DNA of 64,000 nt, from positions 1 to 64,000 of IMG/VR virus record IMGVR_UViG_3300007504_000006; one strand, 5' to 3'. This document shows, in pieces, positions 1-64,000 of this stretch. Within the stretch, counting starts at the first letter, position 1, and every line of letters begins with the position of its first letter. The translations under genes were made by a program, and so were the position numbers. The notes beneath the pieces were generated by a model. That model ran no database searches, was not told the DNA's origin, and saw only the letters and a program-made list of their open reading frames with translations. The DNA is from a virus.

Positions 1-117
1 GAAAAAGTATTTTCTAGAAGTATTAAAGTAAATTATCCAAAATGTCCAAGGTGTAAGTCAGAAGATCTTTATCCTACATCATTTTTTGGTCGAATTGTTA
101 AAGAAGAAAGGAAGTAA
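1..117 (+). CDS. 3' end of a small protein with a CxxC (possible zinc ribbon); 5'-truncated by the window
   Basis: Frame 1 is open from base 1: EKVFSRSIKVNYPKCPRCKSEDLYPTSFFGRIVKEERK, stop TAA at 115-117. Confidence 0.5.
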   Translation, partial: EKVFSRSIKVNYPKCPRCKSEDLYPTSFFGRIVKEERK

Positions 118-118
118 T

Positions 119-370
119 ATGAATGATTTTGAACGTGGTAAACGAGATGGCATGCGAGAAACACTTAATAAAGAACTAAAAAGTTCTGCAATGCGTATTG
201 CAATCCTTGAAGAAGATCTCGAAAGAGAGCGTAATAAGAAATGGAGTATTGTTCGCAAGTTAATCCTTGTTGAAATGGAAGGGTATGAAATTGATATGAT
301 TTTAGATGATAACGAAGAATTAACCCTTCATGATAAGATAGAACGAATCAAAGAAGGATTTACTGTATAA
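119..370 (+). CDS. hypothetical coiled-coil protein
   Basis: Track ORF 86..370; the ATG at 119 (MNDFERG) just after the upstream stop is the more likely start. Confidence 0.65.
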   Translation: MNDFERGKRDGMRETLNKELKSSAMRIAILEEDLERERNKKWSIVRKLILVEMEGYEIDMILDDNEELTLHDKIERIKEGFTV

Positions 371-373
371 ACA

Positions 374-381
374 GATAAATA
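374..381 (+). promoter_or_regulatory. T4-type late promoter-like box (GATAAATA)
   Basis: Matches TATAAATA at 7/8; intergenic, 25 nt upstream of ORF 407; a gp55 homolog is encoded in the window. Confidence 0.5.
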
Positions 382-406
382 ATTTTAAACAGTTTAGGAT
401 GTTTAA

Positions 407-1297
407 ATGAAAATTAATGAAGTATGCGAACGTATAAATGAAGTGGTAAACTTTAGTACAATGTCAGATGCTAAATTAAAAAGGTTTATTGCTAGTTTTG
501 GTTCTGGCGACGAACCGATGGGGCAAGTTGCAGGAATGCAATTAAAAGCCGCTAGAAAAGAAGCCAGGAAACGAGGAATATTAAATGAAGCATGTGATGC
601 AAATCAATGTGTAGTCCAAATGGGAACACAACGTGGTTTTAAATCAGGACAAGTAGATCCTAAACTTGTTGATGCTAGTGATGCTAGAGATGACGAGGTG
701 TACGATTGGGAAGGAACATTATCAGACAAGGATTTTGATACATATGATCGTACAAAAATGAAAACATATAGAGATACCGGTAGTAAATGGCAAGCTCATC
801 TAGCAGGAAAACGACAATTAAACAAACCTAAAACATTAATGCAAGCGGTCGGCGAAGCATCCCCTGATCTTCCTTCATCAAACTTTAAGCATACTGAAGA
901 ATTTAGTGTTGAGCACGGAAAAGAAATAGATTTTGCTAAATGGATTGCCCAGCAATTAGAAATAATGGGTGTTACACAAGAACAAGCAGAACGATTATAT
1001 AAAGCCTCAAAAGAAGGCGATTATAGTTGGGTTCATAGATTTGGGGCAAGTCCTAAACTTAAAGCACTTGTAGGTCATAATATTGGTACTGCGATGACAA
1101 GTAATGCAGTAGCAATTCACAATGGTATGGGTCTACATGCAGGTATATTAAAAATAAGTCCAAAACAAAATAGACCTCCATCACGCATTCCCGACGATTT
1201 ATTACCTGGTGGCCCTGACGACGACGAAGCAAGAGATCGTCGACGAGCTGCCGCATTTGGCCCTCCGGCCGATCCACGTGGAATTCAACCATATTAA
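407..1297 (+). CDS. hypothetical protein, possible internal head protein
   Basis: 296-aa ORF with an MKINEV N-terminus, internal INE/LNEA/VGEA motifs and a late-promoter-like box upstream. Confidence 0.6.
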   Translation: MKINEVCERINEVVNFSTMSDAKLKRFIASFGSGDEPMGQVAGMQLKAARKEARKRGILNEACDANQCVVQMGTQRGFKSGQVDPKLVDASDARDDEVYDWEGTLSDKDFDTYDRTKMKTYRDTGSKWQAHLAGKRQLNKPKTLMQAVGEASPDLPSSNFKHTEEFSVEHGKEIDFAKWIAQQLEIMGVTQEQAERLYKASKEGDYSWVHRFGASPKLKALVGHNIGTAMTSNAVAIHNGMGLHAGILKISPKQNRPPSRIPDDLLPGGPDDDEARDRRRAAAFGPPADPRGIQPY

Positions 1298-1300
1298 TAT

Positions 1301-1516
1301 ATGAAAAAACTTTTAGATCAACTACGAGTTGTTTTAGAAAAAAACGAAGCTCGCATCCACGAACTCGTAGGTAAATGTGACGAGCTAGAACACGAAAATG
1401 ATATTCTTCGTATTAGACTAGAAAACAAAGGACTTCATGTACCCACTAACTATACTAAATCAAGAAGGTACCATGACAATAGCAGAGCCCAAAGAGAGTT
1501 CGACTGTAATTTTTGA
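1301..1516 (+). CDS. hypothetical coiled-coil protein
   Basis: 71-aa ORF tightly packed after ORF 407; heptad pattern. Confidence 0.6.
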   Translation: MKKLLDQLRVVLEKNEARIHELVGKCDELEHENDILRIRLENKGLHVPTNYTKSRRYHDNSRAQREFDCNF

Positions 1517-1865
1517 TTGGGCAAATAAATGGCATAGAGCATTTAAAAAAATAGAACATCATGGACCAGAATTTACAACTATTCGAGTTTATAAAAATGT
1601 AGTTTGTAGAGACGGTTTTACATTTTCCCTCCAAGCAGGTCCTTCACATTATTCCGAACCAAAAGCAGTAGCGAACGAATACGAAGCGTGGGAAATAGGA
1701 TTTCCTTCTGACGAAGAACCGTTATGGATGGAATGGCAAGAGCCAGGTAATGAACCAACTGAAAGTGTATATGGTTGGGTACCTAATAATGTTGTTAATG
1801 CAGTAATTCAAAGACATGGTGGTATAGATGAAAGAGAGTTTATTACAGCCAAGCTCTTAAAATAA
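1473..1865 (+). CDS. phage hypothetical protein
   Basis: Track ORF 1437..1865; the ATG at 1473 has GAAGG upstream; motif-like segments CRDGFTFSLQA, EIGFPS, VYGWVP, HGGI. Confidence 0.7.
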   Translation: MTIAEPKESSTVIFDWANKWHRAFKKIEHHGPEFTTIRVYKNVVCRDGFTFSLQAGPSHYSEPKAVANEYEAWEIGFPSDEEPLWMEWQEPGNEPTESVYGWVPNNVVNAVIQRHGGIDEREFITAKLLK

Positions 1866-1868
1866 ATA
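1861..1868 (+). promoter_or_regulatory. late promoter-like box (AATAAATA), 5 nt before an ATG
   Basis: AATAAATA-cattt-ATG(1874). Confidence 0.45.
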
Positions 1869-1873
1869 CATTT

Positions 1874-2038
1874 ATGACAGGACCACATATTGAAGATCAT
1901 TTAACAGAAACCGCTGAAGTAGAACAAGAGCGTGATTATTATAGAGAACAATATGAGGCCGTGCAAAAAGAACTTGAGGTAGTAAAAAAAGAACTATACC
2001 AAATTAAAAAAATTTATTTTAAAGATGGTCATTTTTAA
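1874..2038 (+). CDS. small coiled-coil hypothetical protein (54 aa, not in the ORF track)
   Basis: MTGPHIEDHLTETAEVEQERDYYREQYEAVQKELEVVKKELYQIKKIYFKDGHF*; fills the gap before prs. Confidence 0.65.
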   Translation: MTGPHIEDHLTETAEVEQERDYYREQYEAVQKELEVVKKELYQIKKIYFKDGHF

Positions 2039-2052
2039 TTCAGAAACTATTT

Positions 2053-2979
2053 ATGAAACTGATTACAGGTAACGCAAATACAAAACTTGCTACTGATATT
2101 GCTAATATTGCCGGCGTTGAATTATGCGAAACTCTAGTAACTAGATTCGCCGACAATGAAATATGGGTAGAAATAAAAGACAACATTCGTGGTGAAGATG
2201 TTTTCCTCATCCAAAGCACATGCAATCCCGCCAACGACAACTTAATGGAATTATTAATAATGGTTGATGCTTGTAAAAGAGCAAGTGCAGGTCGAATTAC
2301 GGCTGTAATACCTTATTATGGTTATGCTAGACAAGATAGAAAACCAGCAGGACGATCACCTATTAGTGCCAAACTTGTTGCTAATATGTTAGAAGCGGCA
2401 GGGGTAGATCGTATGCTAACTATGGATTTACATGCAGGTCAAATTCAAGGTTTTTTTGATATTCCTGTAGATAATCTATATGCCCAACCATTATTTGTTG
2501 AAGACTTATTATCAAGCCCAATGATTAGTGCTGGTAATGCAATAATAGTTTCACCAGATGCAGGCGGAGTTCCCAGAGCAAGAGCAATAGCAAAAAAATT
2601 AAATCTAGATATTGCAATTATAGATAAAAGACGAGATAGGGCTAATGAGTCCGAAGCAATGAACGTCATAGGAGACGTAAAGGGGAAGCAATGCATCATC
2701 GTCGACGACATAATAGATACAGGTGGGACATTAGTAAAAGCCGCACAGGCATTAATAAGCGAAGGCGCCGAAGAAGTGGAAGCATATATAACACACGGTG
2801 TATTAAGCAAAGGCGGAGCGAAGAGGATGGAAAAATCAGCTCTGAATAGATTAGTAATAACTGATACTATTCCTGCACCTGAAAATAAAGTACTAAAAGT
2901 CATTTCAGTTGCGAATATATTTACTGAAGCAATTCGCAGAGTACATCATGATGAATCAATATCAGTATTATTTGAATAA
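2053..2979 (+). CDS. prs: ribose-phosphate pyrophosphokinase (class I PRPP synthetase)
   Basis: Hallmark motifs RFADxE, NDNLMEL, PYYGYARQDRK, DLHAGQIQGFF, VSPDAGG and the PRPP loop VDDIIDTGGT. Confidence 0.96.
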   Translation: MKLITGNANTKLATDIANIAGVELCETLVTRFADNEIWVEIKDNIRGEDVFLIQSTCNPANDNLMELLIMVDACKRASAGRITAVIPYYGYARQDRKPAGRSPISAKLVANMLEAAGVDRMLTMDLHAGQIQGFFDIPVDNLYAQPLFVEDLLSSPMISAGNAIIVSPDAGGVPRARAIAKKLNLDIAIIDKRRDRANESEAMNVIGDVKGKQCIIVDDIIDTGGTLVKAAQALISEGAEEVEAYITHGVLSKGGAKRMEKSALNRLVITDTIPAPENKVLKVISVANIFTEAIRRVHHDESISVLFE

Positions 2980-3485
2980 TGGTTATAGATAATTTTTTAG
3001 ATATCGAATCTTTTCGTGAGATTCAAACAATATTATTAAGTGAAGAACCCCACTGGCACTACCAAGATTTTTTGGGTGTATCGACGGACCAAACTAATCA
3101 GTTTTATTTTAGCCATGGCTTCTATGAAGGGTACACATGGATATCACCATTGGCCAGAGTATTAGAGCCATTATTAGAAAAAATTAAACCTATTTGTATT
3201 CTTAATATAAGGGCAAATCTTGTAACTAGAACAAGCGAAATAATAGAAGCCAGTCTTCATTCAGATCTAAAAGGTGTTATATCAGATGAACATAAATTAA
3301 AACAATGGACTACATCAGTATTTTATATAAACGATACTAAAGGTTATACAAAACTTTCAGATGGAACGAAGATTGAATGCAAAGCAAATAGATTATTAAC
3401 TATGTCAAGTGATACTGAACATCTAGGAGCAACATGCACAGATCAAAAACGAAGGGTAATTATAAATTTAAATTATTTTAAATAG
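2979..3485 (+). CDS. 2OG-Fe(II) oxygenase family protein
   Basis: HxD (LHSD), distal His (TEHLG), C-terminal RVIINLNY; TSVFYIN..GYT strand. Confidence 0.8.
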   Translation: MVIDNFLDIESFREIQTILLSEEPHWHYQDFLGVSTDQTNQFYFSHGFYEGYTWISPLARVLEPLLEKIKPICILNIRANLVTRTSEIIEASLHSDLKGVISDEHKLKQWTTSVFYINDTKGYTKLSDGTKIECKANRLLTMSSDTEHLGATCTDQKRRVIINLNYFK

Positions 3486-3486
3486 A

Positions 3487-4098
3487 ATGTACGATTACGA
3501 AGCGTGGGTAAAGTGTCATCCAGATGATTTATGGATATTCGACAAACTCATTCTTGCCAAAAAATTAGGATATTTATGCGGACCAGCAGATGTAGCAGTA
3601 CCAAAATCAGATAATTATATAGTTAGACCTTGTGTTAACCTTGCAGGTATGGGCATAGGTGCAGAATTGCGTTTTTTAGAAAAAGGAAGATGGGATTTAG
3701 AACCAGGTTATTTTTGGTGCAAACCTTTTAAAGGTAGACATTTAAGTGTTGATTATGCAATAGATCCTAGCTCACGTACAATAGAACAAGGCGAAACCAT
3801 TGAAGGTTTTAGAAGCCCTGCAAATCCATTATGGAAATTTGATAAATGGATTCGTGTTAAAGATAAATTAAAAATTAACTTCATGTTAACAAAGCTCAAA
3901 GGTTCCTACGAGCATATAAATTGTGAATTTATAGGTGGTAAACTTATAGAAATGCATTTACGACACAATACAGAAATGGGCGATTATAATGAGATAATCC
4001 CTGTATGGGAAGACGAACTTGCTTCCACGACTCCTCCTGACGGATACACCTATGTCGAAGATAAAGATTACAATAGACTCGGTTTTTTCAAACGTTAA
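3487..4098 (+). CDS. phage protein with ATP-grasp-like features
   Basis: DKLIL, YIVRP..N..GMG.GA, F.GRHLSVDY and INCEFIGGKLIEMHLR resemble ATP-grasp motifs. Confidence 0.55.
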   Translation: MYDYEAWVKCHPDDLWIFDKLILAKKLGYLCGPADVAVPKSDNYIVRPCVNLAGMGIGAELRFLEKGRWDLEPGYFWCKPFKGRHLSVDYAIDPSSRTIEQGETIEGFRSPANPLWKFDKWIRVKDKLKINFMLTKLKGSYEHINCEFIGGKLIEMHLRHNTEMGDYNEIIPVWEDELASTTPPDGYTYVEDKDYNRLGFFKR

Positions 4099-4360
4099 AG
4101 AATACTTCAAAGAAAGTTACAGACTAAGCCCGCTGGCATTTTATTGTGAAATAGGCGAAGCAACTCTTGTTTGCGGTGCCAGTGCAATATTAACATATAC
4201 TGTATTAGATCCTGCTACTAAAATATTCATACCTATGATGTTTGTAGGCAGTATTTTAGGTGTTATTAGTACATTTAATCGTAAAGCGGCTTTTGCAATT
4301 TTTCTTACTAGTTGGTTTGTAGTAATGAATTCTATTGCATTAATTAAACTTTTTGGTTGA
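4052..4360 (+). CDS. small membrane protein (about 3 TM)
   Basis: Hydrophobic segments in track ORF 4019..4360; ATG at 4052 chosen as start. Confidence 0.65.
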   Translation: MSKIKITIDSVFSNVKEYFKESYRLSPLAFYCEIGEATLVCGASAILTYTVLDPATKIFIPMMFVGSILGVISTFNRKAAFAIFLTSWFVVMNSIALIKLFG

Positions 4361-4384
4361 CAAATATCTTAAAGATAGTATAAT
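4357..4384 (+). promoter_or_regulatory. sigma70-type (early) promoter
   Basis: TTGACA (4357-4362), 16-nt spacer, TATAAT (4379-4384); both hexamers are consensus. Confidence 0.75.
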
Positions 4385-4417
4385 ATATGTATTAGTTAAA
4401 CTTTATTGGAGTTCTCA

Positions 4418-4675
4418 ATGAACGATAATGAATGGGATTTTGTACATGAAGATGTGGCTCTAGAAAATATTAATTTATTTGATATGGAACCACAACAAAA
4501 GTTTAACGATACACATTGCTTGGCACATATTATGTGTTGGGCAGGTGCGTTTCCTAGTGTTTCTCAGGCTAGGAAGAACGGATGGGATCGTCCTGTCCCT
4601 TTTGGGTTTTCTGAATTTAAAGTAGGTAAACGCAAAAGATGTATTTTCATCCTTAATCGAATAGGAGAAAAATGA
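4418..4675 (+). CDS. small S4-like RNA-binding domain protein
   Basis: AGAFPSVSQARKNG...KVGKRK resembles the S4 domain at the C-terminus of TyrRS; GGAG RBS before the ATG at 4418. Confidence 0.55.
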   Translation: MNDNEWDFVHEDVALENINLFDMEPQQKFNDTHCLAHIMCWAGAFPSVSQARKNGWDRPVPFGFSEFKVGKRKRCIFILNRIGEK

Positions 4676-5280
4676 GGTATTTTTATTTGGTGCTTGTAGC
4701 ACTTTTAACTGTTGGTTGTTCCAGCAAACAAGAATTGGTTAAAGAGGCCCTTAATAGTGTAGGTGATCGCCCTGGTTGGGTTATGGTACCACCTGGTCCA
4801 GAGGGTAACCAACTTTACTTTGTAGGTACAAGTGCTTTGTATGGCACTGAAAAACATGCCCGCAGAGATGCAAAGCGGGATGCAATCCGGGAAATGTCAG
4901 AATACGTTCGTGTTCTTAATAAGAACAAATTTGAACGAGCGAGTGTTACATATGGCATGGATAGTTTTGTAGTTATGCCTACTGTAAGTGAGCGTAACTT
5001 TGAAAAAATTATGAGTGCATCTACTGCAAACTTTTTGCGTGTACAAGAGATGTACTTTGAACGTGAAGCAGATGCCGCAGGTGTTCCCGGCTACAAATAC
5101 TTTGTACTAACTGGTATTAGCAAAACTGATCTTGAAACAGCATTGCAATCAAATGCAAAAGCCAATGCTGAAGATGCCCAAAAAGCAATGGGGCTTGCTA
5201 GTACTGAAGCGGCAAAGGCACAATGGAAAAATGCCCGTGATTTTTGGAAAGAACTTGCTGAAGATGGCTTTGTACGATGA
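4672..5280 (+). CDS. lipoprotein, LPP20-like
   Basis: Signal peptide with lipobox LTVG|C; RPGWV, YFVGTS, ARRDAKRDA. Confidence 0.7.
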   Translation: MRYFYLVLVALLTVGCSSKQELVKEALNSVGDRPGWVMVPPGPEGNQLYFVGTSALYGTEKHARRDAKRDAIREMSEYVRVLNKNKFERASVTYGMDSFVVMPTVSERNFEKIMSASTANFLRVQEMYFEREADAAGVPGYKYFVLTGISKTDLETALQSNAKANAEDAQKAMGLASTEAAKAQWKNARDFWKELAEDGFVR

Positions 5281-6206
5281 ACAAACTATTCGCAATCCTA
5301 CTAGGGGCCTCCCTAGTAGGTTGTGCCTCAACGGCACACAAGCAACCAGTTTTAATATCAGACGATTCTAAACCTAGTTGGGTTGAAGAATACGAATTAG
5401 AAGATTCCACTCACCTGTTTTTTACAGGTATATCCACAAAATATGCAGAAGAACGCAAGGCACTCAAAGACGCCAAATATGATGCTTTGTCTAAATTTTT
5501 AGACTATTGTGGTTTGCATACTAAATTGCATGAAAAGTATATTTCACAAGTAGATGGAAATACTGCAAATGTATTAACAGCCACAAATAAAATAGAAACA
5601 CGCCTAGAAACAAATTCTGAAGCACAAGTAGGACAATTCCGTATTGTTAAAAAATACATGGAAGTATATAATGGTACTAGAGGTAAATTCTATAAAATGT
5701 ATGTATTTGCTAGTGTACCAAAAACTGAAGTTGCTTTAGTTAAAGCATGGAAAAAAGAAAACGATCTACAAAAAATTACCAAACTTAAATCGATTAATAG
5801 TGAGCAATCTGAAATAATAGTACAAACAAGTGAAGAGCTCAATGCGGTACAAAAACAGCTCGAACAATTAACATTTTTAAAAGAACGTGTTTCTGTACTA
5901 TCTATTGAAAATACCGAGCTCATAACTGAAAACAAACAGTTAAAGGAAACATTTCATAAGGACAAGGAAACAATAGAACATCTAACTGTTAGAGTAGATA
6001 AATTAACAAAAGTTAATAAAATATTAAAAGATGATAATGACGATGTTCAAGTTATAAGAAAAAATCTTATAGATGCTTTAAAAACTGCTGAATACATGAC
6101 ACATGAAGCAGAGCATTGGAGAGAAAAATATTATAATAAAGGGCCAGGGGAAGCTCTTGCAGAATTGCTTGGTGTGAAAGAAAGGCCTGTAATAGTTATA
6201 GATTAA
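5277..6206 (+). CDS. lipoprotein, LPP20-like domain plus C-terminal coiled coil
   Basis: Lipobox LVG|C; KPSWV, FFTGIS, ALKDAKYDA (paralogous to the upstream gene); long heptad region. Confidence 0.7.
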   Translation: MNKLFAILLGASLVGCASTAHKQPVLISDDSKPSWVEEYELEDSTHLFFTGISTKYAEERKALKDAKYDALSKFLDYCGLHTKLHEKYISQVDGNTANVLTATNKIETRLETNSEAQVGQFRIVKKYMEVYNGTRGKFYKMYVFASVPKTEVALVKAWKKENDLQKITKLKSINSEQSEIIVQTSEELNAVQKQLEQLTFLKERVSVLSIENTELITENKQLKETFHKDKETIEHLTVRVDKLTKVNKILKDDNDDVQVIRKNLIDALKTAEYMTHEAEHWREKYYNKGPGEALAELLGVKERPVIVID

Positions 6207-6487
6207 ACTTCAGTTAATGCTAATTTATATTGTTTACCAGTTTTTTTATTAATTACAAATATATCATTCTCGCCTTCTTGGATCACCCAAGAACCTTTAG
6301 TCCCGTCTACATCATTTCCTGAACGATTAGGTTTATCATTAGACATAATCACGTCAGCAGTACTAAGATCGTTGCACGTTATATCTTCAAACTCAACATT
6401 GTCACCTGGACCTAATCCTTGGGCTACTTGACCTACAACATTATCATCAAAAACTCTTGTAGTTCCAATATAAAGTTTCTTTGCCAT
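6203..6487 (-). CDS. small protein that is essentially a stand-alone copy of the C-terminal domain of the 13167..16436 fibre
   Basis: DITCNDLSTADVIMSNDKPNRSGNDVDGTKGSWVIQEGE versus DITCNDISTADLIMSNDKPDRSGNEVDGTKGSWVMQEGE. Confidence 0.75.
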   Translation of the reverse strand: MAKKLYIGTTRVFDDNVVGQVAQGLGPGDNVEFEDITCNDLSTADVIMSNDKPNRSGNDVDGTKGSWVIQEGENDIFVINKKTGKQYKLALTEV

Positions 6488-6508
6488 TATTTTTTTCCTA
6501 TAAAATAT

Positions 6509-7378
6509 TTAGCGAATAAGAAGAAAAGAAACTGCAATAATAACTGAGCAAAGAAAAACAACAAAAGTATAATATGTTACTAAGGGAGTTTTAAAATACA
6601 TTTTACCTATAATGAAACATTTATGAACAGGACTTAGCATATAGCCTGCATAATCTATAGCGAAAAACATAGGAAGGTATTGAACACCGAATATACTTGT
6701 AAGAATAGCAGTAAATGCCGCAAACCTTGCAGAAGATCCTAATAAAAAACTACCAGCAAATCCTATCCAAGCACCTGTTACAAGTGACCAATCATTATTT
6801 TCAATATATGCTTTAATTTCATTTGTATAAGATTTAATATAATTACCTAAAACAATAACCAAAAATAATGCTATTAATAGTTTCCAATTAACCCATTCTA
6901 CTGTAACTTCTTTTTGTTTAGGATTAATCCAGATTACATCTTGTTCTTTTAAAAAATAAAATACTAAAAACAATGGAAGAACTATAGCAATCATTGCAAG
7001 AGGCCCCATCACATACATAAATTCTACATATGTTAACCCTAAAACTGCCATAGGTATAATAACAGATTTTTCAAACGGAGACCACAAGTAATAATGATGT
7101 GTACTAAGATAATCTATAATGCCATACCATTTGCGTCTAGAATCTTTAGGTGCCATTGTATCTAAAATACCAGCAGATACAGATACCCTTCCAGGTATAG
7201 GTAGCACACCACATAAAGCACTAACTATAACAACAAATAATCTATTTGATTTTATATATTTGCTTAGAAGATTTAGCACAGGATATATATACCCATTGCG
7301 TTGCACATACGCAGATGTAACCATAATGCCTGCAAGGTACAATACGTACCATTGATTATTAAATATTATTTCTAGCAT
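6509..7378 (-). CDS. multi-pass membrane protein, ion-transporter superfamily/DUF401-like
   Basis: Many TM segments; GVLPIPGR, STHHYYLWSP, GYMLSPVHKC; start moved to MLEIIFNN (7378) to reduce overlap. Confidence 0.6.
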   Translation of the reverse strand: MLEIIFNNQWYVLYLAGIMVTSAYVQRNGYIYPVLNLLSKYIKSNRLFVVIVSALCGVLPIPGRVSVSAGILDTMAPKDSRRKWYGIIDYLSTHHYYLWSPFEKSVIIPMAVLGLTYVEFMYVMGPLAMIAIVLPLFLVFYFLKEQDVIWINPKQKEVTVEWVNWKLLIALFLVIVLGNYIKSYTNEIKAYIENNDWSLVTGAWIGFAGSFLLGSSARFAAFTAILTSIFGVQYLPMFFAIDYAGYMLSPVHKCFIIGKMYFKTPLVTYYTFVVFLCSVIIAVSFLLIR

Positions 7379-8087
7379 CAGTTTTTTCATGTGGGATATG
7401 GGTGTATTCCCACTTAAATTTCTCGGCGTCCCATTCGCTTTCAGTTCCTTTATTAACAACAATATTCATTACAAATGTTAATCTTTTTTCATTTTCCTGG
7501 AATGGATATACTTGATGCAATAAATCAAAATCATAAATCATACCAAAATTTTTCTGTGGTATTATATTCATTAATTCTTGATCTTTTATTATAACATGAC
7601 ATCCCTTATAAGATGCATTATTGGTGATCTCTTGGGTTTTCATATTAAAAAATCGTGATTTCAAATTTCGACCGAATGAGGTTTCTAAAGCAGAATCAAA
7701 ATCATTAAGAAAATATATAAAATTAAAATCATTTGCTTCGTGTATGTGAAGAGGATTAAATTCATTTTTCCTCATTACATTTAGCCATGATGATCGAATT
7801 AGTACATCATTCTTTTCAATTTTTTTAAACTTGCCCATTCTATTATTCAAATCGTGTTCTATATGAGCATGTATAATTTGATTAAACGTGTCTAAATAAA
7901 ATTCATCTAATACCCCATGATTAATAATATATTCATTTTCTATTTCTCCTACCAACATATTATTAGCCTTGGCACCACTTTGATTTATCATAGAAAGAAG
8001 AGAATTACTAAAATTATCAGTAAACGAATCGGTCGCTTCAAAAAAAGTTAAAATTTTATCTTGAAAAGTTTTATGAAATATTTTCAT
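7359..8087 (-). CDS. 2OG-Fe(II) oxygenase-like protein (HxH type)
   Basis: SWLN...EFNPLHIH, LLHQVYPF, RLTFVMN. Confidence 0.75.
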   Translation of the reverse strand: MKIFHKTFQDKILTFFEATDSFTDNFSNSLLSMINQSGAKANNMLVGEIENEYIINHGVLDEFYLDTFNQIIHAHIEHDLNNRMGKFKKIEKNDVLIRSSWLNVMRKNEFNPLHIHEANDFNFIYFLNDFDSALETSFGRNLKSRFFNMKTQEITNNASYKGCHVIIKDQELMNIIPQKNFGMIYDFDLLHQVYPFQENEKRLTFVMNIVVNKGTESEWDAEKFKWEYTHIPHEKTDARNNI

Positions 8088-9727
8088 TTTTTAATTACCG
8101 TAACGTATATACCATTCCACCATTGTGTAGGATTTTCTATTGTGTTTAATACTTTTTTATGAAAAATAAGCTCATGATCTATTTGTTCTAATCCTTTCAT
8201 TGCTCCTATAACAACATTAGGAAAATTTGCGTCATCAAAAATACAAATACATTCGTCTGCAAAACAATCTTTATAATACATTATTGCTTTTTCTATTGTT
8301 TCACTTTCGTGTGGCCCATCGTAAAAAAACAAATCAATATTTTTAATGTCTTTTAAATTTGTATCAAATAAATCACATTCATATGCTGTTACAGAATTAT
8401 TCCCCTTAAACTGTTTTACATTTTTAATAAATTCTTCTTTAGAATTAGGAGGTAAAATTAATTCTTGTGTTAATGGTTGTAAATCTTCTTTCCATGTATC
8501 TACACAAAATGCATTAATATTATTATCTTTCAATACTGCACATGTGCTTAATCCTAAATACGATCCAATTTCTAAATAATTTGTAGAAATACTACCTAAA
8601 CTATTAAGTAAATTAACAATTTTTTGAGAAGATAATCCGTCAATCTCTACTATGATATCCTTATTAACAGAATCTACCAATTCTTTTGTTACATATTTTA
8701 TTTTATCATTACCTTTTATTACACTTTTTTTGTCATACACTTTATCACAATAATGACAATCCCAACATTCAAACTTACAAGTTTTTATTTTTTCACGCCA
8801 TATGTTTATAGGAGCATCTACTAAATTTGTTTCATCTATAAATTCATTAAATGTATCAAATAATATTTCCTTATCTTCGGCATAATTTTTTATAATATGC
8901 ATGGTTTCATTTAATCTAGAAGTATTTTCTCTTCCATGCATTTTAATAACATCAACATATTCTAATAATTCATCCCAATCTTCTTTCCATGGAGGAAAGT
9001 TAGCGGATTTTAAAGGAACAGCCATATCTTCTTGGTCCCATTTATCACACGATACTCTAGACATAGGATCATTAAAATACTGAGCTTCGTTTGTTCTAGA
9101 ATTATTAAATTCATAATGTTCATCCATCATAGGACAATTACCTATGCATCCTTCGTTTGCTAACAATGATAACTTGACTCCAGCATGTTCTTTAGCACGT
9201 TTCATATCTTTTAATTTGTCATGGTCTCGCATTAGATCACGATCTAAATTAACATAGTTAAATCCTGCTTCACCTAAAGCAACTACTTCTCGTGGTTCGG
9301 TTACATTCCGTAATATTGTGTTTTTAATTTCTAATTCAGGAAATGCTGATTGTATTTGTTTTGTTGCAACCCAATGAGTATGTGGAATCGTTGCACTTCG
9401 AACAACTCCGGTATCATAAAGTTGTTTAAAATTTTGTAAAAATAAATCTAAATTATTTTGTGATGGTCGAACTAAAGTATTATTAAATGTTGCAGAAAGT
9501 TGAATACCTGTATCTTTTGATACGTTTATAGCATTGTCTAATATAGATAAATGATCTGGTGGACCATTAAACACATCGCCCATTGCATCTTGAACAAAAG
9601 GTGGCATTCTACTAGTAAAATAAAGATCATATATATAATCTTTATAGGTATGTAAAAAGCCTAAAAAATCATTAAATTGTGGTTCCGTCAATTTTGGATT
9701 GATCGGTATGCTGAATATTTTCTTCAT
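8084..9727 (-). CDS. U32-peptidase-like (putative Fe-S) domain fused to a class I SAM methyltransferase (Methyltransf_24-like)
   Basis: N-terminal LDRDL, ANEGCIGNC...H...C, KMHGR and CKFECWDCHYC; C-terminal YLEIGSYLGLST, CVDTW, DLFFYDGPH, CIFDD. Confidence 0.7.
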   Translation of the reverse strand: MKKIFSIPINPKLTEPQFNDFLGFLHTYKDYIYDLYFTSRMPPFVQDAMGDVFNGPPDHLSILDNAINVSKDTGIQLSATFNNTLVRPSQNNLDLFLQNFKQLYDTGVVRSATIPHTHWVATKQIQSAFPELEIKNTILRNVTEPREVVALGEAGFNYVNLDRDLMRDHDKLKDMKRAKEHAGVKLSLLANEGCIGNCPMMDEHYEFNNSRTNEAQYFNDPMSRVSCDKWDQEDMAVPLKSANFPPWKEDWDELLEYVDVIKMHGRENTSRLNETMHIIKNYAEDKEILFDTFNEFIDETNLVDAPINIWREKIKTCKFECWDCHYCDKVYDKKSVIKGNDKIKYVTKELVDSVNKDIIVEIDGLSSQKIVNLLNSLGSISTNYLEIGSYLGLSTCAVLKDNNINAFCVDTWKEDLQPLTQELILPPNSKEEFIKNVKQFKGNNSVTAYECDLFDTNLKDIKNIDLFFYDGPHESETIEKAIMYYKDCFADECICIFDDANFPNVVIGAMKGLEQIDHELIFHKKVLNTIENPTQWWNGIYVTVIKK

Positions 9728-11015
9728 CTAATTTTATTTCAAATAATTTTTTACTATCAGTTAATAGTGGCATTTGTAATCCTTCGAGTGCTTTTTCAGA
9801 ATTAATCTGGCCTTCAACTTGTTTATTAATCTGTCCTATTGTATTAGTTAACAAACCAGAAAAATGTAATGCACCTCTTAATGTTTCTAATTGATCTTCT
9901 TCTGGCATTAATAAGATAGAATCCATATTACCCGAACCTACCCGACCATATGCTATAATATCCATTGCCGCCTGCTTTTGCATTCTAGCCATCCAATATT
10001 TTCGTTCTTCTGTGTCGTCTTCTTTTAAATATTCGTCTAAGTTTTTTTCTTTTGTTTTTTCTAAAAGCTCTAAATATGTTCTAAGTTCGCGTTCACATTG
10101 ACTCATTTTTCGTTTAAAAACAGTTATGTCGTACATTAAGTCTTCGAGCTTAATAACCATCAATTCTTTTTCTAACTGATCCGGTTCTTTTTTAATGTCT
10201 CGTTCAATTATTTTTACACGAACTTCTGCTTCTCGTAAATTTCTTACAATAGATTTATATGCATGATATCGTGTTTCTAACTCCATAAATGATTGATGAA
10301 TTTTTTTGTAAGGAGTTATTCCTGTTTTTTGCACAAAATTAATAGAAGAATAATTAGACTGCCCATTATCAAATTGAAGGGCTGTTTCTAATACTTTTTC
10401 TTCTTCGGGCGAAAAACTTAAATGGTCTCTTACCCAAGTGTCTACTTTTATATTTGTTACATCGCTACTTACAATATCTGTTTTATTGTGTAGCATATCT
10501 GGTAAATTATTTGTTTGTTCCATAAGTCGTCCAAAACTATTATTAAAAATTTTATTATAAATTGAAAATAAATCTTCTCGATCTTTATCTGAACTACCGT
10601 TATTAATACATCCTAACGGAAATGCAGTATTTTTATTAAATCTTTCTTCGTCCCATAATAAACAATTTTTAAAATTATCTTTATTATTAATAATTTTTCT
10701 TTTGTTAAAAACACAACCAAATTTGCCTAATGTTTTAGGAAAAAATATACAAAAATTTTCTATTGTATCATGTGTTTTAATATTAAAATATTCTTGTATA
10801 AATTCTTTAAATGTTAAGCCAGTTTTAAATTTTATGTCATCTTCTCTTACTAGTTCATTATTTACGTATTTTAAATATATGTTTTCTACATTTTCTAACG
10901 TCGCATATCCAGGATCTTTGCAACAAGGATTTTTTAAACATGATTGGCATGGTTGGGGTGTGCATTTAGAGTTTTTTTGAAGTTCGTATAATTTTTCTGT
11001 TACTTTTTTAAACAT
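9672..11015 (-). CDS. Cys-cluster (CxxCxxxCC, YkgJ-like) N-terminal domain fused to a coiled-coil phage protein
   Basis: CQSCLKNPCCKDPG...GCVF...CLLW...FPLGC, then a helical C-terminal half (WMARMQKQAAMDIIAYGRVGSGNMDSI). Confidence 0.55.
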   Translation of the reverse strand: MFKKVTEKLYELQKNSKCTPQPCQSCLKNPCCKDPGYATLENVENIYLKYVNNELVREDDIKFKTGLTFKEFIQEYFNIKTHDTIENFCIFFPKTLGKFGCVFNKRKIINNKDNFKNCLLWDEERFNKNTAFPLGCINNGSSDKDREDLFSIYNKIFNNSFGRLMEQTNNLPDMLHNKTDIVSSDVTNIKVDTWVRDHLSFSPEEEKVLETALQFDNGQSNYSSINFVQKTGITPYKKIHQSFMELETRYHAYKSIVRNLREAEVRVKIIERDIKKEPDQLEKELMVIKLEDLMYDITVFKRKMSQCERELRTYLELLEKTKEKNLDEYLKEDDTEERKYWMARMQKQAAMDIIAYGRVGSGNMDSILLMPEEDQLETLRGALHFSGLLTNTIGQINKQVEGQINSEKALEGLQMPLLTDSKKLFEIKLDEENIQHTDQSKIDGTTI

Positions 11016-12025
11016 TAAAAGTTTAATTTGTTGCCTATATAAGGATTAATAGGATCAGGTAACCATTTTGCCTTTGGATCATCTTCTGTTGTTTTTTCAT
11101 TTGTATCTGTATTAAAGAAGGCCATTCGGTTTCCTTTTCTATTATAGTCTATTTCACCATCTTCTTTTATACCTGGGTCTACCCGTTTTAATGTTTCTGC
11201 CTGTTCGGTAGGCATCATTATACCAAAATAATCTTCATATACAATATTTAAATCCCATATTGTTGTGCATACTTCTACTTTTTTTAATATTTTTTGAGAC
11301 TTAACTAGCATAGTAGAAAGTCTATCTTGATATTCTTCTGCTTTTTCTAATATTTTATTTGACAAAGTTGTTTTATCAAAACTTCTTTCTGTTGCAATAT
11401 AATCTAAAAACGGAGTTACGTGAGCAGGATCATCTTCACCATACGTTAAAAATTCTCTTGCTTCATGTTTTTGTATTTCCCAAGTTGCCGCTTCTAATTC
11501 AGATACATTTTTAATAAATTTTAATTTCTTACTATATTCATTTTCTATAATTTCTTTTGCATATTTTTTCATAAAAGATAATGTAAAATCTTTCATCTCT
11601 TGAGTAAAGTCTATTGCTTGTTTCCAATGTTCATCAGGTATAGCAGGAGTCCAATCCCAAATTACTCCATCACCAGTTTTAAGAACTTTAACAGTATCTC
11701 GTATTTCGGCAAAATGTACAGTACCAAAATAGAATTCATCTTTTGTTATTTCTTCAAACGATCTACCTAGTTGTGGTCTAATTGTTTCTAAAAGAGAATC
11801 ACTTATTTCTACCGCAGATAAACCTAATAAATTATATTTCGACTCACATTTAAAATTTTTATCTTGAAATTCACCACCTGTAATATATGCCTTAATATCT
11901 TCTTCAGGAATTATAATATATCTTAATTTTGCGTCAGGAACTGTCGGACCCGTTACTGGAGTTGGTTCAGTTACAACTGGATCAAAATCCATTGGTGTTG
12001 TTTTTGTCAGGTTATGTGCTGGCAT
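11015..12025 (-). CDS. hypothetical protein, possibly a fibre assembly/accessory protein
   Basis: 336-aa ORF translationally coupled to both neighbours; ELEAATWEIQKHEARE...TPFLDYIA.ER motif. Confidence 0.6.
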   Translation of the reverse strand: MPAHNLTKTTPMDFDPVVTEPTPVTGPTVPDAKLRYIIIPEEDIKAYITGGEFQDKNFKCESKYNLLGLSAVEISDSLLETIRPQLGRSFEEITKDEFYFGTVHFAEIRDTVKVLKTGDGVIWDWTPAIPDEHWKQAIDFTQEMKDFTLSFMKKYAKEIIENEYSKKLKFIKNVSELEAATWEIQKHEAREFLTYGEDDPAHVTPFLDYIATERSFDKTTLSNKILEKAEEYQDRLSTMLVKSQKILKKVEVCTTIWDLNIVYEDYFGIMMPTEQAETLKRVDPGIKEDGEIDYNRKGNRMAFFNTDTNEKTTEDDPKAKWLPDPINPYIGNKLNF

Positions 12026-13170
12026 TAACTTACCCCTACGTCACAAACAGATGCGGCACCTGTACTACAAAATCCTGATGATTGTCCATAATGTCCTTTA
12101 GGCATACATGCGGCTCCCATTGTTGTTTGAGCATCAGTCGAATATACATATTTTACAGTCCAGTTATTTTGTTGGCCATTATAATCGCCCATTGTATAAC
12201 CCCAATCTTGGCCATCTTCTTGATTTTCTTCACCATTAGAATGATTTTTACCTGGAGACGATAAAACTGCTCCATTACTATCAGCAAACTTATCTTGTCC
12301 GCTTGTAACATTAGTACCAGTACCTACATAATGATGCCCGTGTTTAGAGGATATTGCTTTACATTGTCCATCTGTTCCATAGGTCCAAGTACCGCCTGAT
12401 CCCATTGATCTATTAGACCAATTATAAGAATATTTGTTATTTCCCGCATTCATTAACCAACCCACATCTTCACCTTGGCAACCTGTACCTAATCCTGATG
12501 ACGAAGCAGTAGCGGCAGTATACATAACTTCTGAAGCAAAATGTAAAGAATGAGAAGTTGTACCGTGTGTACCTCCTGCCCATAATCCTTCTTGTGTTTT
12601 TATTCCGGAAGCAGTAGCACAATCATGAACACTAGTACTAAAATTCCAGCCACCTACGTGATTGCCATAACCACTAGTACCATAACTAATTCCTTCAGTT
12701 AACGGATTGTAACCTACGTATCCGTATGAAACACCACTAGAAGAAAAACCACCTGTTGTAGTTATCTTTCTTGTTTGTCCATTTGCGAGACTGTAACTAG
12801 ATAAATTTGTACCGGCAGTAGTATGACCATTATTTTCTAGATATCCATTATGATCGCTATATGTGCCTGACAAATAAGATCCTTCTCTATCTAATTGTTC
12901 CCCACAATAAAGGGTAGTATCTGTTTGATGCCAGGTTTTATTTACAGCCCGCCATGCATTAGATCCTTTATAGCCTGCCGCCAAATAACCATGTGTATAT
13001 ATAGATCTATATCTCCAACCTGATGCTAATGCAGACCCCGGACTACCTGGATATTGCCAGTAAGCACCTTCAGCGGCATCACCTGCCATTAAAAGGCCAC
13101 CTCTTGCTTCTTCTGATGTAGCGGGTATTCCTTGTTCGGTTCTTCCTCTTGATCGAGAATAAATTGTCAT
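12025..13170 (-). CDS. Gly/Ser/Thr-rich virion/fibre-tip-like protein, probably a beta-propeller
   Basis: Repeated GY.AGY / GW / GYTMGDY blades; directly downstream of a fibre gene (ATGA overlap). Confidence 0.55.
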   Translation of the reverse strand: MTIYSRSRGRTEQGIPATSEEARGGLLMAGDAAEGAYWQYPGSPGSALASGWRYRSIYTHGYLAAGYKGSNAWRAVNKTWHQTDTTLYCGEQLDREGSYLSGTYSDHNGYLENNGHTTAGTNLSSYSLANGQTRKITTTGGFSSSGVSYGYVGYNPLTEGISYGTSGYGNHVGGWNFSTSVHDCATASGIKTQEGLWAGGTHGTTSHSLHFASEVMYTAATASSSGLGTGCQGEDVGWLMNAGNNKYSYNWSNRSMGSGGTWTYGTDGQCKAISSKHGHHYVGTGTNVTSGQDKFADSNGAVLSSPGKNHSNGEENQEDGQDWGYTMGDYNGQQNNWTVKYVYSTDAQTTMGAACMPKGHYGQSSGFCSTGAASVCDVGVS

Positions 13171-16100
13171 TGTACTTCCTCTAGCATTATTTTATATCGC
13201 TTCCCATTATTTCTATTTATTAAGTACATACTTTCCTCACCTTCTTGCATAACCCACGAACCTTTAGTTCCGTCTACTTCGTTACCAGATCTATCTGGTT
13301 TATCATTACTCATTATTAAGTCAGCAGTACTAATGTCATTGCATGTTATGTCTTGGCAACTAAGATCACCTGTAGTTGTTATATCGCCTGCATACATGTG
13401 AAAATGCCCATCTCTGTCAATTTTAAATTTATCTGCAACATTTCCTAAATTATGTTGTGTACCAAATACTAAATCCATACTATCTGCTAAACTAATAGAA
13501 CGAATTGCTTTTATGTATGCTCCCACTCCGGCATCATGTTTAAACTGCATTTGAACAGTTCTTTCAGCAGTATCATCTCCGGTGTTTTCCATTATTATAT
13601 CTAAATCTGTAGTTTTTGTTATATTAACATCACCACCATCAACATCTAACAGTACTCCTGGTGTTGCTGTTCCTATACCTACTCTATTATTAACAGCATC
13701 AATATGAAACGTAGGTGAATCCCAGGAACTATCTACATATGTTTTAACTGCTTTTTGGGATGGAACAAGAGTATCACTATTTGCCGCAAATGTTCCGTCT
13801 GTATCTATTGCTGATCCGGTAATACTTGTATTAACTGTGACCGTATCCATTATTGGTGAATTAATAGTAGGACTTGTTAATGTTTTAAGTGTTAATGTTT
13901 GGGTATCATCAAGGGTTACAACCGTTGCATCAATTGCAACTGTTAATGTATTAACTGCTCCGCTTGTATCGATACCTGTACCACCTGCTATTGTTAATGT
14001 TTCAGAATTTAATAAAATTTCTAACGATCCAGAATCACTATAAACAGGAAGGGCACTTGCAGTTAATGCTTGTTCAGGTATAGTATTCGAAACAAAATGT
14101 GGGTTACCATTTTTAAAATAAAATATACCGCCTGTTGTTGGAGCAGTTGGAGAAGTAATATTAGCATAATCTGTTTCTAAATGTATACCTGTTTGAGTAG
14201 TTAATATACCACCTGCAGGAATATATAAAGGTCTATATGCACCATCTTGTACAATTAAAGGATCCGAAGGATTTGATTCTTGTTGGTTTATATGAAGTAA
14301 TGCTGTCGGAGCACTTATACCTATACCTACACGACCTTCTCCATAATATGTAGATCCTGCAACTGAACCTATGTTCCAACCAGATCGCATATCCTTTATT
14401 TTAAACTTTGCAGAAGAATTATCCCAAACTAACGACCAATCATTATTTCCTATACCTAATGTACCAGTTTCAACATCGGCTAAATTAGTTAAATTTTCTG
14501 CTGTTATATTTGCCAAATATCCTGCACTAGCATGGTTTCCCCATCCGTATGCAACAACACCTTGTTGAGCATCTTGGCTTACTTGTGGATCTAATATTAT
14601 TGTTCCTGTAGATATTATAGTAGAACCGCCACCTTGAAGTTGTAACCCTGTGCCAACCGATACTCCGGTTAATGGTGTTACCCATTGTAATAAACTACCG
14701 GTTGTACTTAAAAACTGGCCTGCTGTTCCACTATTGCTTATATTCAATTCTTGTATACCGACGTTTGCCGCAGGTAAATTTAATTTTCCACTAGTAACTG
14801 TTAATGTTACATCTTCACCTGCTGTAATTTGAGCCGCAGTTCCTAACGTTATTTTTTCTACTTCTAATCCTTGGGAGGTTGCAGTTAAGGTAATTGGATT
14901 TCCTCCACCAAACCTAATACTTGATGGTACTTGTAAAGTTCCTGCATCATCTGTTAAATTTATAGATCCTAAATCTAATGTATTTGTGTATACAGTATCC
15001 CATATTTTAGAACTAGATCCTATATCATATGTAGACGTAACAGAAGGTAAAACATGTTCAGTAAGGGATCCTACTGCAACAGACCAAGTTAATTTTTTAT
15101 CTTCCACAGTATTGTCTGTTACTATACTAACACCCGATCCTGCAACAAATTCTAATTCCCTTGTAGAATCTATAGAAATAGTAGGTTGACCACTAACAGA
15201 TACTGTAGTAAGATAGTCTCCAAATCCTACTTTTAATACACCCGGACTTGTTTCTGTCATAGTAAATCCTGATGCAACATTAAATTCTACACTAGAAGCA
15301 TTTGTAAATGTTTGGTTATTATATTTAAAATCTGCTGATGAAGGAGATATCCAAATAAAACCTCCTGAAGATCCTAATCCTAATACTTGCCCTGTTGTTC
15401 CGGATCCACCTATATCCATTTCTGGTATGCCAACAGCATTTGGTGATATTGAACTAGCAGTAGAAAATGTTGCTCCCATAAATCTTACTTTTACAAGAGC
15501 ATTATATGCCGGAGGACTTGTAAATGTTAATGTTGTTCCTGTTACGGAATAAGCATTGTCTGCTCCAGGTGTTTGAATTACACCATCTACTGTTACTAAT
15601 AATTGATTAGGTGTACTTGCTAATTGTGATAACGTATATGTCGTTGTTGAAGCATCTCCATAAAAAGTATCTATGTAATATGTGCTTGCTGACAATTTTG
15701 CAGGAGTTATACTACCATCTTGCACAATGGTTTGTACTGTATCCATATTAAGAAAAGTAACAGATATTTCTAAATTGACTGGTATATTTTCTGGAAATAC
15801 AAGTTTTGCCGGACTAGTACCTACAATAGTATAGGTTGATGGTGCTTGATATAAACTATCAACATGAACAAGAACATCAACAGGCTGAGTAGGAACTCTT
15901 GATAAATCAAATTCTTTTGTATTCCCATCAGCAGTAAAAGTGTCAACTGATAAATTTGCTTGAGTAGTCGAAGCAATAGTTATTTTTCCATTTGTAGGAT
16001 CGGTTGTTAATTGAATGCCAGCACCAGATACCATTTCAAGATCACCTGATTCAGGTATTGTTAAATCTGTTTGTCCTGAAACTTTAATAGTATCTAAAAG

Positions 16101-16436
16101 AGTGCCTTCAGTAGGAACAAATTTTGTTAAAACACTATCCCATTTAAGTAAATTACCATCTTGTAATCCTGATTCGTCTATATCACTTAAATCTAATAAT
16201 GCTCCGCCTCCTAAAGATCCCCAAATTGATTGAGTAGAATTATTAGGATCTTTTGAATATCCTTCAAACTTACCTGTTGTTGCGTTATATCGTATAACAC
16301 CTTCAGAAGGAGTAGTTGGGCGTTCAGCAGTTGAACCAGTAGGTATAGATAACCCTTCTACTCCAGTAAATGTAGCATTTCCCTTAATAGTTGGGTTTGT
16401 TGCAAATGTTTTTCCTGTTACTACTGTTCTACTCAT
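13167..16436 (-). CDS. tail fibre-like structural protein (1089 aa)
   Basis: P.GSTAERP...G.IRYN..TGKFEGY, F.GDGSTTTFTL-type repeats, GRVGIG..P...LHI modules, C-terminal DLIMSN...DGT.GSW..QEGE domain. Confidence 0.75.
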   Translation of the reverse strand: MSRTVVTGKTFATNPTIKGNATFTGVEGLSIPTGSTAERPTTPSEGVIRYNATTGKFEGYSKDPNNSTQSIWGSLGGGALLDLSDIDESGLQDGNLLKWDSVLTKFVPTEGTLLDTIKVSGQTDLTIPESGDLEMVSGAGIQLTTDPTNGKITIASTTQANLSVDTFTADGNTKEFDLSRVPTQPVDVLVHVDSLYQAPSTYTIVGTSPAKLVFPENIPVNLEISVTFLNMDTVQTIVQDGSITPAKLSASTYYIDTFYGDASTTTYTLSQLASTPNQLLVTVDGVIQTPGADNAYSVTGTTLTFTSPPAYNALVKVRFMGATFSTASSISPNAVGIPEMDIGGSGTTGQVLGLGSSGGFIWISPSSADFKYNNQTFTNASSVEFNVASGFTMTETSPGVLKVGFGDYLTTVSVSGQPTISIDSTRELEFVAGSGVSIVTDNTVEDKKLTWSVAVGSLTEHVLPSVTSTYDIGSSSKIWDTVYTNTLDLGSINLTDDAGTLQVPSSIRFGGGNPITLTATSQGLEVEKITLGTAAQITAGEDVTLTVTSGKLNLPAANVGIQELNISNSGTAGQFLSTTGSLLQWVTPLTGVSVGTGLQLQGGGSTIISTGTIILDPQVSQDAQQGVVAYGWGNHASAGYLANITAENLTNLADVETGTLGIGNNDWSLVWDNSSAKFKIKDMRSGWNIGSVAGSTYYGEGRVGIGISAPTALLHINQQESNPSDPLIVQDGAYRPLYIPAGGILTTQTGIHLETDYANITSPTAPTTGGIFYFKNGNPHFVSNTIPEQALTASALPVYSDSGSLEILLNSETLTIAGGTGIDTSGAVNTLTVAIDATVVTLDDTQTLTLKTLTSPTINSPIMDTVTVNTSITGSAIDTDGTFAANSDTLVPSQKAVKTYVDSSWDSPTFHIDAVNNRVGIGTATPGVLLDVDGGDVNITKTTDLDIIMENTGDDTAERTVQMQFKHDAGVGAYIKAIRSISLADSMDLVFGTQHNLGNVADKFKIDRDGHFHMYAGDITTTGDLSCQDITCNDISTADLIMSNDKPDRSGNEVDGTKGSWVMQEGEESMYLINRNNGKRYKIMLEEVQ

Positions 16437-16448
16437 TTAAATAGTCTC

Positions 16449-19307
16449 CTATAATGCTGTTACATCTTTAACTACAATTATACCATGCATGGGGGCATGA
16501 GCCGTACATTGATAAATGTAATTACCGCTTATTACTTGAGGTACTGTCCAAAATAATGTACCATCAATTTTTCCTTGGGCACTTGAACCATATGACCAAA
16601 CATTAGACGTACTAAGATGCCTTAACCCTGTATCATATGCATTAGTTGTGTTTCCTGTAACACCTTCACCTGCGGCTGTTTTTATAACAAATCCGTGGCC
16701 CGAACAATCTAATGCAAATGCATATGTATGGCCGCCTATAACATATATTGTAGGACTTACTGCCGCACTTCCACCTAAGTCATTTCCTGTTACCGCAATT
16801 GTATCAATTGCAAAATATGTATTTGATATTACATAATCATACACTGGCGTTTGAACAAAAAATGTTCTTGCCGCGGCACGTCTTGACTCATATGCGGCTT
16901 CAGCCGCCGCAAAAGTTACAGTATCATTAGTGGAATTTGTTGTAATGGTTATTCCTGTACCTTCAACTAAAGTTACTGTATCACCTGGTTGATCAGCAGT
17001 AAGAGAATTTTGTCCAGATACTGCAATATTTTTATATGTATCTTGTGTTACTGATGACGCCGCAATTGTTAATGTATCGGTTGTGGAATCTGGTGTAATT
17101 GTAACATTAGAACCACCCACAAATGTTAAAGTATCTGTAGCCGAATCTGCTGTTATTGTGCTACCACCTGATACTGCAATTGAAGTAAATGCTGTTGTTG
17201 CTTGGGCAGAATTAGTAATTGTTATACTATCGGCACTATCGTCGGTTGCGATTGCAATACCTGTTCCTGCAATTACTGTTAATGTATCACCTGTTACAGA
17301 TCCATTATCAGCAACGACATCATTTTGTCCTTGAACACTAACTGTTCCAAAAGCAGTAGTAGGAGTTTGGTTACCACCACCTGATGCAGTAGAATTAATT
17401 GTTAAAGTTTGAGCGGCCGCATCGGTTGTTATTGTGACATTAGTTCCTGCAACAAATTCTAAAGTATCTTCTGAGCCTACCGCAACAACATTGTCTTGTC
17501 CTGAAACAGAAATCGTTTTAAAAACATCTGTACTTAAAGAAGAATCAATAGTAAGAACATCACCAGCAATACTAGTTGTAATATTAGTACCACCAGTAAC
17601 AGTTAATACGTCTGTCGAACTGTTTGCTGTTACTGTTCCAGTATCTGCATTTAGGGTTGCCCATAAATCTTGAGTGGTTCCTCCGCCACCGCCACTACCG
17701 CCGGTGTTTGTAATTGTAATAGTATTTCCTGCTCTTGTAGTATCTATACCAGTACCACCAGCAATAGTAAGTTCATCTGTTACACTTGTTGCTTCTGCTG
17801 ATCCTCCCGAATCTGCTGTAACTTTATAATATACACCTGATGGAACTTCAGTCGATTTTGCTACTTTAATCCATTCTCCACTATTACTAGTTGCAGAATA
17901 ATATAATTCATTATTTGCTACACCTACGCAACCCGGATAAGTTGCCGCATCAATTGCACTTTCTAATCCGCTTTTTAATGAAAAGTTATTTTTAAATTTT
18001 GCATTATGCGGAACTAAAAAATCACCATTAACAGTTAATCCTGTTGCTACTTCTGTTCCTGTAGTTTTTATTATTAAAACACTTGTGTCATGATTTTTAA
18101 AATCAAATAAAGGTCTTGTTGTAATTGCTTCTGGCGTACCATACGAATAATCTACTACTTCTCCGCCTTTTCTAACTATGAAATCCATCATAGAAGTAGT
18201 ACCAGTATCCTTTGCTGTAGGAACTTCACCGATAACACTCATACTAGCAAGAGTTGTACTAGATTCTACTCCTCCTCTAACAGTAGGAGCCAACGTTGCT
18301 GTTGTTGTAGATCCGCTTGACATTTCTACAAAATCATTGGTAGCATCTGAAATTGTACCTCTAAAAAATATTTCTCGATTAGTACTAGCAGGATGATTTA
18401 TTTGAATTTTACTACCAAAGGATAATTGATTTTGAAATATTACATCTCCTCCAAATGTAATATCTCCGGCCAAGGTATAATTACCTGTATTTTTAACGTA
18501 ACCAGGTTCAATTGAAAATACGTTATTGTTTAAGTCTAATCCGGTACCTGGAGTATATGCCAAATCTGGAGCATCAATTGTAATTTCATTAGCATTTTGT
18601 GTTAATGTAATATTAGTACCTTGTTTGATACTTCTAAATTGTAAATCACCTGTAGTATTATCTTTAGCAAAAAATACTTGTACTTCACCTGCACCTCTAT
18701 TAGATGCTAAGTTTGATTCGCCTGTATTTTCTACAAATTCTAATGCGGTTTCGCCTGTGTTAACTCTTAACCATTTATGTTGTTCGCCTGTATAATTACT
18801 TGGAGTATCTGTAAGTCCGGTAAAATCAGAGGAACCGCCTCCTCCGCCACCACCTCCAGTAGGCATATCTACTGGTTTATATTGTTGTGCATTAGATTGG
18901 TATTGGAGTATTTGTCCATCAGTAATGCCCGAATCATCTACATTTAATAAATTAGTAAGATTCTGAGTTGTTATATTTTTTAAGTAACTTTCTAATGAAT
19001 GATCACCCCAAGAGTAAGCAGTTTGTGCATTTGTAAGAGTTGTTTGTGTACTAGCATCTAATGCTATTGTACCAGAAGCAGTTATTGGGCCGCCATCTAT
19101 TCCTGTACCAGTATCAATCTGGGTAACAGTACCTGTTCCAGTACCTACAAATTCGCTATGTAACAGTATTCGGTGTCCTCCTATAGTGGCTCCGTCATGT
19201 ACTCTTAATGTGTTTAGGTCAGTATCTACTGTTACTTCGCCTTGAGCTCCTGTAAATGAAGCATGTTGAGTAGTACTTCCTCTTCTAAATTTTACTTCTG
19301 TACTCAT
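16449..19307 (-). CDS. tail fibre-like protein with an Mtd_N-like N-terminus and a C-terminal cupredoxin-like domain (952 aa)
   Basis: VKFRRGSTTQHASFTGAQGEVTVDTD...VHDG at the N-terminus; about 6 repeats of F..I.VSGQ....AD...DTLT..AGT.I.ITT; C-terminal YQCTAHAPMHG. Confidence 0.75.
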   Translation of the reverse strand: MSTEVKFRRGSTTQHASFTGAQGEVTVDTDLNTLRVHDGATIGGHRILLHSEFVGTGTGTVTQIDTGTGIDGGPITASGTIALDASTQTTLTNAQTAYSWGDHSLESYLKNITTQNLTNLLNVDDSGITDGQILQYQSNAQQYKPVDMPTGGGGGGGGSSDFTGLTDTPSNYTGEQHKWLRVNTGETALEFVENTGESNLASNRGAGEVQVFFAKDNTTGDLQFRSIKQGTNITLTQNANEITIDAPDLAYTPGTGLDLNNNVFSIEPGYVKNTGNYTLAGDITFGGDVIFQNQLSFGSKIQINHPASTNREIFFRGTISDATNDFVEMSSGSTTTATLAPTVRGGVESSTTLASMSVIGEVPTAKDTGTTSMMDFIVRKGGEVVDYSYGTPEAITTRPLFDFKNHDTSVLIIKTTGTEVATGLTVNGDFLVPHNAKFKNNFSLKSGLESAIDAATYPGCVGVANNELYYSATSNSGEWIKVAKSTEVPSGVYYKVTADSGGSAEATSVTDELTIAGGTGIDTTRAGNTITITNTGGSGGGGGTTQDLWATLNADTGTVTANSSTDVLTVTGGTNITTSIAGDVLTIDSSLSTDVFKTISVSGQDNVVAVGSEDTLEFVAGTNVTITTDAAAQTLTINSTASGGGNQTPTTAFGTVSVQGQNDVVADNGSVTGDTLTVIAGTGIAIATDDSADSITITNSAQATTAFTSIAVSGGSTITADSATDTLTFVGGSNVTITPDSTTDTLTIAASSVTQDTYKNIAVSGQNSLTADQPGDTVTLVEGTGITITTNSTNDTVTFAAAEAAYESRRAAARTFFVQTPVYDYVISNTYFAIDTIAVTGNDLGGSAAVSPTIYVIGGHTYAFALDCSGHGFVIKTAAGEGVTGNTTNAYDTGLRHLSTSNVWSYGSSAQGKIDGTLFWTVPQVISGNYIYQCTAHAPMHGIIVVKDVTAL

Positions 19308-19316
19308 TTTGTTTCC

Positions 19317-21341
19317 TTATGCAACTGTTTGCCCTGCAAGTTTATAAATTTTACCTGTTCCTGTAGGAGCATATGATAATCGTGTTATAATATATAATTC
19401 TTTATTAATATCTTCTCCAAACCCTGTAATAAATTCGGTACCAACATCTATTGCTATAGGGTTTAATTGATTTATTTGATACATATCTGGTACTGGTTCC
19501 TTTAAGTAATATAATTTTCCCGAAGGATTGTTCCAATCTGTAGTCCAATCAGCAAAAACATATTTTCCAACTAATTCTGTACAAGTGGCTCCCCTATAAA
19601 CAACCCCACCTATAACTGATAGTCCATTAATTGCTCCGCCTGAATGTGTGTATGATGCAACAGGATTTTCAAAACCATTCATAAATGTATTAACATCTGT
19701 ACCTGCGGCAGTAGCAAGAGCAATACCATGATCTAAATCATATACATTATCTCCTTCTTTTACACTCCATCCATAGTTTTTACCATTTTTAACAATATCA
19801 ATTTCTTCTATAGTATTTTGTCCTACATCCCCTGTCCAACATTTTCCTGTAGTTTGATCTACACTGAGTCCGTATGGATTTCTAAATCCATAAGCGAATA
19901 TTTCTTCTTTATAAGTAGAATGATCTTTGTATGGATTATCTGTTGGTATAGCATAATTTGTATATGCTGATGAACCTATATCTACATTTATTCTTAAAAC
20001 TTTTCCTAATAAATTAGTTCTGTCTTGAGCTAAATGATCTGGATCACCTTGCCCTCCGCCGTCGCCTGTTCCAATATACAAAAACCCATCGGGCCCAAAA
20101 GTTATGGCGCCTCCATTATGGTTACTTGCAGGTTGATCAAATTGTAAAATAATTACCTCAGTACTAATATCTACTGTATCATCATTTGCAGGATCGGTAA
20201 CTGTATACCTAGCCAATATAGATTCGTGATCAATTCCTGCACCCGATTTTGCTTTAGAATAATAAACAAAAACCCAACCATTAGTATTATAACTAGGATG
20301 AAACGCTAATCCTAGTAAACCTCGTTCATCATAAGATGTACTTAAAGATTGTATAGTTGATGATAAATCTAAAAATGGAGTTGACAAAATGGTAGAACCT
20401 TTGTATACTTTAATTTTACCTGATTGTTCTGCAATGAATAATCTTTCATCATGACCTGTATTTGTTAATACAACAGGCCCTTCTAATCCAGTAGTATGAT
20501 CTAAAAATACATTTAAATTAACTGCCGTGTCATCTGAAATAAATCCGTTATCTTGTTCTGCCTCGTGGGCCACTAAATCACCAAAATCTACAGGAATTAA
20601 TCCGTAATCTGTTTTATTAAGGGTATAATCAGGTGTTCGTATTTTTATTTGGTTTGTGCCTTCTTCGCTAATAACAATACCATCACCTGCTAGTAATCTT
20701 TTAAATTCTAAATTAACATTACTTTTTTGTTTAAATATACCTATGCCTTCTGTATTTGTGCCGGCATTGCTTGCACTATTTGCTTCGCCACCTACTGCTC
20801 CTGGAGCAGTTTGCCATGTTAATGTTCCTGTGCCATCTGTCATTAAAAATTGACCAGATGTTCCAGCGGATGAAGGAAATGCTAATTCATTTAATTTTAA
20901 CGCACCACCTGCTCCTACTTCTATTTTTAAATCGGTGTTTAATGCAGATATAATTTTCTTTTCATTTAAATTTAAATCTCCCCCTAATACAGGAGTAGCA
21001 TCATTTTGAACGGCAGTAAATTGTTCTGTGTAAGCCAATGTTTGACTTGAACCAGGTATTGCCCTATATACTACAACGGCTGTTTCGCCTGCTTCTAATG
21101 ATGAACTAAATGCAATTTGTGTTCCACTTGCTAAATTTGTTACACTATAATCAACTCCTGGCTTTTGTGTAACACCATCTATTGTTACATCTAGTGCCGC
21201 AACATCTTTAGGAGAACCTGTTGTCAAGGTAAACGAAGTACCTGGGCCAGTAAATGTATCATACTGAAAGTCAGGTATATTTTGTATATCATCGTAATCA
21301 ACTGCGGCTAAAACCGCTTCATATCGTTGACCATAGTACAT
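19317..21341 (-). CDS. virion/fibre module fused to a PQQ-dependent glucose/sorbosone dehydrogenase-like beta-propeller
   Basis: C-terminal ~400 aa: RLFIAEQSG, ERGLLGLAFHP, NHNGGAITFGPDGFLYIGTGDGG, GKVLRI, AYGFRNPY, GDVGQ..EEID...GKNYGW. N-terminal ~270 aa are fibre-type modules. Confidence 0.85.
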   Translation of the reverse strand: MYYGQRYEAVLAAVDYDDIQNIPDFQYDTFTGPGTSFTLTTGSPKDVAALDVTIDGVTQKPGVDYSVTNLASGTQIAFSSSLEAGETAVVVYRAIPGSSQTLAYTEQFTAVQNDATPVLGGDLNLNEKKIISALNTDLKIEVGAGGALKLNELAFPSSAGTSGQFLMTDGTGTLTWQTAPGAVGGEANSASNAGTNTEGIGIFKQKSNVNLEFKRLLAGDGIVISEEGTNQIKIRTPDYTLNKTDYGLIPVDFGDLVAHEAEQDNGFISDDTAVNLNVFLDHTTGLEGPVVLTNTGHDERLFIAEQSGKIKVYKGSTILSTPFLDLSSTIQSLSTSYDERGLLGLAFHPSYNTNGWVFVYYSKAKSGAGIDHESILARYTVTDPANDDTVDISTEVIILQFDQPASNHNGGAITFGPDGFLYIGTGDGGGQGDPDHLAQDRTNLLGKVLRINVDIGSSAYTNYAIPTDNPYKDHSTYKEEIFAYGFRNPYGLSVDQTTGKCWTGDVGQNTIEEIDIVKNGKNYGWSVKEGDNVYDLDHGIALATAAGTDVNTFMNGFENPVASYTHSGGAINGLSVIGGVVYRGATCTELVGKYVFADWTTDWNNPSGKLYYLKEPVPDMYQINQLNPIAIDVGTEFITGFGEDINKELYIITRLSYAPTGTGKIYKLAGQTVA

Positions 21342-21673
21342 TAACTTCTCTCCAAAACACTTGCAAATATTTCACAATCTGTATGTGTAGCCGCAACTTT
21401 TAATGCGTCATCTGCTTCTAAGTTAATTGGCTTATCCAAACTCAATGTTGTATTCGGTGGTATAGGTACTTTAGATAATACTATGTTATCTGAAGTAGCA
21501 CTATTATCATACACTTTTAATGTAATTTGTACATTAGAAGTAGCATGTTTATTAGCAATATACAAACCATGAATAATTGCCGCGACTTGGTTTGCCGCAT
21601 TTGCTGTATACATTGTTTCGTCGGTATCTGCCGCCGAAATTGTATGACTTGCATTTTTAAATGAACTTGCCAT
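21341..21673 (-). CDS. small virion structural/adaptor protein
   Basis: MASSFKN..., IHGLYIAN, IPPNTTL, INLEADDAL, ASVLE; follows a gene ending AIAFAIAFA. Confidence 0.6.
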   Translation of the reverse strand: MASSFKNASHTISAADTDETMYTANAANQVAAIIHGLYIANKHATSNVQITLKVYDNSATSDNIVLSKVPIPPNTTLSLDKPINLEADDALKVAATHTDCEIFASVLERS

Positions 21674-21683
21674 ATTTTATCCG

Positions 21684-24600
21684 TTATGCGAATGCAATAG
21701 CAAAAGCAATTGCATCGTCTTCTTCTATATAAGCACTTCCGCCAGGTCCACTAACTGCTAAGTTACCTATCTGTATATTGTTGCCTTGTTGTATTACAGA
21801 AATACCTGTTCCTGCTGAAATAGAATGAAATTCTAAATCTACACCTGTTTTTTGTTTAAATACTCCAGTTCCTGTCCCAACATTAGATACAGTATTTGCT
21901 TCACCAGTAGAGGTATCAGGGGCAACACCTGGTTCCCATTTACTAGTTACTGAGTTCCATATTAATACATCATTATTTGCTGGAGCATTTGCATAATCTA
22001 CATCAGCAAGGTCACTTGCATTTTTAGATCCAAAATTTGTATCAACACGAGCCTCAGTATAATATTTATTTGTACTTCCTTCTATAACATTGTCTGTACT
22101 AATAGTTCCGCCAACTGTATAATTTGTTAAATCAGCTTCTCCAAGGTATCCTAATGCGGTTTTATTAGTAAATCCTATCGCGGCATTTGTTTCATCTACT
22201 GTTAATAAAAATGTATCTGATCCTGCAAAAGAAGCAGGAGTATCTGTTAACTCTAAAAATGTAGTAGTAGGTGGTTCTACAAATTCTAAATCAGCACCTG
22301 TTGCGGCAACTCTTAAATATTTTCCTGTTTGCCCGCTCATTGTACTAGGTGTATCAGTAAGCCCTGCAAAGGTTGTAATATCGTCGGGGGCATCAACAAA
22401 CTCCAATGCCGTGCCACCTGTATTAACTTTTATATATTTTCCAGCATCTCCGGTTGAAATACCTGGTGTATCTTGTAATGCAGAAAATGTATCAACTTGA
22501 ACTGGAGGATTAACAAACTCTAATCCTGTTTCATTTGCTTTAATTGCAATATACTTTCCACCTTCATTTGCCATAGTACTAGGTGTATCGTCTAAATTAA
22601 TAAAAGTCTTATCTGTAAAAATAAGACCCGTGGCACCCGAATTAACTGTTACTAATTTACCTTCGTTAGTTGAGTAAGTATTAGGTAAAACATCATTTAA
22701 ATTAATAAAATCTGTAATAGTTGTAGGAACATCTGTAAATTGTAATCCGGTTGCTCCGCTATTAACAATTAACATTTTTCCTACGTTACCAGAAAATGTT
22801 GGAGGAGTATCTGTTTGCCCAATAAATGTTGGATTACCATCTATAGTTACTGTAACGTTATCGCCTACTGCTGACGCATTTACTCCATCACCAACAAAAT
22901 CTAAATAACCGACTTCATATGTTAATGTAGTTCCTTCATTTCTAATGCTTACTTTAGGATAATCAGACCAAATAAATTTATTATTTGCAAAATCATATTG
23001 TAAAAATTTATCGTCATCGCCTTGTACTGGAGTATCAACATCAATTATTTGTCCTAAAGTTAATGCTTTCCATTTATATGAATTAGTTCCATAATCATAA
23101 TATAATACTTTTTCATCGTCTGCTTGTATTGATCCTGCTACATCTAACAATTGGGTTAGTGTGTAATCACGAAATTTAAACGAGGTAGTTGCATGATTAT
23201 AATATGCTATTTGTTGATCATTAGTGGAAGTCAGAGCATCTACATCTTCTAAATTTTTAAGTTCATAGGCTTTCCACTTAAACGATGTTGACGGATGATC
23301 ATAATATAAAAAATTAGTATCATTGCTTCCTGAAACAGGAGCAACATCATATAAATCAGTAAAATTTTCTTGTGTTACATTTTGTAAAAATGTTTGGTTT
23401 ATAAATTCTAAACCTGTACCATCATTTTTAACTTTTACAAAATATCCTGCCGAACCTGTATAATTTGCCGGAGTATCAGTTAAATCTATAAACTCATCAG
23501 GTACACTTACATCAGCAAATTCAAGTGACGTTTCATTAGTAGCAACTTTAACAAACTTTCCTGCTTGGCTAGTGTAAGTACTAGGGGTATCAGTTAAACC
23601 TGTAAAAACGGTTGCACCTGTTGCTGATTTATCATCTAATACCCAAGTACCATTTAAATATGAAATAATTTTACCATTGGATACACCAGTAACATTTACA
23701 TCTGTTAATCCTGCTAATGTATTAGATCCTGTATCTAATTGTGGAGTAAATTTTGTACCATCATATTTTAAAACTTGATTAAGAACAGGAGTTGTTGTGG
23801 TTGTATCTACATCTGTTAAATCATCTAATACAGTAGGTATAGATAATGTCGAATTTACCCATTTATTAGTAGTACCTGCAACCCAACGTAATACCTGATC
23901 AACTGTTGGCGAAGTTGTTGATGTATCTACATCTGTTAAATCATCAATACTAGCAGGAACAACGGTAAGTTCTTCTTTCCATTTTTGAGCAATTGAATTC
24001 CATCTTAAAAAATATCCATTAGTACTAACATTTAACGCCGAAGTATCAACATCTCGTATATCAGTTAAATCATCATCATCCTTATCAAAATAATTTTGGG
24101 TTGCATGATTAGTCCAAGCATGGGCGGCATCCCAATTAGTAATTTTTTGTTGGGTTATTCCAGACGAAACATGAGCACCAAATACAGGATCAGTTTCTGT
24201 ATAAGTTTTTAGGTATCCTTCAACACTATGATCTCCCCATCCGTGGGCTGTGTCCCAATCGGTAATTTTTGCAGTAGTAATATTACCTGCAGGTGAAGCA
24301 AGGAATACAGGATCTTGTTCGTCTAATGGTGTGTATGTAAAAACACCTGTTGTATTATCATACGTTAATGTTGATGTTGCATTTGCTGTTGCATTTGTTA
24401 CAGATAAATCTGTTAAATCTACAGTACCTGATGATCCCCATTCTAATGTCGAACCTGTCGAAGGGAATCGTAATACTTGTCCTGCCGCACCAATAACACC
24501 TGGTATTGTATATTTGCCATCAACAACAATATTGTTATTATTATCTACAATTTCATTTGTTATTGTTAATGTTTTTTGTTGCCATGTAATTGTTGCTCCG

Positions 24601-25880
24601 GACCCATCACCTGATCCGTTTGTATCTTGATTGAAATCATATAATTGTTCAGCAGTATCATTTGCCGCTACTATCTGTAAAAATGCTCCTGCTGAACCAT
24701 CGGTTATTCTGGTTCCAGTAGATTCACCATAAGTAATACCATTGGTATATATCTGACCTGAAGCATGTGTACCATCCGATACAGTTGAAAATTCAAATTG
24801 ACTGTTTACTAATGTTGCATTACTTGTATCAAATTTATATGTGCCTCCTGCAACAAAATTAAAAGATGTAATAGCAGTACCTGCTCCAACTATTCCTGTA
24901 GCATCTTCAAAAATATATTTTCCGCTGTCAAATTTTACATAATATGTTTGAGTAGTTATAGGAGGTGCAGTAGTTGTTAAAACAATACCATTACCTTCGG
25001 CTAAAGTTATTTCATCTACCGCTGTGGCTGTAAGTTTATCTTGGCCTGCTATATTCCAATGTTTAAACGTACTTTCCATAGCAATTTTCATTGCTTTGTT
25101 GCCTAAATCAGTTAATGCAAACCCGCTATCTACATCAAACTGTATCGATGTTATATCTGAATTAGTAACATTTGCACCAGTGCCTGTTTCTTTTACTTCT
25201 AAATTAAAAGTAGTACCGGTACCTCCTGTGAAGTTTTGTAAACCTTCGGCACCAATATATCTATATCCTTTGAGCAAATATACAGAATGTGTGTAAACTC
25301 CACTTGATTGTGTTAATAATGGATCTCTAAGATTTCCATTAGGATTACCTACCATTACAAATACACCAGATTCATAATCCCAGTAATATTCTTCATCTGT
25401 AGATTGTGGATATATTTCTTCGTAATCTTGTCTTGCTGTTAAGTCGTAATTACCATTACCTCCGCCAGCAAGTGCTATTGCAAATTTAGGCAAATATGTT
25501 GCACCATATGTTGCTCTAAGCCAATTAGTGAGTCTAGTAGTACCGTCACCTACTGTAGAACATGCAAGCCATGATCGTTGATCTGCTACAGTAGGATCTC
25601 GTGTTAATTCTATAACACCTGCAGATTCGCCAACTGCGGTACCTGCTACAGCACCATTTTTATATTGATAAGAATTAACAGTAGCAGTATTAACATCACT
25701 GGCGACAGCAGGTATTAAATGACTGTCTAACCATAAATTGTGGGTTGGATTTGGAATAGGACTAACTATGGCTTCGTTATTTGGTCCTTTCTCGTGGTCA
25801 AATGCCGTTCGAGCTTTACCATAATTGACTTTTTTATCAATCCTATTCGTGATTACATCATTTAAATTATATGTCGGCAT
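21684..25880 (-). CDS. long repetitive tail fibre-like protein (1398 aa)
   Basis: Many F..L.DTP.......GK...V.......LEF repeats and L.DLTDVD repeats; C-terminal DAIAFAIAFA. Confidence 0.75.
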   Translation of the reverse strand: MPTYNLNDVITNRIDKKVNYGKARTAFDHEKGPNNEAIVSPIPNPTHNLWLDSHLIPAVASDVNTATVNSYQYKNGAVAGTAVGESAGVIELTRDPTVADQRSWLACSTVGDGTTRLTNWLRATYGATYLPKFAIALAGGGNGNYDLTARQDYEEIYPQSTDEEYYWDYESGVFVMVGNPNGNLRDPLLTQSSGVYTHSVYLLKGYRYIGAEGLQNFTGGTGTTFNLEVKETGTGANVTNSDITSIQFDVDSGFALTDLGNKAMKIAMESTFKHWNIAGQDKLTATAVDEITLAEGNGIVLTTTAPPITTQTYYVKFDSGKYIFEDATGIVGAGTAITSFNFVAGGTYKFDTSNATLVNSQFEFSTVSDGTHASGQIYTNGITYGESTGTRITDGSAGAFLQIVAANDTAEQLYDFNQDTNGSGDGSGATITWQQKTLTITNEIVDNNNNIVVDGKYTIPGVIGAAGQVLRFPSTGSTLEWGSSGTVDLTDLSVTNATANATSTLTYDNTTGVFTYTPLDEQDPVFLASPAGNITTAKITDWDTAHGWGDHSVEGYLKTYTETDPVFGAHVSSGITQQKITNWDAAHAWTNHATQNYFDKDDDDLTDIRDVDTSALNVSTNGYFLRWNSIAQKWKEELTVVPASIDDLTDVDTSTTSPTVDQVLRWVAGTTNKWVNSTLSIPTVLDDLTDVDTTTTTPVLNQVLKYDGTKFTPQLDTGSNTLAGLTDVNVTGVSNGKIISYLNGTWVLDDKSATGATVFTGLTDTPSTYTSQAGKFVKVATNETSLEFADVSVPDEFIDLTDTPANYTGSAGYFVKVKNDGTGLEFINQTFLQNVTQENFTDLYDVAPVSGSNDTNFLYYDHPSTSFKWKAYELKNLEDVDALTSTNDQQIAYYNHATTSFKFRDYTLTQLLDVAGSIQADDEKVLYYDYGTNSYKWKALTLGQIIDVDTPVQGDDDKFLQYDFANNKFIWSDYPKVSIRNEGTTLTYEVGYLDFVGDGVNASAVGDNVTVTIDGNPTFIGQTDTPPTFSGNVGKMLIVNSGATGLQFTDVPTTITDFINLNDVLPNTYSTNEGKLVTVNSGATGLIFTDKTFINLDDTPSTMANEGGKYIAIKANETGLEFVNPPVQVDTFSALQDTPGISTGDAGKYIKVNTGGTALEFVDAPDDITTFAGLTDTPSTMSGQTGKYLRVAATGADLEFVEPPTTTFLELTDTPASFAGSDTFLLTVDETNAAIGFTNKTALGYLGEADLTNYTVGGTISTDNVIEGSTNKYYTEARVDTNFGSKNASDLADVDYANAPANNDVLIWNSVTSKWEPGVAPDTSTGEANTVSNVGTGTGVFKQKTGVDLEFHSISAGTGISVIQQGNNIQIGNLAVSGPGGSAYIEEDDAIAFAIAFA

Positions 25881-25881
25881 A

Positions 25882-28800
25882 TTAACTCCAATCCTCTACT
25901 GATATTGCGGTTACTGAATCTCCGTTTTCTATACCAAATCGTACTAGCACATGTTTATGAGTTGCTAAACCAGTATTTGCTGTTCCTAAATCTAAATTAG
26001 CATATGCATTTGTTAATACTGTATTAACCGCAAATGCTCCTTGGTCTGCGGCTGTACCTTGTCGTCTTACACCATCTGATCCGTTGCCGCCAGCACCTGT
26101 ATTTGATCCTGGAAATTCTGCTCCACCATATAATGTACTACAATCTAACCAACCATTTAAACCACTTGTGTTATCGGTATCGTATCCTGGAAATGCTATA
26201 TAAAGAGATGATACTTTTCCCGATATCTTAATAGCAAATTTTGCCATACTATTTCGTTGGAAACACATTGTAAAATATTGTGTAACACTAGACAGTCTAC
26301 CACCACCACCGAGATCTGCATTTGCAGGTAAGTAACCTGACGAAAAATCTTCTAGTGTGTGTTTAATTTCATTTAAATAACATCCTGCTTCATTTGTACC
26401 AGGTAATGTATCATTTTGACTATCCCATGCATATGTTGTATAATAATTGTTACTTGTATCTGTATAAGCAGGATAATCATGATCTGTTCCTGTCCAAGGA
26501 CCATTAATACGTATTAAATCTGGTGCTCCGCTAACTGCCGCACCTACAGTTATATTATTAGGTAATGCCGCTTCATCTAATGTTGGAGATTCGATCCAAT
26601 ACATTAATTTTGTAGTATCTGTGACATTAGCACCAGAACCATTTACGTTTTCTGCTCTTGATTTTATTTTTCCGTCTTTTCCTAATCCTGAACCATTTAT
26701 ATTAACAGTTAAATCATTTAATGTAACTGGGGTACTAACACCTACATTTTTATTAGGAACATATCCATGAAGATTTGTATGAGTTTTTACACTTGGAGGT
26801 AACATATCATCATGGGTATAAGTCTGGGTAGATATTGCAGTTCCAGTATCATTACTAATTGTAAGAGGTGTTGTTGTGTATCTATAAGTTTGCCCTGTAA
26901 GATTTGATAATGTTTGACCTGTTATAGATATACTAGCACCGGTATTATAAAACGCAATACCAGACATATATCTATATGTGGCTGTTCCTGCTACTGAAGT
27001 TCCCCATCCAGCAATTGTCGGAACATCAGTCATATCATCATATACCCATTTGGCTTGATAGGTTGATGTTCCATCATCGTGCTTTAATTGCATTGTATTG
27101 TAACCTATCGGAACTGTAGGGAAATGTACTTTTGCTACAAATTCTTTATAAAAATTATCAGGATAAGTGTTATGGTTTAAAAGATTTGCGTCACGTTCAG
27201 CAGTAATTTCTAATTGTCCGCTTGCATCTACATTTCCTGAACTATCATATCTGTTTACTTGAGGCGATCCATTAAACACTACCATACCATCTGGTGATCC
27301 ATCAGCTGATTCATTGATATGGGCTTTTAATGTTCCAGCATATGTACCATTTGATGGAAATTCGTTACTCCATTGCGTTGTATCAGAAACCATAGAAGAT
27401 GTTACTTGCCTGTTAACAGCGGTTGAGGCAGGTGGTGCCGAAGACCCGGCGGTATTATCATCTGTATCATCACATATGTGAGGTTGGGTACCTACACTGG
27501 ACGGAGGATTTATAGTAGAACCTGTTAACCCATCTGGTGCAGTAGGTGCTTTTCTTATTTCAATATAATCTGCTTTGTTTTCAGTATCATCAGTACCACC
27601 AGCATAACTATTATCTGTAGATGTAATTAATTTTACAGTTCGTAGTAATGGTGATCCTGTATTAGTATATGTATTAGTTGGATTTTCTGCTGAACTTGTA
27701 TTAGAATCTCCAAAATCCCACGAATATGCTGGGTTAAGAGAGACGCCATTATCTGTTAATCCTGTAGATGACCCTGTAAATTGTACAATATTAGATGCAC
27801 CATTAGCATCGGCTCCACCATTAACAGGATCATATTTTATAAAATCAAATCCTATTCGAGGATCTACATAATCAGGACTACCATTTGCTGAAGTATTTTG
27901 ATTTGTAAATGCTCCGCTAAATCCTGCTCTAGGATCTACATTAACTGTTATAGTTGTTACAGATGTTGTATCTGAATTATTAGAGCCTCTTAAATTTTGT
28001 GCTTTTAAGGTTACATCAAATGTTTCTGCAACAAGATCATCTGCTAAAGTAAAATAATGTTCTATATCATTGAGATAATCACCATCAACATTACTACCGC
28101 CTGTTACAACTGTATCGCTTGTTGAATCGCCCCAATCCCATGTAAATGTTGTATCTCCCCAAGTGCCTAAATTTGCAGAAGTATTTGTAAATCTTACAGG
28201 ATGTCCTTCTTGTGTATTAGTTGCACCTTGAGCATTAGTATCTCCAGATTCATCATTGTTACCTGTTATTAAGTTGTTTACATTAAAAGATGCAACAGGT
28301 TCTATATATCCGCTAATATGATCTGTTTTTTCTAAACTAGCAGTAGCACCTACACCTCCTTGGGCGGTTGTACTTCTACACCAAACTTTAGGAGACCATT
28401 GTGTATCTGCTGTAACCGTATTGCCACCTACATCATAATCATATGTGTGTGTTTTTGTAGATGCCCATTCGATCCAATTTGATTCAACATGAGCATTATC
28501 ACCATTAGTATTAGCACTTGCAGGAAATTTTGAACCGTCTCCAAATTCAATCATCCAATAATGTGTATACAACGATGCTGATGTATCAAATTCTATTTCT
28601 CTACCTGCTTGTGGGCCTCCTAGATCAACTACTGTATCATTATTTGTTGTAGTCCATGCAGGTTCAGGTGCAGGTGTCCATAGTTCAACTGCGGCATCTT
28701 TTTTATAAATCGAATAACTACCCTCTGTTAATCCTGTTGTACCTGTTGCAGATTGACATTTTAATGTCATAGTTACATTAATATCACCACCTGCAACAGA

Positions 28801-31464
28801 TGTAAAACTTTGATCATAATATCCGTTGCTTATTGTAGTTGTATCGTTTGCTACATTAACTGTATTAGCCGGTGTTGTAACATCTTCAAACTCCCAATCT
28901 GCATGAGTAGCGTCTCCTGGATTCGAAATAGTAAATCTTACAGTTAATGGCACAGCAGGAGATGCTCCGCCTTCTAATGGAGAATTAGTAAATGCCGCAC
29001 CTTGAACATATGTATTATTTTTTATATTTTTAATAGTTTCGTTTAACCCATCCATTGCATCAGTTATAGTACCAGTAACGTCAAACCCAGATAACAATGT
29101 GCCTCCACTATAAGTAGAACTTTTTTGATAATAGGCTCCGTCGTTAAATGTTGTATCAGTTGGTGCTCCTAACGCACCACCTCCGCCTCCAGCTGAAGCA
29201 GGAGAATTTATCCAAGCCGCTCCATCCCAAGTTAATACATCGTTGGCTTGAACACTTGTTATAGTTGTATCTGTTAATCCTACTACAGTTCCTGCGGCAC
29301 CTGCTTGATTTATCCATTTGTTATTTGAAGAATCCCACGTTAATACATCTCCTCCTGAAGGAGTTGTTATTGTAGTATCAGTTAATCCTGATACAGTTAA
29401 TGCACCTGCATCTGTTAAATCTACTTCAGTTTGTTCATAACTCATCCAGTATGGTTTTCCGTCTGCTTTTGTATAAAAATATCCACCTTCACCATCTGCT
29501 GGTTGTGTTGGCGTAGACCCTTGTTCGGTTGATATATGAATTAATCCGCCAACATTTACAGAAGTATTAAATCCCCACATGTCTGTAGTTTTACTCCAGG
29601 TAATAGTTTTATCTGATGCGGCTTTAAGTATAATACCGCCTCCATCTGCTGTGTCATTTGTTGGGGTTCCTACTGTTCCTATTTCAATATGTATATCATC
29701 TACTTGAAGAGTAGTACTGTTTACAATTGTTTGAGTTCCGTTGACTGTAAGATTACCATTAACAATTAAATCATCAAATGTTACATCATCTGTTGTGTTT
29801 AAATCTTGATCAAAAATTGTTGCTGTAAGAGTGCCATTAACAATTAAATCATTAAATGTTACATCATCTGTTGTGTTTAAAGTTTGATCATAACTAGAAA
29901 CTGTAGCCCATGTTCTATCGCCTTTTAAAAATTTAACTTCGTCTCCTGCTACTGGTGCAGGTACTAAACCTTCTGTTCCGTCTGTAGTAGATGTTGCTCC
30001 TCCAAATGGAGCTCCACCAGCATAGTTGTTTGCGTGTATTTCTTTAGGAATACCTGATTGATCTTGTGTCCAATCTATGTGTTGATCTGCGGACCAATTT
30101 GTTAATTGATTATGATCCCAGTCAGAATTAACATATGTTGTATTAGGTGGTACTGCCCATACACCTGTTGCACTTAAATATTTTAATTGATCTCCTGCTA
30201 CTGGTGCAGGAACAAATCCATATGCTCCATTTACTGACGAAGATGCTCCGGAAAAATTACTTGGTTTGTTTGTTAAGTCATCATAACTACCGCTAAACAA
30301 ATTAGGTTTATTTGTTAAGTCATTATAGTTTCCTGAAAATGCATCTAATATTCCATATCCTGCAATAGTTGTTGGTACTTCAGTTAAATTAGCAAATACA
30401 CCATTAAATACATTATCCCCCGAGCCTACCGGAGTTGACCATGAACCTAAGTGATTTAAAAATTGACCATCAGATCCACCGGGCGGTAACCATTGTGAAA
30501 CAATATGCGAATGTGTAGATGTTCCGCCGCCAGTACCGGAGCCTGTTCCCCCTCCACCACCTCCTGTGGTAGTGCCTGTTGTAGTTTCAGAAATAGTAAT
30601 AGGTAAACCAGTTTGTGGTGCTTCTGTTGTAGTTGTTGTTGAAATTAATGTACTAAGTTGAGCATATTCTGTTTCAGGTGTAGTTTTAACAACATACTGT
30701 TCAACAGGTGTACTAGCATCAATAGTAGTATCTGTTTCTTGTTTTACTAAATTAATAATTCTGCGTCTGTCAATTTCAGATATATCTTTTATAAATTTAG
30801 TAGTTTCTTTATAATAAGCATATTGGGCTTGCTGTTGAGCAGTTTTATCAACACCACCATCTTTATTTTTAAGAGTAAGATAATTTTTTCTTATATATTG
30901 AATACCTTCGTTCCGTAACCATGACCTAGGTTTCATGCTACCATAGTTACATAATCTAAACAATGACGCTTCTGCAATTCTACGAGTAGGAGTTCTGTTA
31001 TCTATTTGTATTGCAGATGATACTTGGTCAATAGTACCTTTTTGAATAAAATAAATTAAATCAAATTCATATCCTTCAGTCTGGGTATAATCGATTGAAC
31101 CAGTATCATAAAACATACTAACTAAAGCATCCCATTGATGCTGTAAAACAAATTCAGGACTATTGTTTAACCGTTTGCGAAGATTATTTTGTGCTTTAGT
31201 AACATCTGTAATCCATAATCTATATGCATTTGTTTCTGTTATACCATTAGGAAAAGCATCACCAGAATATCTATAACCCATTACATATTTTTCACCATCC
31301 CAATGGCGATGGCCGCGATATAATTCTTTACCTAACATAAAGTTAAGTCCGGCGTCACTTATTGCGGCTGTCTTGGTGTTTATAGGAGTAGAAGAATAAT
31401 GAGGTGATAATGATTGATCATCATAATTTATCTCTATCGGTAATTCTTTATATCTAGTAGCCAT
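25882..31464 (-). CDS. large virion protein: N-terminal GH24 lysozyme-like domain, fibre repeats and PKD-like domains (1860 aa)
   Basis: ISDAGLNFM..KE...D....MGY, QHQWDALVSMFYDTG, RRIAEASLF; PKD-like FTWDWGD and YSWDFGDS..S..ENPT.TY. Confidence 0.7.
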   Translation of the reverse strand: MATRYKELPIEINYDDQSLSPHYSSTPINTKTAAISDAGLNFMLGKELYRGHRHWDGEKYVMGYRYSGDAFPNGITETNAYRLWITDVTKAQNNLRKRLNNSPEFVLQHQWDALVSMFYDTGSIDYTQTEGYEFDLIYFIQKGTIDQVSSAIQIDNRTPTRRIAEASLFRLCNYGSMKPRSWLRNEGIQYIRKNYLTLKNKDGGVDKTAQQQAQYAYYKETTKFIKDISEIDRRRIINLVKQETDTTIDASTPVEQYVVKTTPETEYAQLSTLISTTTTTEAPQTGLPITISETTTGTTTGGGGGGTGSGTGGGTSTHSHIVSQWLPPGGSDGQFLNHLGSWSTPVGSGDNVFNGVFANLTEVPTTIAGYGILDAFSGNYNDLTNKPNLFSGSYDDLTNKPSNFSGASSSVNGAYGFVPAPVAGDQLKYLSATGVWAVPPNTTYVNSDWDHNQLTNWSADQHIDWTQDQSGIPKEIHANNYAGGAPFGGATSTTDGTEGLVPAPVAGDEVKFLKGDRTWATVSSYDQTLNTTDDVTFNDLIVNGTLTATIFDQDLNTTDDVTFDDLIVNGNLTVNGTQTIVNSTTLQVDDIHIEIGTVGTPTNDTADGGGIILKAASDKTITWSKTTDMWGFNTSVNVGGLIHISTEQGSTPTQPADGEGGYFYTKADGKPYWMSYEQTEVDLTDAGALTVSGLTDTTITTPSGGDVLTWDSSNNKWINQAGAAGTVVGLTDTTITSVQANDVLTWDGAAWINSPASAGGGGGALGAPTDTTFNDGAYYQKSSTYSGGTLLSGFDVTGTITDAMDGLNETIKNIKNNTYVQGAAFTNSPLEGGASPAVPLTVRFTISNPGDATHADWEFEDVTTPANTVNVANDTTTISNGYYDQSFTSVAGGDINVTMTLKCQSATGTTGLTEGSYSIYKKDAAVELWTPAPEPAWTTTNNDTVVDLGGPQAGREIEFDTSASLYTHYWMIEFGDGSKFPASANTNGDNAHVESNWIEWASTKTHTYDYDVGGNTVTADTQWSPKVWCRSTTAQGGVGATASLEKTDHISGYIEPVASFNVNNLITGNNDESGDTNAQGATNTQEGHPVRFTNTSANLGTWGDTTFTWDWGDSTSDTVVTGGSNVDGDYLNDIEHYFTLADDLVAETFDVTLKAQNLRGSNNSDTTSVTTITVNVDPRAGFSGAFTNQNTSANGSPDYVDPRIGFDFIKYDPVNGGADANGASNIVQFTGSSTGLTDNGVSLNPAYSWDFGDSNTSSAENPTNTYTNTGSPLLRTVKLITSTDNSYAGGTDDTENKADYIEIRKAPTAPDGLTGSTINPPSSVGTQPHICDDTDDNTAGSSAPPASTAVNRQVTSSMVSDTTQWSNEFPSNGTYAGTLKAHINESADGSPDGMVVFNGSPQVNRYDSSGNVDASGQLEITAERDANLLNHNTYPDNFYKEFVAKVHFPTVPIGYNTMQLKHDDGTSTYQAKWVYDDMTDVPTIAGWGTSVAGTATYRYMSGIAFYNTGASISITGQTLSNLTGQTYRYTTTPLTISNDTGTAISTQTYTHDDMLPPSVKTHTNLHGYVPNKNVGVSTPVTLNDLTVNINGSGLGKDGKIKSRAENVNGSGANVTDTTKLMYWIESPTLDEAALPNNITVGAAVSGAPDLIRINGPWTGTDHDYPAYTDTSNNYYTTYAWDSQNDTLPGTNEAGCYLNEIKHTLEDFSSGYLPANADLGGGGRLSSVTQYFTMCFQRNSMAKFAIKISGKVSSLYIAFPGYDTDNTSGLNGWLDCSTLYGGAEFPGSNTGAGGNGSDGVRRQGTAADQGAFAVNTVLTNAYANLDLGTANTGLATHKHVLVRFGIENGDSVTAISVEDWS
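29756..29890. repeat. near-identical 57-nt direct repeat (78-nt period) encoding DQxLNTTDDVTFxDLIVNG twice
   Basis: Copies at 29756-29812 and 29834-29890 differ at only a few positions. Confidence 0.85.
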
Positions 31465-31467
31465 TCA

Positions 31468-32682
31468 TTAACCTGCAAACCCCGGTGTTAAACCTTCACC
31501 TAGTGGCATTAATTTTTTATCTTCGTGTCCTAACCATGGTTCATGCTCAGGTACTCTTGTACATACACTTTGTAATACACTAACATTTCCGACTAATGGA
31601 GCAGGCTCTGGAGGAACTGCATCTGTAGCACTACCACCATTTAAATCTAATCTTGCCGCTTTAACAGTAGTTTGACCAGCAGTTATAAGACTTCCATCTA
31701 AGTCTGCTTGTATAACATAATTCATAGCAGTTTTCATTTGAAAGTCACCTGTTGTAGCATTTATATTAATTCCATCTGAACCTTCTGCTCTTATTTTTAT
31801 ACTACCCTTTGATTGTATATTAATGTCTCCGTCAACATGTAAATTAAAATCTTTAAGTGAATGATAAGATATATCGTCTGTACAAAACACATCCATTTTG
31901 CCTTCATTAGTAAGTTCTACCCAAGCAGTTCCATCTCTGTTAATAATATATACTATTCCTTTTTCGTCATTAAGTAATAATTGGGCACCACCAGCAGTTC
32001 GTAATCGTATACCTTTATCGATACCTGCATCATCTCCATCATCCATTACAAATTGATGTTGTTCTGGTGTTAGAATACCAAATACTCTACTAGGACTTTC
32101 TCTTCTAGCACCGCTAGTACATGTTCCTCTAATTGCATCATATTGAGCTAATGAAAGAAGTCCCTGTAATTCAAGAGCTTCTTTCATTGGCTTATGAGCA
32201 GGGCGTAATGTAGGTAATTTATCATACTTGTTTTTTTCTGCACCAGGTGCTGGTCCTTCATATGTCATAGCAGACGGAATACCCGGTACTGTAAAATTAA
32301 CATTTTCTTGGAAGAAACAACCTAACCAAACTCCTTCGTTTAAATCTCCATTAATAAAACCTACTAACCCTTCTGTTTCTATAGTAGGCGGAACCATCCA
32401 CATACCGTAAGCAGTTTGGGTGTCTTTAAATGCAGTAGACATTGGTTTTTGTAAGTACGGATTAGATGCTCCAGCAAACGGTGACAAATATCTAACACTA
32501 ATCCATGTATCTTCTCTAGAAGGATGTCCAATTTCAGGTATATAAACTTGTAATCTACCCATAGCGGCCGAATCAAGAGTTCGTTTAATATATGCTCTAT
32601 ACATATAGGGCATAGATCTAATCTTAATATTACTACCACCACTTCCGTTTACTGCTACCTGTGTTTTAAATTCTACTGCCAT
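31468..32682 (-). CDS. baseplate hub/central spike protein, gp5/VgrG-like OB-fold, without a lysozyme domain
   Basis: GRLQVYIPE, W..VRYLSPF.G, YGMWMVPP, beta-helix-like C-terminal repeats, RVPEHEPW. Confidence 0.75.
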   Translation of the reverse strand: MAVEFKTQVAVNGSGGSNIKIRSMPYMYRAYIKRTLDSAAMGRLQVYIPEIGHPSREDTWISVRYLSPFAGASNPYLQKPMSTAFKDTQTAYGMWMVPPTIETEGLVGFINGDLNEGVWLGCFFQENVNFTVPGIPSAMTYEGPAPGAEKNKYDKLPTLRPAHKPMKEALELQGLLSLAQYDAIRGTCTSGARRESPSRVFGILTPEQHQFVMDDGDDAGIDKGIRLRTAGGAQLLLNDEKGIVYIINRDGTAWVELTNEGKMDVFCTDDISYHSLKDFNLHVDGDINIQSKGSIKIRAEGSDGININATTGDFQMKTAMNYVIQADLDGSLITAGQTTVKAARLDLNGGSATDAVPPEPAPLVGNVSVLQSVCTRVPEHEPWLGHEDKKLMPLGEGLTPGFAG

Positions 32683-32685
32683 ATT

Positions 32686-33318
32686 TTACTCCGGTACACA
32701 TCCTAATTCAAACCATTGGTCTGCATCTTTTTCCCTAGACCAATATTTTTTTGCACCTCTACGTCTTCCACAATCTCTAAATTCAAAATAATTTTTATTC
32801 CAACCTGTTCCATAATTTGCATCTGTATATTTTTGAAATAAATCATCTCCGCCATTACCGCCCCAATGAAAACCTTGAGTTTCTGCAAGTTGTCCTATTT
32901 CTTTCCAATGTGCTTTATTTGCAGATGTTACAGATCCGTCTGCTTCATGTAAATATTTTGTTTTGTTTACACTATTAACACTAACAACTTCTATTCTAAA
33001 TGCAGTACCTGTTAAGTGATGACTATCTTTATAATCATGTTTAAGTGTATCTTTTTTACGTAAGTCTTTGTGTTTACTCAATGGTCTAACACCTGTTATT
33101 ATTTTAATAATATAAATGCTTCCGTGAGCTTTTGCATTTATAACAAAGTTTGCCGCAAGTTTTCGTAACTTAGGATGCAATCTTGCTATCTCAATATTAG
33201 TTCCAATATCATCTGTACTAGGAAAAGACCAATTGCCATCTTTATCGGGTCTTTCACCAAACCCTGCGTAACTACCTACTGGAGGTTTTTCGCCAAATTG
33301 TGTTTTATATGTTGCCAT
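32686..33318 (-). CDS. M15 peptidase-like protein with altered metal ligands
   Basis: LHPKL, IITGVR, SHHLTGTAFR (canonical SxHxxGxAxD), IGQLAE..GFHWGG, NKNYFE (canonical DxPHFE). Confidence 0.6.
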   Translation of the reverse strand: MATYKTQFGEKPPVGSYAGFGERPDKDGNWSFPSTDDIGTNIEIARLHPKLRKLAANFVINAKAHGSIYIIKIITGVRPLSKHKDLRKKDTLKHDYKDSHHLTGTAFRIEVVSVNSVNKTKYLHEADGSVTSANKAHWKEIGQLAETQGFHWGGNGGDDLFQKYTDANYGTGWNKNYFEFRDCGRRRGAKKYWSREKDADQWFELGCVPE

Positions 33319-33329
33319 TTTATTTCCTG

Positions 33330-35597
33330 TTATGCATCTTCCCTAGATTGTTGATCGGCTAGTTCTTCTTCAAATCGTTCTTTGTTAAACTTTTGTTGAT
33401 TATATCCGCCTTCTCCTTTTTCCTTATCAGAGTATGCACTTTGAGCTGAGGCTTTATCTCTTGCCGCACGGTTTTCTAAACTAATTTCTTCTTCACTTGT
33501 AAATCTCAATAAAGTAGGTCGAGCTTTTTCATAATTAGTTCCAAGATCCCTTACTGCTCCTAATGATTGAGTAAATGCTCCATTTGTAAATCGTGATATA
33601 ACAGAAGTTACTTTAAATATTCCACTTATTGTTGTATTGTCGACAAATTCCATTTTTCCTGTATCTTCATCTGGTTCTACAGGACTTCTAACATTTAACC
33701 AAAATAAATTTGCTCCCTGTTCGTATATTGCAAAATCTGCTATACCTGTAGTAGCATTTCTAAATTGTTTAGTTAAATTTGACATACCTAACCAAAATGG
33801 ATCACCTTTAATTTCTAAATCTATTTTAGCCAATTCATTACCGCCAGATAATTCCATATACATATTACCTAATTGTATCCGGCCTGTACTTTGATCAGGT
33901 GTTATATTTTTTTGTAAGGCATCATCTGTATCTACAGTATCTGACGAAACAGTATACATTGAAATGTCTTCTTGAGTCGAAGGTAATGCATACGACTCTA
34001 CAAATAAACCACTGCCTTTTCTAACATTTGTGCCAGTTTCACTTGCAAGTGCCGCTTGAGCTTTTTCTAATCCTTCTGCATCTGTAGGATTTGCACCATA
34101 TACCAATCCTTGATCGCTCATAGGTCCATATGTTTTACCATAATATTTTCTAAGAGATGGAGGCAAATCATTTGGTTTTCTCATCTTTTTTGCTTCTTCA
34201 CCGTTTTGAGAAGCACCTACTTTTAACTTTTTTGAATTTTGTGATCCTTCTCTTTGAGCTTGGTGTCCTGCTCTAATTGGCATTGCTCTAAAATATGTGA
34301 GATTAAAATTCATATCAAAATTTAATACTTCTGTGTTTAATCCTGTAAAATTATAATCGTATCGTTTAGTAAGTAATTGTTCTTCTAATAATTTGTTTAT
34401 TCGTTTTTTCATTACATCAGGATCATTAAATTGTGTAGCTAATTCACCTGAATAAACAGCGGGTTCTTTATATGGTGCAAACGAATACAAATACTTTCTA
34501 GAATATCTTTTTCTTTTTATATCGTATTCACCAAATCTCATATCACAAACTAAACGAAAAACTACCGCAATATTTGATGCATCTGTCATAGGACCATCAG
34601 GACCTTCTTGTCGTAAATACCCTTTCCCATCGGTAGTTTCTACACTTTGAAATTCTGTTGTTGCTCCCATTACAGTATTCAAAATATCTGGAATGTGAGA
34701 TCCTTTTGCTATCTGAATCATTAACTTAGAACTATCTGTAAAATGTCGTGTTGATCGGTCATTTGTGGTTGCTTTTAAATTGGCAAATTTATAATCTTTC
34801 CATTTGGGATCTAATATAATATAATATTCATCTTTAATAAAATGTGCTTCAGCATCAACTTCATCTTGGGCACATTTATTTAGAAATGCTTGAAATCCTT
34901 TAACCCATTCGCCTAATGTAGATGCGGCTAAAGTAGAAACATTTTTTATAGTTGGGCCAGTTCCACCGGCATATGATGAAACACCTGGTGATGTTGCAGA
35001 TATTCTATATTGTCCACCTTTTTCTGTTATTGATATATTCATACTTTCTAACATAAGAGGATAAACAAAATAATATTCAGACTGTCCTGCCTCTACATTT
35101 TCTGCATTACCATTATTAAACATTACTTCTAATAAGTATGTTGCTTCTTTTGGTGTTTTAATTCCTAAATCTTTACATGCTCTATTAATATAATCTAATA
35201 ATGCGGCGCCATGTGTTTCAACTATTGTTATGTTAAAACCTTTTCCTTGTGCAGATCTAGTTCCTTGATTCCAACTTACTGCCGCCATTATTTCTAAATC
35301 TACTATATTAAATACTGCCGTTGTTGCAGTTTCGGCGATTACTATTTTTTTCTTATTGTTTAAAGATAAATTATGAACAATAGTTGGATGGCATATACTT
35401 AATCGAAGATAATATGTTGCGGAAGGCATAGAACTTAAAGCATTACCTAAAAAACCCCTATGGGAATATTTTAAAGAATCTTTAGGAGCATAAGAAGACT
35501 TTGTTTTTGTTGCGGAGGCCGCTTGTCTTCGACCAAATTGCTCGTACCCTTTTTCTTGTTGGGTGTTTGGCTCTAAAAACCCAAATTCTTCAGACAT
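33330..35597 (-). CDS. baseplate hub/tail protein (gp27/GpD-like position)
   Basis: 755 aa in the baseplate cluster; KRYDYNFTGLNTEVLNFD, IDLEIKGDPFWL, SGIFKVTSVISRF.NG.FTQ.L. Confidence 0.55.
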   Translation of the reverse strand: MSEEFGFLEPNTQQEKGYEQFGRRQAASATKTKSSYAPKDSLKYSHRGFLGNALSSMPSATYYLRLSICHPTIVHNLSLNNKKKIVIAETATTAVFNIVDLEIMAAVSWNQGTRSAQGKGFNITIVETHGAALLDYINRACKDLGIKTPKEATYLLEVMFNNGNAENVEAGQSEYYFVYPLMLESMNISITEKGGQYRISATSPGVSSYAGGTGPTIKNVSTLAASTLGEWVKGFQAFLNKCAQDEVDAEAHFIKDEYYIILDPKWKDYKFANLKATTNDRSTRHFTDSSKLMIQIAKGSHIPDILNTVMGATTEFQSVETTDGKGYLRQEGPDGPMTDASNIAVVFRLVCDMRFGEYDIKRKRYSRKYLYSFAPYKEPAVYSGELATQFNDPDVMKKRINKLLEEQLLTKRYDYNFTGLNTEVLNFDMNFNLTYFRAMPIRAGHQAQREGSQNSKKLKVGASQNGEEAKKMRKPNDLPPSLRKYYGKTYGPMSDQGLVYGANPTDAEGLEKAQAALASETGTNVRKGSGLFVESYALPSTQEDISMYTVSSDTVDTDDALQKNITPDQSTGRIQLGNMYMELSGGNELAKIDLEIKGDPFWLGMSNLTKQFRNATTGIADFAIYEQGANLFWLNVRSPVEPDEDTGKMEFVDNTTISGIFKVTSVISRFTNGAFTQSLGAVRDLGTNYEKARPTLLRFTSEEEISLENRAARDKASAQSAYSDKEKGEGGYNQQKFNKERFEEELADQQSREDA

Positions 35598-35608
35598 ATT
35601 TTCTTCCT

Positions 35609-35905
35609 CTACTGCAAATATGAACTTATATCAGACTGATTAGGTGTTAATATTTCTACACCTTCATTAAAATCCCATACAGGATCATTTAACTTATCAG
35701 GATTTAACATTTTAAAAACCCACCATAACTGAGGTGTCCCATATAATTCGTTGCTTAAAAGATCAGGACGATTTCTATGGTGTCTTGAAATTATCATAGT
35801 TATTTCATTACCTGTAACCTCGACTTCTGGTGCTTTCCATATTCCTAATCTACCTGCATCCATCGGAGTTAATGCGTATATACTATTAGTTTTATATGTT
35901 GCCAT
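35609..35905 (-). CDS. baseplate wedge protein, gp53/LysM-like
   Basis: RPDLLSNELYGTPQLWWVF..LNPD. Confidence 0.75.
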   Translation of the reverse strand: MATYKTNSIYALTPMDAGRLGIWKAPEVEVTGNEITMIISRHHRNRPDLLSNELYGTPQLWWVFKMLNPDKLNDPVWDFNEGVEILTPNQSDISSYLQ

Positions 35906-36540
35906 TAAATAAATCCGTCCTTAACTAATTTTCCTGATTTAAAATCGTTCATAGTAAATTTTGTTCTAAGTTTACTAGGAGTTTGTTGTATTACCATATC
36001 AATTACCAAATTTAACATGCTAGGTACTTTTGAATTAAATCCATCTGAAAATCCTGCTTCTGCTGAATCTGTTTCTACATCTATATAATCGACATCTTGT
36101 CCTAAATCATATGCAAATGAACGAATTAAAACTGGAACATTACTAAACATTAAATCACCATATGCACTAAATTTTAATACAGGTGGAGGAGTTCCTCTTT
36201 TTTTATCATTCATCCCAAAATGCATTTTTGTTACAATACGTAAAAAATGCAAAACTGCAATCATGTAATGCCCTTCTGCCGCAGATTGAGCAGTTAGCGG
36301 ACCAGACACTTGTAAATTAGGCGGTCTACTTTTAGTAAAATAACTAACAGGATAATTTGTATGTGCCGTTTCATATTCACCATATTCTGCTTGATGAGAT
36401 ATATTAATAGTTGGTGTGTAAGGCCAAATTATCCCATTAAATTTTTTAAGGGGTAATAAAATAGGATTTGGTGCACCAGACTCTGTTTCTAATATATCAC
36501 TATTTCTTGGTAACGATACTCTTGCTCGTATATCTTTCAT
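35905..36540 (-). CDS. baseplate/tail-tube initiator-like protein (gp48/gp54/P2 gpU-like)
   Basis: WPYTPTI, GTPPPVLKFSAYG..MF.NVPV.I.SF...L..DVDY; position in the baseplate cluster. Confidence 0.6.
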   Translation of the reverse strand: MKDIRARVSLPRNSDILETESGAPNPILLPLKKFNGIIWPYTPTINISHQAEYGEYETAHTNYPVSYFTKSRPPNLQVSGPLTAQSAAEGHYMIAVLHFLRIVTKMHFGMNDKKRGTPPPVLKFSAYGDLMFSNVPVLIRSFAYDLGQDVDYIDVETDSAEAGFSDGFNSKVPSMLNLVIDMVIQQTPSKLRTKFTMNDFKSGKLVKDGFI

Positions 36541-37175
36541 CGCCTAATTCCTCGCATTACTATGCCAAATATTCTATCTCTAGATTTAGAATCGGTTTGT
36601 ATGTTTCCAAAATAATCATTGAATAATTCTCGCATTTGTAATTGATCATCTTCTTTTATTATATCGGATCTAAATTTTGAAGCGTTCATTCCGCCTTCCA
36701 TACTAGGTACTGTATATTTGTAAGAACGCTCTTGTCCTGTTTCAGGGTCTACAGAAGGTTCAGGTAATATATTTTCAGTATATTCTTGTACAACATTACC
36801 GGATTTTAATCGTTCAGCATCCTTAACACCTAATGCTAATACTACATAATTAGAAGAAGGATCCCTTCCTACTTTAGTTAAATCAGGTCTGTATGGCATA
36901 GTTTCTATAATATGATCTTTTGGTACTCCATACATTGTTGCAATTATATCTGCCTTCTCCTGAAATGTAAATGGATCAGTAGAGTAGTCACCTGCCGCAT
37001 GTGCCTGTTGTTGTTTTTTACCAAACATAGTAGCGATAAATACGTTGTTGGCACCAAACTTTTCACTTAAATGTTTATATACACCATAATGCCCTTTATG
37101 CATAGGCTGGAATCTGCCTCCATAAAATACAACCGGTGTTTTAGCAATTGCTTCAAAAAGTTCAAGAATTCTCAT
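36537..37175 (-). CDS. cytidylyltransferase-like (HxGH) nucleotidyltransferase
   Basis: YGGRFQPMHKGH, PFTFQEK, G.KDAERL, MNASKFR. Confidence 0.75.
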   Translation of the reverse strand: MRILELFEAIAKTPVVFYGGRFQPMHKGHYGVYKHLSEKFGANNVFIATMFGKKQQQAHAAGDYSTDPFTFQEKADIIATMYGVPKDHIIETMPYRPDLTKVGRDPSSNYVVLALGVKDAERLKSGNVVQEYTENILPEPSVDPETGQERSYKYTVPSMEGGMNASKFRSDIIKEDDQLQMRELFNDYFGNIQTDSKSRDRIFGIVMRGIRR

Positions 37176-37180
37176 ATTAA

Positions 37181-37188
37181 TATTTATT
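37181..37188 (-). promoter_or_regulatory. late promoter-like box heading the ~31-kb minus-strand structural block
   Basis: Minus strand reads AATAAATA-ttaat-ATG(37175). Confidence 0.6.
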
Positions 37189-37198
37189 CGAAAAATTC

Positions 37199-37227
37199 TT
37201 GACTTTTTTTACCTTATAATGTATAAT
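37199..37227 (+). promoter_or_regulatory. sigma70-type promoter for gp55 and the recombination genes
   Basis: TTGACT, 17-nt spacer, TATAAT; GGAG RBS before the ATG at 37255. Confidence 0.75.
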
Positions 37228-37254
37228 AATAGCAGTAAATAACCACGGAGAATC

Positions 37255-38064
37255 ATGGCTGTAAAACGAAATTATTTAAACAATAAAGATATTTTAAAAC
37301 AAATACATTTATCAAAACAGACATATTGTGCATATACACATGATAAATTTAAGGATTACGATTTAATTGTAGCAGAACATGTTAATTGTATTGATATTGA
37401 AGATTTAACAGACGAAAATAAAGAAGAGGCAATTACCAATCGTAAAAAACGATTAGAAATTGACAAGGATGTAGAAGTAGAAATTGATCCAAATGATATT
37501 GTTTATAGAGTTTATGACTTTGCACACATACCTTTAGAACCAGGCAGAAAAAATAAACCTAAAACAATAGCGGATCATCATGCTAAAGTAAATTTTCCTC
37601 CTTTTAAACACTATGTTTGGAATCAAAATAAAAACAGATATAAAGAAGTAGCAAGATCACATTGGAAGGGCACTATTTCTACAGGTAAGTTTTGTGTTGA
37701 ACATGGATACATGACAGATGAACTTGCTAATATGTGTATGAAACTTACAGAACGATATGCTACACGATCTAATTGGCGAGGGTACACTTATGTAGATGAA
37801 ATGCGGTCGCAAGCATTATTGCAACTATCACAAATTTCATTACAATTTGATGAGAGCAAATCACAAAACCCATTTGCATATTATACTGCCGCAATTACAA
37901 ATTCTTTTACACGAGTATTAAATGTCGAAAAACGTAGTCAAAATATACGTGACGATCTACTAGAAAAAGCAGGACATAATCCTAGTTATACTAGACAAGT
38001 AGCACATCAAATTGCTATTGCTGAAAAAGCAGAAACAGAAAGAAGAGAACGAGGCGAAGTATAA
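37255..38064 (+). CDS. gp55: late-transcription sigma factor, T4 gp55-like
   Basis: NYLNNKD, NWRGYTYVDEM, FDESKSQNPFAYYT; lies upstream of gp47/gp46 as in T4-like phages. Confidence 0.88.
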   Translation: MAVKRNYLNNKDILKQIHLSKQTYCAYTHDKFKDYDLIVAEHVNCIDIEDLTDENKEEAITNRKKRLEIDKDVEVEIDPNDIVYRVYDFAHIPLEPGRKNKPKTIADHHAKVNFPPFKHYVWNQNKNRYKEVARSHWKGTISTGKFCVEHGYMTDELANMCMKLTERYATRSNWRGYTYVDEMRSQALLQLSQISLQFDESKSQNPFAYYTAAITNSFTRVLNVEKRSQNIRDDLLEKAGHNPSYTRQVAHQIAIAEKAETERRERGEV

Positions 38065-38822
38065 TGCTTCATAGTAGAATCGATTTTAATGAAGACATTG
38101 CAACAAATGTTAGGTTATTTAATCCGTTTGGACCTAACATGTTTTATATGTCATTAAAAGATCGACATACAGCAGAACTGTTAGAAATAATTAATAAACT
38201 TAGTAGCCAACAAGATATAAAAGATAAATTAAATGCAATTGGTCAAATTGTTCACGGTACTAAAGGAAAAGAAAATCAAAAAAATAGTATAGTTGATGGA
38301 GAAATGTATCCTATACGTACAGAATTTTTAGAAGAAAATGATAAACAAATTCTTATAGATGTAATTACAAATTTAACATTAACATATGCTCAAATTGTTA
38401 CTTCTCATGCTAAAGATGATCTTGCATTAAGAGATGATTCTGATGCCATTGAAAAACTAAAAAAAGAAGAAAATGAATATGTGGCCGAAATACAAGGTCT
38501 TTGGTATGTTAAAATGAAGGCTGGAGATTTTCATATACTACATGAACATTCTACATCTGGAGCAACTATGAGTGGAGCAATATATTTAGATGTACCTGAG
38601 TTACCTTGGCCACAAGGTAATATAAATTGGATTCCTCCTGGCGGAGAAAACACTATGTATAATAGTACATGGCAACTTAGTCCTAAATCAGGCGATGTTA
38701 TTATGTGGCCTGCATGGTTATTACATACAGTATATCCATTTAAAAGTGATAAAGAACGAATTATGATTTCTTTTAATTCTATTTTATTAACCCAAAAAGG
38801 GGAGAAGTATAATGCTTTATAG
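38064..38822 (+). CDS. 2OG-Fe(II) oxygenase-like protein (TIGR02466-like)
   Basis: PFGP, HILHEH, SGAIYL, WPAWLLHTVYPF, RIMISFN. Confidence 0.8.
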   Translation: MLHSRIDFNEDIATNVRLFNPFGPNMFYMSLKDRHTAELLEIINKLSSQQDIKDKLNAIGQIVHGTKGKENQKNSIVDGEMYPIRTEFLEENDKQILIDVITNLTLTYAQIVTSHAKDDLALRDDSDAIEKLKKEENEYVAEIQGLWYVKMKAGDFHILHEHSTSGATMSGAIYLDVPELPWPQGNINWIPPGGENTMYNSTWQLSPKSGDVIMWPAWLLHTVYPFKSDKERIMISFNSILLTQKGEKYNAL

Positions 38823-39570
38823 TAATATTAATATTAATTCCGATATTGGAACTGATGCAAGTTTTTTTAATCCATTTGGTCCTAATATTTTATATTATAA
38901 ATTACAACCCGATGTTTTAAAAAAAACATTAGATTGTGTAAATGCATACCGAAGTGATCGAGAATATATCGAAGAATTAAAAACCAAAGGACAAATAATC
39001 CAAGGAACTAGATCACAAGAAAGTCAATCAAATTCTATTGTTAGTGGTGAAATGCTACTAATAGAACAAGAGTTTCAAGAAAAACATTTTGATAATATTA
39101 TTCAAGATATTATTAATATAACTAGTTATAATTATGGATTACAATCTGCTAAATTTAGTGTATTCGATATGGGTATGCGAGATATACAAGACGAATATAT
39201 AAAAGAAATTGACGAAGATATATCGTCATTGAAAGTTTCTATTAAAGATTGTTGGTTTGTTGTTTTAAAAGAAGGAGATTTCCATATTTTACATGAACAT
39301 CATTATGGAGGAGCAATTCTTAGTGGAGCAATTTATTTAGATGTACCTGAAAAGCCGTGGCCTCAAGGTAATATTAATTGGATAGTTAATGGAGTTTCAA
39401 CTCATATGTTTAACTCTAGTTGGGGATTACAACCAACCACAGGAGATGTTTTTATGTGGCCGTCTTGGATTAAACATTCAGTGTATCCTTTTAAAGGAGA
39501 AGGAGAACGAATTATGATATCGTTTAATGCAACCCTTTTACGTGCAAGAGATAAAAAAAATGACAAATAA
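38812..39570 (+). CDS. 2OG-Fe(II) oxygenase-like protein, tandem paralog of the previous gene
   Basis: PFGP, HILHEH, SGAIYLDVPE.PWPQGNINW, WPSWIKHSVYPF, RIMISFN. Confidence 0.8.
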   Translation: MLYSNININSDIGTDASFFNPFGPNILYYKLQPDVLKKTLDCVNAYRSDREYIEELKTKGQIIQGTRSQESQSNSIVSGEMLLIEQEFQEKHFDNIIQDIINITSYNYGLQSAKFSVFDMGMRDIQDEYIKEIDEDISSLKVSIKDCWFVVLKEGDFHILHEHHYGGAILSGAIYLDVPEKPWPQGNINWIVNGVSTHMFNSSWGLQPTTGDVFMWPSWIKHSVYPFKGEGERIMISFNATLLRARDKKNDK

Positions 39571-40588
39571 TTTATTTAAAAAAGTAGCATGTTTTACAGA
39601 TATACATTTTGGTTTAAGAAATAATAGTAGATTACACAATACAGATTGTGAAGAATTTATTAAATGGTTTATTGAAGAAGCTAAAAAAGAAAAATGTGAA
39701 ACTTGTATATTTTTAGGTGATTGGCATCATCATAGGGCATCTATTAATGTTAGCACATTAAATTATACAATGTCTAATTTAGAATTTTTATCTAAAGCAT
39801 TTACAAATGTATTTGTTATAATGGGCAATCATGATTTATTTTACAGAGATAAACGAGAAATTAATAGTGTAGCATTTGGTGGATTATATGATAATGTACA
39901 TATTGTAAATAGTATTTTTACAGAAGGTGATGTTAGCATTGTTCCATGGTTGGTACAAGACGAATGGAAGGAAATGCCTAATATAAAATCTAGGTATATA
40001 TTTGGTCATTTCGAATTAGGCGGATTTCAAATGAATCAACTTGTAGCAATGCCAGAAAATGGAGGATTGGGACAACAACATTTTAAAAATCAAGAATATG
40101 TTTTTAGCGGTCACTTTCATAATAGACAACAACAAAAAAATGTAGTGTATATAGGTAATACTTTTCCACATAATTATTCTGATACTTGGCAAGATAATAG
40201 AGGAATGATGATATTAGAATGGGGTAAAGAACCACAATATACTGCATGGCCAAATGCACCATCATTTAAAACAATTAATCTTAGTAAATTAATTGATGCA
40301 CCAGAAAAATATTTAAAACCAAAAACATATATAAGAGTAACATTAGACATAGATATTTCATATGAAGAAGCAACTCATATTAAACAAGCATTTACAGACG
40401 AATATAAATTACGAGAAATAGTATTATTACCAGAACGAGAGGACGAACACGAGGTAGATTGGTCCGAAGGAGAGGTTCCAAAATTTGAATCTGTAGATCA
40501 AATAGTATTAAGCGAACTTTCTACTATTAAATCGACCCATATTGATAACAATAAATTGGTTGACATCTATAACAATCTGACTGTATAA
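39560..40588 (+). CDS. gp47: recombination endonuclease subunit, gp47 (Mre11/SbcD-like)
   Basis: Metallophosphoesterase motifs DIHFG, GDWHH, GNHD, GHF, SGHFH. Confidence 0.92.
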   Translation: MTNNLFKKVACFTDIHFGLRNNSRLHNTDCEEFIKWFIEEAKKEKCETCIFLGDWHHHRASINVSTLNYTMSNLEFLSKAFTNVFVIMGNHDLFYRDKREINSVAFGGLYDNVHIVNSIFTEGDVSIVPWLVQDEWKEMPNIKSRYIFGHFELGGFQMNQLVAMPENGGLGQQHFKNQEYVFSGHFHNRQQQKNVVYIGNTFPHNYSDTWQDNRGMMILEWGKEPQYTAWPNAPSFKTINLSKLIDAPEKYLKPKTYIRVTLDIDISYEEATHIKQAFTDEYKLREIVLLPEREDEHEVDWSEGEVPKFESVDQIVLSELSTIKSTHIDNNKLVDIYNNLTV

Positions 40589-40597
40589 TAATAGATT

Positions 40598-42331
40598 ATG
40601 CTTACTATCAAAGAAATTACCATCAAGAATTTTATGAGTGTTGGTAATGTAACACAAGGAGTTCTTTTAAACGATACTGGTTTAACTTTAGTTCTTGGAA
40701 ACAATTTAGATTTAGGCGGAGACGGGTCACGCAATGGTACAGGAAAAACAACTCTTGTAAATGCGTTATCTTATGGTCTATTTGGTCTTCCATTAACTAA
40801 TATCAGACGTGATAATTTAATCAATAAAACCAATGGCAAACATATGCTTGTCACGATTGAATTTTCATGCAATCGTGTAACGTATAGAATTGAACGAGGA
40901 CGTAAACCAGGTATATTAAAATTTTATGTTAACGACTCTGAACAAATAGATGAAACAGACGAAGGACAAGGTGAAAGTAAATTAACACAAAAGCAAATAG
41001 ATAAAGTTCTAGGTATGACACATAATATGTTTAAACATGTTATGGCACTTAATACATACACAGAACCTTTTCTTGCTATGAAACAAAATGATCAACGAAA
41101 CTTAATAGAAGAATTGTTAGGTATTACTTTACTTTCAGAAAAAGCGGCATTATTAAAAGAATTAGTTAAAGAAACAAAAGATAACCATAAAGAAGAAGAA
41201 TACAGAATAGGTGGAATTCAACAAGCAAATGAACAAATAGAAAGTTCTATTAACGATTTACAACGTCGAAGTGATTTGTGGGACAGGAAGCATAAAGAAA
41301 ATATAGAAGAATTAAAAAATAAATTACTAGAATTATCTGAAGTAGATATAGATATAGAATTGCAAGCTCATAAGGACTTAGAAGCATATAGTGAGCTTCA
41401 AAGAAAAACGTCGCAATTAGACGGGAATATTGCACAAATTGACACCAAAATCTCCAAGTTAAATCAAGACCTATCAAGTATAAAAGATGATGCATGTTAC
41501 GTATGTGGAAAACCATTAGATGATGAGTTGCATAAAAAACTATTAAAAACAAAAGAAGATAAATTAAAAAATTATACAGAAGAAGTGTCTGAGTATAAAC
41601 GAGAAAGAGAAGACCTAGGATCGTTAGGCAAGCAACCAATTACCCATTATGATAAAATAAGCGATGCATATAATCACAAAACAACATTAGATACGTTATC
41701 AAATCAATTAGAAAGTAAATTAACAGAAACAAATCAGTACATAGAACAAATAGAAACACTTCAAGATAAAGGATTACAAGAAATAAATTGGAACAAAATT
41801 AACGAATTAAATAATTTAAAAGAACACCAAGAATTTTTATTAAAGCTTCTTACAAATAAGGATTCTTTTATAAGAAAGAAGATTATAGACCAAAACTTAG
41901 CATATTTAAATACAAGGCTTAAATATTACTTACAAAAACTAGGTCTACCACATTATGTAAATTTTCAAAGTGATTTAACTGTAGAAATTACAGAGCATGG
42001 AAGAGATTTAGATTTTGATAACTTATCACGAGGAGAGCGTAATAGGCTTATACTAGGTTTAAGTTTCTCGTTTAGGGATATATTTGAATCTATGAATACT
42101 CCAATTAATTTAATGTTTATAGACGAATTAATTGACTCCGGAATGGACACAACCGGAGTTGAGTCTGCATTGGCTGAGCTTAAAAGAATTACAAGGGAAC
42201 GAAATAAAAATATATTTTTAATTTCACATAAAGACGAACTTGTAGGACGAGTAAATGATATATTAAATGTAGTTAAAGAAGATGGATTTACATCATTTAG
42301 TTGCGATAAGGAAGTACTAGAACATGTCTGA
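40598..42331 (+). CDS. gp46: recombination ATPase subunit, gp46 (Rad50/SbcC-like)
   Basis: KNFMSVGN, Walker A NGTGKTT, zinc hook CYVC, signature LSRGE, Walker B FIDE, ISH. Confidence 0.93.
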   Translation: MLTIKEITIKNFMSVGNVTQGVLLNDTGLTLVLGNNLDLGGDGSRNGTGKTTLVNALSYGLFGLPLTNIRRDNLINKTNGKHMLVTIEFSCNRVTYRIERGRKPGILKFYVNDSEQIDETDEGQGESKLTQKQIDKVLGMTHNMFKHVMALNTYTEPFLAMKQNDQRNLIEELLGITLLSEKAALLKELVKETKDNHKEEEYRIGGIQQANEQIESSINDLQRRSDLWDRKHKENIEELKNKLLELSEVDIDIELQAHKDLEAYSELQRKTSQLDGNIAQIDTKISKLNQDLSSIKDDACYVCGKPLDDELHKKLLKTKEDKLKNYTEEVSEYKREREDLGSLGKQPITHYDKISDAYNHKTTLDTLSNQLESKLTETNQYIEQIETLQDKGLQEINWNKINELNNLKEHQEFLLKLLTNKDSFIRKKIIDQNLAYLNTRLKYYLQKLGLPHYVNFQSDLTVEITEHGRDLDFDNLSRGERNRLILGLSFSFRDIFESMNTPINLMFIDELIDSGMDTTGVESALAELKRITRERNKNIFLISHKDELVGRVNDILNVVKEDGFTSFSCDKEVLEHV

Positions 42332-42527
42332 AACACCATGGATTGATAGAAGATCATTATTAGACATAACTCAACAATCTAGAGGAGGAGCTGGATTGGC
42401 ACCATTAGATATGGGATATGTATACGTCTTTAAAAACGGAGAAACCAGACATTGTTTAGATGACTCGGAGGCATATAACTTTTATGCAGATAACAAAGAA
42501 CGACTTGACTCAGAACCAACAATTTAA
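42324..42527 (+). CDS. hypothetical protein
   Basis: 67-aa ORF overlapping the gp46 stop. Confidence 0.5.
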   Translation: MSETPWIDRRSLLDITQQSRGGAGLAPLDMGYVYVFKNGETRHCLDDSEAYNFYADNKERLDSEPTI

Positions 42528-43236
42528 ATTTTTTATAGCGGCCCCGTTTGGCAATTATATTAAACATAAAAATGCAATTAATGTTAGAGGTTCTTTTACA
42601 ATATTACGTAGACCAGGATTAATTAAACAACTATTTAGAACTCTTAGATATGATTTTTCTAAAAAAGGATGGAAGAACGAATTAGGACTCCGTAATCCGG
42701 GTATAAAACACGGACTTAATAAATACAGAAACAACGGCAAAGAAGTTATAAGTATTGCCGCAATTATGCCTAGAGATTGGGGTGACTTTGCAAAAGACAT
42801 ACCCGATCATGTAAACTTAGAATTAAATTTAAGTTGTCCAAATATCGATAAAGTAGAAATAGATTATAAAGCTCTTACTAAGTTTTATAATGCATTTTGG
42901 GATAATAAACGAGAATGGTGTATAGCCAAAATATCGCCCCTATCTACAGAGGACGAAATCAAGCGATTATTAGACATTGGGTTTGGTCAGATCCACTGCT
43001 CCAACACCCTCCCTATTACTGGCGGAGGATTGAGCGGAAAGGAATTGATAAGTTACACGATCAAACTCATAGATTACATAAAGACACACTTTCCCTCAGT
43101 GAAGATTATCGCAGGAGGAGGGATTGATCATATAGATATTGTAAATTACTATAAAGGTAAAGGTGCAGATTATTTCAGTTTAGGAACTGTATGTTTTACA
43201 CCTTGGAAATTATCAAAAATACTTAATGCCAAGTAA
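42484..43236 (+). CDS. dihydroorotate dehydrogenase-like FMN-binding barrel, short form
   Basis: N..GL.NPG, ELNLSCPN (catalytic Cys loop), AKISP, SNT, GGLSG, IIAGGGI; start codon uncertain. Confidence 0.75.
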   Translation: MQITKNDLTQNQQFKFFIAAPFGNYIKHKNAINVRGSFTILRRPGLIKQLFRTLRYDFSKKGWKNELGLRNPGIKHGLNKYRNNGKEVISIAAIMPRDWGDFAKDIPDHVNLELNLSCPNIDKVEIDYKALTKFYNAFWDNKREWCIAKISPLSTEDEIKRLLDIGFGQIHCSNTLPITGGGLSGKELISYTIKLIDYIKTHFPSVKIIAGGGIDHIDIVNYYKGKGADYFSLGTVCFTPWKLSKILNAK

Positions 43237-43756
43237 AAGTAAAATAAAAGGCAGTTCATTTGAAAGAGAAATAGCAAAAGAACTATCGGATTTATATAAT
43301 GAGAGCTTTGTAAGAACTCCATCGTCGGGTGCTTATGTTGGCGGCTCTAATGTTGCAAGAAAAGATTTTTTATCCGAGGGTCAGGTACAATCCTTCAGAG
43401 GAGACATAATACCACCCGACGACTGGAAATATTTTAATGTTGAATGTAAATCGTATGCTGATTTCCCTTTCCACCAATTACTATACCAAGGCGATATTAG
43501 ACTATTAGATGAATGGATAGAACAAATACTAGAAGTGGCAGAAGAAAAAGATTTAAACTTATTGATACTAAAATTTAACCGCAAAGGCAAATACATAGGC
43601 TTCCAAGAACACTTACTTAATTCCTCATTTTATACATATAGACACGCAAATTATAAAGGCTGGATTTTTACAAGCTACAAAGATTTTATGGAACAAAACA
43701 ATGGCTCAATTAAATACCTCTCAGTTGAAGGGGTACCACAGCCTCTATTGTCGTAA
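43226..43756 (+). CDS. Holliday junction resolvase-like PD-(D/E)xK nuclease
   Basis: SKIKGSSFERE, R..SSGA, GDI, VECK. Confidence 0.75.
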   Translation: MPSKSKIKGSSFEREIAKELSDLYNESFVRTPSSGAYVGGSNVARKDFLSEGQVQSFRGDIIPPDDWKYFNVECKSYADFPFHQLLYQGDIRLLDEWIEQILEVAEEKDLNLLILKFNRKGKYIGFQEHLLNSSFYTYRHANYKGWIFTSYKDFMEQNNGSIKYLSVEGVPQPLLS

Positions 43757-44100
43757 GACCGGTTGAGAACGAGTACGCTCGTTCGGATCTCCGTGGCAAA
43801 AGCAGAAAAAATGAGTAGGCTCTCCTGACAATTGGAACCTACAAGGTATATAAGGTAGATCTAATTGCTTTATATAAACCTGCGTTGGATAAGCAGAACG
43901 TAAAAAGGTACAGCCCAACCGCCTTAACCTATTTGGTTGTTCTATTAGAATGTGCTATGTCCGAAGGAAATAGTTATCTTAGCCTTAAACAGGCTAAGTG
44001 TGACTTGACTCTCAGGAAATAGTTAAATAGTAATAGTATAAATTCGATCTGAATTACGAAGTAATGAAAGATCGTGATGAGCTTTAGCTCATCATTAAAG
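43757..44100 (+). ncRNA. candidate structured non-coding element (RNA or ssDNA), class unknown
   Basis: Longest intergenic gap in the window. Consecutive stems at 43767-84, 43815-42, 43845-80, 43881-902, 43905-25, 43972-44005, 44045-74 and 44075-94, plus a 12-nt direct repeat. Confidence 0.6.
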
Positions 44101-44108
44101 GAAGGTAA

Positions 44109-44630
44109 ATGAAACTAACAGAATTTGATTATCCTCAAATATACTGCGACATGGACGGCGTTTTAGTAGATTTAATAGAAGGTGCAACAAAAATATTAGG
44201 TTATAATTTTGCTGAACGTTATGGTTACGTTTCAGGAAAGCACGAACTATGGGATAAATTAGCAGAAGAAAAATTATTTTGGGCAGAGTTACCTCCTATG
44301 CCTGATATGAAACAACTTTGGGGATTTATATCAACTTTCCAACCTTATATATTAACCGCTGTTCCTGCTGTTCGGTTAATATGGGATCCTCCAGCAGGAA
44401 TTCAAAAAGCAATGTGGTGTGAAAAAAACTTAGGTATTAGCAAAGATAGAGTGTATGCTGTAAAACGCTCAGATAAAAAACACTTTGCTAAATCGCACGA
44501 CGGTCGACCTAATATATTAATTGATGACCATCAACAAAATATTAATGAATGGAATAAAGCAGGAGGAAAAGGAATACTCCACACATCTGCAAGTAACAGT
44601 ATTAAACAATTAGAAGGTATTGGCTTCTAA
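44109..44630 (+). CDS. HAD-superfamily 5'(3')-deoxyribonucleotidase-like protein
   Basis: IYCDMDGVLVD, ILTA, K..W, ILIDD, W..AGG.GILH. Confidence 0.85.
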   Translation: MKLTEFDYPQIYCDMDGVLVDLIEGATKILGYNFAERYGYVSGKHELWDKLAEEKLFWAELPPMPDMKQLWGFISTFQPYILTAVPAVRLIWDPPAGIQKAMWCEKNLGISKDRVYAVKRSDKKHFAKSHDGRPNILIDDHQQNINEWNKAGGKGILHTSASNSIKQLEGIGF

Positions 44631-44860
44631 AGATTTTGTTGCTGTTTCTTTCCTGCCTTTGCATCAAGTTTTTGTTTAACAATTTCAAAAAACATTTCTC
44701 TTTCATCATAGGTCAACATCCACATATCATTGTATGATATCATTCCATCTGAAAACACAACCAGTTCCATTAAATTCTTTTGAAAGGCTCTTACATCATC
44801 TTTCATTTCTTGTAAGATTTCCTGAATTTCGTCAGGAGTTGATTGTAAGAGCCTTAGGCG
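44627..44860 (-). CDS. gp51-like/tail-chaperone 'T'-like ORF (77 aa if reached by -1 frameshift; 59 aa from ATG 44806)
   Basis: Open frame RLRLLQSTPDEIQEILQEMKDDVRAFQKNLMELVVFSDGMISYNDMWMLTYDEREMFFEIVKQKLDAKAGKKQQQNL*; not in the track. Confidence 0.65.
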   Translation of the reverse strand, partial: RLRLLQSTPDEIQEILQEMKDDVRAFQKNLMELVVFSDGMISYNDMWMLTYDEREMFFEIVKQKLDAKAGKKQQQNL

Positions 44861-45954
44861 AAAAAAAGGGTCGGATCAAACACAATAGGAGTAGAAGATT
44901 TAGATGAACACTTTTCGCAATCAAATTCTATGATGTTATTAAAACCTACATCTGTTATTTCTACTATTTTTTCTGATATAGACCCAAAAGAAGTTCGTCC
45001 TATATCATGTAACCATTCAGCAATTAATTGTTTGTCCTCAATTGAAGCAGTTGGTGTGTCTACTTTTATTATAGACCGTAATACTAGCTCATACGTTATT
45101 TCGGTAATTTTCTTTAATGATTTGCCTAATTCTACTTGTTTTTCGGCATCAGTGGTATCATCATTTGCTAATATATTATTAGTAATCGCAGACCTTTCAA
45201 AATTTGCCAATGCTGATTGAATTTGACAACGAAGATCATATGGTTTAACATATACAGTTAAATCGCCTATTACTATTTTATATTGTTTTTCGAGACCTGT
45301 TATTTGTGTATCTAATAAAAATTCTATATCTACATTAAATTCGGTAGATGTATTACATTTTGTACACAAACCACTATAAGCTAATTCTTTCCCATATGTT
45401 ACTAGTCGTATTGCTAACATTAAAACATTAAAATCTGGTCCAGGAATATCATTTGGATTTTCAATATCTGGTACACACGATTTCATTACTTCAATTAATG
45501 ATTCACCGTTCATTAAAATATCCGGAGATTTGAATAATAATTCATCTCTTGCAGTCATAGGTCTTACTAAAATTTCATTTAAGTTTGATAACTTAGGAGG
45601 TATAGTATAAAAGTTACCATTACTAGGTAATATTACATATACTCCGGGAGGTCTATGATATTGCATTAACGGATTAGAAGAATTAGTTTCTAAAACAGTA
45701 TGTCGCACATTATGTTTTTTTGATTCAACTGTTTTTCCACCCTCACCTGAAACAGGTGTCTCTCGCTCAATTTTTTCTTTTTTAATCTGTTTTTTGGGAG
45801 TTGTTGAAAAATTATCTAATGCTTGATTTGCTATTTTTAATACAGGTTCTGCTTCTGGATTGTCTTTATATTTTTCTATAAATTGTTCTACTTGTTCTTT
45901 TGATTCATTAATGTCATAAAACTCGTTTAATATAACATTTGCATCTTCGGGCAT
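44854..45954 (-). CDS. baseplate hub assembly protein, gp26-like (tail assembly chaperone-like)
   Basis: LPSNG.FY, VRPMTARDE, D...LMLAIR..TYG, two CxxC pairs, C-terminal FDPTLFFA; RBS AAGGAGG. Confidence 0.75.
   Translation of the reverse strand: MPEDANVILNEFYDINESKEQVEQFIEKYKDNPEAEPVLKIANQALDNFSTTPKKQIKKEKIERETPVSGEGGKTVESKKHNVRHTVLETNSSNPLMQYHRPPGVYVILPSNGNFYTIPPKLSNLNEILVRPMTARDELLFKSPDILMNGESLIEVMKSCVPDIENPNDIPGPDFNVLMLAIRLVTYGKELAYSGLCTKCNTSTEFNVDIEFLLDTQITGLEKQYKIVIGDLTVYVKPYDLRCQIQSALANFERSAITNNILANDDTTDAEKQVELGKSLKKITEITYELVLRSIIKVDTPTASIEDKQLIAEWLHDIGRTSFGSISEKIVEITDVGFNNIIEFDCEKCSSKSSTPIVFDPTLFFA
44860..44866 (-). other. candidate -1 programmed ribosomal frameshift site (T TTT TTC)
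   Basis: X XXY YYZ heptamer in the 0 frame, one codon (GCC) before the stop; the -1 frame stays open for 77 more codons. Confidence 0.6.
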
Positions 45955-45964
45955 TTTCCTCCTT

Positions 45965-45990
45965 AATAAATATATATAACTCTATTTATA
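45965..45990. promoter_or_regulatory. pair of opposed late promoter boxes between the gp26-like and tape-measure-like genes
   Basis: Plus strand AATAAATA at 45965-72; minus strand perfect TATAAATA at 45990-83. Confidence 0.65.
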
Positions 45991-46001
45991 GGCAGAAATT
46001 C

Positions 46002-48563
46002 ATGGCATCTATACAACTTCCAGGCGTAGGCTCAGTAGAAATACCTGATTTTGCTACAGATTACACATTACAACAAGTATTAAATGTTCTTTCTAGTCAA
46101 GAAGCAGAACGTATCCAGGCCTTAGGAGAAATTAACCAAACACTTGTTACAGGATCAAATGTAAGTAGAGCTCAATTAGCTAGAGATACAGAGACAGCAT
46201 CTAATACTGGAAGAATGTCTCGAATGCAGGCAGTCCAACATAGAACCAATCTTCAGACATTAAATCAAATGAAAGCTCAGCATAAAGAAATGTTATCTGC
46301 TCAAAAAAGAGCATCTGGGGCTTTCGCTCAACAAATGCCACAAATTATGAGAATGGCTGGTTCAATGATATCAGGAAAAGGTATTAGTGATGCATTAAGT
46401 ATGATGCCAGGTGGCCTTGGCCAAGGGATAGCATTAGCAACAAAAGTTGTAGGAGAATTTGCCGATTCTCAACGCAGATTAACAGATGTAGGTATGGGAT
46501 TAGGAACATCTATTATTAATACAGGAGAAGCAATTAGTAGTTTTAATGTGCCATTAAGTGAATTAGAACGAATTGCAGGATCAAATGCAGTAACTTTAAA
46601 TTACCTTAATGATACTACTATGGATATGACAAAGGCACATAAGGACTTATTAGATCAAGGAGTCAGACCTGGTGTTTTTGCATTTGGATTAATATCGAAA
46701 ACAGCAAGAGATAGCATGAAAGAATTTGGTAATTTTGGATTTACAGTAACAGAAGTAAATTCTTTCTTAGCAGAATATTTAGAAACTGATCGAAAACGAG
46801 GAGTATTAGCACAGAACTCTGCTGTAAATTTAGCCGCAAATTTTAAAGCACTAGCCCAAGAAACTGCCGCCTATGCTTACGATACAGGTAGAAATCGCAA
46901 AGATTTAATGAAAGCCCAAATAGAAAATTTAAATCGTACTGATGCATCAACGTATGCTATGATGCTTAGAATGAAAGGCGAAGAAGGTGCGGCAGAAACA
47001 TTTGAAAAGAATTTAGCATTAATTACAAATGAAATGAAATCTCGATATGGAGAAAATGCAGATTCGATGATTGATGCATGGATACAAGCTCAAACACAAG
47101 GTAGAGGTCTAGAAGCAACAGAAGCAGGTGCAGAATTTATGGCTATGTTAGGACCAGCAGGTGCTGTTTTAGATCAAATGGCAAGATCTGGAGAAGCAAT
47201 AGACCCTGCAATGTTTGGTAAATTTCATAAAGCATTAGAACAATCAGTAAAATCATATGACACTCAAAATTTTCAATTATTAGCAACTCAACATGAATCT
47301 TTACAAACAGCAGGTCGTATGTTATCTGAAGCTAGAACTACTACTGCCGAATCTCGACATCAAGCAAAATTACGATTGAAAGAAGGAGCCCAATTATTAA
47401 AAGCAAATGAAGCAGTAGTTACAGTAACAACAGATTTACAACAAGGAATGTTAAGAGTAACTAATGCAATGGTTGGAGAGGGAGGGGCCCTTCAACCTGC
47501 ACTTAAAAAAGCAATTGAATCAGTTGGACAATTTACAACTGCAATAGGGCAAGCGGCAAAAGGTGAAGGATTAGCCGCTTCGGCTACTATCGGAAAAATG
47601 TTATTGGACAATCCTTGGCAATTTTTGGCGATGGGAGCAGGTGCTTCAATGCTACCTAATGTTAATAAAATGTTTCCACAATCAGGAACATCTATGGCAA
47701 ACCAAAATAAATTTGCTAGTAGTTTGGCTATGTCACAATTAGGTTCCGCAACGGTTGGTCAAGGAAATAAAGTATTAAGAGGAGGACAAACATATGAGCT
47801 AAAGAACAATATATTTACAGATCCTAATTCCGGTTTGGACTACAAATATGATCCCAAAACTGGAAAATTTACACCAACTAAAGGAGCCATAAAATCTATT
47901 ACAGGTGGAACTGCGAGTAAAGCCATAACAGGAATGAAAGGTGGTACATTATCAGGTATATTTTCCATTGGAATAGCAATGATGGAAGGTTATGAAGAAT
48001 TACAAAGATCAGAATCAGAATTTAATGCACAATGGGGTGGTGCTGACGTAAATAAAGATTCGCAAGAATATAAAGATGCGGTCGCATTAAGAGATAAAAG
48101 AAGAAAAGATATTGCAATTAAAACTTTAGGAAAAGGTGGCGGCGGTATGGGCGGTTCTATGTTGATGGGTGGCCTTGTAGGAATGCTAGGTGGCGGACCA
48201 TTAATGTCGATATTAGGAACTGCACTCGGTGGTTATTATGGTTACAAATGGGGTGGCGAAGCGGCAGAACAAGTAACTGGTAGAGAAGATATTTTTACTA
48301 CAATGCAAGAAAGTATGGGCGAACATGGTAACGAATATACGCAAGGTCAAAAATTAGCACAAGAACAACAAAAAATTATAAACATGGAAAAAGCCAAAAC
48401 AGATCCTCAATATTTAGAATTAACAAAAATACAAAAATTATTAGTAGATCATGGAACAAAATTAGATGTAATTGCTGGTGCATCAGCATCTACCGCTATA
48501 GAAACAACAAAGATAACCAGAACACAAAGCCCGGCTATAGGCCCTCCTGGGAGAAATTATTAA
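46002..48563 (+). CDS. tape measure-like protein (about 853 aa)
   Basis: Long Ala/Gln/Met-rich helical protein with a Gly-rich hydrophobic C-terminal part; adjacent to the gp26-like gene; ATG at 46002 (MASIQLPG) preferred. Confidence 0.6.
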   Translation: MASIQLPGVGSVEIPDFATDYTLQQVLNVLSSQEAERIQALGEINQTLVTGSNVSRAQLARDTETASNTGRMSRMQAVQHRTNLQTLNQMKAQHKEMLSAQKRASGAFAQQMPQIMRMAGSMISGKGISDALSMMPGGLGQGIALATKVVGEFADSQRRLTDVGMGLGTSIINTGEAISSFNVPLSELERIAGSNAVTLNYLNDTTMDMTKAHKDLLDQGVRPGVFAFGLISKTARDSMKEFGNFGFTVTEVNSFLAEYLETDRKRGVLAQNSAVNLAANFKALAQETAAYAYDTGRNRKDLMKAQIENLNRTDASTYAMMLRMKGEEGAAETFEKNLALITNEMKSRYGENADSMIDAWIQAQTQGRGLEATEAGAEFMAMLGPAGAVLDQMARSGEAIDPAMFGKFHKALEQSVKSYDTQNFQLLATQHESLQTAGRMLSEARTTTAESRHQAKLRLKEGAQLLKANEAVVTVTTDLQQGMLRVTNAMVGEGGALQPALKKAIESVGQFTTAIGQAAKGEGLAASATIGKMLLDNPWQFLAMGAGASMLPNVNKMFPQSGTSMANQNKFASSLAMSQLGSATVGQGNKVLRGGQTYELKNNIFTDPNSGLDYKYDPKTGKFTPTKGAIKSITGGTASKAITGMKGGTLSGIFSIGIAMMEGYEELQRSESEFNAQWGGADVNKDSQEYKDAVALRDKRRKDIAIKTLGKGGGGMGGSMLMGGLVGMLGGGPLMSILGTALGGYYGYKWGGEAAEQVTGREDIFTTMQESMGEHGNEYTQGQKLAQEQQKIINMEKAKTDPQYLELTKIQKLLVDHGTKLDVIAGASASTAIETTKITRTQSPAIGPPGRNY

Positions 48564-48567
48564 ATGG

Positions 48568-48603
48568 TTGACAAAACACATATAAGAGCATATAATATAA
48601 ATA
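48568..48603 (+). promoter_or_regulatory. composite sigma70 promoter and overlapping late box upstream of the portal gene
   Basis: TTGACA (48568-73), 17 nt, TATAAT (48591-96), overlapped by TATAAATA (48596-48603). Confidence 0.7.
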
Positions 48604-48620
48604 TTACTATAGGATAATAT

Positions 48621-50330
48621 ATGAGCTGGAAAAAACATTTTACAGTATACCAATTCGGTAATACTAAAAAAGTAGGACAATCACATACAAGTGCAAGTAA
48701 ATTTGGTTCTTGGTTACCTGAAGTTTATACAGGACAACCTAATAGAATTGAACGTTATGTTCAATACGACCAAATGGATATAGATTCTGAAGTTAATGCG
48801 GCTTTAGATACTATTGCTGAATTTTCGACACAATTTGTAGATAAAACAAATATACCATTTGAAGTCGAATGGAAAGAAGATTCAACAGAAACTGAAGTAG
48901 CATTATTAGAAAAAGCATTAGAACAATGGAATAATCTAAACGATTGGGATAAACGTATTTGGAGAATATTTAGAAATACATGTAAATATGGAGACCAATT
49001 TTTTATTAGAGACCCGGAAACATATGAATGGAATTGGGTTAATCCAATGGATGTTACAAAAGTAGTTATTAATGAGGCAAAAGGTAAAGAACCAGAACAA
49101 TATATTGTTCGCAATTTAGCATTAAATTTACAAGAAAAAACAGCATCAAATATTATTCCGCATAGTGATCAATTTGCATCAGTTACCGCTATGCAACGAG
49201 GTGGTATTATTGACCGAGGAGCATATGGTACAGGTAGTGGTCATAGTCAAAGCGGATATGGTGGCGGAGAACAAGAAGAATACGGAGTTGACGCAAATCA
49301 TATGGTGCATTTAGGAATGACAGAAGGCATGGATATTAATTGGCCTTTTGGTCAAAGCATTCTTGATCCGGTGTTTAAAACGTACAAGCAAAAAGAATTA
49401 CTAGAAGATTCTATTATAATTTATAGAGTACAGCGAGCTCCAGAACGTAGAGTATTTTACATAGATGTGGGAAACATGCCATCACACAAAGCAATGGGAT
49501 TTGTAGAGCGTGTGAAAAATGAAATTCACCAACGTAGAATACCAAATAAAACTGGAGGAGGCACAACAATCATGGATGCTAGTTACAATCCTCTTTCAAT
49601 AATGGAAGATTACTTTTTTGCACAAACAGCAGAGGGAAGAGGATCTAAAGTTGAAGTATTACCTGGAGGTGAGAATTTAGGGCAGATAGATGATTTAAGG
49701 TATTTTACAAATAAAATTTTAAGAGCGTTAAGAGTACCTAGTTCTTACCTCCCAACAGGTCCAGATGATGGAACTTCAAGTTATGTTGACGGACGAGTAG
49801 GTACTGCATTTATTCAAGAATATAGATTTACAAAATATTGTCAACGTATACAAGCATTATTAGGACCTACATTTGACAAAGAATTTAAACTCTTTTTAAA
49901 ATGGAAAGGTATTAATATTGATTCAGGTACGTTTGAACTTAGATTTACGGATCCGCAGAGCTTTAGTCAATATAGAGAAGTAGAAGTTGATCAAGCTAGA
50001 TCAGCAGTATTCAGTGGACTTGCAGAAGCACCATATATGTCTAAGCGTTTTGCATTAAAGAAATACCTAGGACTTTCAGAAGATGAAATAGTAGAAAATG
50101 AGCAAATGTGGAGACAAGAAAATGGTGAGCAAGATACACAATTAGATCCTGAAAGTGATATGAGCGGATTAGGAGCAGTAGGAGTTCAACCTATGGATCC
50201 AAATATGATGCAACCTATGGAAGCCGAACCACTGCCAGGAGCAGAGGATCCAATGGATCCTGCAGGAGCAGAAGGATCGGCATCACCTATTACCGGCGAC
50301 GAACTACCAGATGCACCAGGAGCAGTATAA
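48621..50330 (+). CDS. gp20: portal protein, gp20-like
   Basis: LEDSIIIYRVQRAPERRVFYIDVGNMP, EDYFF, LPGGENLGQIDDLRYF...L.VP.SY. Confidence 0.95.
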   Translation: MSWKKHFTVYQFGNTKKVGQSHTSASKFGSWLPEVYTGQPNRIERYVQYDQMDIDSEVNAALDTIAEFSTQFVDKTNIPFEVEWKEDSTETEVALLEKALEQWNNLNDWDKRIWRIFRNTCKYGDQFFIRDPETYEWNWVNPMDVTKVVINEAKGKEPEQYIVRNLALNLQEKTASNIIPHSDQFASVTAMQRGGIIDRGAYGTGSGHSQSGYGGGEQEEYGVDANHMVHLGMTEGMDINWPFGQSILDPVFKTYKQKELLEDSIIIYRVQRAPERRVFYIDVGNMPSHKAMGFVERVKNEIHQRRIPNKTGGGTTIMDASYNPLSIMEDYFFAQTAEGRGSKVEVLPGGENLGQIDDLRYFTNKILRALRVPSSYLPTGPDDGTSSYVDGRVGTAFIQEYRFTKYCQRIQALLGPTFDKEFKLFLKWKGINIDSGTFELRFTDPQSFSQYREVEVDQARSAVFSGLAEAPYMSKRFALKKYLGLSEDEIVENEQMWRQENGEQDTQLDPESDMSGLGAVGVQPMDPNMMQPMEAEPLPGAEDPMDPAGAEGSASPITGDELPDAPGAV

Positions 50331-50590
50331 TGAAAGATTATGTAGAAATGATGAAAGAATTTAGACAATTATCTGAAGCACCAAAATCAGATAATGTAGG
50401 TACACAATACGAAGAAATTGACGATCAATCAAAATATGAATATGACGACAGTCGGCGCCCTCGATTAACACTTACACATTTGAACAAATTGAAAAAAATG
50501 CGTAAGTTAAAAAAGTTAGATCTTGATAAAAGATACAAATTTTTTAAAGAAATTTACGGAATCCCACCAGCACCTCCTCCAACGATGTAA
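50330..50590 (+). CDS. small prohead core-region protein
   Basis: 86 aa between the portal and core genes; RRPRLTL.HLNKLKKM. Confidence 0.6.
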   Translation: MKDYVEMMKEFRQLSEAPKSDNVGTQYEEIDDQSKYEYDDSRRPRLTLTHLNKLKKMRKLKKLDLDKRYKFFKEIYGIPPAPPPTM

Positions 50591-50692
50591 TTTTTTTCCA
50601 AAAAAGGCGATTTTTAGACCTTTTTCTAAGCTATTTCTCTCTCGAATTGTAAATATTAATAGTTTCAAAACGCTTTCTTTAGGAGTAATTAT

Positions 50693-51568
50693 ATGACCAC
50701 GAGAGAAAAACTTGAAAAGGTCCTCGAATTTATCATAAACGAGGAAAATGAAAAGGCCAGCGACCTCCTTCATGATGTATTTGTGGAAAAGGCTCGAGGC
50801 ATTTACGAAGAGATTGCAACCGAAGACGAAGATCTTGAGGAAGCAACAGAAGAAGAAGTCGAGGAAGCAAAATCCGACGACGACAAAGAAGATAAAGAAC
50901 AAGTAGACGAAGCAGACATTCAAGATCAATTTGCAGACGAAGTCGAAACCGACAGCGAAATGATTGATCAAGAAGAAGTAGCAGAAGAAGATCCAATAGG
51001 TGACGAAATGCCTATGGATGATGAAATGGGTGACGCAGAAGGCGAAGATCCTGTTGAAGATGCTTTTATGAATGTTGAAGATGCTTTAGACGAACTTAAA
51101 GCCGAATTTGCTCAACTAATGGGTGACGAAGAGCCAGTAGATATGGACGACGAAGCACCAGTAGATGATATGAGCGATATGGTTGACGCAGAAGAAGAAG
51201 ATCCATTAATGATGGGTGGAAACGACGAAGAACCAGTAGAAGAAGAACTTGATTACGAACAAGTTGGTGAAGGTGCAGTAAATGTTCCAGATCCAAATAT
51301 GAGCGAAACAGGTTTTGCAGCCGCTGGTGGATCTACCGGAGCAGTAGGTAACAAATCCCCTGTAGCAAGTAAAAATGATATGGGCGGAACCGCTGTTAAA
51401 GTTAATGATGGTTCTGAAGGCGATCATGGTGACAATGCTGTTAAAGAAGATAACGCAGGAAACGTAAATGTACCAGGCGGAAAAGCAGGAAAAGCACAAT
51501 CAAATGTAGCCGATCCAAAAAACAGTGAAGAAGCAAGTAATAAAAAATCACCAATAGATGGTTCGTAA
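50693..51568 (+). CDS. acidic prohead core protein (gp67-like position)
   Basis: Very D/E-rich; lies between gp20 and gp21; AGGAG RBS and TGTAAATA (50648-55) upstream. Confidence 0.65.
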   Translation: MTTREKLEKVLEFIINEENEKASDLLHDVFVEKARGIYEEIATEDEDLEEATEEEVEEAKSDDDKEDKEQVDEADIQDQFADEVETDSEMIDQEEVAEEDPIGDEMPMDDEMGDAEGEDPVEDAFMNVEDALDELKAEFAQLMGDEEPVDMDDEAPVDDMSDMVDAEEEDPLMMGGNDEEPVEEELDYEQVGEGAVNVPDPNMSETGFAAAGGSTGAVGNKSPVASKNDMGGTAVKVNDGSEGDHGDNAVKEDNAGNVNVPGGKAGKAQSNVADPKNSEEASNKKSPIDGS

Positions 51569-51579
51569 GGAAAAAATAA

Positions 51580-52209
51580 ATGGGCGTAACATTAGTAGAG
51601 AAATTAAGTTTTGATCAAGCTAATATACAAGTAGAATCCGTTGATGACAATGGAACAAAGAATCTCTTTATGAGAGGTGTCTTTATTCAAGGTGATGTTA
51701 AGAATCAAAATCAACGGGTTTACCCAATTAATGAAATTAATAAAGCGGTAAAATCGCTAAAAGAAAAAATAACCTCAGGGTTTTCGGTATTAGGAGAAGC
51801 CGACCATCCAGAAGATCTAACAGTTAATTTAGATCGTGTTTCTCATGTAATAACAGAAATGGATATGCATGGAGCAGATGGAGTAGGAAAACTTAAAATT
51901 TTACCAACGCCTATGGGGAATCTAGTTAAAACACTATTAGAGAGTGGTGTTAAACTAGGTGTTAGTTCAAGGGGATCAGGAAATGTCAGTGAAGGTGGAA
52001 AGGTCTCCGATTTTGAAATTGTGACAGTTGATATTGTCGCACAACCGAGTGCCCCTAACGCTTACCCGGATCCAATTTACGAGAAGCTGGAAAATTACAA
52101 AAAAGGCGGATCATTGTTGGAATTAGCTGAAGCAGTTAGGTATGATAAAAAGGCACAAAAGCACCTTACTAAAGGGATCACTACATTTATTAGTGATCTT
52201 AAATTTTAG
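51580..52209 (+). CDS. gp21: prohead protease, gp21-like
   Basis: GVFIQ...NQNQRVYP, GEADHP, VSH, GVSSRGSG, DIVAQPSAP.A. Confidence 0.95.
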   Translation: MGVTLVEKLSFDQANIQVESVDDNGTKNLFMRGVFIQGDVKNQNQRVYPINEINKAVKSLKEKITSGFSVLGEADHPEDLTVNLDRVSHVITEMDMHGADGVGKLKILPTPMGNLVKTLLESGVKLGVSSRGSGNVSEGGKVSDFEIVTVDIVAQPSAPNAYPDPIYEKLENYKKGGSLLELAEAVRYDKKAQKHLTKGITTFISDLKF

Positions 52210-52220
52210 GAGAATTTAAT

Positions 52221-53357
52221 ATGGCAGACGCTTTTGAAGAACTATTAGGTGGAGACGTCCTGTCGGAAGATGTTAAAACTTCATTAACAGAGGCTTGGGA
52301 AGCAAAACTTTCCGAGGCTCGTGAGCAGATTACTAATGAAATCCGCGAAGAATTTGCAACTCGTTATACAAACGACAAGACGCAAATTGTTGAAGCAATG
52401 GATAATATGTTGACTGATGCTATTAAGCAAGAAGTCGAAGAATTTGCTCATGATAAAGGTGCATTAGTTGAGGCACGAGTTCAGTACAAACAAAAAATGC
52501 AAGAACACGCAGAAGTATTGGACAAGTTCTTAATGGATGCTCTTAAGAAGGAAATAACTGAACTTCGAGAGGATAGAAACACCCAAGGCGAAAACTTTAA
52601 AAAATTAGAAGGTTTTGTCTTGAAACAGTTAACAAAAGAGTTGAATGAATTCCATAGCGATAAACAGGCTGTAGTAGAACAGAAGGTTAAACTCGTTACG
52701 GAAGGAAAACAACTTTTACGTAACACAAAAGCTAATTTTGTCAAGAAGGCCGCAGAAAAAGTAGAAAACATTGTTGAAAGTACACTTCGAGGAGAGATTG
52801 GTGCTTTGAAAGAAGATATCAAATCAGCCCGAGAAAATTCTTTCGGAAGAAAGATGTTTGAAGCATTTGCGGCAGAATTTATGACAAGTCACTTAGCTGA
52901 AGGGACAGAAGTTAAAAAACTGTCTCACAAACTTAAAGAGCTAGAGGGACAACTTGAAGAGGCTAACGTACAAATTTCGTCAAAACAAGTAGAAATTTCC
53001 GAAGCTCAAAAACAGGCTCGTATTGCAGAAGGTAAGCAAGAACGAGATAAAACTTTATCAGAATTGTTGACACCTCTTTCTAGAGATAAGAAAGAGATTA
53101 TGGAAGATCTGTTATCTACAGTACAAACAGAAAATCTTAAAAAACAGTATGAGAAATACTTACCAACAGTTCTTAATGAAAATGTTAAAAAAGAAGCAAA
53201 AAGTACCGCTTCTAAAAAGACATTAAAAGAAAATGTACAGCCAAAAGCTAGAACACAGAAAACTGTGATAACAGGTAATAAACCAGTTCATGTATCGCCG
53301 GAAACGACTGATGCACAGGCTGAGATTATTAACCTTAGAAAACTAGCAGGAATATAA
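52221..53357 (+). CDS. gp22: prohead scaffold/core protein, gp22-like
   Basis: Long charged coiled coil between gp21 and gp23. Confidence 0.8.
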   Translation: MADAFEELLGGDVLSEDVKTSLTEAWEAKLSEAREQITNEIREEFATRYTNDKTQIVEAMDNMLTDAIKQEVEEFAHDKGALVEARVQYKQKMQEHAEVLDKFLMDALKKEITELREDRNTQGENFKKLEGFVLKQLTKELNEFHSDKQAVVEQKVKLVTEGKQLLRNTKANFVKKAAEKVENIVESTLRGEIGALKEDIKSARENSFGRKMFEAFAAEFMTSHLAEGTEVKKLSHKLKELEGQLEEANVQISSKQVEISEAQKQARIAEGKQERDKTLSELLTPLSRDKKEIMEDLLSTVQTENLKKQYEKYLPTVLNENVKKEAKSTASKKTLKENVQPKARTQKTVITGNKPVHVSPETTDAQAEIINLRKLAGI

Positions 53358-53376
53358 TTTTTAAGGAGAATTAATT

Positions 53377-54546
53377 ATGGCAGACGCACTATTTGAGTCC
53401 AACTGGCAACCAACTAAGGACGCTCTGTGCGAAGGACTAGAAGGCAACAAAAGAACAGTAATGGAAACCACATTAGAAAATACACGTCAAGCACTGATGG
53501 AGACAGCAGGAGCAGGCGCAACTAATGCAGGTAACGTTGCAACGTTAAACAAAGTTATCCTTCCTGTTATCAGAAGGGTAATGCCTACTGTTATCGCAAA
53601 CGAGCTAATTGGTGTACAGCCAATGACTGGTCCAGTAGGACAAATTCATACTCTGCGTGTAAGATATGCAGATACAGATAATGGAGCAACCGCGGGTGAA
53701 GAAGCATTGAGCCCATTTAAGATTGCTAATTCATATTCTGGAGCACCAGGAACAAGTGCCGCTCCGAGCGCCACAGGCGTTATGGAGGGGATTCCCGGTA
53801 ATAAAATGTCAATCCAAATCTTGAAGCAAACAGTTGAAGCGAAGACTCGCAGACTGTCCGCTCGTTGGACTTTTGAAGCATCTCAGGATGCCCAAAGCCA
53901 GCATGGTATTGATGTTGAGGCTGAAGTTATGGCCGCTCTTGCACAAGAGATTACTACAGAAATCGATCAAGAAATTATCGGTTCTTTAACAACTTTATCA
54001 GGAACAGCAGTTGACACATATGACCAATCCGCTGTTTCGGGTACAGCAACTTTTGTTGGTGACGAACACGCCGCATTAGCAGTTCTGGTAAATAGAGCCG
54101 CTAATATTATCGCCGCACGTACACGTCGTGGCGCAGGTAACTGGGTAGTTGTTAGTCCATTAGCACTGACAATCCTTCAAAGTGCAACAACTTCTGCGTT
54201 CGCAAGAACAACTGAAGGTACTTTTGAAGCACCAACTAACACAAAATTTGTTGGAACTTTAAATAGTTCAGTTCGTGTTTATGTAAATCAGTATGCCGCT
54301 GATAGCGCCGCAGTACTGGTTGGTTATAAGGGCCCAGGTGAAATGGATGCCGCAAGTTTTTATTGCCCATACATTCCGCTGATGAGCTCCGGGGTTGTAC
54401 TTGATCCTAGTTCATTCGAACCAGTCGTTTCCTTTATGACACGATATGGTTATGTTGAGCTTTCGAACCAAGCTTCATCCTTGGGTAACGCCGCTGACTA
54501 CTTGGCAAATATTGCCGTTACTAACGCAAACGTTAAGTTTCAGTAA
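53377..54546 (+). CDS. gp23: major capsid protein, gp23-like (389 aa)
   Basis: RRVMP...ANELIGVQPMTGPVGQI, V.AKTRRL.ARWT.E..QD..S.HG, EIDQEII, FYCPYIPL, FMTRYG. Confidence 0.96.
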   Translation: MADALFESNWQPTKDALCEGLEGNKRTVMETTLENTRQALMETAGAGATNAGNVATLNKVILPVIRRVMPTVIANELIGVQPMTGPVGQIHTLRVRYADTDNGATAGEEALSPFKIANSYSGAPGTSAAPSATGVMEGIPGNKMSIQILKQTVEAKTRRLSARWTFEASQDAQSQHGIDVEAEVMAALAQEITTEIDQEIIGSLTTLSGTAVDTYDQSAVSGTATFVGDEHAALAVLVNRAANIIAARTRRGAGNWVVVSPLALTILQSATTSAFARTTEGTFEAPTNTKFVGTLNSSVRVYVNQYAADSAAVLVGYKGPGEMDAASFYCPYIPLMSSGVVLDPSSFEPVVSFMTRYGYVELSNQASSLGNAADYLANIAVTNANVKFQ

Positions 54547-54570
54547 ACCGTTACTTTATTGGTTACAAAA

Positions 54571-54599
54571 GGGTATATTTTCGGATATACCCTTTTTTT
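54571..54599 (+). terminator. intrinsic terminator after the capsid gene
   Basis: GGGTATATT-TTCG-GATATACCC followed by T7; A-tract on the 5' side. Confidence 0.88.
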
Positions 54600-54601
54600 A
54601 T

Positions 54602-54677
54602 GATAAATATTATTGCCCGAAAGGGTTTATGGGGTACACCCACCCCGTAGTTGGATAGAACCACAAAGGAGAAACAA
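54602..54677 (+). promoter_or_regulatory. late promoter-like box plus a structured GC-rich 5' leader
   Basis: GATAAATA, GCCC-GAAA-GGGT hairpin, TATGGGGT-ACACCC-ACCCCGTA hairpin, then the AAGGAG RBS. Confidence 0.55.
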
Positions 54678-55070
54678 ATGGGAAGACCTATTAATAAAAG
54701 ACACTTCGGTACCCCTGATTCGGGTCTCGATTTTAAATGTAGATATCATCATGGATCATTATCTGATGGTTGGATTGTTAAACAAGTTGGCTCAAAACGT
54801 TTTAAGTGTACAAATAAAGCCGGCAACGAAAAAATTTGTACTTTAGTCGACAAAGCACAAGGATCATTAGCAGAAGGCGAAATGACTATTAGTGTTAAAG
54901 ATAGTGCAGATAGTAATGCTATTAAGCGAGTAACAAAAATTACAGGTAGACGAGTTACATTATCAGGTGGAACTCAAATTCCTTGGGATTTTACTGGCAC
55001 AGGAGCAACTGTTGAAATGGAAGAAGCCGGAACTGACTCTGACAATACTGGCGGAGATAACTTCGAATAA
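54678..55070 (+). CDS. hypothetical virion protein directly downstream of the capsid gene
   Basis: MGRPINKRHFG..., WIVKQVGSKRF; strong RBS; own terminator. Confidence 0.7.
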   Translation: MGRPINKRHFGTPDSGLDFKCRYHHGSLSDGWIVKQVGSKRFKCTNKAGNEKICTLVDKAQGSLAEGEMTISVKDSADSNAIKRVTKITGRRVTLSGGTQIPWDFTGTGATVEMEEAGTDSDNTGGDNFE

Positions 55071-55079
55071 TCTATTCTA

Positions 55080-55112
55080 AAATGGGGCATCCTTTGCCCC
55101 ATTTCTCTTTTT
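55080..55112 (+). terminator. intrinsic terminator
   Basis: AAATGGGGCA-TCCTT-TGCCCCATTT followed by CTCTTTTT. Confidence 0.75.
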
Positions 55113-55138
55113 AATACCTTAATAAAATAAATTTCAAA

Positions 55139-55146
55139 GATAAATA
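55139..55146 (+). promoter_or_regulatory. late promoter-like box (GATAAATA)
   Basis: Intergenic, after a terminator and upstream of ORF 55172. Confidence 0.55.
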
Positions 55147-55171
55147 TTATTAATGGAGTGTAGGATGAATA

Positions 55172-55594
55172 ATGGCTTTAAAAACTACCAGTTTAATTTC
55201 AGAAGAATCAGTAACAGCATCAAATCTTAAAACAACAAATGCGGCTACAGCAGGTGATGCGGTAGCAACAGATGGTGCTGGAAATTTAGTTTTTAAAACA
55301 TTACATGGTGCACAACCAACTGTAACATATAAAAATGCAGATTTTACAATTACCGCTGGCGAAAATGTCCAAGTTGATACAAGAGCTAATCCTGTTAATA
55401 TAACTTTACCAGCAAATCCAAATGTAGGAGATGCGGTTAGGATATCTGATGGCGGAGGAAACTTTGCAAGTTTAAATGTTACAGTTTTACGCAATGGAAA
55501 TACTATTATGGATTTAGGAGATGATTTATTAGTAGATTATAATAACGCATCTTTTGGTTTATCTTATAATGGTTCCACTTGGAGAATATTTTAA
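55172..55594 (+). CDS. small fibre/baseplate-type protein with a gp34/gp9-like beta module
   Basis: VDT...V.ITLPA.P.VGD.V.I.D..G.F....VTV.RNG..I. Confidence 0.6.
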   Translation: MALKTTSLISEESVTASNLKTTNAATAGDAVATDGAGNLVFKTLHGAQPTVTYKNADFTITAGENVQVDTRANPVNITLPANPNVGDAVRISDGGGNFASLNVTVLRNGNTIMDLGDDLLVDYNNASFGLSYNGSTWRIF

Positions 55595-56034
55595 TGGCGA
55601 TTTATCTTTCAGATTATTTAAGTCCCTCTGCAGGTTCAGTTACAGGTGGAGGTCAAGTTAACACAATATCTGACGAATATGCTTATCATGCATTTAAACG
55701 AGATGCAGATGGCTTGCTAACTTATACTAAAGTAAAATTAAATGGAACAGAATCAATAGATCTTACTGATGATACAGGATTTGCATATAATGGTTTAGAA
55801 GATATGCTTGACGGTACATTAGACGATGGAACAACCCAAACTAATTCTCTTCCTGTAGGATATGAAGAAACAGGAAGAAATCAATGGGATACTAATATAG
55901 GTAATCGAAATCATGACCAATTTAGATTTGATAATTTAAAATTATTTTATTATTTAAATAGTGGTGGTAAGTTAGTAGCAAGGTATAAACAAGATTATGT
56001 TTATGTATCAACAGGTGGATCAACAGCAGTTTAA
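55594..56034 (+). CDS. hypothetical virion protein
   Basis: TAATG coupling to the previous gene; QFRFD..KLFYYLN..GKLVAR. Confidence 0.6.
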   Translation: MAIYLSDYLSPSAGSVTGGGQVNTISDEYAYHAFKRDADGLLTYTKVKLNGTESIDLTDDTGFAYNGLEDMLDGTLDDGTTQTNSLPVGYEETGRNQWDTNIGNRNHDQFRFDNLKLFYYLNSGGKLVARYKQDYVYVSTGGSTAV

Positions 56035-56059
56035 AGTATAATTTTAATGGAAATTTTTG

Positions 56060-56067
56060 AATAAATA
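56060..56067 (+). promoter_or_regulatory. late promoter-like box (AATAAATA)
   Basis: Intergenic, upstream of ORF 56095. Confidence 0.55.
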
Positions 56068-56094
56068 TATTAAATCATATAAGGGATCACACTA

Positions 56095-59000
56095 ATGGCT
56101 GATTTTATTCTAGGACGATTAAAGTTCAAATGGAAAGGTGACTGGGTTACCTCCACACAATATATTATAGATGATATTATTAAGTATGGAGCCAATACAT
56201 ATGTATGTATTGTTAATCATACTTCTGGTACTTTCTATACAGATTTAGATTCTAATTCGTACTGGTCTTTGCATACTGAAAGTTTTGCTTATAATTCGAG
56301 CAGTACTGCATGGGCTTCAGGCACTGAATATAAAAATAATGACGTAGTACGTTGGGGAGCGAATTTATATATTTGTAATGCTCATCATACTTCAGCCGCA
56401 GATTGGGCAACTAATTCAGCTAAATTTACTTTATTCGTACCAGGTTTAGAATTTGAAGATTCCTATAGTAATACTACACAATATCAAACAGGTGATGTTG
56501 TTACATATGGTGGATATACTTATACTGCAAAACAAGATTCAATAGGTAATTTACCTACTGCTACTACATACTGGGATTTATTTACTACTGGATTTAATGT
56601 TAAAGGTGAATATAATGCAGGTACAGCATATAATCCAGGTGATGTAGTAACTAGAAATGGTTATGTATATGTAGCAAAAGTAGACACTACAGGTAATGCT
56701 CCTACAATCCAAGATACAGATTCTAATTCACCTACATACAATGAAACAATTACAAATTCAGCTTATTGGGATTTAATTAATACAGGTTTTAAGTTCCAAG
56801 GAGATTGGTCCGGAGCATCAACTTATTATTTAGGTGATGTAGTAAAAGAAGGAAATAGTTCATATATTTGTGTAGATGAACACACAGGTGATGGTACCTC
56901 ATCCTCTGCTACTAAACCTCCATCGGCTTATTGGGATACATTGGCGGCAGGTGATACAACTATTGTTATGAATACACCTGGTGACATAATGATTCGAACC
57001 TCTACTAATACAAAATTAAATGTAGGTAAAAAAGGTTGGAAATTACGAGCAGATGAAGGACAAAATTATCCTGTACATTGGGATCCAGATGATGAATCAT
57101 ATACATGGTATGTTGATCCTCATAAAGGATCGGATGAAGAAAATCTTACCTACAGTCCCGGTGTAGTTTCAACAGGAAGTATGAGCACAGGCGAAGAATC
57201 AACTTGTACAAGAGACTTAGGATATGTGTTAGATGCTTCAAAATATGATATGGCAATGGGCACAAACTATATGCAACATATAGTAGGTCATAGAATGCAA
57301 TATGGTGTAAATGTAACAACCGGCGACAGATTAAGAGTATTAGGTGCTATTGATCATGCAAAATTAGCAACCATTGATATTAATAGTGTTAAAAATGAAA
57401 ATGCAATACTTCAAGAAGTTACCCAAGCATTTGATGAAGTTGTTGATATTATAAACAATGGTCATGCCGCGGCAGATGCCGCATCGTTTCCAGCATTTGG
57501 AGCAAGCACAAATAAACAAAATGCAGTATTACAAATGCAAGCAAATAAAAATTTTATTGCCGCAGAAGTAAATGCATGGGTAGAAGATTATATTGGGGCC
57601 ATGACAACACAAGAACAAGATTTATGTACAAGAGATTTAGGTTATGTTGTTAATGCCGCAAAAAATGATATGGCAATTGGCACAAATTATATGGCAGTTA
57701 TTACTGGCATTAGATTTAACTATGGGTTATATACTACATCCTCAGATAAAGTAAGAGTTCAAGATGCTATTGATCATTCGCAAGCATCAATTAAAGCATT
57801 AACTAATGTATCCGGAGCGGCTGAAACCGCAATAGATGCCGCCTATGCAGAAATTAAAGATATTATAGATAATGGTAATTCTTCTGCTGATGCTTTAACT
57901 TTTCCAGATTTTAATACAGGTAGATCAGATTGGACAGATAGAAAAAATGGTGGTTCCCAATTACAGGCAAATAAAGATTTTATTGCCGCAGATGTAAATG
58001 CATGGGTTACACAAAATTATCCATCTCATTTTGGTACATATGATGAAGCAAAATGTACAAGAGACTCAGGTTATCTTGTAGATGCTTTAACGTACGATTT
58101 AATGTATGGAGGTGATAGTGCAAGTGTAATAATGGCTAAGTCATTTTTTGATGGTGGAGTTTCACAATTAACAACTCCAACTGAAAGAAATGTAACTGTT
58201 TTAGCATATCAACATATGGCAACAATTGCAAGTGCTATTGTTCAAGAAACAACAGTAACACCCCAAACAGGAAACAGCGAAACTCAAGATACAACTGGTA
58301 CAGCCGCTACAGCCGCAGAAGGAACAATAGTTTCTAATTTAATGCAAATTACAGAAGATGCAATTACTGCTAATAGTGCTTCAGGTATACCAGCGGCTAC
58401 CTATCCAGATGTTGCAACCTCAACTCATATTACACCACATACAGATATTACAACAGATCAAACAACAATTATATCTAATGCGGTGGCTTCAGTTGCGAGT
58501 AGTGCTGGTTATGTTCACGATGCATCAAAATGTACACGAGACACAAAATATTTTGTTGATGCTATGTGTTATGATTTAATGTATGGAGGAGATTTTGGTA
58601 CTCTAGTATCTGCTAAATCTTTTTTTGATGCTGGAGTTTCTCAAATACCAGCAAATCATAGAGAAACAACAGGTTTAGCATATAATTATATGGCAGATGT
58701 ATTTAAGTATTGTATAGAAAAAACTACAGCATGGAATCCGGAACAATCTGTAATAACTCAAGATACTTCAAACAATGCAGGAACAAGTGCAGAAACTACA
58801 ATAGTAGATACAAATTTACAAGTTATAGAAGATGCAGTTAAAAATAATACTGCACCAACAGCATCAATAACATATCCTTCTATAGGAAATGCTTCTGCAA
58901 ATAACACTACAGCATTTAATGATATAACATCAAGTCAAGCAACTATTATATCAAATGCAGTGGCGGCAGTGGCGGCAGGACAAATAACAGGTGAAGGTAT

Positions 59001-61992
59001 ATCTGATTATGCAAGTGGTACAGCATATATTGCAGGTCATGTATGTCGATGGGCTCCTCCGACATGGGCAAATGCAGGAACATACACATTAGGTGAATTG
59101 GTTGCTCACACAGATGCAACCCATCCAGCCGTAAATAAATCAAGATGGTATAAATGTATAGATGCTACAAATGCAGGTACAACTGCTCCATCGACAGGAG
59201 GTACTGTATCGGCTCCGTGGAAATTAATTGCACCATCAGATCCTATTACACAAACAACAGCAGTAGATCCGAATAATGTTAATGTATATTATGGTAAAGA
59301 TCGATTATATGGAAGAACGGATATTACAACTACTACTAATTTTGGTGGTAACGAAACAATGTATAAAGTATACATGGCCATAAAAGATAGATCAGGTGTT
59401 GAACCAATAAATGCAGAAACAGGAAAAATAAATGATGGTTGGCGGGAAGTATTAAATGGTTTAAAAGTTGATGTATATGGTCAGGTAACAGGTGTTATTA
59501 CATGGGGTAAAAATCCAAGTGCGGCATTTAAAACAATTAGATATGCTTGTTCTAAAGCAAGATCTGGAGACCAAATTCAGGCGGCACCAGGAGTATATAA
59601 AGAGTTCTTACCAATAGTAATTCCTGCAGGTGTAGGTCTTCTAGGAAAAGAAATGCGTACAACTTTTGTTGAACCAAATATGGAAGACGACGGCGGGAAC
59701 GGAGTTGGAGTATCTATGTTAGGAGCAGGGTATCCTAATAATGAAGTTGCTATGTTTTATTGTAATGATGCAGTAACAGTTAGAGGTTTTACATTTAGAG
59801 GATTAGGAGGAATGGTAAAAGGGGTAGGTAGTCCTCATGAAGAGCCTATAGTTAAAGGTGTATGTTTTAGATTAGATCCTAATGGTGCAGTTAATCTTAA
59901 ATCTCCATTTATTCAAAATGCAGTATCAATTTGTGATGGTGGTGGAGGAATATACTGTGATGGTCATGATGCTCCATATGGCAAATATGCAAGTTTTTGT
60001 ACAAATGATTTTACTCAAATAAACTCAGATGGATTTGGATTATTTGCAACAAACAAAGGAAGAATTGAAGCGGTATCAGTGTTTACATATTATTGTCATG
60101 TAGGATTTACAACAACTCATGGCGGTGTTATACGTGCCGCAAACTGTAATAACTCATATGGAGAATATGGTTCAGTTTCTGAAGGTAACTTTGCAAATGA
60201 AACAAATTTAACTCAAAAAGTGGCATCTATAGATAATAGAACAGGTGAGGCCTTACCTTATAGAGTAGTTGTTGATGAAGTACAAGGCAAAGTTATACGA
60301 ATGGAATTTCAATATGCAGGTGAAACATATACAAGTTCTCAAGTTGCATTTGAAGCAGTTGGAGATAATGATGCAGGAACATCAGGAGCAGGTGGAGCGG
60401 CTACATTTACATCTACCCATGTTAACAATGGAATAATACGGATAACAGCATCAAATAATATATCAGCTCTTAATAGATATATCGGAAATGCTCAAACTGG
60501 AACAAATCCATCCTCAGGAACAGATGCTACTATTCAATTAACAGCAACATCTAATACAGTACCTGCGGCAAATTTTATAGGAATGACAGTTAATTGTTTA
60601 AGTGGTGCTGGAGCAGGACAATGGGGAATTATTAAATCTTATGATTTTGCCACAAAAATGGCAACAATAGATGGTGTGTGGACATCAATGACAGGTGATG
60701 CAACATCTGCACCAGATTATACTACTGTTTATGAAGTAGAACCTACTGTAGGTTTTACAGGTGGAGCGGCTCCGACTACAGTAGCAAAATTACGATGCCA
60801 AGTATCGAATGCGAGTACTGTAGAAGAAATTCTTATTATAGATCCAGGCCAAGGATATGATCCTACTAATATGCCTACTTTAACTATAACAGATCCAGGT
60901 GCAAATCAATCTGAAATAACTGGTTACAATGCTACAATGACTTTAGGTGATGGTGTACCAGTATGGACACGAACATCAGGCGGAGGAGGTTATCCAACAG
61001 GAATGACCCAAGGACAACTTACACCAGGAACAACAACAGCAACTATAGCAGGTGATGGATTTGCAGAAGTACCACAGGTAGGCGGTTATATGCAAGTAAA
61101 AGGGTTATATAGAGAACCTAAAGATGGATCAAATATGGAAATAGGAAGTGATCAAACATTTTATACCGTGGTTAATGTTGTAGGTTATACTAATGCTCAG
61201 GAAGGTACTCCAGTAGGTACTGCTAGAATTCAAATATCACCACAAATGACAACTGCAAAAGCACATGTTCATGGTACTAGTGTTCAATTTAGAGAAGAAT
61301 ATTCTAGTTGTAGAATGACAGGTCATGACTTTTTAGATATTGGTACAGGAGATTTTACAACATCTAATTATCCAGGAATACCAACTCAAAATGCAGACCC
61401 ATCCCACGAAGTTCAAGAACATTGTGGTGGAAGAGTATTTTTTACATCAACAGACCAAGATGGTAACTATAGTGTTGGAGGATTATTTTCAGTACAACAA
61501 TCAACAGGACGAGCAACTCTTAATGCAGAAGATTTTTCATTAGCAGGATTGAATGAATTAAAACTTGGTGCATTACAATTTTCAGGATATGGTGCAACAA
61601 TTGATGAGTTTTCCACTGACGGAACGTTAAGTGGTAATTCAGATAGTGCATTAGTAACAGAAAAAGCAATTAAAACGTATATTACAACCCAATTAGGAGG
61701 TGGTGATAACCAATTAGAGGTAAATACTGCTACAGTAGGTAATGTTTATATTGCTGGAACCACAGTTTCGACAAAAGCCGCATCAGGTCAAGATTTACAA
61801 ATAACTTCCGATAGTGGAAAAGTTGTGTTTACTGGTGAACCACAATCATCGGTGGCAGTAACAACTGATACTAGTTTAATTACAAAAACCTACTTTGAGG
61901 ACAATTTTTTAACTCAAAATTTAGTTTCAGATATTATGGAAACTTTAGATAATAATAGAGTAGCAGGAACAGCATCACCGGATACACCTTAA
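56095..61992 (+). CDS. giant virion/fibre protein (1965 aa): CBM5/12-like repeats, four phycobiliprotein-like repeats, beta-helix region
   Basis: N-terminal W...T.Y...DVV..GG..Y.C repeats; CTRD repeats at aa 371, 511, 654 and 813; FKTIRYAC...PGVYKE, SPFIQN, NDFTQINSDG, EAVSVFTYYC, N.N.SYGEYG; C-terminal GHDFLDIGTG, FTSTDQDGN. Confidence 0.8.
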   Translation: MADFILGRLKFKWKGDWVTSTQYIIDDIIKYGANTYVCIVNHTSGTFYTDLDSNSYWSLHTESFAYNSSSTAWASGTEYKNNDVVRWGANLYICNAHHTSAADWATNSAKFTLFVPGLEFEDSYSNTTQYQTGDVVTYGGYTYTAKQDSIGNLPTATTYWDLFTTGFNVKGEYNAGTAYNPGDVVTRNGYVYVAKVDTTGNAPTIQDTDSNSPTYNETITNSAYWDLINTGFKFQGDWSGASTYYLGDVVKEGNSSYICVDEHTGDGTSSSATKPPSAYWDTLAAGDTTIVMNTPGDIMIRTSTNTKLNVGKKGWKLRADEGQNYPVHWDPDDESYTWYVDPHKGSDEENLTYSPGVVSTGSMSTGEESTCTRDLGYVLDASKYDMAMGTNYMQHIVGHRMQYGVNVTTGDRLRVLGAIDHAKLATIDINSVKNENAILQEVTQAFDEVVDIINNGHAAADAASFPAFGASTNKQNAVLQMQANKNFIAAEVNAWVEDYIGAMTTQEQDLCTRDLGYVVNAAKNDMAIGTNYMAVITGIRFNYGLYTTSSDKVRVQDAIDHSQASIKALTNVSGAAETAIDAAYAEIKDIIDNGNSSADALTFPDFNTGRSDWTDRKNGGSQLQANKDFIAADVNAWVTQNYPSHFGTYDEAKCTRDSGYLVDALTYDLMYGGDSASVIMAKSFFDGGVSQLTTPTERNVTVLAYQHMATIASAIVQETTVTPQTGNSETQDTTGTAATAAEGTIVSNLMQITEDAITANSASGIPAATYPDVATSTHITPHTDITTDQTTIISNAVASVASSAGYVHDASKCTRDTKYFVDAMCYDLMYGGDFGTLVSAKSFFDAGVSQIPANHRETTGLAYNYMADVFKYCIEKTTAWNPEQSVITQDTSNNAGTSAETTIVDTNLQVIEDAVKNNTAPTASITYPSIGNASANNTTAFNDITSSQATIISNAVAAVAAGQITGEGISDYASGTAYIAGHVCRWAPPTWANAGTYTLGELVAHTDATHPAVNKSRWYKCIDATNAGTTAPSTGGTVSAPWKLIAPSDPITQTTAVDPNNVNVYYGKDRLYGRTDITTTTNFGGNETMYKVYMAIKDRSGVEPINAETGKINDGWREVLNGLKVDVYGQVTGVITWGKNPSAAFKTIRYACSKARSGDQIQAAPGVYKEFLPIVIPAGVGLLGKEMRTTFVEPNMEDDGGNGVGVSMLGAGYPNNEVAMFYCNDAVTVRGFTFRGLGGMVKGVGSPHEEPIVKGVCFRLDPNGAVNLKSPFIQNAVSICDGGGGIYCDGHDAPYGKYASFCTNDFTQINSDGFGLFATNKGRIEAVSVFTYYCHVGFTTTHGGVIRAANCNNSYGEYGSVSEGNFANETNLTQKVASIDNRTGEALPYRVVVDEVQGKVIRMEFQYAGETYTSSQVAFEAVGDNDAGTSGAGGAATFTSTHVNNGIIRITASNNISALNRYIGNAQTGTNPSSGTDATIQLTATSNTVPAANFIGMTVNCLSGAGAGQWGIIKSYDFATKMATIDGVWTSMTGDATSAPDYTTVYEVEPTVGFTGGAAPTTVAKLRCQVSNASTVEEILIIDPGQGYDPTNMPTLTITDPGANQSEITGYNATMTLGDGVPVWTRTSGGGGYPTGMTQGQLTPGTTTATIAGDGFAEVPQVGGYMQVKGLYREPKDGSNMEIGSDQTFYTVVNVVGYTNAQEGTPVGTARIQISPQMTTAKAHVHGTSVQFREEYSSCRMTGHDFLDIGTGDFTTSNYPGIPTQNADPSHEVQEHCGGRVFFTSTDQDGNYSVGGLFSVQQSTGRATLNAEDFSLAGLNELKLGALQFSGYGATIDEFSTDGTLSGNSDSALVTEKAIKTYITTQLGGGDNQLEVNTATVGNVYIAGTTVSTKAASGQDLQITSDSGKVVFTGEPQSSVAVTTDTSLITKTYFEDNFLTQNLVSDIMETLDNNRVAGTASPDTP

Positions 61993-62003
61993 AAGGATAA
62001 ATT

Positions 62004-63551
62004 ATGGCAACAGGTACAACAACAAAACAAACATTATTAGATCAAATAGATAGTAAAGTAACGACTGCAAATGCAACAGAAGTATCGCAACTTGCTAAAT
62101 CTATTAATAATGTACAAGAAGTAGTTCAAGAGGATAGGGTATTTTCTCAGCATCCAAGAGGGTCAAATGAATTGTATTTTGAACGAGATGCAGAATTTGT
62201 TATTTGGTGTGGTAGACAACAAAATCATGACTATGCTGGTGGTGGTTCTCTTATATATGATAGTAATTTAGATATTTACGATAGTACTAAATTTGCAGGA
62301 TATCATTGTTATAATGGAGGTGTTGATGGTACATATGGTCATCATGGTTGGGGTTCAACCGAAGCATGGGATCATGGTGGAAATCATTGTTGGTTAGACA
62401 CTACCTGCCATTCACATCAATATCATTGTTATATTGCTGGAACAGATGCAATAGGTGAATTAGGCCATTATAGATTAAAAATGGGAGAAGGCGGACATAT
62501 AGGTTATTATACTTCTCATTTAGGTACCTTTAGAAATCGAGAAATGTCTAAAATAGGATCTTGGGAAGTCCGTGATAATAGATATTATGTTACCTATACT
62601 CATAATCAATGTGGTATTCTCAATAGATTTATGACAGAACATGGTAGAGCAACTGCAACATCAACAAAACATATACCTGGTCAAACAGGTAACAATTATG
62701 GTTGTACCTCATTTAACAGAAAACGAAAAGAAGCGGTTTTTATTAATCCTGCTCAACCTGTAATGGATTATGCTAGTCATCATTTAACTTCTACAAATAG
62801 TCATCACTGGAATGCTATTACTAATGGTGGTGAGATGTACGCTATGGAAGGCAACCAAATGAATAGGCATCGTTGCCGAATATATTATGGTATCCAGCAG
62901 ATTGATGGTGCAACTAACTTAGAAAAAGTATTAGATGATAAAACTGCAAAAAATTTATACTTTAATTGGATTTATGGTATGAATAATAGTTATATAGGTT
63001 CACATTGGCAACAAAAATGTACTTTAGTTGATAATGGATCTATTTTTGCAATGACACAAAATCCATATAACTCGTATACATTGGCAAGATTAGTTAGACA
63101 ACGAGATGATAGAGCAATTAGGTTTGAAACAAGACAGACACAACGATGTAACAATTGCTACGGTCAACATGACAATCACACCGCAGGTGTGAGAATTGTA
63201 ATGAGTAGAAATAAACGTAATGTATGCATGTTTGGACCATATTATTATTATGGCGCAGGAATGTGCGGTTGGATTATTGCAAGAGATACATCAAGAGAAT
63301 ATCCGGAATTATGGAGTTACCATACAAGTCACGGAGTACAAATAAGTCCATTTAGAGATGCAGATTTTTATTTACATGTGTCGCATGATTGGAATGATTG
63401 GAGCGGTTATAATAAAACTTCAAGAATAGCTTTTCAAAACGGAAAAGGACATTTTGAATCGTATTGGGTTGGTAATCAAATGGATTCAAATGGGCACACT
63501 ACACAACATCCGGCAGTTTGTCCACTTCATAAAGACGGTTTAACATATTAA
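62004..63551 (+). CDS. His/Trp/Cys/Tyr-rich putative fibre-associated (receptor-binding) protein
   Basis: Short helical N-terminus, then an aromatic/His-rich body; follows the giant fibre gene. Confidence 0.6.
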   Translation: MATGTTTKQTLLDQIDSKVTTANATEVSQLAKSINNVQEVVQEDRVFSQHPRGSNELYFERDAEFVIWCGRQQNHDYAGGGSLIYDSNLDIYDSTKFAGYHCYNGGVDGTYGHHGWGSTEAWDHGGNHCWLDTTCHSHQYHCYIAGTDAIGELGHYRLKMGEGGHIGYYTSHLGTFRNREMSKIGSWEVRDNRYYVTYTHNQCGILNRFMTEHGRATATSTKHIPGQTGNNYGCTSFNRKRKEAVFINPAQPVMDYASHHLTSTNSHHWNAITNGGEMYAMEGNQMNRHRCRIYYGIQQIDGATNLEKVLDDKTAKNLYFNWIYGMNNSYIGSHWQQKCTLVDNGSIFAMTQNPYNSYTLARLVRQRDDRAIRFETRQTQRCNNCYGQHDNHTAGVRIVMSRNKRNVCMFGPYYYYGAGMCGWIIARDTSREYPELWSYHTSHGVQISPFRDADFYLHVSHDWNDWSGYNKTSRIAFQNGKGHFESYWVGNQMDSNGHTTQHPAVCPLHKDGLTY

Positions 63552-63563
63552 GGTGATTTAACA

Positions 63564-64000
63564 ATGGCAAATGAAACTATTAAACAAGCAAAAGATGCAG
63601 TTTTAGATAGAATAACAACATTAGCAGAAGATGCTAATACAAATGCTTCAGATACTATATTATTAACAGATGCATTAACAACAGTTAATGATGGAGTAGA
63701 TGAAACTACAGCAATTAAACCAGCACCAGATTATCATTATCGTAATACTAGACCAGAATATGGTGTATGGTCTTCACACCATAGTCATGGTGGTGGAGGA
63801 ACAATTGTTGATGAATTAGCATATCCTATTAGACAACGAGGATATTGGCATAGTAGTTATGAAGATACTGCCGATGGTTGTTGGAATGGTATTTATTCCG
63901 GCGGAATGAAAGAACAATGGGCTGATAATAACTGTTATTATAGATGTAATGATCATGCACCAACCGGTGCAGATTGTTATTTAAATGGTACAACTTCTTG
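63564..64000 (+). CDS. probable paralog of the previous gene, 3'-truncated by the window
   Basis: MANETIKQAKDAVLDRITT...RPEYGVWSSHHSHGGGGTIVD aligns by eye with KQTLLDQIDS...AEFVIWCGRQQNHDYAGGGSLIYD; open to the window end. Confidence 0.7.
   Translation, partial: MANETIKQAKDAVLDRITTLAEDANTNASDTILLTDALTTVNDGVDETTAIKPAPDYHYRNTRPEYGVWSSHHSHGGGGTIVDELAYPIRQRGYWHSSYEDTADGCWNGIYSGGMKEQWADNNCYYRCNDHAPTGADCYLNGTTS

What the first reader, a model, noticed from the sequence alone, without database searches (positions are those of the whole stretch)
43757..44108. ~350-nt hairpin-dense intergenic element next to the Holliday-junction resolvase: candidate large ncRNA or ssDNA origin
Seen: this is the only long non-coding gap in a genome where genes otherwise abut. 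It is tiled with stems: GAACGAG-TACG-CTCGTTC (43767-84); GTAGG..CCTAC (43815-42); a 12-bp stem with three G-U pairs (43847-76); TGCGTT..AACGTA (43881-902); AAGGT..GCCTT (43905-25); AGTTAT-CTTAGCCT-TAAAC-AGGCTAAG-TGTGACT (43972-44005); CGATCT..ATTAC-GAA-GTAAT..AGATCG (44045-74); TGATGAGC-TTTA-GCTCATCA (44075-94). AGGAAATAGTTA occurs twice (43965-76, 44014-25), and either copy can pair with TAACCTATTT (43925-34, one bulge). GTTGG (43884-88) can pair with CCAAC (43915-19). G-U pairs favour a plus-strand RNA. Two C-GAA-G triloops (43960-68, 44053-65), known as very stable DNA mini-hairpins, would fit a ssDNA origin or priming signal instead. I cannot assign it to a known family.
Basis: partly seen in the sequence, partly recalled or inferred. 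Interest (0 to 1): 0.8.

Follow-up and report, generated by a model that had tools for sequence, protein, structure and literature searches.

The report
Minimal Polynucleobacter-1-type phage RNA
The gene-free 350 bases behind a small nuclease gene of this uncultured marine giant phage encode a real, knotted non-coding RNA, a stripped-down relative of an orphan RNA motif catalogued in 2010 whose job is still unknown.

Summary
The hairpin-dense gap is real. It is a plus-strand structured RNA of about 340 nt (43757-44094). It folds far better than shuffles (z -5.9), holds no conserved ORF, and is conserved with compensatory changes in at least 80 IMG/VR phage contigs.

The core contains:
- hairpin S1 and variable hairpin S2
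- a pseudoknot, GCGUUNN/NNAACCGC crossed by AAGG/CCUU around an invariant GUACAGC
- hairpins S4 to S6
- a 3' module of two hairpins

G-U pairs occur only on the plus strand.

Rfam does not hit the window. In longer relatives, Rfam's orphan Polynucleobacter-1 motif (RF01718) lies directly 5' of the same core. The window therefore carries a minimal variant in which that domain is replaced by a short P1/P2 clamp.

Their partner is unknown.

The upstream nuclease is swappable (PDDEXK_15 here, SegE-type GIY-YIG elsewhere). I found no support for an ssDNA origin.

Two reader claims fail: this is not the only long gap, and two of the proposed pairings are not supported.

This scan has already found the family several times on other DNA. 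Function remains unknown. My best guess is a stand-alone, trans-acting RNA.

The parts
43226..43756 (+). Upstream gene: 176-aa PD-(D/E)xK nuclease (context, not shown to be a partner)
   Evidence: Pfam PF24608 PDDEXK_15, E 1.4e-26. PHROG 244 'RusA-like Holliday junction resolvase'. In other family members a SegE-type GIY-YIG nuclease takes this place.
43757..44094 (+). The whole structured RNA, about 340 nt. It starts directly after the nuclease stop codon and ends with the terminal hairpin.
   Evidence: Conservation in relatives begins at the stop codon and ends at the terminal hairpin. Fold z -5.9. No Rfam hit. ORFs 43885-44022(+) and 43745-43918(-) are broken in relatives.
43759..43794 (+). 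5' clamp. P1 is (C)CGG 43759-62 paired with CCG(U) 43791-94. It encloses the junction UUGAG (43763-67), hairpin P2 (43767-84, UACG loop) and the junction GGAUCU (43785-90).
   Evidence: P1 covaries across clades: CGG/CCG, CACC/GGUG, UACC/GGUA, CUCA/UGAG. P2 shows A-U to G-C double changes.
43815..43842 (+). S1 hairpin. Outer stem 43815-19/43838-42, inner pairs 43824-26/43833-35, conserved GCUCU...AAC internal loop.
   Evidence: Outer stem is 100% paired in 52 distinct sequences, and 4 of 5 pairs have changes on both sides. Inner pair 14-30 shows CG, GC, AU and UA.
43844..43881 (+).
   Evidence: A hairpin in all 43 distinct versions despite unrelated sequences. Mean 13 bp, mean z -3.6.
43883..43925 (+). 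Pseudoknot. P-b is 43883-88 paired with 43915-18 and 43920-21. P-c is 43905-08 paired with 43922-25. The loops GUAAAA and GUACAGC (43908-14) are invariant.
   Evidence: P-b is 94.7% paired with 2 covarying pairs. P-c is 93.8% paired and all 5 pairs covary. No shuffle of 500 reached the observed values, and slid registers collapse.
43926..43950 (+). S4 hairpin (AACC 43926-29 / GGUU 43935-38), which takes inserts in relatives, followed by a weak small hairpin UUC..GAA (43940-50)
   Evidence: S4 is a hairpin in 34 distinct versions, GNRA-capped in several. A 28-nt insert hairpin in L003, L005 and L008 sits in its loop.
43955..43976 (+). S5 hairpin (CUAU/AUAG with UCC-GAA-GGA tip, 43955-73) carrying twin box 1 (AGGAAAUAGUUA, 43965-76)
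   Evidence: S5 is a hairpin in 40 distinct versions.
43978..44005 (+). S6 hairpin CUUAGCC/GGCUAAG (43978-85/43991-98) followed by the invariant GUGUGACU
   Evidence: 87% paired. A-U becomes G-U in 19 sequences and C-G becomes U-G in 7 to 17, on the plus strand only. L037 has a UA to GC double change.
44014..44025 (+). Twin box 2, an identical copy of box 1
44026..44044 (+). Short AT-rich spacer, 20 to 130 nt in relatives. It ends in TATAAATT (44037-44), which resembles a T4-type late promoter.
   Evidence: Sequence. TATAAATA-like words occur in the spacers of several relatives. Function not tested.
44045..44074 (+). 3' module hairpin: outer stem, purine-rich internal loop (UGAA / UGAAA), inner stem with GAA loop
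   Evidence: Compensatory changes in both stems within the window clade. The same architecture occurs in types A and B.
44075..44094 (+). Terminal hairpin UGAUGAGC/GCUCAUCA without a U tract. It probably marks or protects the 3' end.
   Evidence: The first pair changes UA to CG in 5 of 11 relatives. The scan does not call it a terminator.
44098..44630 (+). Ribosome-binding site and downstream gene, a 5'-deoxyribonucleotidase-like protein (context only)
   Evidence: PHROG 2643, E 9e-23. The downstream gene differs, or lies on the other strand, in other family members.

Best explanation
What it is (shown): a single-copy, plus-strand gene for a compact, pseudoknotted non-coding RNA of about 340 nt. 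It is the smallest known form of a phage RNA family. The family's longer members (450-620 nt) begin with the orphan Rfam motif Polynucleobacter-1. In the window that domain is replaced by a 36-nt clamp (P1/P2).

How it probably works (inferred):
- It acts as a stand-alone, trans-acting folded RNA. It does not regulate a neighbouring gene.
- The invariant junctions around the pseudoknot (GUAAAA, GUACAGC, UGUG, GUGUGACU) form the functional centre, which either binds something or is catalytic.
- The 5' domain is an exchangeable peripheral support.
- The two identical words, in S5 and in the tail, are two exposed reading sites for one common partner. That partner is most simply a nucleic acid recognised by base pairing, because both copies change together.
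- The two 3' hairpins end and protect the transcript.
- In this phage the RNA is made by read-through from the Mre11-Rad50-nuclease operon. Type-B relatives have their own promoter.
For: Structure:
- Fold z -5.9.
- Covariation in P1, P2, S1, P-b, P-c, S6 and the 3' hairpins.
- G-U pairs occur only in the plus sense.
- S2, S4 and S5 keep their shape while their sequence varies.
- It is not coding.

Family:
- At least 80 IMG/VR contigs.
- 55 hits to core model R1, with E-values from 2e-43 to 8e-17.
- One copy per genome.
- RF01718 lies directly 5' of the core in type-A members. The core is also visible in the flanks of the 2010 alignment.

Independence from its neighbours:
- The downstream gene and its strand vary.
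- The nuclease is either PDDEXK or GIY-YIG, found with either 5' domain type, and is absent in the L064 lineage.
- Type-B members carry a conserved near-consensus sigma-70 promoter just upstream of the RNA, in 15 of 19 distinct upstream regions.

Twin boxes:
- A shared word of 7 nt or more occurs in 79% of 48 RNAs, against 8% for shuffles.
- Both copies change together, for example AGUCAAG/AGACAAG and AGGAUAAU/AGGUUAAU.
Against: - No transcript data worth the name. The RNA-library contigs are few and shallow. One bridges 43697-43863, and DNA carry-over is possible.
- No partner was found for the boxes, inside the RNA or nearby.
- No protein partner is known.
- About 67 of 74 loci with enough upstream sequence have a small nuclease gene directly upstream. 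This could mean functional coupling and not just conserved gene order.
- No cultured phage carries the RNA, so nothing here is tested at the bench.
Confidence: 0.5

Rival explanations
1. It is a cis-acting 3' UTR of the nuclease mRNA. The fold would stabilise the operon's 3' end, insulate it, or tune expression of a potentially toxic structure-specific nuclease.
For: - The RNA starts at the nuclease stop codon in the window clade.
- A nuclease gene lies directly upstream in about 67 of 74 loci.
- There is no promoter of its own in types A and C.
- One RNA-library contig bridges the ORF end and the RNA.
Against: - A 340-620-nt pseudoknotted RNA with invariant junctions is far more than a 3' end needs.
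- Type-B members have their own strong promoter between the nuclease gene and the RNA.
- The L064/L070 lineage has the RNA without a nuclease.
- Melnitz has the GIY-YIG gene without the RNA.
- Two unrelated nuclease folds would need the same regulator.
Confidence: 0.14
2. It is an RNA-primed (R-loop) replication origin. The folded transcript would run into the AT-rich spacer, stay hybridised to the DNA and prime synthesis, as with ColE1 RNA II or T4 oriF/oriG.
For: - An AT-rich spacer of 20 to 130 nt follows the core in all members.
- The last stems lack a U tract.
- The locus sits in the replication/recombination module, next to Mre11, Rad50 and the resolvase.
- GAA mini-hairpins occur in the 3' module.
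Against: - Cumulative GC skew turns at about 36-37 kb, where the genes change strand. It does not turn at 43.8-44.1 kb.
- The spacer is only about 20 nt in the window.
- The 3' hairpins covary as RNA.
- Nothing in the data shows initiation.
Confidence: 0.12
3. The RNA works with the neighbouring nuclease. The twin boxes would guide, aim or restrain DNA cutting, or a branched RNA would act as a decoy.
For: - The RNA keeps its place beside small catalytic-domain-only nucleases of two different folds.
- The co-varying twin boxes look like sequence-reading elements.
- A diverged member still sits beside a nuclease only 56% identical to the window's.
Against: - The nuclease is exchangeable and sometimes absent.
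- No complement of the box exists in the 64 kb window or at a fixed place near the RNA.
- Replacement of a resolvase in the same genome slot explains the adjacency without any coupling.
Confidence: 0.08
4. It is a new large ribozyme, self-cleaving or self-processing, or a degenerate intron-like element tied to a homing-type nuclease.
For: - Invariant unpaired nucleotides surround a pseudoknot.
- It is linked to GIY-YIG (SegE-type) genes.
Against: - No Rfam ribozyme or intron hit, even at E up to 10.
- No interrupted host gene.
- The P3-P8-P7 order of group I introns is absent: the two pseudoknot 3' strands abut.
- The nuclease is stably inherited and not sporadic.
Confidence: 0.06

Closest known systems
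Polynucleobacter-1 RNA motif (Rfam RF01718; Weinberg et al. 2010, Genome Biol 11:R31, PMC2864571)
   Same: - Same RNA family in the wide sense. In L060, L058, L086 and L114 the RF01718 match (84-96 bits) ends about 15 nt before the same S1-pseudoknot-S6 core that the window carries.
- The 2010 alignment flanks, including the Polynucleobacter genome copy, contain this core. The authors had drawn a 'tail' with a possible pseudoknot.
- Both lie downstream of a small phage-type gene.
- Both have no known function.
   Different: - The window has no RF01718 domain at all: no hit at E up to 10. A 36-nt P1/P2 clamp stands in its place.
- The upstream gene is PDDEXK_15 here, not the GOS11034/GIY-YIG family.
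- S4 to S6, the twin boxes and the 3' module are not part of the catalogued motif.
- The 2010 paper found no copy in a purified phage. Here all copies are on viral contigs.
Large 'ornate' orphan RNAs (GOLLD, ROOL, OLE, raiA; Rfam; cryo-EM in bioRxiv 10.1101/2024.12.08.627333)
   Same: Large, multi-domain, pseudoknotted, often carried by phages, known only from comparative genomics, function unknown.
   Different: No sequence or structure match to any of them. It is smaller, at 340-620 nt. It is not associated with tRNA genes. Nothing is known about whether it forms multimers.
RNAs encoded beside DNA-cutting or DNA-joining enzymes (IscB/TnpB omega RNAs = HEARO, IS110 bridge RNAs)
   Same: A structured RNA lies directly beside a small nuclease gene, and it has short fast-evolving words that look like reading sequences.
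   Different: No homology. The nucleases here are PD-(D/E)xK and GIY-YIG catalytic domains that can be swapped or missing. No target complementary to the boxes was found. No transposon ends.
ColE1 RNA II and T4 oriF/oriG R-loop origins
   Same: A folded or promoter-driven transcript followed by an AT-rich stretch, inside a replication/recombination module.
   Different: No skew or other origin signal. No homology. Untested.

Membership tests
Polynucleobacter-1 RNA (Rfam RF01718) as catalogued | Match to the 141-position covariance model at or above 37 bits | tested here: not met
   No hit in the window or the whole 86-kb record, even at E up to 10. The same search gives 84-96 bits in L060, L058, L086 and L114.
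Polynucleobacter-1 RNA (Rfam RF01718) as catalogued | Lies downstream of a GOS11034-type gene (here identified as the SegE-type GIY-YIG family) | tested here: not met
   The upstream gene is PDDEXK_15. GIY-YIG genes stand upstream in most type-A and type-B members.
   Window 43811-44005 scores 180.6 bits, E 7e-43. All helices are present and covary in the family. The window sequence was in the seed, so its score follows by construction. L033, L017, L031, L037, L061 and L009 were not in the seed and score 76-154 bits.
   An identical 12-mer at 43965-76 and 44014-25.
   44045-74 and 44075-94.
Group I intron with homing endonuclease | Covariance-model match, an interrupted host gene, and P3/P7 pseudoknot with P8 between the 3' strands | tested here: not met
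   No Rfam hit. The flanking genes are complete and unrelated to each other. The two 3' strands of the pseudoknot abut, with no hairpin between them.
GOLLD / ROOL / OLE / raiA / HEARO | Match to the family covariance model | tested here: not met
   No match in the window or in 11 related loci.
Box C/D (k-turn) RNA | C and D boxes in the right order, reaching the family score | tested here: not met
   The only hit is SNORD51 at 20 bits against a cut-off of 50, E 1.1, on the minus strand. The plus-strand internal loop does not fit the k-turn pattern of a 3-nt bulge followed by G-A pairs (reading).
Cis-regulatory leader or riboswitch of the downstream gene | The same downstream gene family on the same strand | tested here: not met
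   Downstream genes differ, and in type A they are convergent.
ssDNA or R-loop replication origin | Strand-composition turn or other sign of initiation at the site | tested here: inconclusive
   No GC-skew turn at 43.8-44.1 kb. Phage skew follows transcription, so this is weak evidence. Initiation itself cannot be tested with these tools.

The most novel reading that the evidence does not exclude
The twin boxes are guide-like sequences that pair with a nucleic-acid target, DNA or RNA, somewhere in the phage or host. Through them the RNA would direct or gate a DNA transaction of the neighbouring replication/recombination module, either nuclease action or R-loop priming. That would be a new kind of RNA-read DNA processing in giant phages.
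Probability: 0.07. Interest if true: 0.9.

Novelty: new variant of a known kind. Interest (0 to 1): 0.5.

Why it matters
Large, intricately folded RNAs of unknown function are rare. Each one studied so far has revealed new biology.

This family is widespread in uncultured marine and freshwater giant T4-like phages. The catalogue holds only one exchangeable third of it. The window shows that the catalogued part is dispensable, and that the real conserved unit is the pseudoknotted core with its twin boxes. This explains why database searches miss many members.

The minimal 340-nt form is the most convenient member for chemical probing, cryo-EM and binding studies.

The pair of identical, co-varying words gives a concrete handle for finding the partner.

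Tried and rejected
- **Rfam:** the whole window at gathering scores and the region at E up to 10 gave only a chance snoRNA hit. No tRNA or tmRNA.
- **Coding:** both overlapping ORFs are broken in relatives.
- **Cultured phages:**
  - blastn of the window and of type-A and type-B RNAs against 50,697 phage records found no RNA match.
  - Model R1 found nothing in the complete PA5oct and Melnitz genomes.
  - The four published PA5oct ncRNAs lie elsewhere in that genome.
- **Bacterial genomes:** the core pattern gave 0 hits. An RF01718-type pattern gave one hit, a 1.3-kb MAG contig.
- **Expression:** four RNA-library runs gave only five shallow contigs. None covers the core, and one bridges the ORF end into the first 107 nt. 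This is evidence neither for nor against expression.
- **Promoter and terminator scan of the window:** nothing above chance.
- **Origin:** no skew signal.
- **Partner of the twin boxes:**
  - No complement at a fixed position.
  - No enrichment of the box in the window.
  - The idea that box 2 is an alternative partner for the 5' strand of S5 fits the window clade (-8.1 against -8.6 kcal/mol; shuffles -3.6). Across the family it is weak (-6.1 against -5.3, p 0.04).
- **K-turn reading** of the 3' internal loop: the pattern does not fit.
- **Published work:** a 2023 survey of structured RNAs in IMG/VR only reports motifs up to 151 nt.

Full report
**Setting.** The window is the first 64 kb of an 86,248-bp viral contig, 34.7% G+C, which CheckV rates about 35% complete. 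The phage is therefore probably a giant one. Around the finding lie, on the plus strand, an Mre11-like phosphoesterase, a Rad50-like ATPase, a DHO_dh-like protein, a 176-aa PDDEXK_15 nuclease (43226-43756) and a 5'-deoxyribonucleotidase-like gene (44109-44630). A T4-type baseplate protein lies on the minus strand. By Rad50 the closest cultured relatives are the Pseudomonas jumbo phage PA5oct (52% identity) and Agrobacterium phage Atu_ph07.

**Observation.**
- As plus-strand RNA they fold to -104.7 kcal/mol, against -76.8 +/- 4.7 for dinucleotide shuffles (z -5.9). The minus strand gives z -4.0.
- The two ORFs that overlap the region (45 and 57 codons) carry stops and frameshifts in relatives.
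- The claim that this is the only long gap is wrong. Gaps of 307, 621 and 277 nt also exist. The first two were folded and fold no better than shuffles.

**Relatives.**
- The nuclease protein recovered 39 IMG/VR loci. In 16 of them the gap is 77-94% identical to the window's, which is about as conserved as the protein.
- An 11-sequence alignment already showed 22 pairs with compensatory changes.
- A pattern built from three invariant blocks, GTACAGC-NN-AACCGC, 68-98 nt, then GGCTAAGTGT, hit 80 viral contigs with 44 distinct cores. Eighty was the number of stretches listed. Some contigs are 111 to 330 kb long.
- The same pattern hit none of 185,579 bacterial and archaeal species genomes.

**Structure.** I built a 211-position covariance model (R1) from 29 diverse cores. 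It found 55 full-length matches, with E-values from 2e-43 to 8e-17, including sequences the pattern had missed. On the 52 distinct sequences:
- S1's outer stem is paired in 100% of cells, with changes on both sides at 4 of 5 pairs.
- Helix P-b (GCGUUNN with NNAAC(C)GC) is 95% paired.
- Helix P-c (AAGG with CCUU) is 94% paired, and all 5 pairs covary.
- P-b and P-c cross each other, so they form a pseudoknot. The invariant loops are GUAAAA and GUACAGC.
- No shuffle of 500 reached the observed paired fraction or covariation score, and sliding the partners by one to three columns collapses both measures.
- S6 (CUUAGCC/GGCUAAG) shows many A-U to G-U and C-G to U-G changes. These would be A-C mismatches on the other strand, so selection acts on a plus-strand RNA.
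- S2, S4 and S5 are hairpins in 43, 34 and 40 distinct versions whose sequences are largely unrelated.
- The 5' clamp P1 covaries between clades: CGG/CCG, CACC/GGUG, UACC/GGUA, CUCA/UGAG.
- The two 3' hairpins covary inside the window clade, and their architecture recurs throughout the family.
- Folding the window RNA with these helices enforced costs only 3.6 kcal/mol more than the free minimum.

The stem TGCGTT..AACGTA is displaced by P-b. The proposed pairing of the duplicated word with TAACCTATTT is not supported, because that stretch is the S4 hairpin.

**Link to a known motif.**
- Rfam does not match the window.
- In four longer relatives Rfam matches Polynucleobacter-1 (RF01718) at 84-96 bits. 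The match ends about 15 nt before S1.
- The 2010 paper that described the motif says it lies downstream of one gene family. It also says its 3' half is not always detected, and that no purified phage carries it.
- The authors' own alignment file shows, in the flanks, the same core in metagenome scaffolds and in the Polynucleobacter chromosome. It also contains a 'tail' sub-alignment with a tentative pseudoknot.
- The catalogued motif is therefore the 5' third of a larger RNA.
- Among the 80 loci the 5' domain comes in at least three forms:
  - RF01718-like: 25 loci.
  - A P1/P2 clamp plus a small H-type pseudoknot: 32 loci.
  - The bare P1/P2 clamp of the window clade: 11 loci.
- The window RNA is the minimal form.
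- A still more distant member (L026) keeps the clamp and the 3' module but escapes model R1.

**Neighbours.**
- The gene directly upstream is a PDDEXK_15 nuclease in about 21 loci. In about 46 it is a 142-150-aa SegE-type GIY-YIG domain (Pfam E about 1e-32).
- Both nuclease types occur with both large 5' domain types.
- The L064/L070 lineage has the RNA with no nuclease nearby.
- Phage Melnitz has the GIY-YIG gene without the RNA.
- Gene order is otherwise conserved: late sigma factor, Mre11, Rad50, nuclease, RNA, baseplate hub.
- I read the adjacency as conserved gene order with in-place replacement of the resolvase. Coupling is not excluded.
- Downstream genes differ, or are convergent, so the RNA is not a leader for them.

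**Expression.**
- Type-B members carry a near-consensus sigma-70 promoter overlapping the nuclease stop codon (TTGACA, 17 nt, TATAGT or TATTAT). It reaches 10 or more of 12 positions in 15 of 19 distinct upstream regions.
- Types A and C, including the window, have none, so read-through from the operon is likely there.
- Public RNA libraries gave only five shallow contigs. One spans 43697-43863, across the ORF end into the RNA. This is weak evidence and could reflect DNA carry-over.

**Twin boxes.** I reached RF01718 independently. After that I read earlier notes of this scan. They describe the same family on other DNA and point to a short word present twice. I tested this here.
- The longest word shared by the S5 region and the 43 nt after S6 is 7 nt or longer in 79% of 48 distinct RNAs. 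The figure is 8% for shuffles and 15% for cross-pairs.
- Both copies change together between lineages: AGUCAAG/AGACAAG, UGUCAAG/UGCCAAG/UGUGAAG, AGGAUAAU/AGGUUAAU, AGGAAAUA/AGGGAAUA.
- I found no complement at a fixed place and no enrichment of the word elsewhere in the window.
- Box 2 can replace box 1 as partner of the S5 5' strand in the window clade. That idea is weak across the family.

**Origin hypothesis.** Cumulative GC skew turns where the genes change strand, at about 36-37 kb, and not at this locus. The GAA loops sit in hairpins that covary as RNA. An RNA-primed origin is still possible, since an AT-rich spacer follows the core in all members, but nothing here shows it.

**Verdict.** This is a real plus-strand structured RNA gene. 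It is a minimal member, invisible to Rfam, of the extended Polynucleobacter-1 ('twin-box') phage RNA family.
- Shown: identity and structure.
- Inferred: trans action, the pseudoknot as functional centre, and the boxes as reading sites.
- Function: unknown.
- The scan has met this family before on other genomes. What this window adds is the smallest form, beside a PD-(D/E)xK nuclease where most members have a GIY-YIG one, without the catalogued domain.

Noticed in passing
window 4099-4405 and 7463-8083: Two other long gene-free gaps, 307 and 621 nt, the second only about 28% G+C. Neither folds better than shuffles (z -0.2 and +0.3). Their content is unexplained, and the second may hide a short or broken minus-strand ORF.
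   Followed up: partly
L062:7171-7258 (and the same place in L057, L075, L076 and others): Conserved near-consensus sigma-70 promoters (TTGACA-17-TATAGT with TG, then TTGAAG-18-TATAAT). The first overlaps the GIY-YIG stop codon and both fire into the RNA. They are found only in type-B members.
   Followed up: yes
window 44037-44044; spacers of L055, L062, L099: TATAAATA-like words, the T4 late-promoter consensus, occur in the AT-rich spacer between the core and the 3' hairpins of several members. These phages encode a gp55-like late sigma factor. The 3' module might therefore also be part of a late transcript.
   Followed up: no
L123 (PA5oct NC_071039.1) 9055-10531: Next to PA5oct's orthologous resolvase gene lies about 1.4 kb with only four tiny annotated ORFs. 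Model R1 gives no significant hit there (best E 0.31), and none of the four published PA5oct ncRNAs lies there. It could hold an unrelated or very diverged RNA.
   Followed up: partly
L026:3517-3921: The gap behind a nuclease 56% identical to the window's keeps the P1-UUGAG-P2-GGAUACU clamp and the 3' module with its terminal hairpin. Its middle part is not recognised by model R1, so the family reaches further than the model does.
   Followed up: partly
L125 (RFUY01000287.1, 1.3-kb contig of a Gammaproteobacteria MAG): This is the only hit of an RF01718-type pattern in 185,579 species genomes. It is probably a phage fragment binned into a MAG.
   Followed up: no
window 42460-43236 and 44109-44630: The RNA is flanked, beyond the nuclease, by a DHO_dh-like TIM-barrel gene and a 5'-deoxyribonucleotidase-like gene. 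Both are nucleotide-metabolism genes inside the recombination module.
   Followed up: no
L018:3541-4002: In the 342-kb phage contig whose nuclease is 52% identical, the gap behind it also folds well (z -4.5). It shows only terminator-like hairpins and no family motif.
   Followed up: partly
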